This document shows positions 1-64,000 of a stretch of 64,000 nt of DNA, one piece after another (position 1 is the first letter of the stretch; each line of letters begins with the position of its first letter). Both the position numbers and the translations under genes were made by a program. The notes under the pieces are model-generated. The model was given only the letters and a program-made list of their open reading frames with translations, had not been told where the DNA came from and searched no databases. Source of the DNA: a virus; IMG/VR virus record IMGVR_UViG_3300023178_001963; one strand, 5' to 3'.

Positions 1-3000
1 CATTGACTAGATAATAGTATCCATTAATTTCTGGATCAATGTCATCATTTGTAATTTTTAAGTAAACTGTATCTGCGATATCCACCTGATTTGTTAATGC
101 CACATATAATTGACTATCACTTGTTTCTCCAACGTATGATATTTCAGCAATTTCACTTAGTCTGCGAACATCCCAATCACGTTCACTATCGAACTGAATC
201 CATGCTAAGTCACCTTCATAGTAACTATCACTAACTGTAGTTTCAAGTACAGCAGCATTTCTAACAATGTAATTAACATCCTTAGAATCAACATATCCTG
301 TTGTTTTTATAGGTGTAGTTCTTGCTGTCTCTCTGTATTTGAATGGTGTTTCACCAGTATATTCAACCGAGTATGGATCACTAAAGATTAATTTTGTATC
401 AATACGTTTTGATGATGAAATATCTTTGTTAAAGTTACCATACTCTCCTAACTTAAATGCCCACATGTCTTCGTGTTTGATATCTTTAAAGTTAGAATTT
501 TTGTTTACAATTCTGTTTACACTTGAGTCTGTGCCTTTACCTGCTAGGAAGCCTTTGTAGAATTCTAGTTGTGACTCTCTTTCCATAAGGTGATTGTTTA
601 GATATAGACGTTTTGTGTAACCTATTTGATTTGCTTTTAAGATATTGACATTCTTAAGTGACTGATCTACAATAGTATCTCTGTGATATTTTGTATCAGC
701 TACCATTGTTTCTAAGTTAGGTATCATCACGTTATCATACATAATGTAACCATCAGCACTTAGTGTGCCGTCCCAATCACTAGTTCTATTACAGTCAATA
801 ATCATTCTTAGATTTCTATTATGGTGTAGTGGATCATAAATTACGTCACCATATGAATCTACTCTATCAATCACATAAGCATGTTCTACATCAGTGATAT
901 CAATCTTCATTCCGTATACAGGTATCGTTGATTCCCATGTAATAGCATCACCTTCTGAATAGAATTTGATTGCTGTGTTTGGTATTTGTCTACCTGATGA
1001 ATCTACTACTCTGTAGAAGTTTTTATTTGTTTCTTTCTGAACTGTAGCAACACCATATGGTGTAGAGAATCTACCCGATAGCAGGATAGGAGTTAGAGTT
1101 ATAAACTCTCCTATATCATGTTTTTCAGCAGACCAATCTAAGAACTTGATTAGTAAACTTTCAAAGTCTATGTTTTCACCCTCACTGTTTATATCAGTAA
1201 AGTCCCATCCAACTGCTCTTAAGTAATCTTGGTAACCAATAATTAAGTGAGCCACTTCGTCTAAACTATAAAGAACGTCACCGTAGTTATAGGATTTGAT
1301 TTGGTCTTGTAGAGTCTTCTTATAACCATTTGCTCTGATTTGATTAACACGTGGCCACTCTTTTAGTAATTTCCAGTTGTCTTGTAAATCATCGTTGAAT
1401 AAACTAGACGCTGTGTGATCAGACAAAGAAATATATGGGCTACCTTCATACATAACATATGTGTCATTCTTATAGAAAGTACCCGGCGTCCAAACGTTTA
1501 GTGTTGCTTCGTCGCCTCTTGTTGCCCAATCTTTTTCACCGCTAGTTCTATCCCAATCCATAGCAAAGAATGTAGGATTAAAATCATCATATCCATAAAT
1601 TCTGTAACCAAAGTTTCTAATCTTAGGCTGTGATATTAATGTCCAAGCAGTATAGTCAAAGTTTATAGTTCCAGCAGTTTCACGTTCTGTTGGAGTTTCA
1701 ACTTTTCTTCTATAATATTTTTCATCAGAAGGATTAAAGATAACAGTTCCTTGAGTGTAATCAGATACGTTGTTTATCGAATATGTAGGATGCTTATCGT
1801 CAAGTGAAACTTTTTCTAGTACGATAGCACTGAAACTCTCACTGCGATTAGGCTCACCTGTGTGAATGAACAAATCATAATTATCTGTTGGAATTTCAGT
1901 ATATTGACTGTTAGCTAACGAACTATTTTCACTTGATAGTTTAAAGTTGTTAACAAAGCCACCTAACTTACTACCTAGCTTAAACTGATAACTATCTTTT
2001 TGTCTTCTAATTTCTGTAACATCTGAACTTTCACGCTTATGATAGATAGAAATAATAGCATCAAGTTCATCTGACCAGTTATCAATAACTTCAAACGGTT
2101 TCATAATCATTGAACATAAGAATTCAATGAATGGGAATTCACTACTACGTCTCCAAGCCATTTCGATAGGAGATCCGTCACCGAACTCCCAGTCTTGGTC
2201 TAAGAATTGAATGTCATCTGTTGATATTTGTGATCCAAAGAATAGTTCTTCTACTGTTAACAGATTATTATCAGTGTCTAGTGGAATTGGCCAGTAAGCA
2301 TTGTAATCTGTTTTTAGCTTCGACCAGAATTCATATGTAGTATAACGCTGTTCATCTAGCTCAAACCCCTCAGGAGGTCTACTAAAGCCTACTGTTACCC
2401 AAGGTTCTTTTAATGGATTTTCAGTTCTGTAAACATAATGCATCAATCCACGCCAATTACCCGGAGTATTATCGTTTACACCTCTATAGTTCCAAGTCTT
2501 CCAGTTATCAGGATCAAAATCAGTATTAAAAATATTGTCAATACTATTTCTTACCATCCACTTTTTAAAGAATGGGAACATTGTATATTTTTTCTCATTA
2601 AATGAATACTCAATAGTAGCATCACGGTAAATACCATACTTGATATTTTTCATTGTTAGATTATCTGTAGTTTTGTCTATACGATTATAGATTAACTTTT
2701 CAAACATAAGCATGATACTATCTGTTCTGTCACCCCATATAGGCATTTTAGAACCATCGTGCCCAACTAAGAATGTTGTAGCGGTTTCAAACTCTGTATC
2801 TTCTTCGAATCTAGGATCATACAACGTATGTATACCTAACTTAGTAGCACTTGGAGGAATAAATGATTCTTTAATAAGTTTATAATATCTTACTTCGATT
2901 TCATCATCTGCTGTCATTTCACGTTCAAAACTTATTTCAACGCCGTTTAGAACTGTATAGTTTTTCTCAAGTACACCGTTAATGAATACGCTGATATTTT

Positions 3001-5755
3001 CATCGTAAACCACTTCAGTTGCGATACTATCTGGAATAAACTGAATTTTAGATCCAACTGATACTGGAGATACATTAGCTGTAATGTAGTGATTTGGTGT
3101 ATCACCGATATTAATCATATCGCTTCCGCCAAACACATTGATACTTTCACGTTTCGCTAACGCAATCTCTGCTATTGCTTGTTCTAAAATTATTTCATCT
3201 GTTTTAGAATCAGAGTCTGGATCATTAAGAATTTCTCTAATGTTCGTTACAAGTTTGTTTTTATAACCGCCATACGCTAATGAAATATATTCTAATGATG
3301 CGAAAGGATCATAGTCATCACGTGTGATTGAAAAATATGCTTTAGTGATATCAATAGAATTCTTAACCATAACACTACCAAACTTGTTAAATCTTAACTT
3401 GTCTGTATTATCACCTATTTTTCTATAAGTGTTTGAAGCGTTAGGGTTACCTTCAATGCCTTCTGTTGTCTCAACAATTCTTAACAAGTGTTCGTACACT
3501 GTTGAGAATGACATTTCAACATTGTTATGGTCTAAATTATCTGGATTAAATTCAATAGATGGATCGATACGCTGCCAAGTTCCATCACCGTCAACGATAA
3601 CGTTTTCACGTGTTGTGAAGTCAACGTACACATAGCCTTCTACTGGCTTATTGAATGTAATGACGTTATCGTTGTAGGTATAATTTCCTATTTGTTTTAT
3701 ACCTTCCAGATAAACGTCAATGGTATAAAAGTTTTTAGGTTCTTGTAATAACTCTAATTTTTCATGTGTTCCGAAACCATACTCATGTCTTAAGTTTCTA
3801 TAATCGAACTCAGAAAGAATATAAAGAGGTTGATATGTTTCGTCAATTTTATATGACATATTAATTGGCATATCAATGTTAAATAAGAATTCACTTACAT
3901 AATCACCTGCTTGTAGTTTTGCTTTGATTCCAAGAAATGGATCTTGTAAAACATCGTCATCTTCTACATAATGAAAAATTTTATAATCTGATTGATACTG
4001 TTCTTCATCATTATAAAGTCTAAATGTAGGCACAGCAAAATCTGTTGCTGTAGCACTTTCATCACTAAGTTCTAGTCTCTTATCAAATTCAATGATCGGT
4101 CTTTTTGCTTGTTCAATAAAGTTTTTATTTTGACTTGTGATATATTTTCTAATATCATCATAATGATACCATGAGTTTCTATCACTCCACCAGTTAGTAA
4201 TCGTGGAGTAGTCAGTATCTTTATCTATAGTAATATAATGTATGTCTTCTGAATTACCAAGAATAAAAATATTTTCTAATAATAGATACTGTTCCCAATC
4301 CGGAGTTGTAAATTCTGAGTTTGTTTTGTATTCAATTACATGTAGTATACCTTCATCTGGTTTTACAAAACGTAAAGCATATGGGTTAACTTCTACATTA
4401 TATGGATCAAATACTTTATCTGTTAACTGATATGTATTATTTCCTATATTAAGTGTAACACGTAATTCGTCTGTGTCAACAAATGTATCACCTACTAATG
4501 GATTTTTAGGTCTATCAGCTCCTTGTGAGAAATCCCTAGCTCTATATTTTCCATCTTCTATTCCCAAGTTAGAAAAACCTGTCAGATTTACAACTGAGTT
4601 GATGGAACCATCATTAAATATATTGACATATCCATCGTCTAGTGTTGCTGATATTCCAATAGAAGCACCTAGTAGATTTAATTCATCTACAAACTCTTGT
4701 AGGTTAGCATATTTTGAATTTCCAAGACCATCAACTGTAGAGAATTCTAGTTCGTCCTGTCTCTCTACAATACCGCCATCTTCATAAGCACTAAATGCCG
4801 TACCATCAACAGGAGATGACATTGCTGGATCATTATATAATTCATAAACATCTTTAGAAATTTCTTTTACATAAAACATTTGGTCATTAAGTTGTGTTAG
4901 CCCACGTGCTAATGTCAGTTTTATTTTATTTCCATCTAAAATAATATGGTCATCATGTATATGCGTATCATCATTGTGAACATGCAATCTGACCGGAGAT
5001 GTTTGTGTTAAATTTGAAATTCTAGCTGTTGCTTTATTACCCAATGTAAATTTAACATTACCGTCAGGTAATGATGGATTTTGAGTTGATGTTGCGACAG
5101 GCCAGTTTTTATGCCAGTCTGGAGAACCTAGAACAACCCATTCGTTTTCTAATCTTACCCAATATACGATTTCATTATTAGATATTACAACCGCATAATC
5201 ACCAGTTGACCCATACGTATCAATAGGCTTTGCGTTAGCATCAAGTAGCCCCGTGCCCGGTTCATCTCTGATTATAGCAGGTAGTTCTCTTCTCCAATAA
5301 ACACCATCAATATCCTGATAGAATGAATATAGTGCGAAATCTGTAGTGAAGCCTGGTTTAACCCAATAGTATAGTTCCCAGTTTATGAACTTATCATTAT
5401 CTATAGGTAAGTTTACAGTGTAAGTGTCAGACTTGAATAGTCTTCTATGGTCATTAATTAACGCACCTTTATTATAAAGTGAGTTTAGTAAGTCATCATA
5501 AAATATATTGTCACCAATGTCTACATTAGAGAAAACAGGTTCTAGTCCATAGTTGTCTCGTTGAAAAAGATGTTCAGGGAAAGAAACATAAGCATCGTCT
5601 TCTTTATAGATACCTTTTTCTTTTCTACCAATAAACGCTCTTACTTTATCAACTTGTCCTTTAGAAAATGCCCTGTCTAAAGTACTGTCGAACATAGTCT
5701 GCAGTTCTTTATTTCTTAAATGTACCGGTAAAAGGTCATATATTTTATTCGCCAT
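1..5755 (-). CDS. Very large virion structural (baseplate-region) protein, >1900 aa, truncated by the window start
   Basis: ATG at 5755 reads MANKIYDLLPVHLRNKELQ, 2 nt after the stop of the gp6-like gene. It is absent from the ORF track, consistent with no stop inside the window. I translated only parts by hand. Confidence 0.75.
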   Translation of the reverse strand, partial: MANKIYDLLPVHLRNKELQTMFDSTLDRAFSKGQVDKVRAFIGRKEKGIYKEDDAYVSFPEHLFQRDNYGLEPVFSNVDIGDNIFYDDLLNSLYNKGALINDHRRLFKSDTYTVNLPIDNDKFINWELYYWVKPGFTTDFALYSFYQDIDGVYWRRELPAIIRDEPGTGLLDANAKPIDTYGSTGDYAVVISNNEIVYWVRLENEWVVLGSPDWHKNWPVATSTQNPSLPDGNVKFTLGNKATARISNLTQTSPVRLHVHNDDTHIHDDHIILDGNKIKLTLARGLTQLNDQMFYVKEISKDVYELYNDPAMSSPVDGTAFSAYEDGGIVERQDELEFSTVDGLGNSKYANLQEFVDELNLLGASIGISATLDDGYVNIFNDGSINSVVNLTGFSNLGIEDGKYRARDFSQGADRPKNPLVGDTFVDTDELRVTLNIGNNTYQLTDKVFDPYNVEVNPYALRFVKPDEGILHVIEYKTNSEFTTPDWEQYLLLENIFILGNSEDIHYITIDKDTDYSTITNWWSDRNSWYHYDDIRKYITSQNKNFIEQAKRPIIEFDKRLELSDESATATDFAVPTFRLYNDEEQYQSDYKIFHYVEDDDVLQDPFLGIKAKLQAGDYVSEFLFNIDMPINMSYKIDETYQPLYILSEFDYRNLRHEYGFGTHEKLELLQEPKNFYTIDVYLEGIKQIGNYTYNDNVITFNKPVEGYVYVDFTTRENVIVDGDGTWQRIDPSIEFNPDNLDHNNVEMSFSTVYEHLLRIVETTEGIEGNPNASNTYRKIGDNTDKLRFNKFGSVMVKNSIDITKAYFSITRDDYDPFASLEYISLAYGGYKNKLVTNIREILNDPDSDSKTDEIILEQAIAEIALAKRESINVFGGSDMINIGDTPNHYITANVSPVSVGSKIQFIPDSIATEVVYDENISVFINGVLEKNYTVLNGVEISFEREMTADDEIEVRYYKLIKESFIPPSATKLGIHTLYDPRFEEDTEFETATTFLVGHDGSKMPIWGDRTDSIMLMFEKLIYNRIDKTTDNLTMKNIKYGIYRDATIEYSFNEKKYTMFPFFKKWMVRNSIDNIFNTDFDPDNWKTWNYRGVNDNTPGNWRGLMHYVYRTENPLKEPWVTVGFSRPPEGFELDEQRYTTYEFWSKLKTDYNAYWPIPLDTDNNLLTVEELFFGSQISTDDIQFLDQDWEFGDGSPIEMAWRRSSEFPFIEFLCSMIMKPFEVIDNWSDELDAIISIYHKRESSDVTEIRRQKDSYQFKLGSKLGGFVNNFKLSSENSSLANSQYTEIPTDNYDLFIHTGEPNRSESFSAIVLEKVSLDDKHPTYSINNVSDYTQGTVIFNPSDEKYYRRKVETPTERETAGTINFDYTAWTLISQPKIRNFGYRIYGYDDFNPTFFAMDWDRTSGEKDWATRGDEATLNVWTPGTFYKNDTYVMYEGSPYISLSDHTASSLFNDDLQDNWKLLKEWPRVNQIRANGYKKTLQDQIKSYNYGDVLYSLDEVAHLIIGYQDYLRAVGWDFTDINSEGENIDFESLLIKFLDWSAEKHDIGEFITLTPILLSGRFSTPYGVATVQKETNKNFYRVVDSSGRQIPNTAIKFYSEGDAITWESTIPVYGMKIDITDVEHAYVIDRVDSYGDVIYDPLHHNRNLRMIIDCNRTSDWDGTLSADGYIMYDNVMIPNLETMVADTKYHRDTIVDQSLKNVNILKANQIGYTKRLYLNNHLMERESQLEFYKGFLAGKGTDSSVNRIVNKNSNFKDIKHEDMWAFKLGEYGNFNKDISSSKRIDTKLIFSDPYSVEYTGETPFKYRETARTTPIKTTGYVDSKDVNYIVRNAAVLETTVSDSYYEGDLAWIQFDSERDWDVRRLSEIAEISYVGETSDSQLYVALTNQVDIADTVYLKITNDDIDPEINGYYYLVN

Positions 5756-5757
5756 TA

Positions 5758-8700
5758 TTATTCACCTACTAGTTCGTCTGATACGATATTTGAAATGATT
5801 TTTACGTCTTCTGATGTTGTGACGCTTAAGAATATTTCTGTTGGTTCACTACTAATACTTAGTAAGTTTGTAAACTGTGTAGTTTCGTATTTAGGAGTGA
5901 TAACAACTGAACTGATATGATTTGGTAGCTTATTATGAATATAAGAAGCTAATTCTGAGTAGTAGAATGTTTCACCAAAGTCCCAGTTGTCAATATCAAA
6001 GAATTCGTTAACTGCTGCTGAAACTGCTGTTTTGATTTCACTATCTGTGAACGCAGTTTCAGGTTTCTTAACTACTTTGAATACAGCTTGATTTTCTGGA
6101 TGTGCGTACTTACCAAACAGATATTTAAATTTAACTGGTATGTAAGATATGTGATCAGAAATCATTGCTTTAGGTTCAATTGATTCCATCATTTTTCTTA
6201 GTTCGTAATTGTTTGGTGCTTGTGGTATAACTTCACTAAAGCCGTTAGAAATCCAAGTATTTACTCTGCGAACATAGTCAGCAGAAAGAACATAGATATC
6301 AACAATGTTACTTGTACTTGGATCAATTCTCTTGTCTTCGTCAGCAAAATGATCCCATCTGAAGCTCATAAATTTGTCTTCTACATATGAACGACCGTTA
6401 ACTACTCTGTACTTGACACCATCATATTCAATTTTACCAGGTGCGATATCAACATAATCAAAGTTTGTTGTCCAAACACCTGCGACACGCTTCTGCCAAA
6501 TACCATCTTCTAAGTCTGTAGCTGTTGGTTCAATTAAGAAACGTATTAGTGCTGTTTTTGGTATTTCATCATTTGTATTTTCATCATATGCTATTACAGA
6601 ATCAGAAACTCTTTCATATGTTTTACCATCGACCATATATGTTTCAAGTACAATATGTGTAAATTCTAGTATAGAAACATCACCTATGTCACTTAAAGAA
6701 TTACTACTATCAACGTTAACAAATACTTGTAGAACACCATGAGGATCACGTGATGTGTCAGAAGCATATAGTTTTACTTTATGATAGTCCACATAACCTT
6801 CATTTGTTATGAACTCATCGTAGATATAGCTTTCAATCTCATCATATGTCTCAACTGCTGTTTGTATTGTAGAAACTTCTTCAACTGTTCTTTCGACACG
6901 CACCGTGAATGTTGTTAAATCAGCATCACCAGAACCTGCTATGAATATATCTAGCACTGATCCGATACCTGGATTAATAGTCCAGAATATAATTTTATGA
7001 TCGTTACCATTTTTTCTAAATTCGGTATGAGCATTGTCTATAATAGTACCGCTAGGATCTTTAATGATGATGTTATCTGCAGTTATTGATTGTGTACTAG
7101 AAAAGTTTGCTTCTCCATAAGCAAACTGTTTCCATCTAATATCACCGTCTAGGTTGTCGATGGTCCAACCATCTTGTACCATATCTGGGAATGTAAATGT
7201 ATATACGCCACCGTTGTTTTGAATGAAGTATTCGGTTTGTACACCAACCATTGGAGCAACTGCGGTGTCTAATGTTTCACCTGTTGGTAGATGGTTTTCA
7301 TCAATCCAAACAAAATTATTAGATGATTGTGCTTGATTGAAATACTGTGTACTAACTTTACCTTTGAAAGAGTTATCTGTTAGTTGTACTTCATTATATG
7401 TTGTTGTATAACTTTTGGCAGATGTACATGAATCGATTTCTTCACTTATTACTGCTGGATTTATAGAATAAACATATTCATTTGTAGTTTCTACAGCAGG
7501 ATTCTCTCCGGTATCAATAACTGTTCCAACTATTTCAGAAGCATTGTCTAACTCATAAGAAACCGTGTAAGATGGCGAGTTACCTATAACTGTAGTACTG
7601 CTTGGTGACGTAGGTGTTACTGGATATTCAAGGCCCACAGGTGACACTAATACATGTCGTGTAGATGTTGGGTTATAACAATTCATATTTTCAACAAAGT
7701 CATTTGTCAATTCAGCGCCTGTATTTTTGTATACGCCGTCGAATGTTATAGTTCCATTATTATCTACAACATTTGTCACTGGTGCTGTACCGATATTAAC
7801 TATCATATCTTCGCCGGTAGTTTGTGCTTGACCACCAGATGTTATAGTATTATAATAGTTAAAAAGTATAATGTCACGTTCTATTAGATTAGTTTCGTTG
7901 TCAACAATAAACTTGTTGTTACTATAGAAGAACTTAACTTGGTCTTCACTCTCAAATACAACTTTCTTACCTGTAAACTTAGCAACATACTCTGCTTCAT
8001 TCTGTCTTGCGCCTGCTTTATATGTGAATGTTATAAAAACATCTTCACCATCAATTAATTCAGGTTCTGTAACATCATCATGTACATACCATGCCCATTT
8101 ATTTGTATCTGGTTCTGGGATGTATTTAATTTTGAAAGAGTCAACTGATAAGTCTTCAATTTTTTCTTGTTTGATATTCTGAATTTCAATATCTTCAAAG
8201 CGTGTTCTGTAACCACGTACAACTTTAGATATACTACCAGACATTTCTGGGATAATATCATTAATAATAAATGTGTCAATACTATCACCAGTTTCTGAAA
8301 CTGTAGTTCCATATATTGTTGTCCAAGTTTCTTCTAGTTCTTCAGTACCAACTGTAAGAATATGATCTCCAGGATACAATACAGTCTGAGATTCAGTATC
8401 AGTTGATATTACTTCGATAACTTTTTTATTTGTTGGACTTACGTTAAAGTTTAATTTAGGTGTTGTGATAACACTATCAACATTAAACATATAATTGTAA
8501 AAGTAAAGATTAATCAAACTAGGATGTTTGATAACTTCTGACATGACATTACGAATAAAGTCATCACTGTTACCGTTTGCTCTGTTGAACGGTAAGTTCA
8601 TTGTAATGATATCATCATCAATATAAACTGATCCATCTGTACCAGTTACAGAAACATTTGAATGATGTCCTGTTGGATCATCCATTTCAAAGAAACGTGA

Positions 8701-10083
8701 ATTACCTGCAAAACTTGTGTTAATTGCTTTTGCTTTTTCTACAACATTTGTACCAAGTGTTAGTGGGAAAATATTATAGTCTTGTGCGTTTACCATTCTG
8801 TCTTGTGAATAATAAGCACGTGGAGCAATACGTCTTACACTTTCAAAAGTTTCGCCGGCATAGTTTTCGGAGAAATCTCTTGTAGTTGTTAGCGTAACTG
8901 TAAGTGCATAATTTCTACCATCTGCTCCAATATACGGGATAGTAACACTTGCTTCGGGTACATCATTTCCGTTTACAGTAAAGTTTTCATTGTCTGTTTT
9001 ACGATACCAAACACGATAGTTACCAAAAGGAGCATTACCAAAGATGCCGTCAGGCCAGTTGATTTGAATAGAGTTATCTATGTTAGTTGTGACACTAGCT
9101 AGATCACCATTTCCGTTTCTTAGAGAATTATAAATTGCTGTTTCTCTACTGTCATTATCTACAACAGATACACTAGAAACATAATTATTTTCATTATCTA
9201 ATCTTTGAATCCAAACATCTGAGTTACTAATATTCGTATCGTTTAAAATCTGAACACGATTAGATAGTCTTTTTGTATAACTTAAATTTTCAAAAGCAAG
9301 TTCGCCTAGTTTTGTGAAGATAAAGAAACCTGTTCTATCAGAAGCTGGACCAAGATTGTCATCTCTATTAACAATTGTAAAGTTTTTAGTAGGAATAGGT
9401 TCTGCTTCTATTACGTTGTCTCCGTCAAATTCAGCACGTACGGATTCAAATCTTCTACTCGCACCTGCTACATTTGCTGAGAATGGGTAAGTAATACTCT
9501 TAGCTATTCTGTTTTCATTAATTTCGTATAGACTATTCTCTATACCAAACGCTGTCATATTCGCAATAGGGTCTTGAATTTTTGAATTCTTTGTGAAAGA
9601 AGCGTCTAAAATTGTAATAAAGTTTTCATACCAGTTAACGTCATTAGCATCATTCCAGTTAACAGTAGTATTAGCAAGAGAATTCCCTTCATTATCAGTA
9701 ACATCTTGTGATGTAGTAACACTTGTGATTTTCATATAACCACGAGCATTGATAGGTCTTGTTTTAATATAGCCAAGATTTTTTGCTAGTCTTAGTACAG
9801 ACTCACGGCGTTCTGCTAAATCTAAGAAGTTTTCACGGGTATTCATATCAAGTCTAAATGATAGTGAATGTCCTAAATACGCAACAATATCTAAGATAGC
9901 AATAAATTCTGAACTAGCAATGTAGTCATTATATTTGTCAGGATATGTTTCCTGTACATATAATAGTAATGCTTCTCTGATAGTATCAAAGTCATATGCT
10001 TTTAAACTAATGTTTGTAAATGCTGTATAAACAGCACTCCAACTCTCGCCCGCAAATAAATTGTCAACTCTTTCCTGACCCAT
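5758..10083 (-). CDS. gp6: Baseplate wedge protein (T4 gp6-like, extended)
   Basis: N-terminal 'YDFDTIREALL..LDIVAYLGHSLSFRLDMNTRENFLDLAERRESVLRLAKNLGY' and 'APRAYYSQDRMVNAQDY' motifs; adjacent to gp25. Confidence 0.85.
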   Translation of the reverse strand: MGQERVDNLFAGESWSAVYTAFTNISLKAYDFDTIREALLLYVQETYPDKYNDYIASSEFIAILDIVAYLGHSLSFRLDMNTRENFLDLAERRESVLRLAKNLGYIKTRPINARGYMKITSVTTSQDVTDNEGNSLANTTVNWNDANDVNWYENFITILDASFTKNSKIQDPIANMTAFGIENSLYEINENRIAKSITYPFSANVAGASRRFESVRAEFDGDNVIEAEPIPTKNFTIVNRDDNLGPASDRTGFFIFTKLGELAFENLSYTKRLSNRVQILNDTNISNSDVWIQRLDNENNYVSSVSVVDNDSRETAIYNSLRNGNGDLASVTTNIDNSIQINWPDGIFGNAPFGNYRVWYRKTDNENFTVNGNDVPEASVTIPYIGADGRNYALTVTLTTTRDFSENYAGETFESVRRIAPRAYYSQDRMVNAQDYNIFPLTLGTNVVEKAKAINTSFAGNSRFFEMDDPTGHHSNVSVTGTDGSVYIDDDIITMNLPFNRANGNSDDFIRNVMSEVIKHPSLINLYFYNYMFNVDSVITTPKLNFNVSPTNKKVIEVISTDTESQTVLYPGDHILTVGTEELEETWTTIYGTTVSETGDSIDTFIINDIIPEMSGSISKVVRGYRTRFEDIEIQNIKQEKIEDLSVDSFKIKYIPEPDTNKWAWYVHDDVTEPELIDGEDVFITFTYKAGARQNEAEYVAKFTGKKVVFESEDQVKFFYSNNKFIVDNETNLIERDIILFNYYNTITSGGQAQTTGEDMIVNIGTAPVTNVVDNNGTITFDGVYKNTGAELTNDFVENMNCYNPTSTRHVLVSPVGLEYPVTPTSPSSTTVIGNSPSYTVSYELDNASEIVGTVIDTGENPAVETTNEYVYSINPAVISEEIDSCTSAKSYTTTYNEVQLTDNSFKGKVSTQYFNQAQSSNNFVWIDENHLPTGETLDTAVAPMVGVQTEYFIQNNGGVYTFTFPDMVQDGWTIDNLDGDIRWKQFAYGEANFSSTQSITADNIIIKDPSGTIIDNAHTEFRKNGNDHKIIFWTINPGIGSVLDIFIAGSGDADLTTFTVRVERTVEEVSTIQTAVETYDEIESYIYDEFITNEGYVDYHKVKLYASDTSRDPHGVLQVFVNVDSSNSLSDIGDVSILEFTHIVLETYMVDGKTYERVSDSVIAYDENTNDEIPKTALIRFLIEPTATDLEDGIWQKRVAGVWTTNFDYVDIAPGKIEYDGVKYRVVNGRSYVEDKFMSFRWDHFADEDKRIDPSTSNIVDIYVLSADYVRRVNTWISNGFSEVIPQAPNNYELRKMMESIEPKAMISDHISYIPVKFKYLFGKYAHPENQAVFKVVKKPETAFTDSEIKTAVSAAVNEFFDIDNWDFGETFYYSELASYIHNKLPNHISSVVITPKYETTQFTNLLSISSEPTEIFLSVTTSEDVKIISNIVSDELVGE

Positions 10084-10084
10084 A

Positions 10085-10444
10085 TTATTCTCTTTCTAAA
10101 TTAACTGTTAATTCAACTTTTTCACTTGTTGGAATGATTGAAACAAGTATTTGAATGTTTAATGTATGTTCTGATTCATCTATGATAATACTTTCTAAAT
10201 TCACTCTAGGATCTTCATTTATAATTTCAGTCAAATCTTGTCTTATTATACCCTTAACATCTGGTGTTAATGGTTCAAAAATCATATCATGTACAATACT
10301 TCCATAAGTAGGCATCATCACACGTTCACCCTTACGAGTCATAATATGATTCATTAAGTCTTCGATCACCAAGTCTTTATCAAAAAGACGGTGGTTGATT
10401 GCCTTTTTATTTTTTGTACTAAATCCTGTGAATCTAATTGCCAT
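10085..10444 (-). CDS. gp25: Baseplate wedge subunit (gp25/GPW family)
   Basis: 'TRKGERVMMPTYGS..LIFEP..DPRV'-type gp25 signature; 119 aa. Confidence 0.9.
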   Translation of the reverse strand: MAIRFTGFSTKNKKAINHRLFDKDLVIEDLMNHIMTRKGERVMMPTYGSIVHDMIFEPLTPDVKGIIRQDLTEIINEDPRVNLESIIIDESEHTLNIQILVSIIPTSEKVELTVNLERE

Positions 10445-10469
10445 AGTTTTCTCTCTATTTTTGATTAAG

Positions 10470-10499
10470 AGTATTTATCTGCATATAAACTACGAACTT
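10470..10499 (-). promoter_or_regulatory. Late promoter (GATAAATA) with extended conserved upstream element, copy 1
   Basis: AGTATTTATCTGCATATAAACTACGAACTT matches 19410-19439 at 27 of 30 positions; lies upstream of gp25. Confidence 0.7.
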
Positions 10500-10513
10500 T
10501 TTGAAAAAAGATA

Positions 10514-10542
10514 TTGACAACAAAAGTTTTTTAGTATAGACT
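10514..10542 (+). promoter_or_regulatory. sigma70-type promoter for the hypothetical-clpP pair
   Basis: TTGACA-17 bp-TAGACT. Confidence 0.65.
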
Positions 10543-10554
10543 AAATATATCATC

Positions 10555-10911
10555 GTGAAGGAGATGAACATGCATCATAAACAACTTGAACTAGAATTTT
10601 TAGAAGAACTAGACTATTCAAACTATGAAGTAGATGTACAGTACGAATTTGACTATGACGATTACCCGTCAATATCATTGGAAGAATTCGAATCTAATCT
10701 AATAAACTTCGACAAGTATGGAGTTGAGGTTAGTAGTAATGTTCTTTGGGAACCTTTTGAGGATACATCATCTGAAAAGATCAAAATTCTTGAAAATGAA
10801 GTATTCACATTACAGGGTCAGCTACAAACAGCATATAAAAGAATAGCAGAACTTAACCAAGAACTAGATACTTTTAAAAGTATGGTAAAACCAAACTCAA
10901 GGACTTTTTAA
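10555..10911 (+). CDS. Hypothetical acidic protein with C-terminal coiled coil
   Basis: ORF overlaps the clpP start (TAATG). AAGGAG at 10558-10563 suggests the real start is the ATG at 10570. Confidence 0.65.
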
Positions 10912-11510
10912 TGCCCAATCTTGTACCAATGGTCGTTGACCAAACTGCGAACGGTGAACGCAGTTATGATATCTTTTCCCGATTGTTAAAAGAACGTGTC
11001 ATTTTTTTGACAGGCGAAGTTAATGATTACCAAGCAGATTTACTATGCGCACAAATGCTATTCTTAGAAAGTGAAAACCCAGATAAGGATATACATTTTT
11101 ACATCAACTCTCCCGGTGGCGTAGTAACTGCGGGAATGGCGATCTATGACACTATGCAGTTTGTCAAACCAGATGTGTCAACTACTGTTATGGGGCAAGC
11201 ATGTTCTATGGGATCGTTACTAGCACAAGCTGGTGCTGCTGGTAAAAGATATATTTTACCACACGCAAGACATATGATCCATCAACCGAGCGGTGGTGCA
11301 GGTGGTCAAGCGACTGACATGGAAATTCAAGTTAGAGAAATTCTGAAAATGAAACAAAGTTTAACTGAAATCTATGTCAAACATAACAGCACACATAAAC
11401 AATACCAACAAATATTAGCTGATATGGAACGTGATAACTTTATGAGCGCACATGAAGCAGTAGCTTATGGACTAGCAGATAAGGTTATTGACGAAAGACC
11501 GACTGATTAA
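10911..11510 (+). CDS. clpP: ATP-dependent Clp protease proteolytic subunit
   Basis: '[25 protein letters not shown]', 'YINSPGG', catalytic Ser (ACSMGS), His (IHQPSGG) and Asp (ERDNF). Confidence 0.97.
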
Positions 11511-12139
11511 AATCCAGGAACATAACTCCACATTTTAGCAGTTTCAATCCTTAGGGCGGCAAGACGTTCATCCGTTTTGTCGCCTCTTTTTATGTTTGTT
11601 TGTATTTCATCTGTTATTTCAAACCACTTCTCTCTATTGATTAATTTTATAATATTGTGATTTTCTATTTTGTCAACCCCCTCGTAGTAGAAGTAATGTA
11701 TCAAAGCATCGAATTGCGGTTGACCTAACGGTTGTGTTACGAACTTTTCAAGTACATTTCCAATAGCACGTAATTGTTTTTCTAATATAAATTTTGCGGC
11801 ATCAATTGTTACTTTTTGTTCTGAAATGTCTACACGCTGTGAAGCAACTGTGATATATCCATACTTAAATTCAACATCAGGTATTTCATAATTGTAACCT
11901 ATCATACCATTTCTTATTTCAAGTGAAGGTATAACATCGTTAACAATAGCATCTTTGCTCATGTTACTGAATACTAGTTCATTTGCTGGGAATGTTTTAA
12001 CACGTGTATACGAAAGTGTATACGAAGGTTGTTCATTGATATCATAACCAGTACCTAGATATGTACCGTAAGGTGTTATAACATTCAACGGAAGCTGAAT
12101 GTAATTTAACAATGATCCTTTTCGTTTATCATAAATCAT
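11507..12139 (-). CDS. Baseplate-associated lysozyme-like protein (possibly degenerate)
   Basis: '[14 protein letters not shown]' and C-terminal '[12 protein letters not shown]' resemble phage lysozyme (GH24) motifs; follows the gp5-like gene. Confidence 0.55.
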
Positions 12140-12140
12140 A

Positions 12141-14177
12141 TTACGCTGTCCTTATTTGTCTTAACCAACTTGGCGCTGTTGCTGAAGTATGTGATGATCC
12201 CCAAATTGCTGCTGGCGATGATGGAGCGATATCAACATGAATACCTACATTACCCATATAACCTGGACCTACACCAATACTTGTTGCTCCTGCACTGAAA
12301 CATGCTTGGCAGAATTTTTTCATAATAGGCAAATCAGAGTTACTAGTACAACTTAGTTTTTTACCATTACTATAAATCCAAACATCAGCAGCAAAGCCAT
12401 TATCATGTCTTATACTACCAGTTCTACGTCCACCTGGCGTGCCTTTTGGATCTTGTCCTCCAGAGAAAATATCAACATCGACACCTGCAGATTCTGCTGC
12501 TCTTTCTAGTATACTAAACAGTCTATTTTGAATTGGTTTGTTTCTTGTTTGATTGGAGAAACCACTGATATATTTAACAGAACCAGAACCGTTACCTGTT
12601 TGCTCTTCTATAGATGTATCAGTAGTAAGTTGCTCTGCTGGCGGTTCAGATTCATCATTTCTAATTTTACTTAGTGGATCTTCTTTTACTGGAGGGATGC
12701 TACCAGAGTTTACCGTCGAACCACCATCACTCGAACTACTGGTATTAGCAGGAGCAGGTTTCTTTCTAAGCATAGGTTCATGTGATACCATTGTAGATAA
12801 TACAGATTCGTCTATTTTTGTTGTTTCTAAGTTTTGAATATCAGCATGTGATACAGTAGATATACCAGGAGATATTGCTGCTTTTGGACCATTCAAATGT
12901 AAGATACCACCTGTTGTGACATACATATTTGTTTTTACATTTGTATGATTTGCACCACCACTAGTGAAGAATTGTGTTCCACCGCTTTTTACATGAAACT
13001 GGTCATCAGCATTAATGTGATAATCATTGCCTGCTTTCATGTTAATATTATTTCCTGCTTCAATGTTTATATTTTGGTCAGCACGTAAGTTGAAATCTTT
13101 TTCTGCTCTCATAGATATAGAGCCTTGCCCATATACCATTACTTCACCTGCGGCGCCAATTTCAACCCAACCTGAACCAGTGGAATTAATCATATAAATC
13201 ATATCGTTTGTACCATCTAAGATGACACTTGCGCCGCTGCCTGTTTGTATTCTAATCTGATTTGGATGTACAAAACCGTCATCACCTACACTACCGTCAT
13301 CAATAGTAATAGCATTTGAACCAGGTGTTTTCCAACCATACACAGAGTTTGGTTTAGGTTCTTTATAACTTGCGTTACGAGTTGGACTCGCTGTAGTTTG
13401 ACCTCTTATTGAATCAGCATATATACCTTGAGTAGCAGTGTTTATATTTCTTGGATGATTTTCTGCTTCTTCGTTTCTCTTTGTTTTTGTGTTCTTATTG
13501 TTAGAAGTATTCTTTTGATTTCTACCAGTAGTAACCTCGTCTTCTGGTTTTTCTTTTCCTTCTTTAACACGAAATAATCCGTCTTTTCCATCTAGCTTAT
13601 CAGAAAGACCAATATCTTTTGAATCTGTACCTACATTACGTCTTGCCGCTCTGGAGTCAGAGTCCATCTTCTTATCTATTACAGTAGTATCTTTACCTTG
13701 TGCTTTAGATAATTCAATGTGGTTCGATTTAGCAGCAGGTTGATTTTTAAAACTTCCTTCACCCTGACCGGTACCGTCAGCTTTTGCTTTGCCAGCTGCA
13801 CCACCAGCAGCAACGTCAGGTACTTCTTGCGCCACAGCAAAGTAATAACCTTCACTTAGTTCACCATCGTCAGCAAAGAATACCATAATAGTTACACCAG
13901 CATCGGGCGGCGTAGAAAAGAAACCATATGAACCGTTAGCATTAGCTCCAGCAAATGGCGAAGCATACTGAAAAAATAACGGGTTATCAGGATCACCTCC
14001 TAATTTAGGAATATAAGCTGCGACTCTACCACGTCCCTCGGGATCAGGCTTGCCACCAACAGTTATAGCATGATATATACCACTACTAACAGCATTAAGA
14101 GCCGGGTTCTCACCACGTTTTCTCTCTCTTTTTACACTTTTAGCAAAGTTGTTTGTATTTTCATTCTGTAAACTCAT
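12141..14177 (-). CDS. gp5: Baseplate hub/spike protein (gp5/VgrG-like) with C-terminal peptidase M15-type domain
   Basis: OB-fold motif 'DPEGRGRVAAYIP..YASPF..PDAGVTIMVFF', beta-helix-like repeats, and C-terminal 'HDNGFAAD' (H-x6-D) plus 'IHVD'. Confidence 0.8.
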   Translation of the reverse strand: MSLQNENTNNFAKSVKRERKRGENPALNAVSSGIYHAITVGGKPDPEGRGRVAAYIPKLGGDPDNPLFFQYASPFAGANANGSYGFFSTPPDAGVTIMVFFADDGELSEGYYFAVAQEVPDVAAGGAAGKAKADGTGQGEGSFKNQPAAKSNHIELSKAQGKDTTVIDKKMDSDSRAARRNVGTDSKDIGLSDKLDGKDGLFRVKEGKEKPEDEVTTGRNQKNTSNNKNTKTKRNEEAENHPRNINTATQGIYADSIRGQTTASPTRNASYKEPKPNSVYGWKTPGSNAITIDDGSVGDDGFVHPNQIRIQTGSGASVILDGTNDMIYMINSTGSGWVEIGAAGEVMVYGQGSISMRAEKDFNLRADQNINIEAGNNINMKAGNDYHINADDQFHVKSGGTQFFTSGGANHTNVKTNMYVTTGGILHLNGPKAAISPGISTVSHADIQNLETTKIDESVLSTMVSHEPMLRKKPAPANTSSSSDGGSTVNSGSIPPVKEDPLSKIRNDESEPPAEQLTTDTSIEEQTGNGSGSVKYISGFSNQTRNKPIQNRLFSILERAAESAGVDVDIFSGGQDPKGTPGGRRTGSIRHDNGFAADVWIYSNGKKLSCTSNSDLPIMKKFCQACFSAGATSIGVGPGYMGNVGIHVDIAPSSPAAIWGSSHTSATAPSWLRQIRTA

Positions 14178-14178
14178 A

Positions 14179-17100
14179 TCATTCAGCCTCTTCTATTGGT
14201 GTAAATACGTCAAGTGAGCCTATCTCTGTTCTCAATGGCCCACCTGCATTTTCAGGATCTAATTGTTTTCTTCTCGCTGTTGTTATGTTCGGAAATATAT
14301 TTCCTATACGACTTATAAAATTGTTCATTACAGCTGGTGTTAGACCATGATTATCAGAAAATGAAGTTATTCCTAAATCTTCTGCTGTTAATACTTGTGT
14401 ATTACCGTTTGCGTCTGTATATGGTATATCTGGAAATTCATCCCAAACTAGATACAATTCAGTAAACGTTTCTACATTTCCATCTCCAAAATCAAAAGTT
14501 TCCTGTACTTCTTTACGAGGTAAGTTTTCTATAGCTTTTCTTACATCAGCCCATATATCATTTGCAGCTCTTAGCTCTTTAGAAACTTCTTCACTAACTG
14601 TTATTATATCACCAGTTGCTGTTGTAATTGGTACTGTTATTGTACCGTCTCCATTGTCTATAGCAGGCGAAGGTAACGCACCAGGAGGTTTAGGTATAAT
14701 AACAGGTTGATCTATCAATGAAGGTTTGACTTGCACTCTTGTTTCCGTTTCACCTGTTTCTGGATTAGTCAGAACTGTCACAGTATCTAAAACAAACGGA
14801 GAAGTGTTGTTTTCTTCGATTAGTTTTTCTTCTTCTAATCTTTCTTTTTCTTTAATTCTTTCTTTTTCTACTTCTGGGTCTAATTCAAATACATCTAGTT
14901 CTTCTGTTACAGTTTCTAACTCTTCAGTTAAAGTTTCAACTTTTTTTACATTGTCAGTGTTATCTGTTATACTATCTAACTCTGGCGTAGAGTTTGATTC
15001 GGTAAATCCTAAATCAGTTATTGGAATTCCTGCTGAACCTGCTGCAGTTGTCATAAGTTCGGTGTATATAGAACGCAATTCGGGATCATCGGGTAATCCA
15101 TCAACACCTTCTCCAAATTCAGCAACCATTGAATTAAGAAGATATTGTGCATCTTCTGTGTTGATATTTGTTCCACCTAATGTACTAAGTAAGCCGCTAA
15201 GGTTACCAACAGTTGGATTTGACACCGCGGTATCTACCCCTTCCTGAAATGCTATAGAATCAAAACCATTACCATCACCACCACCGACGTTTGCATTGCC
15301 TCCAGCACCTTGTATGTTTCCATCTTCGTCAACAGCAAATATACCATTTCCACCTGTAACCCCATCAACTCCTATAGAAGTATCGCCAAATCCTCCGAAA
15401 GCATCCAACTCTTCTTCTATGTCTATTGCTTCCAGTCTAGGTATATCCTTAAAGAATCTAGGTACAGGTATTCTTATAGCATCAAATGTTTGTGTAAACA
15501 TTCCACCACTAAATGAACTTATAGTAGAACGAACTAGATATATGAATATTTCTAATTCTTCTACCATAATGTTATCATGTTCATCGACCCCATCTGCTTT
15601 ATTCACAACAAGAACAAAATAATTGTTACCATTTATATTAGTAAAAAATCCTTTATTATTATCATTTGTATTGTTTTGACCGAAATGCGTTCTCTGTTGT
15701 TCTTTAGTTAAATAATATTCCAACCAAAACGGATCGCCTTTAATAGTCATACTAAGTTGATGCATACTTGTATCACCATCTAAAGATTCATAAAACTTCT
15801 GTCTTGCTAGTTCCATTTCTTCTTGATCTGGAACTTTGAATACTCTGGGTTTCTTCTCCTCCATAAGTGATGGAATAATAGCACGTTTAAAGATTAAAGG
15901 GTTCAAAATCAAAGTATCAAGTAACGCACCAAAGGATTTACTATCCATCTTACTAGATATCAAATCATCACCTAACTCTTCTGCTAGTATAAATCCACCA
16001 TTTGAAAACTGTGAAAGTGTAGCAGATTGTTTAGCTGCCTGTGCTTGGAGTGCATCACCTAACTGTATACCTAATTGTTCCTCAAAACGTCTTTTTATGT
16101 TTGAGTCTATTTTATTTTGATTTGCCTGCTCTGTATTTCTTTGATTATTAATTTCTTTAAGTTGTTTGTCTAACTGTTGTAATCTGTTAAAACCTTCATT
16201 GTTTTTTAATTCAGCAAATTCTTCTGGAAATTCTCTTTGTAGTGCTGCTAAAGATACAGAGTCTCCATTATCTAATGCTTCTTGTAAAGTTTGGAATCTC
16301 TTTTCAAATTCATCTCGTGCACCAGGTGGTGCATTGGCAACCGTAGAACGTTTTTGACTTGCCATAATTGACAATAACTTAGATTTTTCACCAGCAATTT
16401 CCTCTTGTAACTTTGCGGCTTCTCCGTCTTTTTGGTCTATTAATTTTTGTATGTCATTAGCTTGTTGCTGTAGTTCGTCCACCTTTTGCTGTTGTTTTTC
16501 ACTTAACGCAATATGCAAATTAGAATTTGCTTTCAAAAAAGTAAACGCTGTAAATGAATCTTTGGGTGTATTATATGTTTTTATTAGTTGTCTATCTAAT
16601 GAAACAGTCAAATCTAAAATCTGATCGTTCAAGCCAGTGTAGTGATAATAATAAACTTTTCTACATCTACCAGTGCCAAATATCTCATCTAGAGTTTTCC
16701 TAACTTCCTGCATTTTAGACAATTGGTTAGCAGCATTTTGGTCTATAAATTCACGTTTCATAATAATGTTATAGATTACAGTAGAACCTGTTTCACCTGT
16801 TATAACATTATACCCGCCGGGTTTAGGTATAACATCCGGTTCAATTCGTATAACATTATTAAATGTTTCAGATTCAACCAATATCTCTTTTTTAATTTCA
16901 GCAGATTGAATACATATGTCATGTAGAACGTCAATGACACTCAACCCAGGGGTTATATTACCAACTGTCTCACCGCTATTAATAGAGTTAGTTCTTTTTG
17001 AAACAGTATTATTACCTGCACTTGTATTAACATTTGTACTCGATATCATTGAACTTGATTTAAATCTGTCCATAGATGAATCAAATCTTACTTCATATTC

Positions 17101-18507
17101 AGTTAAAAATCTTAACTGTTCAGCGGTATATGATGTATTTTCTGGAGAACTAACAACATCATTCAAATCATCTATAAAACTATTGATAGTTTCTTCAAGT
17201 GTGTCTTTGATCGTAAATTCGAATGGATACTCTGTTATATTAACATTTGCCAAAGTTGCCATTTGTTGAATTATTGTACCTTCTAAGGTTATAATAGTTC
17301 CAGTTTCGTTAGTTGTAGTTGTGATATCTTTTAACTTGTTAAGTTTGAATGGTATAACTTTTGTAGTTGGTAATTGTGGGGCGTCAGTTGGATCATCTAA
17401 ATTGTAACCATTAAAATTAATTTTCATATAATATGTAGCATCCGCAATAGATGCATAGCCCATAAGCATTACGATACCTATAAGTGTGTCATTTATACTA
17501 GTATTACCAACTTGTCTTAAGTCAAATGAAAGTGATACACCAGTACCTACCATTTTGTTTACATCACCTGACCCTGTTCCCATTGATCTTATTTGTAGAT
17601 TATCTACTGTAAATTCTGTTGTTAACCCAGTTTTAGCAATAGTAACATAGTTAGAATTCTCTGCTGGCCACTGATTATTAATTATTTGTTCGAATGATAC
17701 TGATTTAAAATTTAAAAAACTTTCTGACTCACCAACTGGAACTACAAGAAATTCTAAATCATAACTATAGTTTTCATAAAAATCTAACTCATTTTCCCAA
17801 AATTGGTCTTCATCTTCTAACCAATTCAAAACTGATGTCATATTTTCAAATGTAGTAGAATTAAATGTTGATACGTTATCTGTAGATCCTCTACGACCAC
17901 CTCTTGATGTAGGTCCAGCGGTACTTGTTTGGATATCAGATCCTCTACGACCACCTCTTGATGTAGGTCCAGCGGTACTTGTTTGACTATCAGTACCCAC
18001 TCCTTCTGGAAGTTCAGGTGCGATTTCCGATAATATATCAGGGTTACCTAATCCAGGTAATGTGTTATTTCCTAATTTAGAGGTTGGTGTGCTAACTTCA
18101 CCATTTGCCATCTTTATACCATTTGAAACATGAGGTTTAAAATAGTTTACAGCACTATTACCGCCCTCCATTCTAATCATAGCATTGATTACACGCTCTG
18201 TTGTTTTTGGATTGTTACGTAAATCTATAGGCTGATCTGGATTAATACCAGTTTCTTTAGAAACAATACTAATGTAAGTTGCTGTACTGTTTTCATTAGG
18301 TGGCGCCCAACGACCAATAATATCTCGTAATGTTCTTTTGCCATGCTTCTCTTGGTAAGTATAAAGAGTTTTTGTCATAGCACGAACACCGTGTTCAGGT
18401 GTAGCAAAGGTGACGAAAGAGCCGTCGTCGCCGACTTTTCCTTCCCATGCTGTTGAATTAGTCCTTATATTACCAGGATTATTATTACGTTGTGACCTTA
18501 CCGCCAT
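14179..18507 (-). CDS. Large baseplate hub protein with N-terminal lysozyme-like (RNNNPGNI) domain
   Basis: 'RNNNPGNIR..F.TPEHGVRA..TLRDIIGRWAPPNEN.T..Y' N-terminal domain and 'IKGDPFWL..FSGGMFTQTF' hub-like motif; sits between gp53 and gp5. Confidence 0.7.
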   Translation of the reverse strand: MAVRSQRNNNPGNIRTNSTAWEGKVGDDGSFVTFATPEHGVRAMTKTLYTYQEKHGKRTLRDIIGRWAPPNENSTATYISIVSKETGINPDQPIDLRNNPKTTERVINAMIRMEGGNSAVNYFKPHVSNGIKMANGEVSTPTSKLGNNTLPGLGNPDILSEIAPELPEGVGTDSQTSTAGPTSRGGRRGSDIQTSTAGPTSRGGRRGSTDNVSTFNSTTFENMTSVLNWLEDEDQFWENELDFYENYSYDLEFLVVPVGESESFLNFKSVSFEQIINNQWPAENSNYVTIAKTGLTTEFTVDNLQIRSMGTGSGDVNKMVGTGVSLSFDLRQVGNTSINDTLIGIVMLMGYASIADATYYMKINFNGYNLDDPTDAPQLPTTKVIPFKLNKLKDITTTTNETGTIITLEGTIIQQMATLANVNITEYPFEFTIKDTLEETINSFIDDLNDVVSSPENTSYTAEQLRFLTEYEVRFDSSMDRFKSSSMISSTNVNTSAGNNTVSKRTNSINSGETVGNITPGLSVIDVLHDICIQSAEIKKEILVESETFNNVIRIEPDVIPKPGGYNVITGETGSTVIYNIIMKREFIDQNAANQLSKMQEVRKTLDEIFGTGRCRKVYYYHYTGLNDQILDLTVSLDRQLIKTYNTPKDSFTAFTFLKANSNLHIALSEKQQQKVDELQQQANDIQKLIDQKDGEAAKLQEEIAGEKSKLLSIMASQKRSTVANAPPGARDEFEKRFQTLQEALDNGDSVSLAALQREFPEEFAELKNNEGFNRLQQLDKQLKEINNQRNTEQANQNKIDSNIKRRFEEQLGIQLGDALQAQAAKQSATLSQFSNGGFILAEELGDDLISSKMDSKSFGALLDTLILNPLIFKRAIIPSLMEEKKPRVFKVPDQEEMELARQKFYESLDGDTSMHQLSMTIKGDPFWLEYYLTKEQQRTHFGQNNTNDNNKGFFTNINGNNYFVLVVNKADGVDEHDNIMVEELEIFIYLVRSTISSFSGGMFTQTFDAIRIPVPRFFKDIPRLEAIDIEEELDAFGGFGDTSIGVDGVTGGNGIFAVDEDGNIQGAGGNANVGGGDGNGFDSIAFQEGVDTAVSNPTVGNLSGLLSTLGGTNINTEDAQYLLNSMVAEFGEGVDGLPDDPELRSIYTELMTTAAGSAGIPITDLGFTESNSTPELDSITDNTDNVKKVETLTEELETVTEELDVFELDPEVEKERIKEKERLEEEKLIEENNTSPFVLDTVTVLTNPETGETETRVQVKPSLIDQPVIIPKPPGALPSPAIDNGDGTITVPITTATGDIITVSEEVSKELRAANDIWADVRKAIENLPRKEVQETFDFGDGNVETFTELYLVWDEFPDIPYTDANGNTQVLTAEDLGITSFSDNHGLTPAVMNNFISRIGNIFPNITTARRKQLDPENAGGPLRTEIGSLDVFTPIEEAE
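17884..17985. repeat. Tandem duplication, 54-bp period (48 bp identical), encoding QTSTAGPTSRGGRRGS twice
   Basis: Identical 48-mers at 17884-17931 and 17938-17985. Confidence 0.95.
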
Positions 18508-18510
18508 TCT

Positions 18511-18801
18511 TTATCCCATTCGCTCAATATTCTTCTTTTGTGGAACTCTTATCATTGTACCAGCCTTAAAATCATTTATAGGATCTTGTATCGTATCTGG
18601 ATTTCTTGCTGAAAAAATCCACCAATATTTCGATGTACCATATTTTTCATAGCTGAACAAATCAGGCCTACCATCATATTGCTGAGGTATAAGAATTTCT
18701 TCATCTAGTGGATCTTTTTTAATATATCTTCTTTTTTGAATATCTAAAATTCTATCATATAGAATAGTAGTATTACTCCATGGAGAATGTTTCTTATACA
18801 T
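18511..18801 (-). CDS. gp53: Baseplate wedge protein (gp53-like, LysM-like fold)
   Basis: 'RPDLFSYEKYGTSKYWWIF..N..IQDPINDF' motif. Confidence 0.8.
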   Translation of the reverse strand: MYKKHSPWSNTTILYDRILDIQKRRYIKKDPLDEEILIPQQYDGRPDLFSYEKYGTSKYWWIFSARNPDTIQDPINDFKAGTMIRVPQKKNIERMG

Positions 18802-19387
18802 AACCTCTTCCTTTCAGTTGCCCACTAAGATAAGCATCTAGTGTGAAGTTTTCTCTTACATTTTTAGGAGAATATGTAGTTTGTAATGTCATAACAAATG
18901 TACTACTTACTGGAAGTCTGACAGGTTCTCCATTATCTAAATTATCTACATCAATATAAGACATATCAGAATCTAAGTTATATGTAAAATCTGTTATAAT
19001 AACAGGAACATTTACATACACGCCATGACCAGTAAAACGTAATACAGGTGGTGGGAGACCTCTTTCTTTATCATTTAATCCAAATCTCATTTTCATGGAG
19101 CCTCTAAAAAAGTTCAATGCTTTTATGATATGTCTACCTTGCTCTTCGTTTTCAATTATGATTGGAGCAGCAATAGAAAAACTAGCATTAGCAGCACTTT
19201 CAAAAAATGCTTGTTGATAATTTGAATGTGTTGTGGCTGCCACGTTATAGTTTGTATTGATTATACTACTAATAGTAGGCGTATAAGGAAAGTAAAAGGT
19301 ATTTTCTTTCAAACCCGCCTCTTTCAATCTATTACTTGGGTCCTTTATAAAAACTGGTTGTTCTTCTATATATGGATTGTAAGCCAT
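18794..19387 (-). CDS. Baseplate/tail-tube initiator-like protein
   Basis: 'FPYTPTI..GLPPPVLRFTGHG..NVPVIITDFTY' motif typical of tube-initiator proteins; synteny with gp53. Confidence 0.6.
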   Translation of the reverse strand: MAYNPYIEEQPVFIKDPSNRLKEAGLKENTFYFPYTPTISSIINTNYNVAATTHSNYQQAFFESAANASFSIAAPIIIENEEQGRHIIKALNFFRGSMKMRFGLNDKERGLPPPVLRFTGHGVYVNVPVIITDFTYNLDSDMSYIDVDNLDNGEPVRLPVSSTFVMTLQTTYSPKNVRENFTLDAYLSGQLKGRGYV

Positions 19388-19409
19388 ACTGGTTCTCCTA
19401 AATCTTAGC

Positions 19410-19439
19410 AGTATTTATCTGCGTATAATGTACGAACTT
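19410..19439 (-). promoter_or_regulatory. Late promoter (GATAAATA) with extended conserved upstream element, copy 2
   Basis: Near-identical to 10470-10499. Confidence 0.7.
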
Positions 19440-19444
19440 AACGC

Positions 19445-19473
19445 TTGACAACTGCTTTCTCTGGTTGTATAAT
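19445..19473 (+). promoter_or_regulatory. Consensus sigma70 promoter driving the late-sigma/recombination operon
   Basis: TTGACA-17 bp-TATAAT, followed by an AGGAG RBS. Confidence 0.85.
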
Positions 19474-19496
19474 TAATGTAATATTAGGAGTATACC

Positions 19497-20390
19497 ATGG
19501 CTAGACGAGGTCAAAATTATTTAAACAACAAAGATATGTTAAAACAAATCCACATATCTAAGTCAAACTTTTGTTGGTTTGAAGACAGAGATTTGTATCA
19601 TAAATTTGATATTATTATTGATAATATATCAGGCGAATTAAACATAAAAGAAGAAATTAACGGTCTAATGGATATGGCAAGACAAAATCGTGCTGACCGT
19701 TTACAGAAAGAAGCATGGGATCTAAACACAGACAAAAAGAAAAAACAAGCAGATTTTTCTGTGGATCCAACTTCATTCAATGAAGAAGAAATTGTATTTC
19801 GAGTAATGACTTATGAACACATTCCAGATGAACCCGGACGTAAACAAAACCCAAAGACAGTAGCAGATCATAAAGTGAAACTAAACTTCCCACCTTATAA
19901 GCATTACATTCTTAGAAATGATGAGGTCACTGAAGTTGGTATTTCACATTTTAACAAAAATAAAGAGTTTGATTTAGAGTCTGGTCGTATCACGGCAACA
20001 CTAGCAAACATGTATATCAAGTTAGTTGAGCGTTATTCGCAACGTGCTAACTGGCGTGGTTATACATACATTGACGAAATGCGTGGACAAGCTCTACTAC
20101 AGTTGACACAGATTGGTCTACAGTTTAATGAAGCGAAATCAGATAACCCGTTTGCTTATTACACTGCCGCAGTGAACAACTCATTCACCCGTGTTCTTAA
20201 TATTGAAAAGAAAAATCAAGGTATTCGTGATGACTTGTTAGAGAAGTCAGGACAAGCACCAAGTTGGACAAGGCAACTTGAACACGAAATGAAATCACAA
20301 GAACGTTGGAAAAAAGTTACCAGTACTAAGATTACAGACGAACAAATCCCTACTGAAACTATTAAAGAGATTTACGCAGACGATGACTAA
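19497..20390 (+). CDS. gp55: Late-transcription sigma factor (T4 gp55-like)
   Basis: 'NYLNNKDML', 'NWRGYTYIDEM' and 'NPFAYYTAAVNNSF'; directly upstream of gp47/gp46 as in T4-like phages. Confidence 0.88.
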   Translation: MARRGQNYLNNKDMLKQIHISKSNFCWFEDRDLYHKFDIIIDNISGELNIKEEINGLMDMARQNRADRLQKEAWDLNTDKKKKQADFSVDPTSFNEEEIVFRVMTYEHIPDEPGRKQNPKTVADHKVKLNFPPYKHYILRNDEVTEVGISHFNKNKEFDLESGRITATLANMYIKLVERYSQRANWRGYTYIDEMRGQALLQLTQIGLQFNEAKSDNPFAYYTAAVNNSFTRVLNIEKKNQGIRDDLLEKSGQAPSWTRQLEHEMKSQERWKKVTSTKITDEQIPTETIKEIYADDD

Positions 20391-21393
20391 ACTATTCGAC
20401 AAATTAGCATTCTTTACAGACATTCACTATGGTATGCGAAATAATGCAAGACAGCATAATGAAGACTGTGACGCATTTGTAGACTGGTTCATTGAACAAG
20501 CACACGCTAAAGGATGTGAGACTTGTATCTTTGGTGGAGACTGGCACCACAATCGTGCTAGTCTTAATATCTCTACTATGAAGTGGAGTATTCAAGGATT
20601 AAGAAAGCTAAGTGAAGCATTTGACAATGTTTATATGATTTTAGGTAACCACGATTTGTTTTATCGGGAAAGCCGTGATATAAACTCTGTTGAATTTGTA
20701 GAAGAATTAGAAAATGTTCATCTAATCAGAGATACACATGTAGAAGGTGACGTTGCGCTAGTTAGTTGGTTAGTTGGAGATGAATGGAAAAAAGTACCGA
20801 AAGTAAAATCAAAATATATGTTTGGTCACTTTGAACTTCCGTACTTTATGTTGAATGCTATGGTTGAAATGCCAGATCACGGCGGACTAAAATCTGAAAT
20901 GTTTCAGAACCAAGATTATGTTTTCACGGGTCACTTTCATAAGCGACAAGTAAAAGGTAATGTTATCTATACCGGTAATGCATTCCCGCATAATTTTTCT
21001 GATGCGTGGGATGATGAACGTGGGTGGATGTACTTAGAATGGGATAAAGAGCCAGAGTTTTTTGCTTGGTCAGATGCTCCTAAATATAAGACTATCAAAC
21101 TATCTCAACTCTTAGATAGCCCAGATAAGTATTTGTTACCCAAATCATCCATACGTATCTCTTTAGATATCGATATTTCATATGAAGAAGCAAACTTCAT
21201 CAAAGATACATTTGTAGAAACCTATGACTTAAGAGATATCACACTTGTACCTATCAAGTTATCAGAACACACTGAAGATGTAGGTGCTGAGATACATTTT
21301 GAAACAATAGACCAAATTGTTGTTTCGCAGCTATCTGCACTTGATGGTAGTTACAATACAAATACTCTTATAGAGATATATAACGGACTATAA
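20383..21393 (+). CDS. gp47: Recombination endonuclease subunit (Mre11/SbcD, gp47)
   Basis: Metallophosphoesterase motifs DIHYG, GGDWHH, GNHD, GHFE and GHFH. Confidence 0.93.
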   Translation: MTKLFDKLAFFTDIHYGMRNNARQHNEDCDAFVDWFIEQAHAKGCETCIFGGDWHHNRASLNISTMKWSIQGLRKLSEAFDNVYMILGNHDLFYRESRDINSVEFVEELENVHLIRDTHVEGDVALVSWLVGDEWKKVPKVKSKYMFGHFELPYFMLNAMVEMPDHGGLKSEMFQNQDYVFTGHFHKRQVKGNVIYTGNAFPHNFSDAWDDERGWMYLEWDKEPEFFAWSDAPKYKTIKLSQLLDSPDKYLLPKSSIRISLDIDISYEEANFIKDTFVETYDLRDITLVPIKLSEHTEDVGAEIHFETIDQIVVSQLSALDGSYNTNTLIEIYNGL

Positions 21394-21394
21394 C

Positions 21395-21991
21395 ATGGAA
21401 AACAAACGTGTACTAATAACAGGAAATAGAGACTATGGACTTTGTAAAGCGATATGCGATCTTTTTGATACTGTGGGTGGTATTGATTATAGTGCTTGTA
21501 GTAGGAGCACTGGCTGGCAGCTAGACAAATCTGACGAACAGGATAGACTAGCACAAAAATTTATTGACGATGATTTCAATGTATTCATCAATAATGCAGC
21601 ACTTTGGAAGTACCAACAAACTCTTATCTTAGAAACGTTTTATACAAAGTTACTAGAAGAAAAACGAACGGCGCACATTATAAGTATGGGTTCGACAGCA
21701 GATACTGGTGTTAAGGGTAGAACATGGCGATACCCAACTGAAAAGAAATCACTAAAGGTATACAACAGAGACTTAACTTATATGACTATCGGCGGTTCAA
21801 ATGTCAAAACAACACTTTTATCTCCGGGTAGCTTAACAACACCAAGTGTAGTTAAGAAGCATCCGGATAGAAAACTAATAGATGTTGAATACATAGCTGA
21901 AGTTATTTTATGGTTGATTCAACAACCAGATTATGTTAATATCAATGAGATTAGTTTAGATCCAATTCAATCTGGACATTTCGCAAGATAA
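21395..21991 (+). CDS. Short-chain dehydrogenase/reductase-like protein
   Basis: Rossmann-like 'VLITGNRDYGLC', 'FINNAA', YxxxK (YPTEK) and 'LSPG'. Confidence 0.75.
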   Translation: MENKRVLITGNRDYGLCKAICDLFDTVGGIDYSACSRSTGWQLDKSDEQDRLAQKFIDDDFNVFINNAALWKYQQTLILETFYTKLLEEKRTAHIISMGSTADTGVKGRTWRYPTEKKSLKVYNRDLTYMTIGGSNVKTTLLSPGSLTTPSVVKKHPDRKLIDVEYIAEVILWLIQQPDYVNINEISLDPIQSGHFAR

Positions 21992-22001
21992 AGGTGAACA
22001 T

Positions 22002-23798
22002 TTGTTAAAAATTAAGAATATTACTATACGTAATTTTATGAGCGTAGGTAATGTAACACAGGCTATTGACTTACAACGTGATAATCTAACTCTTGTTCTA
22101 GGTAATAACTTAGATTTGGGAGGTGATGGATCACGTAATGGTACAGGTAAGACAACACTTATCAATGCTTTATCGTATGGATTGTACGGTAACGCACTAA
22201 CAAACATCAAAAAAGATAATCTAATTAACAAAACTAATAGTAAAGGTATGTTAGTAACTGTTGATTTTGAATATAATGGAAGTGAATTTAGAATTGAACG
22301 TGGTCGTAGACCTAACGTTTTTAGATTAATACGTGATGGAGTAGATGTAAATGAATCACAAGATGAAGCACAAGGTGAAATGCGTCAAACACAGGTGGAA
22401 GTTGACTCTATTATTGGTATTTCACATGGTATGTTTAAACATATTGTTGCGCTGAATACGTATACAGAACCTTTCTTGTCAATGAGAGCTGGTGATCAAC
22501 GTGAAATTATTGAAGAATTATTAGGTATTACTGAGTTATCTCGCAAAGCAGATAAACTAAAAGACGATATCAAAGACACGAAAGAACAAATGAAAGAAGA
22601 AGAATATCGATTAAAATCTATCGAAGAGGCTAATCAACGTATTCTTAAATCTATCAAGGATATTGAACGTAGACAACGTATCTGGTCAGAGAAACATGAA
22701 AAAGAATTATCAGATTTAGAGTCTGGTTTAGATTCTTTATCTCACATTGATATTGATACTGAAATAAAAAATCAATCATTGTTATCAGAATACAACGAAA
22801 AGAAAACACGTTTAGACGAAGCAGTAAAATGGATTAACAGTATTGATACTGAGAATATCAAACAACACAAAGTAATAGAAAAACTAGATGCTGAAATTTT
22901 AATGCTGAAAGAACACAAGTGTTATGCTTGTGGTCAGGAAATGCATGACAGTAAACAAGAAAGTATACTTGCTTCTAAAGAAGAACAAAAACTAGAAGCA
23001 GCTAAAACACTGGAAGAAAATAATGTAAGATATAAAGAGTATACTAGTGTAATAGATGATATCGGTGATTTAGGAGATAAACCTGAAGTATTCTACAATT
23101 CTTTACAAGATGCGTATGAACATCAAAATTCTGTAAGAATGTTACAAGAACAAATCGATAGTAAAAGAAAAACAGAAGACCCTTATTCAGAACAAATCAA
23201 AGATATGCGTGACAGTTCACTAGAAGAACTAGACTACACAACTATGAATAGTCTATCGTCTTATAAAGACCATCAGGAGTTCTTACTAAAGTTACTTACA
23301 AATAAAGATAGTTTCATACGTAAGAAAATTATCGATCAAAACTTATCTTATTTGAACAACCGTTTAGATTTCTACTTAGAAAAGTTAGGTCTACCACACG
23401 AAGTCAAATTCCAATCTGATTTGTCAGTTGAAATTACCGAACTTGGACGTGACTTAGACTTTGATAACTTATCACGTGGAGAACGTAACAGACTTATTCT
23501 TGGACTTTCATGGGCATTCCGTGATATTTTTGAATCACTTTATTCGACAATCAATGTTATGTTTGTTGACGAACTTATTGACAGCGGTATGGATTCAAAT
23601 GGAGTTGAAGCATCACTAGCAGTTCTTAAGAAGATGGTACGTGATAGAGGACGTTCACTGTTCTTGGTATCACACCGTGAAGAACTTCAAGGTCGAGTAA
23701 GTGATGTGCTAAATGTTATAAAAGAAAACGGCTTTACTACTTTCACACAAGAAGAAGAAATGGTAGAACCTGGTGTAGAACTGGAAACTGTAATATGA
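22002..23798 (+). CDS. gp46: Recombination ATPase subunit (Rad50/SbcC, gp46)
   Basis: Walker A 'NGTGKTT', zinc hook 'CYAC', signature 'LSRGE' and Walker B 'FVDE'. Confidence 0.95.
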   Translation: MLKIKNITIRNFMSVGNVTQAIDLQRDNLTLVLGNNLDLGGDGSRNGTGKTTLINALSYGLYGNALTNIKKDNLINKTNSKGMLVTVDFEYNGSEFRIERGRRPNVFRLIRDGVDVNESQDEAQGEMRQTQVEVDSIIGISHGMFKHIVALNTYTEPFLSMRAGDQREIIEELLGITELSRKADKLKDDIKDTKEQMKEEEYRLKSIEEANQRILKSIKDIERRQRIWSEKHEKELSDLESGLDSLSHIDIDTEIKNQSLLSEYNEKKTRLDEAVKWINSIDTENIKQHKVIEKLDAEILMLKEHKCYACGQEMHDSKQESILASKEEQKLEAAKTLEENNVRYKEYTSVIDDIGDLGDKPEVFYNSLQDAYEHQNSVRMLQEQIDSKRKTEDPYSEQIKDMRDSSLEELDYTTMNSLSSYKDHQEFLLKLLTNKDSFIRKKIIDQNLSYLNNRLDFYLEKLGLPHEVKFQSDLSVEITELGRDLDFDNLSRGERNRLILGLSWAFRDIFESLYSTINVMFVDELIDSGMDSNGVEASLAVLKKMVRDRGRSLFLVSHREELQGRVSDVLNVIKENGFTTFTQEEEMVEPGVELETVI

Positions 23799-24115
23799 CA
23801 AAAGAAATTTATACATTAAAAAAATGGAAAACTAAGTGGTGGGACGCAGAAGAAGCGTACATTGAATGGTGTTCTGATTTTGATAGAGCAGATGAAAATG
23901 ACGAAGTAAAAGAACTTATGGAAGACTTCATAGCAGATAAAGCGTTTATAGAAACATGCAGTTTAGATAAAAATGATAATCTTGTTGTTATCCGTGAATG
24001 GAACGATGACAGTGATTATATGAGATATGATATGTTATCAGAGTTTCCAATGATGACCATTAAAGATGAACTAGAAACACTAGGTTGGGAAATAGAAAAA
24101 GAAAAAGACGATTAG
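23795..24115 (+). CDS. Hypothetical acidic protein
   Basis: ATGA overlap with the gp46 stop. Confidence 0.65.
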   Translation: MTKEIYTLKKWKTKWWDAEEAYIEWCSDFDRADENDEVKELMEDFIADKAFIETCSLDKNDNLVVIREWNDDSDYMRYDMLSEFPMMTIKDELETLGWEIEKEKDD

Positions 24116-24118
24116 TAC

Positions 24119-24147
24119 TTGACATTATTAACGAATCGTACTATATA
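24119..24147 (+). promoter_or_regulatory. Probable sigma70-type promoter with CGAATCG in the spacer
   Basis: TTGACA at 24119; the -10 region is imperfect (TATATA). Confidence 0.5.
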
Positions 24148-24177
24148 TAAGATATCAGAAACATTAAGGAAAGTAAA

Positions 24178-24432
24178 ATGTCAGAAGAACCATTTAAAGT
24201 ATATAAAGCACACAAGATGCTAGACTGGATTGAGGGTCATGTCACGGAATGGGCATATGGTTTGATCCAAGAACATTTTGGTGTAGAAAGCCCAAGCGAA
24301 CTTAGCCGGGAACAACTAGACGAAGTTATCTCAGAGTGGGAAGAAATGTGCGATTATGACGGCATGCTTGCTCTAGGTTTCCGTAATGCTATTGGTGAAT
24401 GGGAAAACGAAAATGATGAATATTTAATTTAA
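24178..24432 (+). CDS. Hypothetical acidic protein
   Basis: AAGGA RBS; 84-aa ORF with its own candidate promoter. Confidence 0.7.
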   Translation: MSEEPFKVYKAHKMLDWIEGHVTEWAYGLIQEHFGVESPSELSREQLDEVISEWEEMCDYDGMLALGFRNAIGEWENENDEYLI

Positions 24433-24439
24433 AAAAGTG

Positions 24440-24468
24440 TTGACAAGCGAATCATAATATGCTATAGT
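24440..24468 (+). promoter_or_regulatory. sigma70 promoter (extended -10) for the candidate sRNA
   Basis: TTGACA-17 bp-TATAGT with TGn and an A-tract upstream; CGAATCA in the spacer. Confidence 0.8.
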
Positions 24469-24474
24469 AATATT

Positions 24475-24587
24475 ATATAAGGAAGTTAGTGTCTCCTCTC
24501 ACCTCTCTCATCACTACTAGCTTCTTTATAGTTTCAACACAGAGCATGAAACTAACCCGGTGCAGTCATGCATCGGGTTTTTCTTTT
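24475..24587 (+). ncRNA. Candidate small regulatory RNA (~110 nt) with C/U-rich anti-SD loop
   Basis: Promoter, then a 15-bp stem (24476-90/24516-30) with a 25-nt loop, a second hairpin (24531-52), and a terminator hairpin (24555-78) with U tract. Confidence 0.65.
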
Positions 24588-24602
24588 AAATGGAGTTTAA
24601 TA

Positions 24603-24779
24603 ATGAGCATTACACGGGCACAATCACCAAAGTTAGAAAAAGAACGTGAGGAAGCAGATAAAGCTATAAAAGAATTTCTAAAAAAAGGTGGTAAAATTAA
24701 AAAGATACCAGACGGTGTACACACCGAAGCGAAAGATATGAAGTACAAATATCGTAGAGGTGCTAAAAAGAAAGAATAA
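24603..24779 (+). CDS. SutA-like RNA-polymerase-binding small protein
   Basis: GGAG RBS before ATG 24603. 'EREEADKAIKEFLKKGGKIKKIP' resembles the SutA conserved segment (..EEFL.RGGKVQEI). Confidence 0.6.
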   Translation: MSITRAQSPKLEKEREEADKAIKEFLKKGGKIKKIPDGVHTEAKDMKYKYRRGAKKKE

Positions 24780-24790
24780 TAAATACTTGT

Positions 24791-25027
24791 ATGACAACAA
24801 GTAAATTCTTAGAATGGGCGCAATTATTCACAGGATGTACTGCGGCACTTATAGTGTCCGCTAATTTAGGAGACACATGGGTTTTTTGGGCTATGTGTCT
24901 TTTCTTTATTAAAGACAGTATGATGGGAGTGTTTGCATATATCAACAGCTATCCAGGTATTGTAATGTCTAGTGCGATATATGTACCTATAGATGCTCTA
25001 GGCATCTACAGATGGTGGTTATTTTAA
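24791..25027 (+). CDS. Small membrane protein (about 3 TM segments)
   Basis: Hydrophobic 78-aa ORF ending 'LGIYRWW'; TAAATA immediately upstream. Confidence 0.65.
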   Translation: MTTSKFLEWAQLFTGCTAALIVSANLGDTWVFWAMCLFFIKDSMMGVFAYINSYPGIVMSSAIYVPIDALGIYRWWLF

Positions 25028-25554
25028 TTAGTACCTTTAATTGATTTACTTTCTACTTCCTCAGAACACTTATTCCAAAACAATTCAGCTCCCAGGAACC
25101 ACCACTTACCGTGATGTCTACTTTGATACTCAACACCCGGTTGTACAAACATGCCGCTGTGAAACTCTTTATCCTGTATCATTACATATTCACCCTTGCG
25201 TGTGATTTTAATGAACAAAATGTTCAAATCCTTTTCTTCGGCAACTTCCATTGTTTGGTCTATCCAAGACTCTAGTTGTGCTACAGGGTTACCAGTAATA
25301 ATTTGATGAAATGGTAGGTCCGCATAATTCTTGCATTCACAGTTAAAGTAAGTCCAGTTATCAGGTGGAATAATATCACCTTTAAAACTTCTCACTTGTC
25401 CCTCACTTAGCGTTATAGTTCGGTAGTTATTACTTCCTCCGATATATGCTCCGCTATTAGGTACTCGTACAAAAGAACCGCCATATTTCTCACTAAGGAA
25501 CTTAGCCATTTGTCTTTCATAACTACTTCCTTTTGTTTTACTTTTACTTGCCAT
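25024..25554 (-). CDS. Holliday junction resolvase-like PD-(D/E)xK nuclease
   Basis: 'SKTKGSSYERQMAKFL..F.RVPNSGA..GDII..ECKNY'. Confidence 0.8.
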   Translation of the reverse strand: MASKSKTKGSSYERQMAKFLSEKYGGSFVRVPNSGAYIGGSNNYRTITLSEGQVRSFKGDIIPPDNWTYFNCECKNYADLPFHQIITGNPVAQLESWIDQTMEVAEEKDLNILFIKITRKGEYVMIQDKEFHSGMFVQPGVEYQSRHHGKWWFLGAELFWNKCSEEVESKSIKGTN

Positions 25555-25564
25555 TTCTTATCTC

Positions 25565-26135
25565 ACTTAAAAGGTCTAAAGACCTAAAACTCTCATAAAT
25601 CTCATATCGCTTTCGCTCAATCGATTTATTCGGTTTTTATTTTATAAAGATATTATATCTTTAATTACTTGCCTGCGGCTAAGCCACAATTGCCCCAATG
25701 CTGGGACAACTGCGGAAAAGCTAAAACTTGCCATAGCTTCATCGCCTCTGTTTTAGAGCTAGTAGCCAGTAACTACGGGGTCGGTTGGCGATTCCCCCTT
25801 CACTCAGTATTGCTCCTTTCGGACCAACGGCACCTCATGATATCCTAAACAGACAAAATATCATGTAAGTTGATAGTATTATAGTAATCTATCAGCGGTT
25901 ATATATTTATAAACTGGTCAACCACAGCCTTTGGAGCCGCGGTCGTTTTGAATTCTGAACACTCTTTTGTGGTTACGAGAAGAATAAGGGAGTTCGTCCC
26001 CTCTAATCTGACAGCAGATCCTCACCTGCAATCTCAATCCCGAGTCGGCAACCCGACCAACAGATCCACTATGTATGATTTATTATTAGCCATTGTCTTT
26101 GCCTTTAGTTGCCTATATTAGTTGTGTTTTTTGTA
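25565..26135 (-). ncRNA. Candidate large structured ncRNA (about 0.5-0.55 kb; ends uncertain)
   Basis: ORF-free gap with about 10 hairpins. Imperfect positions are G-U on the minus strand, there are GAAA tetraloops, and GC is raised. Confidence 0.6.
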
Positions 26136-26141
26136 TTAGCC

Positions 26142-26381
26142 TTAGAGTATTGGCATTCCTGCTTTTTTACTCATTTCAAAATTATCTTCTATTATATCAT
26201 TAATATGGTTTATATGTTCAGCTGGCATATCATATAGATGTTCTATATTGACGCCACCTCTCATATACCAAGATAACTTTAACATATTCTTATGAAACTT
26301 GTCAAGCTCTTTTTCAAATTTTTTTGATTTTTCTGCTATATCTTGCTGACTTGCAGTTAGGAGCCAGCGGTGGAAAAATTT
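26142..26381 (-). CDS. gp51-like hub assembly segment, probably reached by a -1 frameshift (or a 47-aa ORF from ATG 26285)
   Basis: Hand translation: (K)FFHRWLLTASQQDIAEKSKKFEKELDKFHKNMLKLSWYMRGGVNIEHLYDMPAEHINHINDIIEDNFEMSKKAGMPIL*. Missing from the ORF track. Confidence 0.7.
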   Translation of the reverse strand, partial: KFFHRWLLTASQQDIAEKSKKFEKELDKFHKNMLKLSWYMRGGVNIEHLYDMPAEHINHINDIIEDNFEMSKKAGMPIL

Positions 26382-27190
26382 ACAGGATTCATCTCCATTT
26401 CTACGACATCCTCATGTTCGCATTCTGGACACTTGAAGTTCATAGTTGTTGCTTGTCTTGGTCCAACAACTAGTTTAGTTACAGCTTCATTTATTTTTTG
26501 TACAAATGTACTTGGTACATTTGCTAAAAACTCACTTATCTCTTGTTGGTCAGTAACTTCAAAATCTGGTCCCTCTACTTTTCCAATAGTATTTGTTAAC
26601 AAGTCTACGTTGTGTTCAGCTATTTTTTTAAAACTAGCGTAAAACTTTTTTGATATTTCTAAATCTTCCGTATCGTCATTTATATCAGTTAAGTTTTTAA
26701 TCATTCGTTTCTGTTCTAATTCTATTAACGACATTCTTGTTATATTTTCAACTGTTGGCGGTCTGACATGAATCTTTAAGTCCTCATATTCAATCGGATC
26801 GATATATTCTATCTCAGGAAATCTATTCAGCATATAATTTACATCAACAGAAAAACTGCTTATCTCTTCGCATTTGGAACACTTGTGTTCATGTGTGATA
26901 TCATCGCCATATGTAGCATATTGTATTGCTAAAAATAATGCCTCTACATCTATGTTACACATTTTTTTAGGTTCTGGTATATCGGGACAACAACTTCTAA
27001 TAACACTTACAATAGCTTCACCGTTTAATAACGCATCTGGGTTTTTTAATGTTATTTCGTCTAGTGCTGTCATTGGTAAAACGCCGACTTCATCCAAAAC
27101 AGTGGTTTCCATTTCAGGATTAAATTTACCACCTGTTGGTAGTTTTATATAAATTTTTGGCTTCCTGAAGTATTTGTTTAGTTGATTCAT
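26357..27190 (-). CDS. gp26: Baseplate hub assembly protein (T4 gp26-like)
   Basis: 'YIKLPTGG', 'D.EALFLAIQYATYG' and two CxxC pairs. A GAGG RBS favours the start at 27190 (MNQLNKYF). Confidence 0.78.
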   Translation of the reverse strand: MNQLNKYFRKPKIYIKLPTGGKFNPEMETTVLDEVGVLPMTALDEITLKNPDALLNGEAIVSVIRSCCPDIPEPKKMCNIDVEALFLAIQYATYGDDITHEHKCSKCEEISSFSVDVNYMLNRFPEIEYIDPIEYEDLKIHVRPPTVENITRMSLIELEQKRMIKNLTDINDDTEDLEISKKFYASFKKIAEHNVDLLTNTIGKVEGPDFEVTDQQEISEFLANVPSTFVQKINEAVTKLVVGPRQATTMNFKCPECEHEDVVEMEMNPVNFSTAGS

Positions 27191-27293
27191 TTTGATAACC
27201 TCATTGTGTGATAAATACACTATAATATATATTTATTATATTTGTATTTAACTTAATAATTATATACGAATATAACTCAAAAGAGAGGTAAGT

Positions 27294-29543
27294 ATGGCAG
27301 ATAGTACATATATTGAAGGTTTAGGTCCTGGGGTCCCACAGTGGGCAAATGAATCTACACAGAAAATGGTATTACAAGCATTAACTAACGGCTTGTCACA
27401 GAATACCGCGGCTAATAAACAAATACTGTCAATGCTTACTAGAATAGCTAATGGCGATAAAGTTGAACAAGGGCATCTCAGAGGTGCTATAAACGAACTT
27501 AAGAAGATTGGCGGCACTGTTAAGGCACAGGCAAGCCAAGATAGACAAACTAAAACTATAGAAACAAAACAACTGGGTTTAATGTCACAGTTGTTAACAT
27601 TAAATCAACAGCAAACTAGTATAGCAAGAGCTTCATTAAATGTTCAAAAACGTTCACAAGAACTACAAAAAGAAGGTTATTCTGAAACAATCGCAAATAT
27701 GAAAGCACAGTATGAAAAACTTGGAGAACAATCAGGTGTAATTGGTGAGATTTTTGGTAAAGTCACATCCGCATTGGGTGCTGTGGCGGGCGCAGTAAAT
27801 GCTGTAACACAATATACTGAAGGACAAGCAAGAGAGAGATTTAGCTTTGCGCAAGAAATAAGACAATCTGGTCTTATGGCTGGAATGGATGCATTAAGTT
27901 CAGGTTTAATAGGCCTATCTGAAACTGCTCACAGAACTTCATTTACTTTAGGTGAAGCAGCCGAATTCACAAGAAAGTTTTCACAGGCAGTTGGAGTTCG
28001 TGGCGTAGAAGCATCTTTGAGTTTTGCCAACGAATTAGCACATTCAGAAGGCGCCAATTTTATGAATAGATTTGGTCTACAGTTTGGAGAAGTAACTGAA
28101 TTAGCAGGAACATACTTAGAATCTGTACGTTCTATGGGACAATTAGATAAAATATCAAATGATGATTTACGTTCGGGCGCTGAAGAATTCATGTCTACTG
28201 TAGTTGCAACTTCAAACGTTATGAAAATAAACTTACAAGAATCAGCAGCTATGATTGCGCAGACATTAGGTAGAAATGATATAGGTTCTTTATTAGCCAC
28301 ACTAGATAGTAGATCAAGACAAAATGCTGAAGCAGTTGTAGGTATGGCGGGTGGTATGGATTCCATACTAGGTGAAGCACTAGCTATGAGACTAGCAGCT
28401 GGATCAAACCAAGCATTTGTGCAAACGGATCAATATGCTTCATTATTGGCTGATCCTATCACAGCAGCACTTCTTCCAATAGTTGATCAATTGGCAGCGG
28501 CCACTGAGACTGGTGGAACTGCTGGATTTCAAACAGCATTAGCTAATATCGGTCCTGCTTTAGATGCCGTTGTTGCTCGTGGCGCAGATTCCCGTTCTTT
28601 ACTGTTAACAGATACTGGAACCTCACAACGAGCAGTTGCTGAAGCAGCAAGATTAAGGCAAACATCAGGTGATGCTAATGCAGGATTTGTTGGTTTAACG
28701 TCAGACGATACGGCTATACTAACAGGGTTAGAAGTCGAAAGAGCGACAGTAGTTGCTATGGAAGGTATGAATACTGCTGTTTTAAAACAGGCAGATTTAG
28801 CTACTACATTAGGTGGACTATATGATGCCCAGGCTGCGTTAAGTATTTCTTTACAAAAACTTGTCAGTGAGACTATAACACCACTCTCCACCACAATCAA
28901 AGGAGCAATTAATCTACAAACTGCAGCAGTTGAAGGAGCAGCACTGACTGCTGGTGGTGTTGCAAATCTTGCTGATTTATTCAATGGTAATACTACTGCT
29001 ATTGTTGGTAATACGGAACAATTACAAAGACTAAGAAACGTATTAGAATCTAATGCAATTGTGGCTTTACAAGAACAACAAAACCAAGCAGCACGTGAAA
29101 ATGTTATCCCAATGCAGGAAAATCTACAAAGAACAAATGAAACACTTAAAGAATTCGCTGATAGAATAGGTGTAGATGTAAAAGACCTAACACAGGAAAT
29201 GATCGCTGAAAATGCTACGTTTGTGGAAAAATTTGTCACTGGATATGCGAAACGATTAGAAATGGCACTAAGATTGCGTGATGAAACACTTGAACCAATG
29301 ATTGAAAGAGGTCAAACTGAAATTGGAGTATTAGATGCTAAAAATGTAACTCTTATGGTTGAAGAAATGTTAAAGAGAAGTAATAATACAGAATCATCTC
29401 TATCTGGTAACATAGCTCAGTTGACGGATGAAATATCTAAAATGAAAAAAGATGGTGTTACTTCAGACGAGAGTAGACAAATAGAAATAATGACATCACT
29501 GATATCAGAAATAAGATCAATGATAGTACAATTACAGAGATAA
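27294..29543 (+). CDS. Probable tape measure protein
   Basis: 749 aa, Ala/Gln/Leu-rich helical composition; lies between the hub assembly genes and the portal. Confidence 0.6.
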   Translation: MADSTYIEGLGPGVPQWANESTQKMVLQALTNGLSQNTAANKQILSMLTRIANGDKVEQGHLRGAINELKKIGGTVKAQASQDRQTKTIETKQLGLMSQLLTLNQQQTSIARASLNVQKRSQELQKEGYSETIANMKAQYEKLGEQSGVIGEIFGKVTSALGAVAGAVNAVTQYTEGQARERFSFAQEIRQSGLMAGMDALSSGLIGLSETAHRTSFTLGEAAEFTRKFSQAVGVRGVEASLSFANELAHSEGANFMNRFGLQFGEVTELAGTYLESVRSMGQLDKISNDDLRSGAEEFMSTVVATSNVMKINLQESAAMIAQTLGRNDIGSLLATLDSRSRQNAEAVVGMAGGMDSILGEALAMRLAAGSNQAFVQTDQYASLLADPITAALLPIVDQLAAATETGGTAGFQTALANIGPALDAVVARGADSRSLLLTDTGTSQRAVAEAARLRQTSGDANAGFVGLTSDDTAILTGLEVERATVVAMEGMNTAVLKQADLATTLGGLYDAQAALSISLQKLVSETITPLSTTIKGAINLQTAAVEGAALTAGGVANLADLFNGNTTAIVGNTEQLQRLRNVLESNAIVALQEQQNQAARENVIPMQENLQRTNETLKEFADRIGVDVKDLTQEMIAENATFVEKFVTGYAKRLEMALRLRDETLEPMIERGQTEIGVLDAKNVTLMVEEMLKRSNNTESSLSGNIAQLTDEISKMKKDGVTSDESRQIEIMTSLISEIRSMIVQLQR

Positions 29544-29546
29544 TTA

Positions 29547-29575
29547 TTGACATGTGACTTTTTACATGTTATACT
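29547..29575 (+). promoter_or_regulatory. sigma70 promoter upstream of portal, overlapped by an ACATGT-N8-ACATGT inverted repeat
   Basis: TTGACA-17 bp-TATACT with TGn. Confidence 0.7.
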
Positions 29576-29595
29576 AAACTTTATAGGAAGTAAAG

Positions 29596-31278
29596 ATGGC
29601 AACTTGGAAAAAATATTTTAAAACATACGATGGAATGCCTCCAAAGCAGGCACCGTCTACAAACAATGGTGCTGAAGCAAGTAACAATCGCTACAGTAGT
29701 TGGTTACCTGAAGTTTATCAGGGTCAACCAAACCGTGTACAGCGTTACAGTCAGTATGACCAAATGGATATGGATAGTGAAGTTAATGCTGCACTGGACA
29801 TTATCGCAGAGTTCTCTACATTGCGTGATGAACAAACTGCTATGCCTTTCTCTGTTGATTTCAACGAAGATCCAACTGAGTCAGAAAACGATATTATTCA
29901 GCGTACATTAAAACAATGGTGTAATGTTAACGAATTAAACAAGCGTGTCTTCCGTATCTTTAGAAATGCCATCAAATACGGTGACCAAGTTTTTGTTCGT
30001 GATCCAGAAACATACAAGCTATTTTGGGTTAATCCTGCTAAAGTAGATAAAGTTGTTGTCAATGAAGGTAAAGGTAAAAAAGTAGAAGCATATTATATCA
30101 AAGATATTGATGTTAATATACAGAGTATGAATATTACTGCGGATTCAAACAAACTTACCCAAACTGGTAGTGCTGGTATGGGACTTCCTAATCTAAACAG
30201 TAATACTACACAAGGTTATACTGGTGGTAGTGCGGGCGGTACTCGCTTTGTTAATGAACAAACATCAACACCGATTGACGCTGCACACGTTGTTCACTTG
30301 TCACTTAGTGAAGGTGTTGATAACTTCTGGCCTTTCGGTACTAGTGTACTAGAACCAATTTTTAAAGTTTACAAACAAAAAGAACTACTTGAAGATGCTA
30401 TTCTAATCTATCGTGTACAACGTGCACCAGAGCGCAGAGTGTTTTATATTGACGTTGGTAACATGCCAACACACAAAGCAAGACAGCACCTAGAGCGTAT
30501 CAAAGGGGAAATTCATCAAAGACGTATTCCATCTAAAACAGGTGGTGGTCAGAACATTACAGATAGTGCTTACAATCCACTATCAATCATGGAAGATTAC
30601 TTCTTTGCTCAGACAGCAGAAGGCCGTGGTTCTAAAGTTGAAACTCTACCAGGCGGTGAGAACTTAGGTCAGATTGATGACTTGAAGTATTTTAATGATA
30701 AATTAATGCGTGGTCTACGTGTTCCACCATCATACCTAGGTGGACTAGAAGATGGCGGATCAACATACACTGACGGTCGTGTTGGAACTGCTATGATAGC
30801 TGAGTTTAGATTTACAAAATATTGTGAACGTTTACAGGCACTTATTGTTGAAGAACTGGACCGTGAATTTAAAATGTTCTTGAAACATCGTGGTGTTATG
30901 GTAGAAAGTTCTCTATTCAATCTTAAGTTCAATACTCCTCAGAACTTTGGTAAGTTCCGTCAAGCAGAAGTAGACCAAGTAGCTATGAATGTATTCTCTG
31001 CTATTGAAGGCGCAGATTATATCAGTAAGCGTTTTGCTCTACAGCGTTTCTTAGGTCTAACAGAAGACGAAATTCTAGAAAACGAAAAGCTATGGCGTGA
31101 AGAAAGACAAGAAGTTGATTCATTAGCAGGTGCAGCAGACGGTATGAAAGATGTCGGAGCAGCCCCACCAGCAGATTTTGATGATCAAGACTTTGACTTT
31201 GACGAAACTGATGCCGATACTGAAGATGGTTCAGTTATTTCAGGTGAAGAAAACGCTGAAACTGAACAAGAAGTATAA
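29596..31278 (+). CDS. gp20: Portal protein
   Basis: 'LEDAILIYRVQRAPERRVFYIDVGNMP' and 'EDYFF..GRGSKVETLPGGENLG.IDD..YF'. Confidence 0.97.
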   Translation: MATWKKYFKTYDGMPPKQAPSTNNGAEASNNRYSSWLPEVYQGQPNRVQRYSQYDQMDMDSEVNAALDIIAEFSTLRDEQTAMPFSVDFNEDPTESENDIIQRTLKQWCNVNELNKRVFRIFRNAIKYGDQVFVRDPETYKLFWVNPAKVDKVVVNEGKGKKVEAYYIKDIDVNIQSMNITADSNKLTQTGSAGMGLPNLNSNTTQGYTGGSAGGTRFVNEQTSTPIDAAHVVHLSLSEGVDNFWPFGTSVLEPIFKVYKQKELLEDAILIYRVQRAPERRVFYIDVGNMPTHKARQHLERIKGEIHQRRIPSKTGGGQNITDSAYNPLSIMEDYFFAQTAEGRGSKVETLPGGENLGQIDDLKYFNDKLMRGLRVPPSYLGGLEDGGSTYTDGRVGTAMIAEFRFTKYCERLQALIVEELDREFKMFLKHRGVMVESSLFNLKFNTPQNFGKFRQAEVDQVAMNVFSAIEGADYISKRFALQRFLGLTEDEILENEKLWREERQEVDSLAGAADGMKDVGAAPPADFDDQDFDFDETDADTEDGSVISGEENAETEQEV

Positions 31279-31286
31279 ATACTATT

Positions 31287-31508
31287 ATGAGATACAGTGA
31301 ATTAAAAGAAAACTATTCTCCTGACGAGGATGATGCAAACAAAATAGAATTGGACGATACACGTAAAGTTCGTCTAACTCTTAAGCACCTTTCCAAGTTA
31401 AGAAAGATTAGAGAGTACAGAAAATATCAGGAAAATATAAAATCTTCACAACTTAAAAAGCAGTATGGTGCTGCTGGCGGCGAAGGCGGAGAAATTCCTG
31501 ATATTTGA
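31287..31508 (+). CDS. Small head-module hypothetical protein
   Basis: Follows TATAAATA at 31274-31281; lies between the portal and core genes. Confidence 0.7.
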   Translation: MRYSELKENYSPDEDDANKIELDDTRKVRLTLKHLSKLRKIREYRKYQENIKSSQLKKQYGAAGGEGGEIPDI

Positions 31509-31560
31509 TATTAACTAGTATGTTATATCAACTGTAAGTGTACTAAATATCTCTACAACC

Positions 31561-31589
31561 AAAAAACGGCTGAAAAACAGCCGTTTTTT
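31561..31589. terminator. Bidirectional intrinsic terminator-like hairpin
   Basis: AAAAAACGGCTG-AAAAA-CAGCCGTTTTTT. Confidence 0.7.
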
Positions 31590-31619
31590 AATGTTTCCAT
31601 ATAAAACCTATATTTTATC

Positions 31620-31627
31620 TATAAATA
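31620..31627 (+). promoter_or_regulatory. T4-type late promoter TATAAATA (head operon). Similar (G/T/C)ATAAATA boxes at 27210, 31274, 35592, 43319(-), 45357, 47099, 49912, 53360, 54700, 59079 and 61787
   Basis: Recurrent motif in intergenic gaps upstream of structural genes; a gp55 homologue is present. Confidence 0.8.
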
Positions 31628-31698
31628 CTTTTGAAACAAGAGTGTTTCTACAATTTTGCCACATAATTCGTGGCTAAACTAAGATAAGGAGACTTATA

Positions 31699-32559
31699 AT
31701 GTCAAGAAGTAAGTTAGAACAAGTGCTAGAACTTCTTATCAACGAGGAGCGTGAAGCAGCAGAAGAGCTACTACATGATTTTATCGTAGAGAACGCTCGT
31801 CAAATCCACGAAAAACTTCTAAACGAGAGTGACGAAGTTGTAGAAGAAGAACTTGAGGATCTGGACGAGTCAGAAGAAGAAGACCTAGACGAGTCAGAAG
31901 AGCTTGAAGAAGCTGAACTAGGCCTAGATGAAGAAGAAGATGAATCAGCAGAAGAATTAGAAGCGGATGCTGAAGAAATCGAATCTGAAGAAATCTATGA
32001 CGAAGATGAAATGGATGATGAAGAAGCATTAGCCGACCTAGAAATGGGCGATGATGAAGCGGATGAAGACATGGAAACACGTGTAGACGATCTAGAATCA
32101 GCACTAGCAGAGCTAGAAGCAGAGTTCGAAAAAATAATGTCAGGTGAAGGCGATGATGAAATGGACATGGAAGATGAAGAAGACGACATGGAAGAATCAT
32201 TAGAGCTAGAACTAGAAGAAGCAGATGAAGAAGATTTAGAAGAGTCAGAAGAAGACTTAGAAGAATCATCAGAAGAAGAGCTAAACGAATACGTTGACGC
32301 AGTATCAGCTTCAGCAGGTGACAATGGCGACGGTGGTTCATCACCAGTCAATGCGAACCCAGCACGTCCAGGTGACGATTCAAACGCAGCACCAGTAAAA
32401 ACACACGATGGTAACACAGCGGGTGGCAAAGGTGAAGCACCAAAAGATATGAATACAAAAAATGTAAATGTATCAGGTAACAAAAAAGCGCCAGCTATGT
32501 CAGGTCAAACTGCAAAGCCAGGTGATAATGGTGTGAATACAAAAGCAATCACATCATAA
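31699..32559 (+). CDS. Highly acidic prohead core/scaffold-type protein
   Basis: Glu/Asp-rich with many L-x-E motifs; located before the prohead protease. Confidence 0.7.
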   Translation: MSRSKLEQVLELLINEEREAAEELLHDFIVENARQIHEKLLNESDEVVEEELEDLDESEEEDLDESEELEEAELGLDEEEDESAEELEADAEEIESEEIYDEDEMDDEEALADLEMGDDEADEDMETRVDDLESALAELEAEFEKIMSGEGDDEMDMEDEEDDMEESLELELEEADEEDLEESEEDLEESSEEELNEYVDAVSASAGDNGDGGSSPVNANPARPGDDSNAAPVKTHDGNTAGGKGEAPKDMNTKNVNVSGNKKAPAMSGQTAKPGDNGVNTKAITS

Positions 32560-32580
32560 TTTATTCATTTGGAGAAACCA

Positions 32581-33210
32581 ATGACAGTTCTTATTGAGAG
32601 ATTATCACACAATCAAGCAAACGTGAAATCACGTATTGTGGAAAGTGAAGATGGTGAAAAGAACATGTTCATGGAAGGCATCTTCGTCCAAGGCGGAGTG
32701 AAGAATGCTAACCAACGTGTTTATCCGGTATCTGAAATATCTAAGGCAGTGGAAAGTGTTCAGAAGAAAATTTCTGACGGTTTCCCAGTCTTAGGAGAAT
32801 GTGACCACCCACCAGAATTAACAGTAAATGTTGATCGTGTTTCTCATATTATTGAAAACATGTGGATGGATGGACCAAACGGCTATGGTAAACTGAAAAT
32901 TGTTCCTACGCCAATGGGCAACATTATCAGAACACTAATCGAGTCAGGCGCTACTTTGGGTGTCTCATCTCGTGGTTCTGGTGAAGTTGATGGCCAGGGT
33001 AATGTGAGTAATTTTGAGATTGTCACAGTAGACATCGTAGCACAGCCAAGCGCACCGGATGCGTATCCAAAGGCAATCTACGAAGGACTAATGAACATGC
33101 GTGGCGGCTTCCAAACATGGCAGCTGGCACAAGATGTAAAACATGACAAGGCTGCACAGAAGTACTTGTCAGAGGAAATAGTGAAGTTCATTCGTGAACT
33201 AAAACTTTAA
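32581..33210 (+). CDS. gp21: Prohead protease
   Basis: 'N.NQRVYP', 'LGECDHP', 'LGVSSRGSG' and 'DIVAQPSAPDAY'. GGAGA RBS favours ATG 32581. Confidence 0.95.
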   Translation: MTVLIERLSHNQANVKSRIVESEDGEKNMFMEGIFVQGGVKNANQRVYPVSEISKAVESVQKKISDGFPVLGECDHPPELTVNVDRVSHIIENMWMDGPNGYGKLKIVPTPMGNIIRTLIESGATLGVSSRGSGEVDGQGNVSNFEIVTVDIVAQPSAPDAYPKAIYEGLMNMRGGFQTWQLAQDVKHDKAAQKYLSEEIVKFIRELKL

Positions 33211-33224
33211 CAGGAGAAGCAACA

Positions 33225-34334
33225 ATGGCAAACGAAATCCTTGCTAATCTTCTAGAGTCTGGCGCACTAAGCGAAGAAGCTGGTGCGGCAATTAAAGAGG
33301 CTATGGAAGCAAAACTAAATGAAGCAAGAGAGGAGATTACAGCCGAGTTGCGTGAAGAGTTCGCACAAAAATTTGAACATGACAAAGGTGTCATCGTTGA
33401 AGCTATGGATAATATGCTAAATGAAGCAATCCGTACTGAAATCGAAGAGTTCAAAACAGACCGTGAAGCTCTAATCGCAGAACGTGTTGCGTATAAGAAA
33501 GCAATTTCGGAACACGCAAAACTCCTTGAAAAATTCATTACTTCTCAACTTGCAAACGAAGTTAAAGAACTACGTGATGATCGTGCTAAAGTAGCAGAGA
33601 ATTTAGATAAAACTAAAGAATTCGTTACAAAACAACTAGCACGTGAACTAGCAGAGTTCCACAACGACAAGCGTGAATTAGTAGAAACTAAAGTACGCAT
33701 GGTAGCAGAAGGCAAAGAACTTCTTAATAAAACAAAAGAATCATTTGTCAAGCGTTCAGCAGAGTTAGTAGAAACAACAATTTCTAACGCTCTACGTTCA
33801 GAAATCGCAACGCTAAAAGAGGACATTCAAGCGGCTAAAGAAAATGAATTTGGTCGTAAACTGTTCGAAGCATTTGCGGGCGAATTCATGTCTTCACAAT
33901 TAAATGAAGGCACTGAAGTAGCAAAAATGAACAAAAAGCTAGACGAGTCTGCAGAGAAAGTTGCAGAACTAGAAGCAATGATCGCTGAAAAGGAAGCAGA
34001 AATTACTGAAGCATCTCGTAAGCAGCGTGTAATGGAAGACAGAATGAACCGCAAAGCGGTAATGGATGATCTTCTAGCACCATTAGCTAACGAGAAACGC
34101 AGAGTAATGTCTGATCTACTTGAATCAGTAAAAACTTCAAACCTAAAAACTGCATTTAAGAAATATCTGCCAGCAGTTTTAAACGAAAATGTTACTGCTA
34201 AGGCAGAAACAAAAACAACTTTAACAGAAGGCAAAGTGACTGAACATACAGGTGATCGTGAATCAACAACTGAAGCACAATCAACTGGTGGCGATGCCGA
34301 TATTGTCGTGCTAAAGAAATTAGCAGGACTGTAA
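33225..34334 (+). CDS. gp22: Major prohead scaffolding protein
   Basis: Coiled-coil, Glu/Ala-rich; lies between the protease and capsid genes; ends 'LKKLAGL'. Confidence 0.85.
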   Translation: MANEILANLLESGALSEEAGAAIKEAMEAKLNEAREEITAELREEFAQKFEHDKGVIVEAMDNMLNEAIRTEIEEFKTDREALIAERVAYKKAISEHAKLLEKFITSQLANEVKELRDDRAKVAENLDKTKEFVTKQLARELAEFHNDKRELVETKVRMVAEGKELLNKTKESFVKRSAELVETTISNALRSEIATLKEDIQAAKENEFGRKLFEAFAGEFMSSQLNEGTEVAKMNKKLDESAEKVAELEAMIAEKEAEITEASRKQRVMEDRMNRKAVMDDLLAPLANEKRRVMSDLLESVKTSNLKTAFKKYLPAVLNENVTAKAETKTTLTEGKVTEHTGDRESTTEAQSTGGDADIVVLKKLAGL

Positions 34335-34359
34335 CTTATTAAAACAGGAGACTGAAAAG

Positions 34360-35523
34360 ATGGAAAATCTTTTTGAAGGAAACAACTGGGACACAACACG
34401 TGAAGCACTACTAGAAGGTCTAGAAGGCACAAAGCGTGATGTTATGTCATCAGTACTAGAAAACACAAAAGTAGCACTAAACGAAAATGCTACAGCAGGT
34501 GCAACACAAGCAGGTAACATTGCAACACTAAACAAAGTGATTCTACCAGTTATCCGTCGTGTTATGCCAACAGTTATCGCAAACGAAATCATCGGCGTTC
34601 AGCCAATGACTGGCCCAGTTGGTCAGATCCACACACTACGTGTTCGTTACGCAGACAACGCAGGTACAACAACTGCAGGTTCAGAAGCACTATCACCATT
34701 TGATATCGCAAAGAACTACTCAGGTGACGGCTCAGCTGCACCTCTATCAACAGCAGCAATGGAAGGCGCAGCGGGTAACCGTATGTCAATCCAAGTTCTA
34801 AAGCAAACTGTTGAAGCGAAAACACGTAAGCTATCAGCACGTTGGACTTTTGAAGCGGCACAAGACGCTAACGCAATGCACGGTCTAGACATCGAAGCAG
34901 AAATCATGGCAGCACTAGCTATGGAAATCACTGCAGAGATCGACCAAGAGATCCTAGGTTCATTAGAAAATCTAGCAACATCAGGTGCAACATTCGACAT
35001 GACACAAACCTTTACAGGTACTCCAACATTCGTTGGTGACAAGCATGCCGTACTAGCGACACTAATCAACCAACAAGCAAACCTAGTAGCACAGCGTACA
35101 CGCCGTGGCGCAGCTAACTGGGCTGTTGTTTCACCAGCAGCACTAACAGTTCTACAATCTGCGACTACATCAGCATTCGCACGTACAACTGAAGGTACAT
35201 TCGAAGCACCAACAAACACAAAATTCGTTGGTACACTAAATGGCACAATGCGCATTTACGTAAACACATACGCAGCAGACGATGCTCCAGTTCTACTAGG
35301 CTACAAAGGCCAAGGCGAAATCGACGCAGCAGCATTCTACTGCCCATACGTACCGCTAATGTCATCAGGTGTTGTGATTGATCCAGGCACATTCGAACCA
35401 GTAGTATCATTCATGACTCGTTACGGTTACGTTGAGCTAACAAACACTGCGTCATCACTAGGTAACGCAGCGGATTATGTTTCAAAAATCACAATCCCAG
35501 CAAACTCACTATCTTTCCTATAA
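34360..35523 (+). CDS. gp23: Major capsid protein
   Basis: 'GVQPMTGPVGQI', 'AKTRKLSARWT.E.AQD..A.HG.D.E' and 'FYCPYVPL..TRYG'. Confidence 0.98.
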   Translation: MENLFEGNNWDTTREALLEGLEGTKRDVMSSVLENTKVALNENATAGATQAGNIATLNKVILPVIRRVMPTVIANEIIGVQPMTGPVGQIHTLRVRYADNAGTTTAGSEALSPFDIAKNYSGDGSAAPLSTAAMEGAAGNRMSIQVLKQTVEAKTRKLSARWTFEAAQDANAMHGLDIEAEIMAALAMEITAEIDQEILGSLENLATSGATFDMTQTFTGTPTFVGDKHAVLATLINQQANLVAQRTRRGAANWAVVSPAALTVLQSATTSAFARTTEGTFEAPTNTKFVGTLNGTMRIYVNTYAADDAPVLLGYKGQGEIDAAAFYCPYVPLMSSGVVIDPGTFEPVVSFMTRYGYVELTNTASSLGNAADYVSKITIPANSLSFL

Positions 35524-35548
35524 TATTAGGATTAATAGTTATTATAAG

Positions 35549-35576
35549 AAACCCGGGATTTATCCCGGGTTTTTTT
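35549..35576 (+). terminator. Intrinsic terminator after the capsid gene
   Basis: AAACCCGGGA-TTTA-TCCCGGGTTTTTTT. Confidence 0.9.
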
Positions 35577-35633
35577 ATTGCTTGTAATAAAGATAAATAG
35601 ACATATAATAAATTCTAAATGTGAGATTAAACT

Positions 35634-38600
35634 ATGGCAGAACAAATTAAATTTGGTGATAGACTATTTCTTAGCGGAGATAAGGTTGTCGCACAACAAG
35701 ACGTTCTTATTAATAGAGACCTTGTTGTTGAAGGCAACTTGGATGTTAATGGTAGTATAACAACTATTGACACTACAAATACATATATTTCAGATCCTAT
35801 TGTTGAAATGAACCATCAATTCGAAGGTAGTCCAACAGATGATGTTGGATTTGAAGTTAATCGTGGAGATGAATTAAATGTATTTTGGTTGTGGGATGAA
35901 AGTATTGATAGCTGGAGTTCAAGAGGAACAGACCTAAAAGTACATAATTTTCACGCCACTGGAAATACCCAAATTAATGGAACTTTAGATGTTGATGGGC
36001 AGAGTACATTAGCAAGCGCCAATATAGAAGACCTCACAAATGATAGAATTGTACTTGCTGGTGTTGATGGCGAATTAGAAGATGACGCTAATTTTACAAT
36101 GGATGGGACAACATTCAATATTGGATTAGGAAATTTTACAGTAGATATAGCTACAGGTGACACTTCAATCTCTGGTAACGTTGCTATCGGTGGCGATTTA
36201 GATATTGATGGTCAACTTACAGCAGCTTCATTGAATGTAGAAGATTTAACAAACAATAGAGTTGTGATAGTAGGTGTTGATGGTGAATTAGAGGATGATG
36301 CTAACTTTGTTTATGATGGTACTGGGCTAAACATTGGTTCAAGTAATTTCCTTGTACAAGCATCAAGCGGCGATATCTATAGCCGAGGCACCATACACAC
36401 TGATGGGCAAGCAACATTTGCGAGTGCAAACGTAGAAGACTTAACAGATAATAGAATTGTAATCTCAGGAACACTAGGTGAACTAGAAGATGATGCTAAC
36501 TTTACATTTGACGGAACGACATTTAATATAGGCCAAGGAAACTTCACAGTAGATGTAGCAACTGGAAATACAAACTCATCAGGTCAAAGTACATTGGCAA
36601 GTTTAAATGTTGAAGATTTAACAGACGATAGAATTGTAATTGCTGGTGCACTTGGTGAATTAGAGGATGATGCTAATTTTACGTTTAATGGTTCAAAATT
36701 TAATATAGGCTTAGGAAACTTCACAGTAGGGGTAGCAACTGGTAACACACAAGTTATTGGTGCACTAGACGTAGATTCACAATCTACATTAGCAAGTGTA
36801 AATGTTGAAGACTTAACAGATAATAGAATTGTAATAGTAGGCACTAACGGTGAGTTAGAAGATGATCCTAACTTTACAATGGATGGTGCACTATTCAATA
36901 TTGGTCAGGGTAATATGACTGTTGATGTTCTATCTGGTAGAATTACATCACTTGGTCAAAGTACATTAGCGAGTGTAAATGTAGAAGACTTAACAGATAA
37001 TAGAGTACTAATCGCAGGAACAAATGGCGAAATAGAAGATGACGCTAATTTAACATTTGATGGTAATACGTTACATGTAGGTCCGTTGATACCTGCTATG
37101 TCAGTTAATATCGGAACCTATGTAACAACTGTATTCGGAGAATTAGATGTAGATGGTCAAGCAAACCTAGCGAGTGCAGCAGTAGAAGATTTAACAGATA
37201 ACAGAGTTGTTGTATCAGGTGTAGGCGGTGAACTAGAAGATGATGCCAACTTTACATTTGATGGTACTGCGCTAGATATCGGGCAAGGTAATTTTACAAT
37301 TGATGTGGCTACAGGAAATACTGATATCTCAGGTAATCTTAACGTTCAAGGTACTCTAACAACATTGAATACTGAAACCATATTATTAGCTGATAACATA
37401 GTAACATTGAATAGTAATTATGTAGGATCATCACCTAACGAAAACGCAGGTATAGAAGTTAACAGAGGTACAGAAAGTAAAGTAGATGTACGTTGGAATG
37501 AAACAACTGATATATGGGAATTTACAAACGATGGTACAATTTATAGACCTATACCTCATACAACTGATGACTTGTTAGAAGGGGCAACCAACCTTTACTA
37601 CTTAGATAGTAGAGCTAGACTTGCTATGAGTGTCACAGATACAGGCGGAGATGGATCGTTGACATATGATAACACAACAGGTGTTATTACATATACTGGT
37701 CCATCAGCAATAGAAGTAAGAGCGCACATTTCACATGTGGATACAGGTGGTGATGGATCATTTACATATGATAGTAATACAGGTGTTATGACTTACACAG
37801 GCGCAAGCCACGCTGAAGCAATTGCACACTTTACTGATGGTAAAGGAATACAAATTACTGATGATGGTTCTGTTTCTACATTTGCGTTGGACTTTACAGA
37901 ATTTAGTACAAGTGATGTAGTTGAAGATCCAGCTGCAACAACAACTTCTGGAACAATGTACTTTACAGAATCACGTTCACGTGAATCTATTTCGCATGTT
38001 GATGGCGGTGGTGATGGATCATTTACATATGACAATGTTACTGGTGTTATGACATACACAGGCCCGAGTGCTAATGAAACTAGGGCACACTTCTCAGCAA
38101 CAACTGCGGCCGCGTCAACAACAACTTCATTAACATATGATAGTAATACTGGTACGTTTACCTATACACCATTAGATATAGCATCAGTAGAAACTACAAC
38201 AAGTATATCTTTCAACAACGCAACAAATACTCTTTCATACATAGATGAAGACGGTGTTCAGACTGATATTGACTTGACTCTGTATTTGGATGATACTAAT
38301 TTAGCAAGACTTACACAAGGTGTTTTAGATTCTAATACTGGTATTGCTACATTCACCCGTGATGATAATACTACGTTTACAGTAGATTTCAGTTCTTTAT
38401 TGAATACAGATACATTTGTAGTTAGTGGTTCATTTGATACTACTACTGGAAATTTAACACTAACTAGAAATGATTCATCTACTGTTGTCACAAGTTTAGA
38501 TGGAAGATATCTACAATCATTTACAGAAACAGATCCAATATTCTCAGCAAGTGATGCCGCAGGTATTACATCTACTGATATATCTAATTGGAATACAGCA

Positions 38601-39779
38601 CATGGATGGGGAGATCATAGCACTGCTGGTTATCTAACGAGTTATACAGAAACAGATCCAATATTCTCAGCAAGTGAAGCGGCTAGTATTACATCTACTG
38701 ATATATCTAATTGGAATACAGCACATGGATGGGGAGATCATAGCACTGCTGGTTATCTAACGAGTTATACAGAAACAGATCCAATATTCTCAGCAAGTGA
38801 AGCGGCTAGTATTACAGCAACAGATACTACTAATTGGGATACAGCACATGGATGGGGAGATCATAGCACTGCTGGATATCTATCATCCACTATAACTACA
38901 TCAGGTGAAGGTATTACTTGGAGTATGAATACAGATGGTGCGAGTATCAAATTCTATAATACAAGTGATGGTGATACAGACAGTAGATTAGAATTTAGTA
39001 CAAATGACAACAATGACGAATACTTCCGTTGGACACACGCACCAAGCGGAGGAACAGTATATGAAAGTATGCGATTAGTTCCAAATAGTGACGGTGATGC
39101 AAGACTTACACTAAGCGGTGATTTAGTAGTAAATGCATCACAGTCAGTAGATCCAGTAGCAACATTTACGGGTACATCATCAACTACCGATAATCCAATT
39201 ATAGTAGCTGCTACAAATTCAGATAACAGAGACCCTTGGATTAAACTAGTAAGACCAACTACAACAAGCGGTGCAGACTTAGTAATCCGAGGTGGCGTAG
39301 GCAGTGATTGGTTATCTATACATCATATTTCTTCTGGTGCAGATAGCCAACTTGTAGTACATAGTAATGGAAATGTTGGTGTGGGTACTGGTACAACTAC
39401 CGTACCAGCAGAAAAACTACATGTTGGTGGTAATATAGTTGCAACTGGTGATATTACTGCATTCTATTCAGATGAAAGACTAAAAGATTTTAGTGGAAAA
39501 ATAGATAACGCACTTGAAAAGGTAAGCATGTTAAATGGTTATTACTATACAGGTAATGAGGTAGCCGCTGAGTTAGGTTATGATACAGAAACTAGACAAG
39601 TAGGTGTTAGCGCACAAGAAGTAGAATCAGTACTACCTGAGGTTGTTAAAACTGCACCTATAAGTTTAGATGGTGAAACTGATTATAAAACTGTTCAATA
39701 TGAAAAACTAGTTCCTCTGTTAATTGAATCAATAAAAGAATTGAAAGCAGAAATTGAAGAACTAAAAAGAAAAAGTTAA
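35634..39779 (+). CDS. Long fibre protein with internal repeats and C-terminal intramolecular chaperone (peptidase S74-like)
   Basis: Multiple repeat families; C-terminal 'YSDERLK..IDNALEKV..GVSAQEVE.VLPE.V..YEKLVPLLIESIKELK'. Confidence 0.88.
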   Translation: MAEQIKFGDRLFLSGDKVVAQQDVLINRDLVVEGNLDVNGSITTIDTTNTYISDPIVEMNHQFEGSPTDDVGFEVNRGDELNVFWLWDESIDSWSSRGTDLKVHNFHATGNTQINGTLDVDGQSTLASANIEDLTNDRIVLAGVDGELEDDANFTMDGTTFNIGLGNFTVDIATGDTSISGNVAIGGDLDIDGQLTAASLNVEDLTNNRVVIVGVDGELEDDANFVYDGTGLNIGSSNFLVQASSGDIYSRGTIHTDGQATFASANVEDLTDNRIVISGTLGELEDDANFTFDGTTFNIGQGNFTVDVATGNTNSSGQSTLASLNVEDLTDDRIVIAGALGELEDDANFTFNGSKFNIGLGNFTVGVATGNTQVIGALDVDSQSTLASVNVEDLTDNRIVIVGTNGELEDDPNFTMDGALFNIGQGNMTVDVLSGRITSLGQSTLASVNVEDLTDNRVLIAGTNGEIEDDANLTFDGNTLHVGPLIPAMSVNIGTYVTTVFGELDVDGQANLASAAVEDLTDNRVVVSGVGGELEDDANFTFDGTALDIGQGNFTIDVATGNTDISGNLNVQGTLTTLNTETILLADNIVTLNSNYVGSSPNENAGIEVNRGTESKVDVRWNETTDIWEFTNDGTIYRPIPHTTDDLLEGATNLYYLDSRARLAMSVTDTGGDGSLTYDNTTGVITYTGPSAIEVRAHISHVDTGGDGSFTYDSNTGVMTYTGASHAEAIAHFTDGKGIQITDDGSVSTFALDFTEFSTSDVVEDPAATTTSGTMYFTESRSRESISHVDGGGDGSFTYDNVTGVMTYTGPSANETRAHFSATTAAASTTTSLTYDSNTGTFTYTPLDIASVETTTSISFNNATNTLSYIDEDGVQTDIDLTLYLDDTNLARLTQGVLDSNTGIATFTRDDNTTFTVDFSSLLNTDTFVVSGSFDTTTGNLTLTRNDSSTVVTSLDGRYLQSFTETDPIFSASDAAGITSTDISNWNTAHGWGDHSTAGYLTSYTETDPIFSASEAASITSTDISNWNTAHGWGDHSTAGYLTSYTETDPIFSASEAASITATDTTNWDTAHGWGDHSTAGYLSSTITTSGEGITWSMNTDGASIKFYNTSDGDTDSRLEFSTNDNNDEYFRWTHAPSGGTVYESMRLVPNSDGDARLTLSGDLVVNASQSVDPVATFTGTSSTTDNPIIVAATNSDNRDPWIKLVRPTTTSGADLVIRGGVGSDWLSIHHISSGADSQLVVHSNGNVGVGTGTTTVPAEKLHVGGNIVATGDITAFYSDERLKDFSGKIDNALEKVSMLNGYYYTGNEVAAELGYDTETRQVGVSAQEVESVLPEVVKTAPISLDGETDYKTVQYEKLVPLLIESIKELKAEIEELKRKS
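36000..37330 (+). repeat. Seven ~55-70-aa coding repeats (LASxNVEDLTDNRIVIxGxxGELEDDANFTFDG)
   Basis: Visible in the translation of 35634..39779. Confidence 0.9.
38523..38881 (+). repeat. Three near-identical 123-bp tandem repeats (ETDPIFSAS..NWNTAHGWGDHSTAGYL)
   Basis: Units start at 38523, 38646 and 38769. Confidence 0.95.
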
Positions 39780-40462
39780 TCGTAGAAAAAGTTTTTAAGA
39801 GTATTCAACAAGGAGGGTTCGCTCTCCTTGTTTTCGTTTACCCAGTCTGGAAATCTTTGAAATAACTTTTTCCATTGATGTAGTTGTTCATAAGTATCAA
39901 ATACTCTTCTAGCATATTCACTGCTGTTTGGTATTGATTGCCCACTTGTTATTCGTTTAAGTTGTTCTTTACATTTTTCTAAGTCTTCAATATCTTTGTC
40001 AATAGCAAGTATGATGTTTTCAAAATCTGAAACATTAGAAAACTTATTCATTAAAAACTTATGATGTTCTTTTTTAGTTTTACCATCATATAGAAACATA
40101 ATCTCTTGTAAATCATAATATAATGCTTTTACAGGATTTATACTTTCACGGTATCTTTCCATAACTTCTGGTATTATAAATGACTTGTCTAGTGTGCTTA
40201 AATTTTCTAAAACACTTGAAGCAACTATATTAGATTTTTGTCTTTGTGATGTTATACTTTTTCTGAATTTAGATTTGATTTTTTTAACAACCGCATCTAT
40301 AACAACTTTTTCATCATGTGTTAGATTTGTTTTTAAAAACTCAATATGTCCTGGAGTTGTGTTATTGATAGCCATACTTAGACTGTCTGAGACTTTACCA
40401 GTCTTCAAGTATTCTTTACATTCCTTGAGAAATTTCTGTTTCTTAAAATCAATTATATGCAA
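39776..40462 (-). CDS. Hypothetical protein
   Basis: 228-aa ORF with TTG start and GGGAG RBS. Confidence 0.65.
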   Translation of the reverse strand: MHIIDFKKQKFLKECKEYLKTGKVSDSLSMAINNTTPGHIEFLKTNLTHDEKVVIDAVVKKIKSKFRKSITSQRQKSNIVASSVLENLSTLDKSFIIPEVMERYRESINPVKALYYDLQEIMFLYDGKTKKEHHKFLMNKFSNVSDFENIILAIDKDIEDLEKCKEQLKRITSGQSIPNSSEYARRVFDTYEQLHQWKKLFQRFPDWVNENKESEPSLLNTLKNFFYD

Positions 40463-40484
40463 TAACTTCTCCCACTATAATTAT

Positions 40485-40910
40485 TTATAGTGAGGATAGT
40501 ATGGATTTAAGCAGAGTTAACTTTTTCTTTTTGAATAATGTTCTCTTTGCTCCAGGATGTAATGGTTTTGGAAAGTAGTTACAATCAAGCCAAGCATAAC
40601 CTCCACTTTCTTCATTTATTATAGGAACAAATTCTTCTTCTACTACCACTATGAATGTGTAATAACTAAACGATTTATCTCTTGCGTGGTATTGGTCCAA
40701 TGGAAAAACTTTAATAACATCTTTTTCTACATCTAGTTTTATTTCTTCTTCTAGTTCTCTTAGTAAACCCTGAGAAACATTTTCATTTGGTTCTATTTTA
40801 CCTCCCCAAAAACTCCAGTTTCTAGGATACGAACTATTTAAAGAGCGATGTTGTAATAAAATTCGTTTTGTATTTTTTGCTATTATACAAGCGCCTGCGG
40901 CTTTAATCAT
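40485..40910 (-). CDS. Nudix hydrolase
   Basis: Nudix box 'GGKIEPNENVSQGLLRELEEEI'. Confidence 0.9.
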   Translation of the reverse strand: MIKAAGACIIAKNTKRILLQHRSLNSSYPRNWSFWGGKIEPNENVSQGLLRELEEEIKLDVEKDVIKVFPLDQYHARDKSFSYYTFIVVVEEEFVPIINEESGGYAWLDCNYFPKPLHPGAKRTLFKKKKLTLLKSILSSL

Positions 40911-40912
40911 TT

Positions 40913-42292
40913 TTAACCTATTAGTTCTAGTCGCCAGTATCCACTTTCATAGATACCTTGGAATGTGTCTTCCCATTCATTATCGACAAGTTTGAATTGC
41001 TGTGATGTGAATGCGTTTGTTACATAATGCGTCACTCCAGTGACACTCGCATCTAAACTAACAACCCAGTTACTTCCATTATACTCTATAATATCATTTT
41101 TAGCAATATCAATTCCCCATACTGAACTTGAATCAGCATCATTTAGACATAGATATCTTTGCCCAACCGCTGGGAACGGAACGCCGCTAAATCCAGGTTT
41201 TGCTGCAGCAGGATCAATTATTCTGTCTACTGCTGGAAGTGTGTTGTTGGGTAAAGTATCAACATCTACTGCTAAAATTAATTTACCTGGATCACTAGAC
41301 CTTGATAATGTCCCAACAACATCTTCATCTAAGTTATCCAGTTCACCGTGATATTTTAATCTCATACGAGAAATGCCTTCGTGTAACTCTCCGTAGTTTT
41401 CTAGTACTTCATCCCAAGTCGTGTTATTATCCCAGTTTCCATTTTCTAAAACTTTTACTGTAAATGTTCCATTTTCATTTTCTACATTCACAGCATAGTT
41501 ACCAGGAGTGACAACTATACTAGTTTGTTTTTCTAAATCTCTAAAGAATTCAAATGCGTCTGGATCATAATCTAGCGTATCTAAATCATTGTATTGATAT
41601 AAATTATGAATTATGTTTCTAATAACATTCTGTCTTGTTACTTGCGCCGGCGGGTTGATCCAAATTGGTATTTGAAAGAACATACTTGCTATGTCAATTT
41701 GATCCTCGATACCTGCTGGAATTGCTCTACTAGTCCATTGAATATCAGTTAGTTCGACTGTGGTAATAGTTGTCCAGTCAATAGGGTTATCGTTTTGTTG
41801 GATTTCCAGTGCTGGATTGAACAGAACTAATATCTGTTCAAGTAGTTGTAGTTTTTGATCTGTGTTACTTGTCCAAACATCAACCTGCATATTCAAAAGA
41901 TACGGTACTGGCATAAGTCTGCCTACGTTATATCTGTTGCCGCCTTCGTCTGTATATGCGTTTATTTCCTCATTCCACTTTCTTTCATTTACTTTCACTT
42001 TATCAGTAAAGAATGGTTCTTGTACTCTGGCTCTATCTGGTTGTAGACTTTGTACATAACATGCGATAAATGGTGCTGAGTTAACAATGTTCTCAGAGTT
42101 ACCTTTAAGAATTGTAGCAGCCATACGAGATACATCACCGTAACGTGCTGGGACTTTTATGTAATAGTCACTAGTTCCATCACTTAACTTTTTTCCAGTC
42201 TTTACGTTGAAACCACTGAATATACGAATGAACTGAAGAATGTATCTTCTTACTTGTTCATCATAGAAGTGTAACTGTCTTAAGTCTGCCAT
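40913..42292 (-). CDS. gp15: Tail sheath stabiliser/tail completion protein (gp15-like, extended)
   Basis: 'FYDEQVRRYILQFIRIFS', 'MPVPY.L' and 'QLLEQILVLFNP'. Confidence 0.85.
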   Translation of the reverse strand: MADLRQLHFYDEQVRRYILQFIRIFSGFNVKTGKKLSDGTSDYYIKVPARYGDVSRMAATILKGNSENIVNSAPFIACYVQSLQPDRARVQEPFFTDKVKVNERKWNEEINAYTDEGGNRYNVGRLMPVPYLLNMQVDVWTSNTDQKLQLLEQILVLFNPALEIQQNDNPIDWTTITTVELTDIQWTSRAIPAGIEDQIDIASMFFQIPIWINPPAQVTRQNVIRNIIHNLYQYNDLDTLDYDPDAFEFFRDLEKQTSIVVTPGNYAVNVENENGTFTVKVLENGNWDNNTTWDEVLENYGELHEGISRMRLKYHGELDNLDEDVVGTLSRSSDPGKLILAVDVDTLPNNTLPAVDRIIDPAAAKPGFSGVPFPAVGQRYLCLNDADSSSVWGIDIAKNDIIEYNGSNWVVSLDASVTGVTHYVTNAFTSQQFKLVDNEWEDTFQGIYESGYWRLELIG

Positions 42293-42294
42293 TA

Positions 42295-43293
42295 TTAATC
42301 TACCTTAGGTTTTATTGCTTTTGACAAGTTTATTCTTGAGGTTAATTCTGTTCCATCATCTAGTGTTACTATACCATCATTGTTGATAAATTGATGATGT
42401 AGATAGTTACCAACTTGCCATGAACCATCGTCATCTTCAATCTTGTACCATTTGTTATCACGGTATTGGAATAGTCTGTTTGGTGAATAGTCTGTTCTTA
42501 AGAAGTAAGCATTATCGTCTGGTGTTTGTGGAAACTGTGTTCCATTCTCAACTGTTGAGAAATCAACATCAGATGGATGTTCAGAATTTTCTACAGCATA
42601 TACTAAGTTATTTTTTCTATAATCATAATATCTGCCTGGTACATTCTCTTGTGCTTCTTCTACAACTGCTTCATTGATTTGAAGTTCTTTATTATATGTA
42701 GAAAGTAAGTTTTTCAAATCATCAGCAGCTTCGCCAGTACCAAAGATATCTGAATACTCCTGTGTATCTTGTAGTTGCTTACAACGAACACGCCAGATAT
42801 GAGGCCACCAACCTGGATCAAAACCTTCACTTGCTTTTGTTCCCTCTTGTACAACCCAATATTGATTTACTGCTGGAGCATCTTCATCAAGTAATAAATC
42901 TTCCCTCATATGAGGAAGCTCAATAACATCACCTGTCATAAGTTTGCGACCAATACGTTCTACCATATCATTTAAATGCATTGTAAAAATAGTTTGGTCT
43001 GTGCCAAGAAACATACCAAATTGAGACAAATCAAAATCTTGGTCTGTCACTGTATAAGCACCACGTAATTCATAAACTACAGTATCATAACGTCTATCAC
43101 GGTTTTCCATAAACAGCAAGTCCTGAATAGGCGGGTTCGCTGGATCATAGTTTTCGTCATTTTCATCTACTGAGCCTATATATTTGTGAACTAACAAGGC
43201 AGTACCACCATGCTCATAGTGAGCTTTTACCATCTTATCGATGAATTTGTAGTCATTACCTTTACGTGGGTTCCATAAACTTAATCTTGGCAT
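42295..43293 (-). CDS. gp14: Neck/head closure protein (gp14-like)
   Basis: 'DLLFMENRDRRY', 'LSQFGMFL' and 'GDVIELPH'; precedes gp15. Confidence 0.75.
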   Translation of the reverse strand: MPRLSLWNPRKGNDYKFIDKMVKAHYEHGGTALLVHKYIGSVDENDENYDPANPPIQDLLFMENRDRRYDTVVYELRGAYTVTDQDFDLSQFGMFLGTDQTIFTMHLNDMVERIGRKLMTGDVIELPHMREDLLLDEDAPAVNQYWVVQEGTKASEGFDPGWWPHIWRVRCKQLQDTQEYSDIFGTGEAADDLKNLLSTYNKELQINEAVVEEAQENVPGRYYDYRKNNLVYAVENSEHPSDVDFSTVENGTQFPQTPDDNAYFLRTDYSPNRLFQYRDNKWYKIEDDDGSWQVGNYLHHQFINNDGIVTLDDGTELTSRINLSKAIKPKVD

Positions 43294-43304
43294 AATCTTT
43301 TTCC

Positions 43305-43333
43305 TTGACTTATAACTGTATTTATCTTATATT
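43305..43333 (+). promoter_or_regulatory. sigma70-type promoter overlapping the divergent gp14 late promoter
   Basis: TTGACT-17 bp-TATATT, with a minus-strand GATAAATA at 43319-43326 inside the spacer. Confidence 0.55.
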
Positions 43334-43356
43334 TAGGTAATGAACGGAGCGAATCA

Positions 43357-44049
43357 ATGATATCAATTATTAGCGACGGTGTAATACAACATAGAAAAGT
43401 ATTAGACAGTTTAACAGTAGCACAATTTAAATTATGGGCAACAAACCCAGAAAGATACCATAGAGGCAATGCCACTGATGGTAAGTATTATGGAGAACAT
43501 GATGGTGAACGTGAATATGACGTATGGTGGACTACTCAACCACCAAAAGAAATGTGGGTACCAATTGTCTGGAAATTGAGTGAATCTATTGACAGATTTT
43601 TTAATGATAGATGGGATATTCATGTTGTAGATTGTATAACAACTCGTCCAAACTCCAGTAAAATTTATGCTCACATTGATACACCGTATCGTTTTGAAGA
43701 GTTTGCAGATAGGGATGAAACACTTGGTGTACAGATAATCGTTCCATTGGATAAGTTTACCTTAGAAAATGGTGGAACAGCATTTTTGCGTGGCTCTCAT
43801 AAAGAAAAGATTAATTTTAGAGATTTAGAAGAAAATAGAGAATATTATAACAACAGATTGATTACAGAGGGCGAACAATTATTAGGTGATCCTGGTGATG
43901 TATTGATGTATGATGGTCGTACTTTACACTCTACTATGCCAAATAAATCTACAGAATTTAGAAGTGCGCTATTGATTAATGTATTGAAAGCTGATATAAT
44001 ACCACGTGTTCAGGAACTTGATTCTAATACAGATTTTGTAAAAACTTGA
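43357..44049 (+). CDS. PhyH-family Fe(II)/2-oxoglutarate dioxygenase
   Basis: HxD (AHIDTPY), 'ENGGT.FLRGSH' and 'GDVLMYDGRTLHS..N.S...RSAL'. Confidence 0.85.
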   Translation: MISIISDGVIQHRKVLDSLTVAQFKLWATNPERYHRGNATDGKYYGEHDGEREYDVWWTTQPPKEMWVPIVWKLSESIDRFFNDRWDIHVVDCITTRPNSSKIYAHIDTPYRFEEFADRDETLGVQIIVPLDKFTLENGGTAFLRGSHKEKINFRDLEENREYYNNRLITEGEQLLGDPGDVLMYDGRTLHSTMPNKSTEFRSALLINVLKADIIPRVQELDSNTDFVKT

Positions 44050-44073
44050 CATTTTCGCTATTAAATGTATACT
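44046..44073 (+). promoter_or_regulatory. sigma70-type promoter
   Basis: TTGACA-16 bp-TATACT; AAGGAG RBS downstream. Confidence 0.65.
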
Positions 44074-44103
44074 TAATTGTAAATAGCGAAAGAAGGAGTA
44101 GTA

Positions 44104-45351
44104 ATGGCAGTGTTAAAGAAAAGAAAAAAAGCAGGTAAACCTAGACTACCAAAGTTTGCTGATGAAAAGTATACAGGTCCAGAACCAGACTGGACTAATG
44201 CGGATCGTATGTCTGCTCAACTGTATTACACTGAACGTAATAGAACTACATATTATTACAACTATTATTTTACTCCAAAAGAAGGTAAGCCTTGGGTTAT
44301 TGATTGGATGAAAAATAATGGGTATTCTAAAGAACATATATCTGCTGTTAGAAATGTACCTGATGCATACATAGAAATGTCACTATGTTCTTATTGTAGA
44401 GCATTGACACGTGGCATGCCTGTAAATCATAAAGGTGTGAGCGACTATATCAAAACTCTTGCTGGTGTTAGTAGTAAGGCATTGGTGGATGCTGATGTCT
44501 ATGTAAAAAATAAACTAGAAACTATTATTGAAATGGGGTTAGCAAAAAAAGAAGAGAAGAAGGAAGCTGAGGAACAAAAGAATGTTTTTCGTCCCAACAT
44601 TCAACAGTTGCTACGTGAAAAAGCAGTTGAAATGGCAGAAGAGATTGACCAGTTTGTTGAAGACTTTGACTACAAACCAGCAACTCTTAAAAAGTTTGAC
44701 CCTCTGAAACTTCTTCGTAAAGTAGAAGCCAAAGGAAATCATGCCAAACACATCAAATCATTCTATCAGTCTGTGTTTGAAGAGTATGACGAACTACTCA
44801 ATCCTCCTAAGCGTATGTCCGACGAAAAGAAAGAAGATTACGAACAACTTAAAGAAGGCTATAATCACTTAAAGAAAGCAGATATCAAAGCAGCACATCA
44901 AATGTACCAAAGCATTTTGGATGCTTGTGATATGCTAGTACAAGAAAGTAAAGTAAATCGTACACCACGCAAAAAGAAACCAGTCAGTAAAGAAAAAATA
45001 GTTGCTAAAGTAAAGTACTGTCAACAGGATGCAGCTACAAAAAGCGTTTCACAAAAACCAATCGAGGTGCTTGATGCTTCGGCAGTTATGGTATATAATG
45101 TAAAAACAAGAAAACTTGGAATATACTATCCCGCTGAATATCAAACTTTAAGTTTTAAAGGTACAACTTTGATTGGATTTGATGAAAAGAAAAGTGTACA
45201 AAAAACAATGCGCAAACCAGCAGAACAGGTTTCACATTTTAAAAAGTTAGGTAAACGCTCTATTCAAAAAGAGTTTGACACAGTTAAAAGTGTTGAAACA
45301 AAAATGAATGGACGCTTCAATGAGCAAACATTGATATTAAGGATTTTATAG
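44104..45351 (+). CDS. Basic hypothetical phage protein
   Basis: 415-aa Lys-rich ORF with a strong RBS; C-terminal 'YNVKTRKLG.Y..QKTMRKP..NGRFNE..LILR'. Confidence 0.75.
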   Translation: MAVLKKRKKAGKPRLPKFADEKYTGPEPDWTNADRMSAQLYYTERNRTTYYYNYYFTPKEGKPWVIDWMKNNGYSKEHISAVRNVPDAYIEMSLCSYCRALTRGMPVNHKGVSDYIKTLAGVSSKALVDADVYVKNKLETIIEMGLAKKEEKKEAEEQKNVFRPNIQQLLREKAVEMAEEIDQFVEDFDYKPATLKKFDPLKLLRKVEAKGNHAKHIKSFYQSVFEEYDELLNPPKRMSDEKKEDYEQLKEGYNHLKKADIKAAHQMYQSILDACDMLVQESKVNRTPRKKKPVSKEKIVAKVKYCQQDAATKSVSQKPIEVLDASAVMVYNVKTRKLGIYYPAEYQTLSFKGTTLIGFDEKKSVQKTMRKPAEQVSHFKKLGKRSIQKEFDTVKSVETKMNGRFNEQTLILRIL

Positions 45352-45384
45352 TTTCTGATAAATACTGTATATCGGAGACTACCA

Positions 45385-46131
45385 ATGGCAACAAATAAAG
45401 TAAGAAATGACGTAATCAAAGAAATCAGACTGTTACTAGGTGACGGTATGATTGATATTGAACTTGATCCAGAACATTATGACGTAGCACTTGATGTTGC
45501 TATATCTAAAGTTCGTCAGCGTTCAGAAAACGCAACTGAAGAAGACTTCTATGCTATGGAATTCAAAGAAGACGTAGCAGAGTATACACTTCCTGATGAA
45601 ATTATAGAAGTAAAACAGATTTGGCATCGTTCATTCGGACATGGTATTTCTGGTGGTGTTGATATGGATCCATTTGAATTAGCATATGCTAACTCGTACT
45701 TCTTTCTAAATAATCATATTGGTGGTATCGCAACATATGATTTCTTTGCTCAATACCGTGAATCATTAAATCGTGTAGCAGCAACAGAAATAAACTTTAT
45801 TTGGAATCCTGTAACAAAGAAACTAAAACTTCTACGTAAAATGAGAGCAGACGAAACTGTTCTTATCCATGTACATTTAAATCGCAATGAAGATCAACTT
45901 ATGCAGGACCCATATCTAAAGTCTTGGATTCGTGATTATTCATTAGCATACTGTAAGCGTATGTTAGGTGAAGCACGTGGTAAGTTCTCAGCACTACCTG
46001 GCGCACAAGGTGGTGTAACACTTAACGGTGCTGAAATGAAAGCAGAAGCAGACGCAATGATTGAAAAGCTAGAATTTGATCTACAGAACTTCACAGACGG
46101 TTCTGCTCCATTAGGATTTATTATAGGATAA
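45385..46131 (+). CDS. gp13: Neck protein (gp13-like)
   Basis: 'LLGDGMIDIEL' and 'WIRDYSLA..K..LGEARGKF..LPG..GGVTLNG'. Confidence 0.88.
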   Translation: MATNKVRNDVIKEIRLLLGDGMIDIELDPEHYDVALDVAISKVRQRSENATEEDFYAMEFKEDVAEYTLPDEIIEVKQIWHRSFGHGISGGVDMDPFELAYANSYFFLNNHIGGIATYDFFAQYRESLNRVAATEINFIWNPVTKKLKLLRKMRADETVLIHVHLNRNEDQLMQDPYLKSWIRDYSLAYCKRMLGEARGKFSALPGAQGGVTLNGAEMKAEADAMIEKLEFDLQNFTDGSAPLGFIIG

Positions 46132-46454
46132 TGGAATTTGTACTAAAAGTAATTGTTAGTGGATTTCTTGTAGCTACTGTTAGTATGGTTGCCCAACGTA
46201 GTGCTACAATGGCTGCTTTGCTTATGGGTATACCTTTTACAGCATTACTAGCAATGTTTTTTATGTGGCATTCTGGAGTAGATGCTGAAACATTCTCTAA
46301 ATTTTCTTTTGAAACTGTATATTTTGTCTTGACATCCCTCATATTTTTTGTTATATTCGGATTGACGATAGGATACTTGGGTTTCTGGTATTCAATGATA
46401 CTAGGAGCTGGTGTTACTATCTTTATGTATAACATACTATTGAGGATTTTATGA
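46131..46454 (+). CDS. Small membrane protein (DUF3147-like)
   Basis: Four hydrophobic segments; 'KVIVSG.LVA.VS.VA.RS..AALL..IP'. Confidence 0.6.
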   Translation: MEFVLKVIVSGFLVATVSMVAQRSATMAALLMGIPFTALLAMFFMWHSGVDAETFSKFSFETVYFVLTSLIFFVIFGLTIGYLGFWYSMILGAGVTIFMYNILLRIL

Positions 46455-47065
46455 TAATTGGTATATGTGGACTAATAGGTTCTGGTAAAGGAACAGTAGC
46501 AGACATACTCGTAGACTATCACAACTTTCAAAAAATTAGTTTTGCTGATAAACTTAAAGACGGTGTAGCACAAGTCTTTGGTTGGGATCGTGCCTTGCTT
46601 GAAGGTGATACTGACCGTAGTAGATTGTGGCGTGAAAAAGTAGACGAATATTGGACTAAAGAAACTGGGCGTGAAATAACGCCTAGACTAGTTCTACAAG
46701 AGTTTGGTACTGACTGTATGCGTATGGGTTTCTACGACGGTATATGGGTCAGTCTAGTCAAGAAGCATATGCTAGATAATCCTCACGTCAACTATGTAAT
46801 ACCCGATGTTCGCTTTCCTAATGAAATGAAAATGATACGAGAACTTGAAGGAGAAGTTTGGCAAGTTCGTAGAGGAGAAAATCCTGAATGGTTCAGTTCA
46901 GCTATACTTGATAATACGACTGGATCAAAACTAATGTCAGGTTATGATGTACACGCCTCAGAATGGAAATGGGTTGATACAAATGATAAATTTGATAATA
47001 TGTTGTACAATGACTCAACATTAGAAGCACTATATAGTCAAGTTGAACAAACATTGTCTATGTAG
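46451..47065 (+). CDS. Deoxynucleoside monophosphate kinase (T4 gp1-like)
   Basis: P-loop 'GLIGSGKGT', 'FADKLKD', 'TPRLVLQ.FGT' and 'DVRFPNE'. Confidence 0.92.
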   Translation: MIIGICGLIGSGKGTVADILVDYHNFQKISFADKLKDGVAQVFGWDRALLEGDTDRSRLWREKVDEYWTKETGREITPRLVLQEFGTDCMRMGFYDGIWVSLVKKHMLDNPHVNYVIPDVRFPNEMKMIRELEGEVWQVRRGENPEWFSSAILDNTTGSKLMSGYDVHASEWKWVDTNDKFDNMLYNDSTLEALYSQVEQTLSM

Positions 47066-47149
47066 TTAATTCAAAACTGCTGTTTTTTCTGTTTTTTGCA
47101 TAAATACTACTAATAAAAAGAAAATGTTTTTATAATAAGGAGAAACAGA

Positions 47150-49828
47150 ATGGCGACATTAGTATCCCCAGGCGTATCGGTAATTGTCACTGATGAATCA
47201 CAGTATGTATCAGCGTCACAAGGTACCCTACCGCTAGTTGTAGTAGCAACAGCGTCAAATAAAACAGATGCCTCAGGATCAGCAATAGCACCAGGTACAA
47301 AACCTGAAAACGCAGGAGTTGCTTATCTTGTTTCTTCACAGCGTGAACTAGTTGAAACTTTCGGAGAACCGAAGTTTTATGAAGTAGGTGGTTCGGTTGT
47401 GCAAGGGGCAGAGACAAGTGAATATGGTCTTCTAGCAGCATATCAATATCTAGGTGTTTCAAACAACGCTTATGTTATTCGTGCAGATATTGACTTATCA
47501 CAATTAGAAGCATCTACAGAAGAGCCAGGTGGCGTCCTGGTTGACGGTACATACTGGCATGAGACAAGCGAAACAAAATTTGGTATGTTTGAATTTGATG
47601 GTAACGATTGGGTTGCTGTAACACCAGACGTTTTAGTTGACGCACCTGGCACAGGTCTAGTCGAATCTATGAACAGTTCAGGTTACGCAGCACCAGTTAA
47701 CACGTATGGTTCAACAGGTGATTTCGCAGTAGTAACATCAACCGCAAAAGTTACATATTGGAAAAAAGTAGGAACATCTTGGGTTCTACTAGGTGACACT
47801 GGCGCATCGAACTTCCAGTTCAGTACATTTGCTCCAGGATCAGCATCCGCAGGTGATGTATATGTAAGATTGGCAAAACAAGGTGGTGGTTTAGATGTTA
47901 AACTATCAACATATAATGCTGTAGCAGGTGCATTCCAAGTGGTACAAGTTCCAGTTTACACAACAGACGATGAAGCAAGTAATGCGTCATTGGATAAAGT
48001 TGGGGACGTTTACCTAAGAAGAAATGCTTCTCTGGGTGTTATCGAACTACGTAGACACACAGGTGCTACAACAGTAGAATTAACAAGTGAAGTTGCTATC
48101 GCAGACACGACAAGCATCACATCAGTATTTTCTGTTAGTGGACATTCTTTAGCAGCAACATTTAACTTTTCAACGGCTACATTAGATTCTGTAATCGTTT
48201 CAATGCAGTCAAACGCAGCATTGAACGCAGCTAACGTGAAAGTTGAAAAAGTTGGTACAAACAAAATCAGATTTACACGAACAGACGGCAAATCAATCAG
48301 TGTTAATTTCACATCTGGTGCGGCAGACTTAGGATTTACATCATCTAATAGTCAATATGTATCAGCGTGGGAAGAACTATCATATGAGGCGGGCTCATCA
48401 GAACCAAAAGGTGAAGTAGCAGAAGGCACACTATGGTATAATGCTGATTTAGCAATGGAAATCATGCGCTGTGAATATGATGGCGTTGAACAAAAATGGG
48501 TATCATACGCATGGTCAGAAGACACAGATGGTCTATATGCTAATGAACTACAACTACGTTCAGCAAAACCAACATATCGTAAAAATGGCACATCATCATT
48601 AGTAGTTGGTGATATCTGGGTAGACTCAGATGCGATGCCATACCCAACAATTCATCGTTGGAACGGTGCTGAGTGGATCAAACTAGATAACGCAGACCAA
48701 TCATCAACAAACGGTGTAGTATTTGGTAACTATTCAAATACAGCTCCATATGATGAATTCGGTAACGCACTATCACGCACAGAACACGAAAATACACCAA
48801 ACGCAGAACTACACCCAGAAAATATCTTAATGGTAAATATGGACTATTCAACATATAACGTAAAACGTTATACAGATGGTGCTTGGGAATGGGTATCAGG
48901 TACAGAGTTGGACGGTGCCGGTAAGTTCGGTCCAAACGCACAACGTCATATGGTTGTAGAAGCAATGCAGGGTGCACTAGCATCTAACGAAGGAATTCGT
49001 GCTGAAGCAGTATTCTTCAATCTAATCGCAGCTCCAGGTTATCCTGAAATGATGGATGAAATGCTAGGACTAAACAAAGACAAAAAAGAAATCGCATTTG
49101 TCGTTGGTGATACACCACTAAGACTAGAAGGTACAACCACAGCAATCAAAGCATGGGCAGACGATAATACAGTTGCAGATGCTTATGCGGGTGTTTATTA
49201 CCCACATGGTCTATCAACAGACTTATCAGGTAACGATGTTGTTATGCCAGCGTCATCAATTGCTCTACGCACAATCGCATTCTCAGACCAAGTATCATTC
49301 CCATGGTTTGCACCAGCGGGTCTGACACGTGGTGTTGTTTCAAACGCATCACAAGTTGGTTATGTAAATGACGAAGATGAATTTGTAAGAGTTAGACTAA
49401 CAGAAGGTCAGCGTGATATTATGTATATGAACCGTATGAACCCAATCGCAGATATGCCTGGCACGGGCTTAGTAGTATTTGGTCAGAAAACAATGCAGTC
49501 ATTTGCTTCAGCAATGGATCGTATCAACGTAGCAAGACTAGTAAACTACATGCGCTACAATCTGGATCAACTATCACGTGGTTTCTTATTCGAACAGAAT
49601 GACAAAATCACACGTGACAACATCCGTGACGCAGTAGAGCGTTTCTGTGGTGGTCTAGTTTCAGAACGTGGTCTATATGACTTCTTGGTAGTTTGTGATG
49701 AATCAAACAACACACCAGCACGTATCGACAGAAACGAACTATGGGTAGATATCGCAATTCAGCCAGTTAAATCAGTTGAATTTATCTACATCCCACTACG
49801 TATTCGTAACACAGGAGAAGAACTATAA
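47150..49828 (+). CDS. gp18: Tail sheath protein
   Basis: 'LVSPGV', 'PWFAPAGLTRG', 'DRINVARL' and 'VCDESNNTP..ID..I.PVKSVEFIYI'. Confidence 0.97.
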   Translation: MATLVSPGVSVIVTDESQYVSASQGTLPLVVVATASNKTDASGSAIAPGTKPENAGVAYLVSSQRELVETFGEPKFYEVGGSVVQGAETSEYGLLAAYQYLGVSNNAYVIRADIDLSQLEASTEEPGGVLVDGTYWHETSETKFGMFEFDGNDWVAVTPDVLVDAPGTGLVESMNSSGYAAPVNTYGSTGDFAVVTSTAKVTYWKKVGTSWVLLGDTGASNFQFSTFAPGSASAGDVYVRLAKQGGGLDVKLSTYNAVAGAFQVVQVPVYTTDDEASNASLDKVGDVYLRRNASLGVIELRRHTGATTVELTSEVAIADTTSITSVFSVSGHSLAATFNFSTATLDSVIVSMQSNAALNAANVKVEKVGTNKIRFTRTDGKSISVNFTSGAADLGFTSSNSQYVSAWEELSYEAGSSEPKGEVAEGTLWYNADLAMEIMRCEYDGVEQKWVSYAWSEDTDGLYANELQLRSAKPTYRKNGTSSLVVGDIWVDSDAMPYPTIHRWNGAEWIKLDNADQSSTNGVVFGNYSNTAPYDEFGNALSRTEHENTPNAELHPENILMVNMDYSTYNVKRYTDGAWEWVSGTELDGAGKFGPNAQRHMVVEAMQGALASNEGIRAEAVFFNLIAAPGYPEMMDEMLGLNKDKKEIAFVVGDTPLRLEGTTTAIKAWADDNTVADAYAGVYYPHGLSTDLSGNDVVMPASSIALRTIAFSDQVSFPWFAPAGLTRGVVSNASQVGYVNDEDEFVRVRLTEGQRDIMYMNRMNPIADMPGTGLVVFGQKTMQSFASAMDRINVARLVNYMRYNLDQLSRGFLFEQNDKITRDNIRDAVERFCGGLVSERGLYDFLVVCDESNNTPARIDRNELWVDIAIQPVKSVEFIYIPLRIRNTGEEL

Positions 49829-49855
49829 TTTAGTTCAAAGACAATTAAACACAAG

Positions 49856-49880
49856 AAACCCCGCAAAAGCGGGGTTTTTT
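49856..49880 (+). terminator. Intrinsic terminator after the sheath gene
   Basis: AAACCCCGC-AAAA-GCGGGGTTTTTT. Confidence 0.9.
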
Positions 49881-49967
49881 ATTAACTACAACTTTAATTG
49901 ATAACACACCTGATAAATACTTGTATAATTACAATAGTTTGCAAACTATATATTAGGAGACATAATT

Positions 49968-50567
49968 ATGGCAAGAACATTAAGTAACTTTGGTGTACCA
50001 TTAGACAGTGGTGATGCAGTAACCGGCTCAGGTATTCTTCAGCCAAAACTTAACTATCGTTTCCGTGTTCAAGTAGCAGGATTCGGTGGGCTATCAACAC
50101 CAACACAAGAATTTACAAGACAAGTTATGAATGTAACTCGTCCGAAAGTAACACACGAAACAATCCCAGTAGACTCATATAATTCACGTATGTTTATGAT
50201 GGGTAAACACACATGGGAACCAATCACAATCACACTACGTGATGATGTTGCTAACTCATTAACAAAACTAGTAGGTCGTCAAGTACAATCACAGTTAGAT
50301 CACAAAAATCAAACAGGTCCTCTATCAGGAACAAACTACAAGTTCTCTACACTTATCGAAACACTAAACGGTAACACAGGTGACCCAATTGAACAGTGGC
50401 AATTAGAAGGCTGTTTTGTACAAAACGTTGACTATTCACAATCAGACTATGCAGTTTCAGATCCAGTAACAATCGCACTAACATTACAGTACGATAACGC
50501 AATCTTTACTGATGATGATATCATGCCAGGTCAAACATTCACTAACGATTCTGGTCTATTAGGATAA
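49968..50567 (+). CDS. gp19: Tail tube protein
   Basis: 'PKLNYRFRV', 'GKHTWEPITITLRDD' and 'W.LEGCF..LTLQYDNA'; follows the sheath gene. Confidence 0.9.
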   Translation: MARTLSNFGVPLDSGDAVTGSGILQPKLNYRFRVQVAGFGGLSTPTQEFTRQVMNVTRPKVTHETIPVDSYNSRMFMMGKHTWEPITITLRDDVANSLTKLVGRQVQSQLDHKNQTGPLSGTNYKFSTLIETLNGNTGDPIEQWQLEGCFVQNVDYSQSDYAVSDPVTIALTLQYDNAIFTDDDIMPGQTFTNDSGLLG

Positions 50568-50584
50568 TAGTTAGGATCTAGTTA

Positions 50585-52132
50585 ATGGCTTCCAAAGTTA
50601 ACAGAGAGCGCAAACCTGGTACAATTTTAGCTGACAGTAATCAGGCAAGGTATAAAGCCGGATTTGGAACCTATGGTTTCAATTCAGATGGTACAAGACC
50701 TGCTGTTACCAAAGCAGCTAAAATGTCAGACATGTGGTTTATTGAATTCACTAAACCAGGTGATAATAAAGCAAACGTATCAGAATTTGCCAAAGCTGTT
50801 TCGCCAATTAATGTTACATCTGAAACTGTAAGTGTTGACAAATACGGTAAAAGAGTACACATTCCAACATATGTGAACTTCAGTGAAGTCACAATACAGT
50901 TTTATGACAAAGTAGACGGCAGCGGTTTTACATTTGCGGGAGAAATATATAAAAATTTCTTTTCAAATGCAGAACTGTCTGCTGATGCTGATAATATTAG
51001 GGCGACAATAACACAAATAAACTCTGGAAGAAAATTTCCATCTAATTCAGAAGAAAGTGGGTTTTATAGAAGTTTTGAGAAAGTATCAGTATATCATTTC
51101 TTTGGTAATTTAGATGCTGGTGGGCAAGGAACTGTACAAAAAATAGATTTAGTGAATCCACTAGTTACAAACATTAGTTTTAGTGGAAGTGATTACAGTG
51201 ATAGTAGTCTAAGAACAATTGATATTTCCCTACAACCAGAAAATGTTATATTTGGTACACCTACTGAAAATCCTGCTGTTCCGGAATGGATGAGTCAGGG
51301 TCTTGAATATATTATACAAGATTTAAATACGGACAACAGTCAATTTGTTACAGAAAAATTAAGGGAAACTTTGAACTTAAAGTTTGACAATCAATTACAG
51401 GGATTAGTTAATAAAAATGTAACAGATATAACTGGTGCTATTGATAATGACAATACAGCAAAGCAACAGCTACAGGAACTTAAAAAGTTAAGTAGCAGAT
51501 TGAAATATTTAGAAAGTGATTCTGCTTCTACACCTGGTGAGAGACAAGAAGCATTAGAAGCGTTTTTAGAACAAAGACGAAACACTATGCCAATGAAAGC
51601 AGAGGCTCTTACTAACTTTAAAAGAAGTGATACGAGTAATACACCATATAGTAGTGATATATTATACCCAAATGTTGCTGATTTCCCAACAGCTAGAACA
51701 CAAGCTGGTGGAACAGATAGATTTACATCAATAGACTTAGCAAATCTAGTAACAAATGAACTTATAACATCATTCTTAAATGGTAGAAGTATAAACATGG
51801 ATAACATTACAAACGGTGTTGCTCGTGGTATACTAGGAAACACAGGTATAGGTACTCTAACAAACTTAGGTAGAACATCACAAAGTAAATTCGGTGTAGC
51901 AGGTGACTATGTTAGAGATAGTCTTATACGTTCTACGAGACTTGGTGTTCCAGCAGAGGGTTTAAAAACAACTACTATATCTAGTAGACCGGTTTCGCAA
52001 CCAACTTCATCTACTCCTGACTTTGGAGATAAGGATTTAGATAAAGCAGGGTTACAGTTCAATCAAACATCACGTACTAATACACAAAATAATATACAAA
52101 ACTTAAAAAACTTGACGAGGGGCATTAGATGA
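50585..52132 (+). CDS. Tube-like baseplate/tail junction protein with C-terminal extension
   Basis: N-terminal tube-like motifs ('V.KYGKR..F..VTIQFYD', 'LVNPLVT.I....DYS'); follows gp19. Confidence 0.55.
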   Translation: MASKVNRERKPGTILADSNQARYKAGFGTYGFNSDGTRPAVTKAAKMSDMWFIEFTKPGDNKANVSEFAKAVSPINVTSETVSVDKYGKRVHIPTYVNFSEVTIQFYDKVDGSGFTFAGEIYKNFFSNAELSADADNIRATITQINSGRKFPSNSEESGFYRSFEKVSVYHFFGNLDAGGQGTVQKIDLVNPLVTNISFSGSDYSDSSLRTIDISLQPENVIFGTPTENPAVPEWMSQGLEYIIQDLNTDNSQFVTEKLRETLNLKFDNQLQGLVNKNVTDITGAIDNDNTAKQQLQELKKLSSRLKYLESDSASTPGERQEALEAFLEQRRNTMPMKAEALTNFKRSDTSNTPYSSDILYPNVADFPTARTQAGGTDRFTSIDLANLVTNELITSFLNGRSINMDNITNGVARGILGNTGIGTLTNLGRTSQSKFGVAGDYVRDSLIRSTRLGVPAEGLKTTTISSRPVSQPTSSTPDFGDKDLDKAGLQFNQTSRTNTQNNIQNLKNLTRGIR

Positions 52133-52392
52133 ACATTGATATTTTAACAGCACAGCTTGTTAGAAAAGGCTTCTCACAAGAACGTGCTAAAGTTTTCGCT
52201 AATGAGATACTTACTATTGCAAGAGATTACGGTATTAATCCTTCAAATCTCATTGACCACGTTTCAGAAGATTTCAAACTAAATGATTTGGGATCGTTCA
52301 TTATTAATAATGCTCTGCGTTTCGGTTATGTTACAGGAAAAATGCAAACTAGAGAACCGAATAAATATGTCGCAAGAGCAATTATTAAATGA
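52129..52392 (+). CDS. Hypothetical protein
   Basis: Translationally coupled (ATGA) on both sides. Confidence 0.7.
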   Translation: MNIDILTAQLVRKGFSQERAKVFANEILTIARDYGINPSNLIDHVSEDFKLNDLGSFIINNALRFGYVTGKMQTREPNKYVARAIIK

Positions 52393-52850
52393 AAAAATTT
52401 CATCAAGGTAAATACGAAATAAAAAATCCAAAAAAGTACGCAGGCGGCGGTTCCCCTACTTTTAGAAGTAGCTGGGAATATACCTTTATGTGTTTTTGTG
52501 ACGACAATCCAAATGTTGTAGCATGGGCGAGTGAACCTGTAAAGATAACTTATCAGAATCCAATGACTGGAAAAGTTACGGCGTATGTTCCAGATTTTGT
52601 TATAACATATATAGATGCTACCGGTAAGAAACATGCTGAACTTATAGAAATAAAACCTAGTTCACAAACAAAACCAGAGTTTGCTAGAAAGCGAACTGAC
52701 CAAGCTCAAGTTGCTATAAATTATGCTAAATGGGAAGCAGCAACACATTGGGCAAGAAAAAGAGGCATGCGTTTTAGAGTGTTAAATGAAGGTGACATTT
52801 ACCAAAATACTAAACAGCCTAAAGCAAGAAAGCCGAGGAAAAAGAAATGA
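52389..52850 (+). CDS. gp4: Head completion nuclease (gp4-like, TnsA-type fold)
   Basis: 'NPKKY.G..FRSSWE..FM.FCD.NP.V..WASE..YVPDF..IEIKP..N.AKWEAA'. Confidence 0.92.
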   Translation: MKKFHQGKYEIKNPKKYAGGGSPTFRSSWEYTFMCFCDDNPNVVAWASEPVKITYQNPMTGKVTAYVPDFVITYIDATGKKHAELIEIKPSSQTKPEFARKRTDQAQVAINYAKWEAATHWARKRGMRFRVLNEGDIYQNTKQPKARKPRKKK

Positions 52851-53368
52851 CTAAGAAACTAGAAGAAACGTTCAACATAAAACCTATATGTAACGATGAT
52901 GATGAAGTTGAAGAAACTCCATCAGTAGAAGTGTCGAAAGAATTGACCGAAATTTTGAATACAGAATTAGAAACAATTGATAAGATTGATTCTGCCCTAC
53001 CAATGGTACAAGATTTAAATCAACATGATAGAGAAATGGATGAGATACATAGTAAAGCTCTTAATGCGTTTGAAGAGTTATTTTCTCTTGGAATGAATGT
53101 CGAGGTACACGCAGGTGCGAAACTAATGGAAACAGCTAATCAAATGTTAAAAACAGCAATGGAAGCAAAAGATTCTAAAGTTGATAGAAAACTTAAAATG
53201 ATTAACCTTCAAATGCAAAAAGCACGATTAGAGCATCAAATAGATAAAGAAGAAAAGAAAAATACAAAAGACGAAGAGTTGGAAGGTGAAGGTTCAGTAA
53301 TAATTGATAGAAATGAGCTACTAAAGAGAATAGCTAAAGTTAAAGATATTACTAACCCAGATAAATAA
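52847..53368 (+). CDS. Helical hypothetical protein, possibly terminase small subunit
   Basis: 173-aa helical protein coupled to gp4. The TerS call rests only on size, helicity and position. Confidence 0.45.
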   Translation: MTKKLEETFNIKPICNDDDEVEETPSVEVSKELTEILNTELETIDKIDSALPMVQDLNQHDREMDEIHSKALNAFEELFSLGMNVEVHAGAKLMETANQMLKTAMEAKDSKVDRKLKMINLQMQKARLEHQIDKEEKKNTKDEELEGEGSVIIDRNELLKRIAKVKDITNPDK

Positions 53369-53389
53369 GATTATAAATTGGAGAAACCA

Positions 53390-53962
53390 ATGAAAAGTTT
53401 TAGAGAATATTTAACAGAATCTACAAGAGAAAATAAACTATCTATTAGATTCGCAGCAGAAATGACTGAAGAGGATGTGAACCGTGTTGAACGTTTCCTA
53501 GGCAAGTATGACCTTATTTCTATGTCTAAGACATCTACAACACCTATTACAAAAAACCCTTTATTCTTTTCTGAGGAAGTAACAAATACAAAAGTTTCAA
53601 AAATAGATATCACTACTGGATATCCTGTATCAGCGGACATTTTACGTCAACAACTAGCAGACTTATTAGAAATGCATCTTACACATATTGCAGTTCATCC
53701 TGAAGGTTGGGAACCAACTGAAGAACCAGAAGAAGATGGAGATAGAGAAGCTCTGCTTGATTCTGAATATGATGATGAATCTGATAATGGTAAGAATTAT
53801 GGACGTACATTCGTAGATAACTTTTTGAAGTCACTATCCAAACGTGATGAAGTAAAAGTTGAGAATGAACTAAGTGTCAAAGAAGAACGTGACTCTACTC
53901 CAGAGCAAATGGATACAGATGAAAAATCTAGTGACTCAGTAATTTCTGGAGATGAAAAATGA
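53390..53962 (+). CDS. Probable virion (head) protein
   Basis: GGAGA RBS before 'MKSFREYLTES', an N-terminus typical of protease-processed head proteins; late box at 53360. Confidence 0.6.
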   Translation: MKSFREYLTESTRENKLSIRFAAEMTEEDVNRVERFLGKYDLISMSKTSTTPITKNPLFFSEEVTNTKVSKIDITTGYPVSADILRQQLADLLEMHLTHIAVHPEGWEPTEEPEEDGDREALLDSEYDDESDNGKNYGRTFVDNFLKSLSKRDEVKVENELSVKEERDSTPEQMDTDEKSSDSVISGDEK

Positions 53963-54645
53963 GTAAACATTACAACTTAACAGTAACAGATAAAAATGGT
54001 AAGTCTATTACTACGACTAACGTAAGTACAGAATACCCAGAAGAATTAGTTCGTCTGCTTACTCTGGCAGGTTCACAAGTGGAAGTAACGCCAGTAACTA
54101 CAGATTGTGGTTGCGGTGCTGCACCTTGTGGGTGTGGTGGAGTAGAAGAAGATGTTGAATACAAACCAACACCAGCAAACGATGAACTAGACTTAGATGA
54201 TTTTTCAAAGAAAACAGCTAATTCTATTTCTAAACAAAGAAAACAAATACAACCTTCACATGGTGATAATCCACTAGAATATTCAGTTAATGAAGAAGAA
54301 ATCTATGATGCTCTAATGGCAGACGCACAAGAGTTCGGCTTAGTTGATGAATCATTCAGTGACCAAGTAAGAGACTTTGGAATGTTCTCAAAAGGCGGTA
54401 ACGCACAAGTTCAAAACATGATCCAATATATTTTAAATGATTTTGATGATGCGGCAGAGAAAGCAACAAATAGTGAACGTGATTCACTACGCATGGATGC
54501 GTTTAGAAAACTATCAAATGAACTAGAAGCACTATCAGACGAAGATGGTTACGAAGAAGCAATGGACACAGAAGTACGTGAACGTGCTATTAAATACCTC
54601 GACCAAGGCATCATTCGTATTTTGGATATGCTTGATAAACAATAA
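53959..54645 (+). CDS. Acidic hypothetical protein with a CGCGxxPCGC motif
   Basis: Coupled ORF followed by a terminator. Confidence 0.65.
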   Translation: MSKHYNLTVTDKNGKSITTTNVSTEYPEELVRLLTLAGSQVEVTPVTTDCGCGAAPCGCGGVEEDVEYKPTPANDELDLDDFSKKTANSISKQRKQIQPSHGDNPLEYSVNEEEIYDALMADAQEFGLVDESFSDQVRDFGMFSKGGNAQVQNMIQYILNDFDDAAEKATNSERDSLRMDAFRKLSNELEALSDEDGYEEAMDTEVRERAIKYLDQGIIRILDMLDKQ

Positions 54646-54669
54646 TATATAAAAATATGTAAATGAATT

Positions 54670-54700
54670 AAAGCGTCATAATTATTATGGCGCTTTTTTT
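54670..54700 (+). terminator. Intrinsic terminator
   Basis: AAAGCGTCATAA-TTA-TTATGGCGCTTTTTTT. Confidence 0.8.
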
Positions 54701-54755
54701 ATAAATACGGATAGAACATAATATGATTTAAAACTTTTTTTGGGAGATATCTACT

Positions 54756-57700
54756 ATGGGTAAGTATAGAGGTTTGAATATTACAGGCGGACTTAACGCC
54801 AATTTTAGAAAAATTAAAGTACGTAAGACAGTTGATACTGAATCTTTAGAAGATAGAGGTACAATCGCAGAAGCAGCGTCAGACTTACCTACAAAAGGTG
54901 CTGGTCACAGACGTGGACGTGGCGCTCTTAAATCCCAACGACGAGCAGCACAAGGAGCTACTCGTGGATCAATTTCAATGGGTTGGATCACAGGTGATGA
55001 TTCAAATGTTATCAGTACTCATGATTATGGTTATATCTTCCAAAATACACTATCAAATGACCAAGCAGCTTGGGAAACACGTAGAGCATTAGGTGTAGCA
55101 GCATCAATTGCTGATGAGCAAAATGCGGTTGCCACTGCACCAGTTTATGCTACTGGTGTTTCTCTATATAACTCAACTGGTATTATCCCAGCTGGTACTC
55201 CACTAATTCTTAATGAAGATGGTACTGTTTCTGCAGTAGCTGGATCTGCTGGTGGCAGTGGACCATATACATATACAGCAGATACTAACTCACAGGAATG
55301 GGAAGTAGATGCTGATTATCAAAATCAATCTTATCCTGATCGTTGGGGAGAATCATGGAACAAGATAGCAACAAATGGTACTTATACTGTTATAGGGGAT
55401 TCACTTTACGAAGAACTTGATAATGGTAACAAAACATATTCAGGCGGACATGCGTGGATTATTAGAAACTCAGACGGTGCTGTTATGAAATCATGGAACA
55501 GCGTTGTTGATGGAGATTCTCCAAATGATGCCACGTTAGTTTCTTTTGGCGGAACCACAACAGGCGGCGTAACTTACGCAAATAGTAAATATAACCAAGC
55601 AGCTTTTGGTAATGCTGTCGCAATTAATAACAATTATGCATTCGTTTCTGCAGGGTATATAGGAACTAATCAATTTGGTACTGATCCAAACTTTGGTAGA
55701 GGTGAACTATATGTGATATCTTTAGAAGATTTTAGTTTAGTTACAGTAATAGATAAATCAGCTGCCTACCCTGATAGTGGAAGTTGGAATGCAGCGGGTA
55801 GTACTAGTTGGGCGCAACAACAAATTATATTAGATGACAATACAATGGTAATCAGCGCCCCGCACGAAGACTCTCCGGATGGCACAACCAATACTAGTGA
55901 ACAAGAGGGCGCAATATATGTATACGATATTTCGGGTGACCCTGCTAATTGGTCTACACCAATTATTAAACTAACTAATCCAATTCCAGATAATACTACA
56001 GATAGACCAACTACTTCAATTTGGTGGAATTTCGGAAATTCTATAGCTGTTGACTTTACAGCACAAAAAATGGTAGTAGAATGGGGTCAAATTAACAATG
56101 GTCACCATTCAGCAGTATATGATTTTTCATCTGGGTGGAGCAATACTCCTATTAATAGAAGAACAGTAGCGTTCCAAGCATATCCGGGCGGAAGTTTCAC
56201 TAGTTTACAGGGTGACACATACTACTATTATACAACCGACACTTTAACTTTACACGCTGTAGATATAAGTCAAGCAGCAAGTGGAATTTATACGCCTATT
56301 TGGAGCAAACAATTCTTTGGAGGATCATACGCCGGCGGAGATTATATCAATGTAGTTTTGTATGATGAATCATACGCATATATATCAAATGTTGCTTATG
56401 ATGATCCCACCTATTCAAATCAGGGACAAGTTTTAGTAGCAGATTTATCTAATAGTGGAAATGTTATTGATACTATTGATGCAAGACAAGGTAATATGAC
56501 AAGCGAAAGATTTGGATATAGTATAAGTTTAGGAACAGGTGGGTCACTTATTGTGGCTGGTGAAAAATCTGCTTCGGTTGGACCAAATAATGAAAATTTA
56601 TCAAGAATGTACTTGTATCAAGTTGGACCTGGAGCAGGCTCGACAAACCTAACAGATTCAAACTTTATTGGTTTCGCAAAAGATGGTTTCTCAGGTGCAT
56701 CTCTTGGTAAGGTTATTTCTTTTGGTGGTATTGTTGATGGTTTTACTGGACTAACTGTGGGTGAAACATATTATGTACAGAATGATGGTTCTATTAGTTT
56801 AACCCCATCTGATGTCGCCGCAGGTCCGGCTGTAAGTACAACATCAATTCAAGTTCAAGCACCTGTAGTTAATTATTCATATGAAGGCTCCACTTACACA
56901 TTAGGTGCAAAAAGTGGTACATTCTCTTCAGGCCCGTATACATCTGCTATAACACTTGACGGTAATACAGTTTTCCAAGGTTTCCCATATGAAATGTCTC
57001 CAAACGAAGAGTCTGGTGGACTTGAAATTTATACAAAAGATAGTGGCGGAAACTGGTCAGTTTTACAGACTATTCATCCTCCACTGGAAGGAGCAAATAA
57101 CAGTTTCAAGTGGAGATTCGGTGCGACTGTAAGAGTTACAGACGATGGTAATAGAATGGTTACTATGAGAACAGGCGGGGTTTCAGGTTATAATCCAGGT
57201 AAGTTTTATGTTTACGACAAAAACGAAACATCAGGTCTATATGAACTTACAGCAAGTCATCAGCATTATTCAGATGCAGGCATGAATAACCAACGCTTTG
57301 ATAAATCTACTGGATATAATGGTTTAGATATGTCACCTGATGGTACACTTATAATGATACATCATACAAAGTATATAAACTCATCATCAGGATATGAAAA
57401 CTGGGCTATTGTGTACAGACAAGATGAAAACGGTGCGTATCAATATACCGATAAGATACAAATGCCAATTTATGGAAGCCGTGGTTCTATGAGCGGAGCT
57501 TCACAATGGTCACCTACTGATATGTCAACTAGTGGGCATTTTATAATGGGGTATCCAACTTGGAATAGTTTTGGTAAAGCAGCATACGCATACTATGATT
57601 TAGAAACAGGACAAACATACTCAGGTTTATTAGCAGCTAATAGCGGAACTGTAAACGCATTCGGTAAAGGTGTAGCAATGGCTGGTGACGGTTCAAATTG

Positions 57701-59021
57701 TGCTGTACTTGATCCAACCTGGCAGTATCAGTATGCTCAAGGTGTAGCGGGTGCTGTATTCATTTATGTATGGGATTCATCTACCAAAACATACTCATTT
57801 TCACAGCAATTAGCAGCAAATGATGAAAATCCGTCAGATGTTTTAAGACAGGCAGGTAGTATTTTATTTAACAGTGATGGATCGCAGTTATTCATTAAGA
57901 AAACCAACAGTATGCTTATATACACAAGGGATGAGAATGGAACATATGTTCTGTCAGAAGAGTTACCAAATAGTTTTGTATCAAATGGTTGGGGTACATT
58001 TAGTAGTTCAAGTGATATGGCGTGGTTGCTTTGTGGTGGTGGTACATTTGGTGTACACGGTGGTACATCTGGTTCTGCTGGACAAAGTTCTGGAAATCTA
58101 CCAACATCTAACAGTAGTACATGGTATGGTGATCGTTATGTCGCTTCTGGTGGGCGTACATCATCTAAATATTCATCCATAGAATACATTGAAATTGCTA
58201 CAGGTGGAAGTGCTACAGGAATGGGTAATATGCTGGAAGCAAAAGTATTTAACTCTTCTATCTCTGATAGCCAGAATTATTATACCATTGGTGGACAGAC
58301 TGATGCATTTGGACATAGTAAACTAATAGAATATAAAGCATTTTCTTCTACAGCAAATTCATCTCAATATGGAGATCTGACTGGATTCTTTGCAATGGGT
58401 GCAGCAGGCTCTAATGGTGTGACGGGAATTTACGCACATCAATATGGTCTACTAGGCTCATATTTAACAGGTATGGACTGGATTGCACTAGGAGGCACAT
58501 CTGGTAATTCAAGTAGTTTGGGCGATTTGTCTGTAGGGCGATCTACTGGCGCAGGTTGTGCTGATGCTACTTATTTTGTATTGGGCGGTGGTAATTATGA
58601 TGGTGGGCCTTACGCTATTAATACTACAGAATATCTTACTATAGCTAACGGCGGCACCGCTACAGCAGGCGGCACATTATCATATGGGGCACAAGCTAAT
58701 GGCGCAGCATCAAATTCTACTAAAGGAGTTTGGGCAGGCGGTTATAGTAACTCTTTAAATAGTGCGGTAAGTACCATGTCAGTTATGACGTTGGCAAACC
58801 CTTCTAATAATGCTACAACTCTTGGTAATTTATCTAACGCAGTACAGTATCCTGGATTATCATGTTCTTCGGACAAAGTTGTTCATTCAGGCGGCTATGG
58901 TAACAATTATGTTAATTCTATAGGTGTTGCCTCAATTGAGACTGGCGGTACAGCATCTAATATTGGTACATTGTCAGCGGCTAGAATGGGTGTAGGTGCA
59001 GCGACAGGCAATGCATCTTAA
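54756..59021 (+). CDS. Large modular virion/adhesin-like protein (basic leader, beta-propeller-like regions, C-terminal Gly/Ser/Thr repeats)
   Basis: Late box and GGGAGA RBS; FG-GAP-like blades; paralogous to the ORFs at 59117 and 62694. Confidence 0.7.
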   Translation: MGKYRGLNITGGLNANFRKIKVRKTVDTESLEDRGTIAEAASDLPTKGAGHRRGRGALKSQRRAAQGATRGSISMGWITGDDSNVISTHDYGYIFQNTLSNDQAAWETRRALGVAASIADEQNAVATAPVYATGVSLYNSTGIIPAGTPLILNEDGTVSAVAGSAGGSGPYTYTADTNSQEWEVDADYQNQSYPDRWGESWNKIATNGTYTVIGDSLYEELDNGNKTYSGGHAWIIRNSDGAVMKSWNSVVDGDSPNDATLVSFGGTTTGGVTYANSKYNQAAFGNAVAINNNYAFVSAGYIGTNQFGTDPNFGRGELYVISLEDFSLVTVIDKSAAYPDSGSWNAAGSTSWAQQQIILDDNTMVISAPHEDSPDGTTNTSEQEGAIYVYDISGDPANWSTPIIKLTNPIPDNTTDRPTTSIWWNFGNSIAVDFTAQKMVVEWGQINNGHHSAVYDFSSGWSNTPINRRTVAFQAYPGGSFTSLQGDTYYYYTTDTLTLHAVDISQAASGIYTPIWSKQFFGGSYAGGDYINVVLYDESYAYISNVAYDDPTYSNQGQVLVADLSNSGNVIDTIDARQGNMTSERFGYSISLGTGGSLIVAGEKSASVGPNNENLSRMYLYQVGPGAGSTNLTDSNFIGFAKDGFSGASLGKVISFGGIVDGFTGLTVGETYYVQNDGSISLTPSDVAAGPAVSTTSIQVQAPVVNYSYEGSTYTLGAKSGTFSSGPYTSAITLDGNTVFQGFPYEMSPNEESGGLEIYTKDSGGNWSVLQTIHPPLEGANNSFKWRFGATVRVTDDGNRMVTMRTGGVSGYNPGKFYVYDKNETSGLYELTASHQHYSDAGMNNQRFDKSTGYNGLDMSPDGTLIMIHHTKYINSSSGYENWAIVYRQDENGAYQYTDKIQMPIYGSRGSMSGASQWSPTDMSTSGHFIMGYPTWNSFGKAAYAYYDLETGQTYSGLLAANSGTVNAFGKGVAMAGDGSNCAVLDPTWQYQYAQGVAGAVFIYVWDSSTKTYSFSQQLAANDENPSDVLRQAGSILFNSDGSQLFIKKTNSMLIYTRDENGTYVLSEELPNSFVSNGWGTFSSSSDMAWLLCGGGTFGVHGGTSGSAGQSSGNLPTSNSSTWYGDRYVASGGRTSSKYSSIEYIEIATGGSATGMGNMLEAKVFNSSISDSQNYYTIGGQTDAFGHSKLIEYKAFSSTANSSQYGDLTGFFAMGAAGSNGVTGIYAHQYGLLGSYLTGMDWIALGGTSGNSSSLGDLSVGRSTGAGCADATYFVLGGGNYDGGPYAINTTEYLTIANGGTATAGGTLSYGAQANGAASNSTKGVWAGGYSNSLNSAVSTMSVMTLANPSNNATTLGNLSNAVQYPGLSCSSDKVVHSGGYGNNYVNSIGVASIETGGTASNIGTLSAARMGVGAATGNAS

Positions 59022-59047
59022 CAAATAAAATTAAAAATCTTAAAAAC

Positions 59048-59078
59048 AAGCCGCTGTCTTAAAGATAGCGGCTTTTTT
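59048..59078 (+). terminator. Intrinsic terminator
   Basis: AAGCCGCTGTCT-TAA-AGATAGCGGCTTTTTT. Confidence 0.85.
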
Positions 59079-59116
59079 GATAAATACAGTAAATACTAAA
59101 GCATTGGGAGACTTTA

Positions 59117-61753
59117 ATGGGTACATATAGAGGTCTAAATTTATCAGGTGGTTTAAGAGCTAACTTTAGAAAAATTAAAGTAAAAAAGACTATTGATGAA
59201 ATGGAAATTTCAGATAGAGGAGCTATTACAGGTACACCTAGCGATCTTACAACAAAAGGTGCTGGTCATAGACGTGGCCGTAATAATAATCAAAGACGTG
59301 GTGCACGTGGTGCTACAAGAGAAAGCGTGGATTATGGTTTTATTACTGGGGCAGATTCTAATATCGTACAAGAACATGATTATGGTACTGTAGTAGAAAA
59401 TACCACATCATTGGCGTCGGCTGTATTTGAAACACGTAGAAGCCTAGGTCTCGCAGCCTCTATCGCAGAAGAAGAAACTGCGGTAGCTCCTGCTGCAGCA
59501 ATGCCCGGTTCAGTATCACTTTACAATTCAACTGGTATTATCCCAGCCGGTACTCCACTAATTCTTAATGAAGATGGTACTGTTTCTGCTGTTACTGGTG
59601 GAATCGTAACTGGATCTTCGCTTGATATGTCAATATCTAAAAACGGTCAAATGAGGGCAGTCAAAGTAAGAGGTGATTATATTATCGTAGGGACAAGGAT
59701 GACAAGTCCTGGAAAAGTTTATGTATTCAATAAAAGTGGCGAATTAGTACATGAAATTACTGGTCCTTCAGGATCATCATACCTGTTTGGTTGGGGAGTT
59801 GATGTAAATGATGATTATATAGCTGTAACAGACAGAGATGCCGACAAAGCGTATCTCTTTAATATGTCAGATGGTTCTCTGAGACATACATTATCTAGAC
59901 CAAGTTCAAGCAACAACAATAACCCCATGTACTCAAACTCAGTGTCTTTACTTGGCGATAAAGTCGTAATCGGTTCATATCAAGAAAAAGATGGTTATGG
60001 GGCACGTATGTATAATTGTGTTAACGGATCATTAATTAGAGATTATGTAAGTACAAGCACTACCGCAAATCATCCTACTGGCGGCACTGAGTATCATTTT
60101 GGTAGATCAGTAGCAATGAATTCAACAAAGGTTTTTATTACCCATCCTGGCCATGATATACATGTATTCAGTCATAGCAGTGATAGTAGTATAGCTACGA
60201 TTTCAGCTGGTGGTAGTGGTCAATTCTTAGATTGTGATGAAACATATCTAACTCTTAGTACCTATGCATACCCAAGTCAAGTTGCAGTATACGATGTTTC
60301 AACACTTAATCTTATTAGGACTATAACAGTTCCTAATGGCATTCCTGAATTTGGTTGGGGCGCCCAAATTTCTGGAAATTATATTGTAGTTAGTACTTAT
60401 AATCGAGGATATGTTTATGTGTTTGATATTACAACAGGTAATCATTTAGCTACATTAGAAAGTCCGGATGGCGATACCACATATCCTGGTACAAATTTTG
60501 GTATGGCAAACACAATGGGTACCGCAAGTGTTGGTATAGGCGATAATGGAGATGGTAGTGCCATAGTTGCCGTATCTCATACTAATCATCCGGATGGTCC
60601 TAAATTACACTTGTATACAGTTGGTGATATATCAACAACTAACTTAACCGCAGATAATTATATTGGATTTGCTGGTTCAGAGTTTTCCTATGATGGTGCA
60701 TTAGGCCAAGTTATCACAGGGGGCGGAGTGGTCACCGGATTAAGTGGTTTGGTAGTTGACGCAGATTACTATGTTCAAAATGATGGATCAATAGGCACAA
60801 CTGTAACAGATGTCTTTGCTGGTACGGCAACATCCCCTACTACATTAGAACTACCAAGTCCAACTAGTTGGTATGGTGACAGGGGAATAGCAGTATTTGG
60901 TAGTGGTGGAACAGCAATTGAATACTTTAATATACCAACTCCATCAGCAACATCTACTACTTTTGGTAATTTAACATCTATTAGAAGATTTCCAGCAACT
61001 GGATCAAACGGAACATACGGAGTTGCTGTTGCAGGTTATAATCAGGCACTAGATGATATTGATTATTTTGCAATTGCCACACCGGGGGCTGCTAGTAGCT
61101 TTGGATTAACGACTCGTAATATTGGTTATACTTGGGGATCATCCGATGGAACTACTATGTTTTATGGATCAGGCGGCGCCGATGGAGGCGGTGTTCAGTT
61201 AGAACATATTACTATTGGTACTAGCGGAACAGCAACACAGTTTATAAGTGCCACATCTTCAACTAACTTTGGCTATGGAATTTCTAACGCAAACAAAACG
61301 CTGATTAATGGGTTAACAACTACTAGGACACAAATTTCGTACTTTAATAATTTAACAGCAACAATAGCAGAAGATTGGGGCGACCTAGTAGTTACTACGC
61401 ACTGGGATAGAGTAGGTGCATCTAATGAAACATACGGACTTTACGCAGGTGGTAACAAAGGTAGTACATGGGCTCATCAAAGAACAAATGCAATTGATTA
61501 TGTTGCTATAGATACGCTAGGACAGGCAGGGTCATTTGGGACACTATCTGAAACAAAAAATAACATGTGTACTTCTAGCAATGGAACATTGGCAGCATTC
61601 GCAGGAGGACAAAGATCATCTTCAACTGACACAAGAACAATTGAATATGTTAATATAGGAACTTCGGGTACTGCTTCTGATTGGGGAGACTTAATTGGGA
61701 TATTCACTGAGGGTAGACCAGGTAACGGACAGATTGCAGGTAACGCCGCATAA
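59117..61753 (+). CDS. Modular virion/adhesin-like protein, paralogue 2
   Basis: Same leader, linkers and WYGDR-initiated C-terminal repeat domain as the ORF at 54756. Confidence 0.7.
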   Translation: MGTYRGLNLSGGLRANFRKIKVKKTIDEMEISDRGAITGTPSDLTTKGAGHRRGRNNNQRRGARGATRESVDYGFITGADSNIVQEHDYGTVVENTTSLASAVFETRRSLGLAASIAEEETAVAPAAAMPGSVSLYNSTGIIPAGTPLILNEDGTVSAVTGGIVTGSSLDMSISKNGQMRAVKVRGDYIIVGTRMTSPGKVYVFNKSGELVHEITGPSGSSYLFGWGVDVNDDYIAVTDRDADKAYLFNMSDGSLRHTLSRPSSSNNNNPMYSNSVSLLGDKVVIGSYQEKDGYGARMYNCVNGSLIRDYVSTSTTANHPTGGTEYHFGRSVAMNSTKVFITHPGHDIHVFSHSSDSSIATISAGGSGQFLDCDETYLTLSTYAYPSQVAVYDVSTLNLIRTITVPNGIPEFGWGAQISGNYIVVSTYNRGYVYVFDITTGNHLATLESPDGDTTYPGTNFGMANTMGTASVGIGDNGDGSAIVAVSHTNHPDGPKLHLYTVGDISTTNLTADNYIGFAGSEFSYDGALGQVITGGGVVTGLSGLVVDADYYVQNDGSIGTTVTDVFAGTATSPTTLELPSPTSWYGDRGIAVFGSGGTAIEYFNIPTPSATSTTFGNLTSIRRFPATGSNGTYGVAVAGYNQALDDIDYFAIATPGAASSFGLTTRNIGYTWGSSDGTTMFYGSGGADGGGVQLEHITIGTSGTATQFISATSSTNFGYGISNANKTLINGLTTTRTQISYFNNLTATIAEDWGDLVVTTHWDRVGASNETYGLYAGGNKGSTWAHQRTNAIDYVAIDTLGQAGSFGTLSETKNNMCTSSNGTLAAFAGGQRSSSTDTRTIEYVNIGTSGTASDWGDLIGIFTEGRPGNGQIAGNAA

Positions 61754-61830
61754 GTTTTAAGATAAGTTTATACATAACACATAATTGATAAATACATTTA
61801 ATAAATTAAAGTATTTTTTAGGAGAGATAC

Positions 61831-62670
61831 ATGGCAGCATATGCAATTCAGTTTAGACGAGGTACTACGCTTGAACATAGTGCATTCACCGGCGAAGTAG
61901 GTGAAGTAACAGTAGATACCGATAAAAACACACTTATTGTACACGACGGTACAACACCAGGCGGTCATCAGATTGCTCTTTATTCTGACATTTCAGGTGC
62001 TCCAAGCAGTGGTGGTAGTTCAACACCAGGCGGTGCTTCTACAACAGTTTCAGATACAGCACCAACAAGTCCGTCAAACGGCGATTTTTGGTACAATTCA
62101 TCTACACTAGGTCTATTTATTTACTATAATGACGGAAATAGTTCACAGTGGGTACAAGTGAGTGGTGGCGTTTCAACAGGTGAAACAGTAATCAGTTCGG
62201 ATACAGCTCCTAGTAGTCCAGACTCTGGTGACTTTTGGTTAGATAGTACAAATTTAGACTTGTATGTTTATTATGTCGACTCAAACGGTACAGGACAATG
62301 GATCCAAGTAAGTGCGGCAGCGGGTACAACTTCTATTGGTACTGGCGACACAATAGTATCAACATCTGATACTGGTATAGAAGGTACAATAGGATTTACA
62401 ACAGATAATGTATTACGTTGGGAAATAAAACCAGCTGGTCATCTAATACCGAACGGAAATACACTATATGACATTGGTGAACCAGAAAATAAAATCAGAG
62501 ACCTGTATATGTCAACTGCTACTATTCATACTGATGGTGGTAATATTTCAACAACTGATGGTATTTTTAAATTTGCAGGTGAGCCTGTTATTCTAGTTTC
62601 AACATTGAAAGAATTATTGTCAGAATCAGAATCATTTGAAGAATTTAAAAATAATATTTCAAATATGTAA
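61831..62670 (+). CDS. Fibre-associated protein with Mtd-N-like N-terminal domain
   Basis: 'IQFRRGTT.EHS.FTG..GEVTVDTDK.TL.VHDG.T.GG' plus two 'AP..P..GDFW..S..L..YY.D....QW.Q' repeats. Confidence 0.75.
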   Translation: MAAYAIQFRRGTTLEHSAFTGEVGEVTVDTDKNTLIVHDGTTPGGHQIALYSDISGAPSSGGSSTPGGASTTVSDTAPTSPSNGDFWYNSSTLGLFIYYNDGNSSQWVQVSGGVSTGETVISSDTAPSSPDSGDFWLDSTNLDLYVYYVDSNGTGQWIQVSAAAGTTSIGTGDTIVSTSDTGIEGTIGFTTDNVLRWEIKPAGHLIPNGNTLYDIGEPENKIRDLYMSTATIHTDGGNISTTDGIFKFAGEPVILVSTLKELLSESESFEEFKNNISNM

Positions 62671-62693
62671 TTAAATTAGTAGGGAGACGCCAG

Positions 62694-64000
62694 ATGGGTA
62701 AATATAAAGGCTTGAATATTAGTGGTGGTTTATCCGCAAACTTTAAAAAGTTAAGAGTCAAAAAGACAATTGCGGTTACAGAGTTACTTGATAGAGGCCA
62801 TGTTTACGAAGGCAGATCCGACTTACCTACAAAAGGCGCAGGCCACAGACGAGGCCGCGGAGCAGAAAAATCTAATCGAAAAGGTTCACGTGGGGCTACT
62901 CGTGGATCAATTGACTTAGGGTATGTATCAGGTGATGGCTCAAATGTTGTTGTTAATGAAGATTATGGTTTATTAACAGAAAACGCTGTTCCTATAGGAC
63001 AGGCAATCAAGGAAACAAGAAGACAAGCAGGTATAACTGATTCGCAAGCTGAAGCATCAATTACACCTCCTGCTGCAGCTGTCAGTGGTACAATATTTCA
63101 AGTTACAGTTGGTCCTAAAACAGGTGGCGGAAATGCGTTTTATATCAATGGAGTTGAGTCTCCAGAACTTACTATAGTAAAACCTGGTTCTTATATTTTT
63201 AGTCAAGTTGATCCATCCAATGTTGGACACCCATTAAGATTTTCACTAGATGGCGGCGCTACAGAATATACAACTGGTGTAACCGCACACGGAACTATCG
63301 GTACTGTAAACTCTTATGTACATATAATTGTAGGCAATGAAGATATTACAGGTTTATCTTACTACTGCACTGTACATGGGCAGGGTATGGGTAATACTAT
63401 AACAGAAGGTTCTGAAGTATGGACTCCACCAAGCGCAAATGAAGAAACTGGTGGAGAAAATGGCGGTGAACAATCAACTTCAACACCAACAGTTGTTTCT
63501 GGTTCTAGTGAAACTTCAATACACATCACAACAGATGGTGCTGCAGGTGTTAATAACAGTTTCGCAGACTCATCTTCAAATGCTTACACGATTACAGCAA
63601 ATGGTGACCCACAACTGAATACATTCAGTCCATATCGTTCTGGTGGCTATAGTACATACTTTGATGGGTCTGGAGATTATCTGCGTGATGACACAATTGC
63701 TGATGACTTAGATAATACAGGAGATAATCTTAGTGATAGCTTTACTATGGAGTTGTGGGTTTATGACGAAACACCAGGAGAAGACAATTGCATAATAAGC
63801 TCAAATTCTACTGCAACGGGTGCAAATGATTTTCTATTGATGAATAATGACATCTTATGGCTTAGTTCGGTAAAAATGACATTTTCACTTACTGCTAATA
63901 CTTGGCATCATTTAGTAGTAGAATATGATCGAAGTTCAGGAAACTATCTTTCTTGTTGGTTAGATGGAACGAGGGTAAATAGAGTTTCCGTTTCTGGTGC
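62694..64000 (+). CDS. Modular virion protein, paralogue 3 (basic leader, cupredoxin-like domain, LamG/ConA-like domain), truncated by the window end
   Basis: Hand translation from ATG 62694 (GGGAGA RBS): MGKYKGLNISGGLSANFKKLRVKK..; 'GHPLRF..YYCTVHGQGMG'; 'YFDGSGDYL..FTMELWVY..NTWHHLVV'. Confidence 0.8.
   Translation, partial: MGKYKGLNISGGLSANFKKLRVKKTIAVTELLDRGHVYEGRSDLPTKGAGHRRGRGAEKSNRKGSRGATRGSIDLGYVSGDGSNVVVNEDYGLLTENAVPIGQAIKETRRQAGITDSQAEASITPPAAAVSGTIFQVTVGPKTGGGNAFYINGVESPELTIVKPGSYIFSQVDPSNVGHPLRFSLDGGATEYTTGVTAHGTIGTVNSYVHIIVGNEDITGLSYYCTVHGQGMGNTITEGSEVWTPPSANEETGGENGGEQSTSTPTVVSGSSETSIHITTDGAAGVNNSFADSSSNAYTITANGDPQLNTFSPYRSGGYSTYFDGSGDYLRDDTIADDLDNTGDNLSDSFTMELWVYDETPGEDNCIISSNSTATGANDFLLMNNDILWLSSVKMTFSLTANTWHHLVVEYDRSSGNYLSCWLDGTRVNRVSVSG

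Follow-up and report, generated by a model that had tools for sequence, protein, structure and literature searches.

The question raised by this locus is what is encoded in the largest internal gap between open reading frames (ORFs) of the window, the window being the whole stretch of 64,000 nucleotides that was analyzed. The longest ORF-free interval inside the window lies at positions 25555–26141 and grows to 802 nt (25555–26356) when only ORFs of at least 60 amino acids are counted; what look like further gaps are occupied by giant ORFs extending past the window end. This agrees with the original prediction, which had singled out a lone large gap and proposed that it encodes a structured RNA on the minus strand. 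On that strand, the gap is followed by a gene for a PDDEXK_15/RusA-like Holliday-junction resolvase (25024–25554; PF24608, 1.3e-28; phrog_244) in a position that we refer to as the resolvase slot, and it is preceded by a small ORF (26142–26285) that is conserved in relatives by tblastn and by a gp26-like baseplate hub gene (26357–27220; PF12322, phrog_150). A gp55-type late sigma gene is located at 19497–20390 (phrog_12791, 6.6e-82). The gap had been described as rich in G and C, with a hand count of 61 in 25681–25800, and a recount gives the same value (61/120); the G+C content of the RNA defined below is 42% compared with 36% for the window.

Based on folding energy, a family hidden Markov model (HMM) and covarying structure, the gap was found to contain a structured RNA of ∼506 nt at 25569–26074 on the minus strand, with its 5′ end at 26074. 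The proximal promoter and terminal hairpin were used to place its probable ends (± a few nucleotides). The minus strand folds with −167.2 kcal/mol (z = −4.24), a value that none of 100 dinucleotide shuffles equaled, whereas the plus-strand fold reaches only z = −1.27. The comparison with shuffled controls thus favors the minus strand only and indicates an RNA on that strand that is folded beyond chance expectation.

Hundreds of metagenomic proteins are related to the resolvase, and the contigs that encode the closest of these share the ORF-free gap, which aligns better than the flanking genes. A sequence pattern derived from the most conserved stretch matched 23 viral contigs, 14 of them genuine, and a stricter pattern retrieved 53 marine metagenome contigs, all of which (53/53) were genuine according to the family HMM. 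Overall, the pattern searches located the RNA in 67 marine viral or metagenomic contigs, each confirmed by the HMM, and the HMM itself matches 76 loci. A total of 48 distinct full-length sequences with identities to the window down to 51% were obtained. The RNA occurs once per contig or locus, and it is also single in one 96-kb viral contig. Within the same relatives, the nucleotide identity to the window is 77–93% for the RNA but 70–73% for the hub gene and 72–81% for gp46, showing that the RNA is better conserved than its flanking genes. The window thus encodes the gene for a large structured noncoding RNA of an uncatalogued family.

A consensus structure calculated with RNAalifold from 16 sequences contained 85 pairs, 47 of them with compensatory changes. 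The model was refined by means of stacked covarying column pairs across an alignment of all 48 sequences; the helix-stack filter was used because plain mutual information was swamped by the clade structure. The final model of 116 pairs was counted on an alignment of 22 sequences that are nonredundant at the 92% level (alignment A5). In this set, 90.0% of the cells are paired compared with 38–43% when the partners are slid by one to three columns, 73 of the 116 pairs show changes on both sides compared with 26–33 in the slid controls, and the covariation score is 0.362 compared with 0.07–0.10. None of 500 shuffles matched the observed value on any of five summary measures. For the core alone (alignment A4), 96.6% of the cells are paired compared with 34–49% in the slid controls. 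The fold is therefore maintained by compensatory change even though the neighboring proteins of these marine jumbo phages are just 50–60% identical, and the covariation clearly supports a structured RNA. A protein-coding reading of the gap was rejected since the gap contains no ORF longer than 59 amino acids, indels do not occur in multiples of three and the pairs are compensated. One long-range pairing suggested by RNAalifold (GGCUA/UAGCU) was also discarded; GGCUA lies within a promoter word, and the pair is mismatched rather than compensated in relatives.

The covariation model shows a compact fold composed of a multi-helix 5′ domain, a hairpin, a core tied by three long-range pairings, a long hairpin, an A+U-rich linker and two 3′ hairpins, all on the minus strand. 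The 5′ domain (25969–26069) is closed by helix P1 (26069–66/25972–69) and contains helices Pa (26058–53/26048–43), P2 (26042–38/25980–76), P3 (26037–34/26011–08), Pb (26029–26/26017–14) and Pc (26003–25998/25991–86). A covariance model of this domain (R2) that was trained without the L007/L008 lineage detects the domain in L008 (E = 3.7e-15), where P1, Pa, and Pc are compensated. The clade formed by L005, L009, and L022 carries a 5′ domain that is unrelated to that of the window; since this clade swaps the 5′ domain, the core and the 3′ part represent the constant module of the RNA. The 5′ domain is followed by hairpin Pd (25919–25945), 10 bp with the conserved loop CUCYAAAGG, in which all pairs (10/10) are changed on both sides.

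The core (25747–25917) is built from helices H1 (25894–85/25881–71) and H2 (25870–58/25843–32), the GNRA hairpin H4 (25823–14) and H6 (25776–73/25765–62, loop CUGG at 25769–66). Its three long-range pairings are pseudoknots PK1, PK2, and PK3. In PK1, the 5-bp helix H3 (GUUGG/CCAAC, 25828–24/25788–84) crosses the 4-bp helix H5 (GGGG/CCCC, 25798–95/25780–77) and both helices covary; the family form of the latter is GRGG/CCYC with ACCG-type joints. The GUUGG/CCAAC pairing, which the original prediction had offered as a possible pseudoknot, is confirmed by a change from G-C to A-U in 8 of the 22 sequences, and it takes the form GUUUCG/CGAAAC in L008. In PK2, the loop of the 12-bp stem contributes UCUGUUU, which pairs with AAACAGA (25853–47/25753–47) with covariation at all seven pairs, and PK3 joins CCAG (25917–14) to the H6 loop CUGG, a covarying pairing that changes from CUGG/CCAG to CUAG/CUAG across a whole clade (8/22 sequences). 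Downstream of the core lie the long hairpin Hf (25684–25715), which covaries and in which the inner 11 bp are conserved, and an A+U-rich linker (25634–25670) that varies in sequence and length (∼30–90 nt) and cannot be aligned between clades. A 3′ hairpin (25590–25633) with an internal GCGAAAGC element (GNRA loop) follows, covarying at 25629–23/25601–595 and at 25616–15/25610–09. The two GNRA loops and the many invariant unpaired bases, which include the blocks GGUGCC, CUGAGUGA, and ACCGAC, suggest that the helices may be packed by tertiary contacts.

The coordinates, the strand and most of the helices that had been proposed from the window alone were right. Compensatory changes in relatives were found for the stems GUCGG/CCGAC, GGGA/UCCC, ACCGCGGC/GCUGUGGU, UGAUAG/CUAUCA, GGGG/CCCC, and AGGUC/GACCU, for the 12-bp stem and for the UCC-GAAA-GGA and GC-GAAA-GC hairpins. 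Two further stems hold in shortened form: GUAGUU/GGCUAC as GUAGU/GCUAC, and the 14-bp stem (Hf) over its inner 11 bp. Two small hairpins do not hold. CUCU/AGAG lacks conservation, and AAACAGA, which forms its 3′ half, is engaged in PK2 with the loop of the 12-bp stem; AAGCUA/UAGCUU falls into a variable region. As had been read from the sequence, the eight non-Watson–Crick pairs of the three long stems are of the G-U type on the minus strand. Overall, the strand-specific fold and the covariation support a large structured RNA that is encoded by the phage on the minus strand and contains a pseudoknot. The promoter array, the two additional long-range pairings and the kinship to Polynucleobacter-1 described below were not part of the original prediction.

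Upstream of the first helix, the window carries an array of three CTAATA(N)AA motifs of the late-promoter type (26081–26139, minus strand; copies at 26139–26134, 26121–26116, and 26089–26084), the last of which starts 17 nt upstream of the sequence AUAGUGG. In every member of the family, the interval from the small ORF to the first helix contains two to six direct copies of the motif, spaced by ∼11, 22, 33, or 45 nt, and in the relatives the last copy starts 14–17 nt upstream of AUAGUGG. In at least eight relatives, the gene for the virion protein, which is divergent from the hub gene, carries the same word (CTAATAnAA) 28–30 nt upstream of its ATG, followed by a ribosome binding site; the window has a one-mismatch form (CGAATATAA) ahead of its virion-protein gene. 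Late promoters in phage T4 consist of a lone −10-like octamer. By analogy, the repeats are read as putative tandem late promoters, a reading that follows from the position of the motif and that would place the 5′ end of the RNA near 26074. The orientation of these promoters with the RNA, the G-U pairs that form on one strand only and the GNRA loops argue against a mere DNA element, which was rejected as an explanation. In 34 of the 48 members, the array is closely preceded by a good sigma-70 promoter (TTGACA, 17 nt, TAnnnT, often with TG); the window belongs to the 14 members without such an intergenic promoter and contains just weak candidates inside the small ORF.

The predicted 3′ end is a terminal hairpin (UAGGUCUUUAGACC) with a U-run (25569–25586, minus strand) that is near-invariant in the family and unique in the window. 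The hairpin sequence is identical in 39 of the 48 members, and the variants, UGGGUCUUUAGACCC and forms with enlarged loops, keep the pairing. Many relatives display a promoter-like TTAAGATA word after the terminal hairpin that resembles sequences before other late genes. Promoters and hairpin point to an independent RNA gene that is probably strongly expressed late in infection.

The upstream repeats could also be origin iterons of a replication or recombination primer RNA, with an R-loop at the A+T-rich linker priming DNA synthesis. Such an RNA would resemble ColE1 RNA II and the T4 origins oriF and oriG, several-hundred-nucleotide noncoding transcripts near replication or recombination genes with an internal A+T-rich region. 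The repeats are spaced in multiples of ∼11 bp, an A+T-rich stretch lies within the element, the gp46/gp47 recombination genes and the resolvase adjoin it, and the sigma-70 promoter of the 34 relatives would be an early promoter. However, these "iterons" are the promoter word of the virion gene and need no second explanation. Origin priming in T4 is an early event driven by middle promoters that ends once late transcription starts, whereas this RNA gene is loaded with promoters of the late type and an intergenic early promoter is missing from the window copy. Furthermore, ColE1 RNA II and the T4 origin transcripts act via an RNA–DNA hybrid without conserved pseudoknots, and priming from an R-loop needs no set of three conserved long-range pairings. 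A primer function is therefore considered quite improbable.

The RNA belongs to no Rfam family. A covariance-model search of the 4,227 Rfam families, at the gathering threshold and with E-values up to 10, returned no relevant match, and ARAGORN identified zero tRNA or tmRNA genes in the window, in line with the original statement that no hallmarks of a tmRNA, RNase P RNA or group I/II intron were recognized. A BLASTN search with the RNAs of the window and of one relative (L057) against 50,697 phage records gave no matches, viral contigs searched with a peptide pattern of the resolvase were likewise negative, and no paper describing the RNA was found in a literature search. Cultured phages with comparable loci were screened with the models of the core (R1) and of the 5′ domain. 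With filters off, R1 and R2 gave only noise on the hub/resolvase loci of Phosso, PA5oct, Atu_ph07, A4, and RaK2, and no match above threshold was obtained with R1 on the whole Phosso and PA5oct records. Stretches of 1.0 kb (Phosso, unannotated) and 1.5 kb (PA5oct, with just tiny annotated ORFs) are present upstream of the PDDEXK resolvase genes of these two phages, and the syntenic gaps display unremarkable folding, with z-scores on the two strands of −2.1 and −2.8 in Phosso and of −0.5 and −1.3 in phage A4. The four noncoding RNAs reported in the PA5oct omics paper include none at the syntenic place.

A more distant form of the RNA was identified in two contigs (L093, a 322-kb GenBank contig, and L094) with a resolvase that is ∼50% identical to that of the window. 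The genes in these contigs are arranged on one strand in the order gp47, gp46, small ORF, resolvase, followed by a gap of 540–680 nt, which puts the RNA behind the resolvase gene rather than ahead of it. The first 140–160 nt of the gap match the Rfam model RF01718 with 69 bits (L093) and 59 bits (L094) at a cut-off of 37. RF01718 describes Polynucleobacter-1, a small, possibly cis-regulatory motif from the Burkholderiales and fresh water (Weinberg et al. 2010; PMC2864571). The gap continues with a window-type core spelled in different letters, with GUUGG…GAGG…CCAAC…CCUC (PK1) and CUAGAGU…ACUCUAG (PK2) in L094 and GUCGU…GUGG…ACGAC…CCAC (PK1) and CUAGCAC…GUGCUAG (PK2) in L093. In both contigs the core is followed by a long hairpin rich in G and C and then by an A+U-rich stretch, and the 3′ end is a hairpin with a UUUA loop in L094 and a comparable small hairpin in L093. 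Core model R1 alone finds L094 at just E = 0.15, and the kinship therefore rests on the shared architecture together with the word GGUGCCGUUGG that is common to these RNAs and the RNA of the window. Attempts to extend R1 to the two contigs yielded one alignment polluted by noise (A7) and a MAFFT alignment (A8) in which H1 and H2 were misplaced. Since the window-type core follows the match, Polynucleobacter-1 seems to represent the initial domain of a larger phage RNA, to which the RNAs of L093 and L094 add the double pseudoknot, long hairpin, linker and terminal hairpin beside the same resolvase gene. In contrast, the 5′ domain of the window RNA has another layout and RF01718 covers only a fragment. 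RF01718 did not match the window (positions 25000–26700, E up to 10), had zero matches in L005, L007, L009, and L014, and gave none above threshold on the five whole records of Phosso, PA5oct, Atu_ph07, A4, and RaK2.

The genes around the RNA were compared at every locus that extends far enough, and they share one order: the diverging virion-protein gene, hub, small ORF, RNA, nuclease, and then the converging gp46, gp47, and gp55 genes. The tblastn searches place the hub gene and the small ORF directly upstream of the RNA at these loci. The nuclease varies, being PDDEXK_15 in the window and a 146-aa SegE-type GIY-YIG protein (PF19835, 2e-35) in many relatives; the slot holds another ORF in some. 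Two cultured phages, A4 of E. coli and RaK2 of Klebsiella, have the same order with a T4-type endonuclease VII in the slot.

This position raises the possibility that the RNA is a cis-acting leader or attenuator of the slot gene with the terminal hairpin as its switch. The obvious precedent is gene 49 of T4 (endonuclease VII), in which a long untranslated stretch with early and late transcription precedes a junction-resolvase gene. In the window, the RNA lies directly upstream of the co-oriented resolvase gene and its hairpin and U-run stop 14 nt short of the start codon. Untranslated stretches of 908 nt (A4) and 364 nt (RaK2) also precede the endonuclease VII genes of the cultured phages. The T4 gene 49 leader is a simple hairpin that masks the ribosome binding site, unlike the knotted 500-nt RNA of the window, which has its own promoters and is retained where the downstream gene has been exchanged or displaced. 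The downstream gene comes from at least three unrelated families; in L009 a 171-aa ORF intervenes between it and the RNA, and in L022 the distance exceeds 1 kb. In L093 and L094, the resolvase gene comes before the RNA, the variable linker parts the core from the 3′ hairpins, and the TTAAGATA word after the hairpin of many relatives could serve the next gene. Because the slot gene varies, moves away or lies upstream of the RNA, the RNA is not a dedicated leader, and regulation of the slot gene in cis is very unlikely, even with Polynucleobacter-1 marked as possibly cis-regulatory by the Rfam curators (PMC2864571). Tandem late promoters and an exchangeable downstream gene together argue somewhat against both the cis leader and the origin primer. 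A riboswitch was rejected on the same grounds, as the downstream gene varies, is sometimes displaced and is followed by the RNA in L093 and L094.

The fixed place beside the slot is more readily explained by position than by an RNA and a nuclease that form a dedicated pair. The position could be fixed by conservation of the gene order, by a common region of late transcription, or by the use of the conserved RNA gene as a landing site by Seg-type endonucleases. Free-standing homing endonucleases such as those encoded by the T4 seg genes settle beside highly conserved genes; the Seg-type GIY-YIG neighbor fits this habit and fits equally well the replacement of the resolvase by a nonorthologous one. 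The presence of the RNA beside a junction-resolving nuclease in two gene arrangements could point to a functional link, which we discount here.

Other known RNA classes were compared with the RNA. A group I or group II intron was rejected, as there is no Rfam match and the flanking ORFs are complete, separate genes; with the neighboring genes whole, no intron interrupts them. These introns have a conserved catalytic core (P3–P8–P7 order or domain V), whereas the RNA shows no hairpin between the 3′ strands of its two crossing helices. A tmRNA, recognizable by tRNA-like ends and a tag ORF, and an RNase P RNA, recognizable by the conserved P4 core, were rejected because ARAGORN was empty on the window and Rfam gave no match. 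Type III toxin–antitoxin RNAs consist of ∼36-nt tandem repeats before a gene for a ToxN-type RNase; this class was rejected as the transcript has no internal tandem repeats and its neighbors are DNA nucleases.

The closest likeness is to the large phage RNAs GOLLD (RF01998) and ROOL (RF03087). ROOL and GOLLD genes are usually located near tRNA genes. The RNA of the window differs in this respect, with no tRNA genes beside it or elsewhere in the window, and it also differs by its helix layout and by the lack of a covariance-model match. It shares with them a phage origin, a size in the range of 500–800 nt, many helices, several pseudoknots, a variable internal linker and a stand-alone gene. ROOL and GOLLD are phage-borne RNAs with a variable internal linker that assemble into RNA-only cages, and GOLLD increases late in lytic growth (PMC12286853); the variable linker and the phage origin of the RNA match this description and were counted in favor of an architectural RNA. 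The explanation that we prefer, at a confidence just short of even, is a trans-acting architectural RNA or ribonucleoprotein (RNP) of the ROOL/GOLLD kind that is expressed from a stand-alone gene.

A catalytic role would make the knotted core the active center of a ribozyme, for example for self-processing from long late transcripts or for RNA cutting and joining. The size, the three long-range pairings and the invariant unpaired blocks are typical of large ribozymes, and transcripts that start from upstream promoters would require trimming at the 5′ end. Against this, the Rfam ribozyme families gave no match with E-values up to 10, there is no interrupted gene that would indicate an intron, a conserved candidate cleavage site was not found, and no catalysis has been shown so far for ROOL or GOLLD (PMC12286853). 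Overall, a ribozyme appears unlikely.

Gene order suggests a further candidate, an RNA associated with the virion, the tail hub or DNA packaging in the manner of the phi29 pRNA. It would be a structural or assembly cofactor whose partners are the gp26/gp51-like proteins of hub assembly, or the portal and the resolvase during packaging. The RNA comes directly behind the hub gene and the small ORF that accompanies it, the portal gene is 3.5 kb away in the window, the promoters are of the late type, and the T4 resolvase acts at packaging. Gene order is however the sole evidence, no homologue was detected in cultured relatives that share this arrangement, and no T4-like phage is known to require an RNA for assembly. 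Such a role is decidedly doubtful.

An architectural RNA of the ROOL/GOLLD kind would be driven by the gp55-type late promoters of its own array. Given the additional host sigma-70 promoter in most relatives, synthesis of the RNA would continue throughout infection and be heaviest late. The transcript would stop at the near-invariant hairpin, and the next gene seems to carry its own start signals. By analogy with ROOL and GOLLD, the product might be a stable RNA particle that binds phage or host proteins or that self-assembles, and it may act late, when DNA is resolved and packaged and virions are built.

A stronger version, which we regard as a long shot, makes the RNA an essential architectural or catalytic part of late DNA maturation across an entire giant-phage lineage, either as an RNA-only particle or as an RNP with whichever nuclease occupies the slot, in the resolution and packaging of concatemers. 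If true, this would be the first RNA cofactor of T4-like morphogenesis and a new class of large functional RNA. Large intricate RNA classes are few and each has been informative, as exemplified by the ribosome, RNase P, introns, OLE, ROOL, and GOLLD. The RNA described here is common in marine viral contigs and lies within the conserved core of giant-phage genomes, adjacent to the nuclease of recombination and packaging.

The RNA, a structured non-coding RNA of about 506 nt (window 26074-25569, minus strand), is modular. Within one clade of relatives its entire 5' domain has been swapped for an unrelated, longer structured segment (L005 3325-3560, L009 2805-3015 and L022 723-930), but the core is retained in this clade, together with hairpin Pd and the RNA's 3' part.

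The position of the nuclease gene next to the RNA, 3' of the gp26-like hub gene and the following gap and ahead of the converging gp46, is a single genomic slot that is shared across giant phages by three unrelated nuclease folds (PDDEXK_15, SegE-type GIY-YIG and T4 endonuclease VII). The slot is occupied by a PDDEXK_15 gene in the window (25024-25554, minus strand) and by nuclease genes in the relatives L016 (5352-5792, minus strand), L096 (5979-6470) and L097 (5220-5714). This variability has one of two origins: a non-orthologous gene has taken the place of the Holliday-junction resolvase, or a homing endonuclease has invaded the slot.

Upstream of the hub gene, the word CTAATATAA is located 28-30 nt 5' of the ATG of the virion-protein gene in L012, L014, L029, L031, L035, L060, L068 and L070, and its version in the window is CGAATATAA (27264-27272); in each case the word is followed by AAAAAGAGAG and then the ATG. 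CTAATATAA seems to be this phage group's consensus for late promoters, and two other late genes in the window are preceded by a related word (CTAAGATAA/CTAAGATTT). The second-largest ORF-free stretch of the window (31279-31698, 420 nt) lies directly behind the portal gene and bears the word TATAAATA at both ends (31274 and 31620).

A small ORF behind the hub gene (window 26142-26356 region, minus strand) is kept in all relatives (49-79% at the amino acid level), with conservation extending 5' beyond its ATG up to the hub stop codon; the L003 counterpart is a 72-aa ORF that overlaps the hub stop. A -1 frameshift that would lengthen the hub protein has been proposed as a candidate reading of this region.

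In the cultured relatives PA5oct and Phosso, the 1.0-1.5 kb 5' of the resolvase gene contain no ORF or only annotated ORFs of 38-50 aa. The RNA-family models found no homologue of the RNA in these stretches (PA5oct, L002 1668-3180, corresponding to PA5oct 75667-77179; Phosso, L001 1760-2773), and none of the ncRNAs listed in the RNA-seq paper on PA5oct lies in the PA5oct stretch. In two distant relatives, the Rfam Polynucleobacter-1 motif (RF01718) is found immediately 3' of the phage resolvase gene (L093 4562-4704 and L094 4548-4704), where a 500-650-nt RNA begins with it as its first domain. The RF01718 family thus seems to cover only part of an RNA of jumbo phages.

Follow-up and report, generated by a model that had tools for sequence, protein, structure and literature searches.

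A probable programmed -1 frameshift in the gp26/gp51-family hub chaperone gene of an uncultured giant phage

Programmed -1 frameshifting in a chaperone gene of phage tail morphogenesis is an already known phenomenon. The review by Atkins et al. (PMC5009743) presents the G-T frameshift as a general feature of long-tailed phages, 'except T4', and cites Xu, Hendrix and Duda (2004) for the conservation, among genes for tail assembly chaperones, of a -1 frameshift. Among -1 motifs, the class H_HH.U_UU.Y is one of the most efficient in E. coli, and some IS elements rely on U_UU.U_UU.C (PMC4066793). In T4, the hub assembly chaperones are gp26 (208 aa) and gp51 (249 aa) (Leiman et al. 2010, PMC3004832, Table 2), and gp51 is needed for assembly and absent from the particle (PMC3004832). 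The Pfam family PF12322 spans residues 1-206 of 208 in gp26 and residues 1-201 of 249 in gp51, with the whole model matched in both, and gp26 and gp51 are thus two PF12322 genes in one phage. No report of a frameshift in gp26 or gp51 was found in the literature on RaK2, 121Q, PA5oct and Atu_ph07, where, among the papers listed, the word 'frameshift' occurs in only one, a defence-system study naming PA5oct, and none was found in a broader literature search.

The DNA considered here, called the window throughout, is a stretch of 64,000 nucleotides from an uncultured giant phage, present in salt-marsh metagenome runs; at least 17 metagenome runs contain half or more of its sampled words. It has no blastn match in the phage record collection that was searched. 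Rfam and ARAGORN returned no match in the window, and scans for promoters and terminators gave only what is obtained at shuffle level. Only one hub gene is present in these 64 kb, the copy number being judged within this length and from related complete records. This gene lies on the minus strand (26357-27190), running from ATG 27190 to TAA 26359-26357, and encodes a baseplate-hub assembly chaperone of the gp26 type, with 277 aa and cysteine pairs at 104/107 and 254/257. It matches PF12322 (T4_baseplate) with E = 6.7e-16 and 59.1 bits, against a curated cut-off of 24.5, and phrog_150 (PHROG 150, 'baseplate hub') with E = 1.3e-19, and the label 'gp26-like' of a preliminary description of this DNA is borne out by the Pfam match. 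The protein has 312 homologues, and nearly all of those listed are 275-310 aa long.

The gene neighbourhood, given for context, is shared in part with cultured phages. On the plus strand, divergent from the hub gene, an ORF of 749 aa (27294-29543) is a candidate for a tape measure protein. It belongs to no Pfam or PHROG family, and in the ESM Atlas, the named clusters closest to it are those of tape measure proteins (0.92), which is no more than a lead. Its counterparts in PA5oct and 121Q, whose hub proteins are about 28-30% identical to that of the window, are virion structural proteins. Beyond this ORF comes a T4-type portal gene (PF07230), and a PDDEXK/RusA-like resolvase gene is located downstream of the extension frame described below. 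A large, divergent gene for a structural protein is retained in both 121Q and PA5oct, with a junction-resolvase or endonuclease gene downstream, and the portal gene is likewise placed in 121Q. The 'probable tape measure gene' that the preliminary description saw beside the hub gene cannot be upheld at that strength, the support being a language-model lead only and the gene being divergent, not downstream as in lambda.

The hub gene ends with the codons GTA AAT TTT TCC ACC GCT GGC TCC TAA. Five codons before the stop lies the heptamer A AAT TTT (A_AA.U_UU.U; 26375-26381, minus strand), the proposed site of a tandem -1 slip, for which the X XXY YYZ register was read by hand at 26381-26375 and agrees with the in-frame heptamer reported before. 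The -1 frame is open from TGA 26414-26412 to TAA 26144-26142 and counts 79 codons from the heptamer. Its earliest ATG, GTG or TTG is ATG 26285 (26283-26285, minus strand), which is preceded by 32 codons without a start; in the 27 bases 5' of this ATG, there is no GGAG, GAGG or AGGA. The open length, the 32 codons without ATG, and the lack of a ribosome-binding site before that ATG had all been claimed, and correctly so. Being extension codon 32, this ATG is a conserved internal Met codon and an unlikely start. A virtual shift at the heptamer gives predicted products of 277 aa, without the shift, and 272 + 77 = 349 aa, with it. The 77 added codons (FHRWLL...GMPIL; 26142-26375 on the minus strand, with TAA 26144-26142) make up the extension by translation, which would be the C-terminal helical domain of the 349-aa form. 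Used alone as a query, the extension has no significant match in Pfam or PHROGs, nor any tblastn match in the phage record collection.

The heptamer means little when taken by itself. AAATTTTT occurs 9 times in the window, compared with 12.7 expected from shuffles, and as it is not rarer than chance, the significance of the heptamer comes from conservation only. Conservation was assessed on 80 loci, 62 of them distinct and with relatives 34-100% identical, collected by a viral-contig scan that required an alignment as query and returned nothing with a single protein; the homologues in the 80 loci it gave share 34-69% identity. AAA TTT T is found in 61 of the 62 distinct loci, and AAATTTTT is invariant in all 39 aligned loci. 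The synonymous codons at this place are frozen, with Asn271 always written AAT (61/61) and Phe272 always TTT (62/62). As controls, 25 other conserved two-codon columns of the same genes were taken; each contains both codons, the major one reaching 52-85%. The residue preceding Asn271 varies (Val/Ile/Ala), yet the last base of its codon is A in 61/62 loci, which reflects the X of X XXY YYZ and not a coding need of the zero frame. The single exception, locus L065, has GAT TTT TTC, and so an in-register T TTT TTC. This second heptamer recurs, likewise in register, in 59 out of 59 distinct loci of a second, more distant set, and both heptamers belong to the class H_HH.U_UU.Y. Another run, A AAA AAA at about 26327-26321 in the extension frame, was considered as a second slip site and rejected, as it is not conserved.

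The -1 frame carries its own marks of selection. No ATG, GTG or TTG separates the upstream -1 stop from the heptamer in 59/62 loci, and this stop lies just 2-4 codons 5' of the heptamer in 39/62. The -1 ORF has a near-constant length (79-82 codons in 59/62 loci), and the zero-frame stop shifts among loci, occurring 1, 4, 5 or 13 codons past the heptamer. The first start codon past the heptamer is found in the relatives at codon 6, 7, 18, 32, 33, 39, 51, 58 or 63, and mostly corresponds to the conserved Met codons 32 and 39. The extension protein is conserved from the first residue past the heptamer (FF..WL.TAS..EI.., 39 loci), and in the 18 loci where the zero frame stops one codon past the heptamer, GCTGG is conserved beyond that stop. 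Up to the heptamer, column entropy peaks at third positions of the zero frame, and past it, at those of the -1 frame. Judged from these alignments, the -1 ORF is coding, overlaps the end of the zero frame, and is without an initiation site of its own. The preliminary description had suggested looking across homologues for the heptamer and the -1 overlap, and both are there (61/62 with the heptamer, 59/62 with no upstream start).

The stimulatory elements are less widely kept. A hairpin with arms at 26368-26362 and 26351-26345 (26345-26368, minus strand; GCTGGCT/AGTCAGC, 7 bp, with one G-U pair) follows the heptamer after a 6-nt spacer, and its 10-nt loop includes the zero-frame stop codon. In the window sequence alone, its folding energy is unexceptional (RNAfold -8.9 kcal/mol, z = -0.68). 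Over the 38 loci of the window's clade, the 40 nt past the heptamer reach a mean of -12.1 kcal/mol and a mean z of -2.46, with 84% of them below -1.64, and with the stem held in fixed register, 84.5% of cells are paired, as opposed to 17-56% in slid controls. The stem shows only weak covariation, which does not clearly exceed that of shuffles (35/500). The 5' arm is GCTGG(C/T) in the clade, and the 3' arm is made from codons that differ by locus, namely Ala-Ser, Ser-Gln-Gln or Thr-Gln-Gln; the arms additionally encode the conserved Trp-Leu and Ala-Ser. No downstream structure in common was found among 24 more distant loci. The hairpin is a likely stimulator of the slip that is kept only in the window's own clade, so that its presence after a 6-nt spacer, as first described, is confirmed and its conservation stops at the clade.

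The other proposed element, GGAG (26393-26396, minus strand), is indeed separated from the heptamer by 11 nt, but it is formed by ATG GAG (Met-Glu) codons, and a motif resembling a Shine-Dalgarno sequence 6-15 nt 5' of the heptamer exists in only 13/62 loci. On account of this low count, GGAG is probably an incidental by-product of the Met-Glu codons, and was rejected as part of the signal. The three-part dnaX/IS911 architecture put forward in the preliminary description fails at this point, as its upstream Shine-Dalgarno element is not conserved.

The arrangement extends well beyond the window's clade. Searching with a profile of the extension yielded 580 related proteins, and in the second set of 59 distinct loci mentioned above, which came from a second viral-contig scan, the extension always (59/59) sits in the -1 frame of a hub ORF of at least 271 codons. 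In the cultured phages PA5oct, Atu_ph07, 121Q and Phosso, T TTT TTC is present as well, along with a homologous ORF of ~75 codons in the -1 frame. In PA5oct, this extension is without a start codon and unannotated. In 121Q (TAATG), and in Phosso and Atu_ph07 (ATGA), an ATG overlaps the hub stop, and in 121Q and Phosso the extension is annotated as a separate hypothetical protein.

In other lineages, the extension is found as the C-terminus of natural in-frame fusions of 319-351 aa, which form 18 clusters at 50% identity. PF12322 stands ahead of the extension in 9 of the 9 fusions scanned, and none of the seven natural-fusion loci located in viral contigs has a T-run at the junction (7/7). When the virtual 349-aa product of the window is compared with a natural-fusion HMM of 334 positions, a single match covers positions 3-334 without a gap at the junction, scoring 264 bits for the shifted product versus 176 bits for the unshifted one. 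This gapless match is the strongest single argument for a shift exactly at the heptamer and for both forms being wanted. Against the frameshift reading, it may be said that in fusion-type lineages, the long form is obtainable without slipping.

The number of genes follows the same division. All five fusion-type records (5/5) contain two adjacent PF12322 genes, one short and without the extension and one long, and all nine frameshift-type records (9/9) contain a single PF12322 gene; of these nine, four are cultured genomes and five are viral contigs, among which two reach 99-100% completeness, and six of the nine are complete or nearly so. The window also lends support to the idea that in two-gene lineages, T4 being one, the short form and the long form exist as distinct paralogues.

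Taken together, these comparisons make it highly probable that the gene is decoded in two ways, by a -1 frameshift at AAATTTT that would give proteins of 277 aa and 349 aa. A programmed -1 frameshift with these two products and the junction ..NPVNFFHRWLL.. had been proposed in the preliminary description, and the strong comparative evidence fits it. The main alternative is a small gene apart from the hub gene, in which translation would start at ATG 26285, giving 47 aa, or resume at the hub stop by termination-reinitiation, so that no fusion would be made. The ATGs overlapping the hub stop in 121Q, Phosso and Atu_ph07, the annotation of the ORF apart from the hub gene, and two metagenome proteins, P0128 and P0129, that start with MKTAS at that point all speak for it. 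It is nonetheless unlikely, since the window offers no ATG, GTG or TTG within 32 codons and 59/62 relatives have none upstream; since protein conservation and codon periodicity begin at the heptamer, ahead of the zero-frame stop; and since the start codons encountered first coincide with conserved internal Met codons, at positions that vary. A separate gene would also leave the frozen synonymous sites, the in-frame fusions, and the one- versus two-gene pattern unexplained. An extra small protein could still be made in the phages with an overlapping ATG, and is not excluded.

The same long product would also arise if it were RNA polymerase, rather than the ribosome, that slipped and added one U in the T-run, as homopolymer runs are able to cause polymerase slippage (PMC4066793). 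Most relatives, with T6, would be compatible with this, but the window and 34/62 clade members have only T5. Tracts as short as this are not known to cause polymerase slippage. Moreover, polymerase slippage requires neither the codon register nor the invariant leading AAA, yet both are kept, and a contig from an RNA library covering 26301-26471 has no inserted base. This last evidence is weak, as rare variants are dropped from such contigs and DNA may be present in the library. The comparison used contigs only, from which neither slippage nor expression can be measured, and those of RNA libraries cover the window only in parts. Transcriptional slippage is, on balance, very improbable. An assembly or sequencing error in the homopolymer, or a recent indel inactivating one 349-codon ORF, would find some precedent in the single-ORF forms known in other lineages, but those forms have no T-run. 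The same -1 arrangement recurs, in addition, in independent assemblies (121 distinct loci) and in the finished genomes of four cultured phages, and the window's words recur in the runs counted above (at least 17), with an independent DNA contig aligning gap-free. An error or indel can, for practical purposes, be dismissed.

For the preferred reading, a ribosomal frameshift, the following course may be envisaged. Most ribosomes would reach TAA 26359-26357 and release the 277-aa protein. A fraction of them would pause with tRNA-Asn and tRNA-Phe on AAU UUU, stalled by the hairpin 6 nt downstream, slip one base back to AAA UUU, and continue in the -1 frame. The shifted reading would then add a 77-residue helical domain, to give the 349-aa protein. 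The short and long forms would be the counterparts of T4 gp26 and gp51, both of which help, as assembly chaperones, to build the T4 central hub, of which the tape measure gp29 is a part. It is inferred, and no more than that, that ribosomes and not RNA polymerase slip, at what efficiency they do so, that both forms are needed, and that they act in the manner of lambda G/GT. There is no trans-frame product, ribosome footprint or reporter measurement for any member of the family.

Structure prediction and profile comparison offer some indications on the role of the two forms. The AlphaFold model of a natural fusion is confident (pLDDT 91, pTM 0.86), with the extension folded as four confident helices, and a BFVD search returned hub proteins of the gp26/gp51 type. 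Whole-protein fold searches against the PDB gave generic helical-hairpin matches only. The N-terminal 135 residues of the window's protein, folded alone, reached a pLDDT of 78. Against 48,161 PDB chains, VIA-align placed this N-terminal domain at Z >= 5 with three entries only, 2ob9 (5.8), 3klu (5.8) and 3fgx (5.4), each over 84-85 aligned residues; the next match had a Z of 3.4. These Z values are moderate, yet the leading matches are specific. The entry 2ob9, titled as the HK97 tail assembly chaperone, aligns over 84 residues with an rmsd of 4.6 A. Neither 3klu, which is YqbN, nor 3fgx is titled as a tail assembly chaperone, but both reportedly share that fold (Pell et al. 2013). Foldseek found nothing for the isolated N-terminal domain. 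The predicted fold of the N-terminal ~100 residues is most like that of the HK97 tail assembly chaperone and of these two chains. With this fold, and with T4 gp26 and gp51 being hub assembly chaperones, the analogy with lambda G/GT that was drawn at the outset gains support. When profiles of the hub family and of the natural fusions were run against PDB sequences, no relative came up at E <= 0.1, so that solved virion structures do not yet show whether the protein is in the particle.

The relation of the extension to the C-terminal tail of gp51 is less firm. With hhalign, the extension matches the gp51 C-terminus with P = 6.6e-4 and a probability of 27%, which is weak but placed where expected, and the full-length profiles of the natural fusions and of the gp51 family align end to end with a probability of 54%. 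No match was obtained against the single T4 gp51 sequence; as the shared PF12322 domain was also missed there, this search is insensitive. PF28602, which denotes the gp51 tail in precomputed annotation, is not listed for the homologues of the extension. The name 'gp51-like', given to the -1 frame in the preliminary description, thus stands for the architecture, PF12322 plus a tail, with direct similarity of the tails remaining weak.

From these elements, a broader hypothesis can be put forward tentatively, as it has no binding data behind it and its chances appear slightly less than even. The PF12322 hub chaperones may represent lambda G/GT in the T4 lineage, with the short form coating the tape measure protein, the helical extension of the rarer long form recruiting hub or tube subunits, and the ratio of the two set by the slip. 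T4 gp26 and gp51 would then be the same pair, after a duplication had replaced the frameshift.

What the window newly adds is the hairpin and the heptamer A AAT TTT, which is specific to its clade, where about half of the loci have T5. It is a clean case, with a variant heptamer, of the frameshift that T4's giant relatives do appear to use in the gp26/gp51 family. If the G/GT reading proved true, the one textbook exception, 'except T4', would be removed, and gp51 would gain a mechanism. The finding also proposes a testable role for gp26 and gp51, and calls for an annotation correction in cultured jumbo phages, covering the extension missed in PA5oct and those set apart in 121Q and Phosso. Overall, the loci with a frameshift, with an overlapping start, and with an in-frame fusion plus paralogue constitute a natural series in which to ask what makes two forms in a fixed ratio necessary.

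Compared with known frameshift systems, the locus resembles IS3/IS911 and dnaX in combining a heptamer with downstream structure; it differs from IS911 and dnaX in that the upstream Shine-Dalgarno-like stimulator is not conserved, and the gene is unrelated. With lambda gpG/gpGT, it would have in common that a chaperone gene of tail morphogenesis gains a C-terminal domain by slipping to the -1 frame close to its 3' end. The lambda heptamer is G GGA AAG, unlike A AAT TTT, and the protein here is about twice as long, with a four-Cys site and a long helical hairpin. In lambda, the chaperone gene is placed between the genes for the tail tube and the tape measure, directly upstream of the latter, whereas here it is divergent from the candidate for the tape measure gene. 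T4 has two divergently transcribed genes and no frameshift; its gp26 ends in ..EFFELL, where TTC TTT makes no slippery site, with gene 25 coming next, and its gp51 tail has ~48 aa, as against the 77-aa extension here. In architecture, there is a correspondence with T4: the short form resembles gp26, with PF12322 alone, and the long form resembles gp51, with PF12322 and a C-terminal tail.

In one set of relatives (IMG/VR contigs L092-L098), the hub sequence and the sequence corresponding to the extension (the -1 frame beyond the proposed slip in the gp26-like gene) lie in a single reading frame, and a short paralogue sits beside this long gene, in tandem and on the same strand. The order of the two genes is not fixed, the short one preceding the long one in L092-L096 and following it in L097. 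A second family, PF28602, is carried by homologues of the T4 hub assembly chaperone gp51 (proteins P0285-P0376), according to precomputed annotation.

Within the extension itself, an A AAA AAA run at 26321-26327 (minus strand) is in register with the frame read there, the codons being tca aaa aaa ttt. This run is not conserved among relatives and is probably incidental. Compared with an independent salt-marsh DNA contig, the window shows no indels across 25900-27400, and one G>T difference falls within the extension, at 26250. Immediately downstream of the extension lies a gene-free, G+C-rich stretch (25565-26135, minus strand) that looks structured, and for which no Rfam or tRNA match was found. 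RNA-library contigs cover 25900-26249.

On the plus strand, a 749-aa ORF (27294-29543) belongs to no Pfam or PHROG family. Among named ESM Atlas clusters, those closest to it are tape measure proteins (0.92), which can be taken only as a lead. In the cultured jumbo phages PA5oct and 121Q, its counterparts are virion structural proteins.

PA5oct (NC_071039) also possesses a -1 extension of approximately 77 codons (at about 3334-3570 of the locus L081), which follows PQE65_gp336, annotated as 'baseplate hub'. This extension is wholly unannotated. As it has no ATG, GTG, or TTG start, PA5oct constitutes a good cultured test case.
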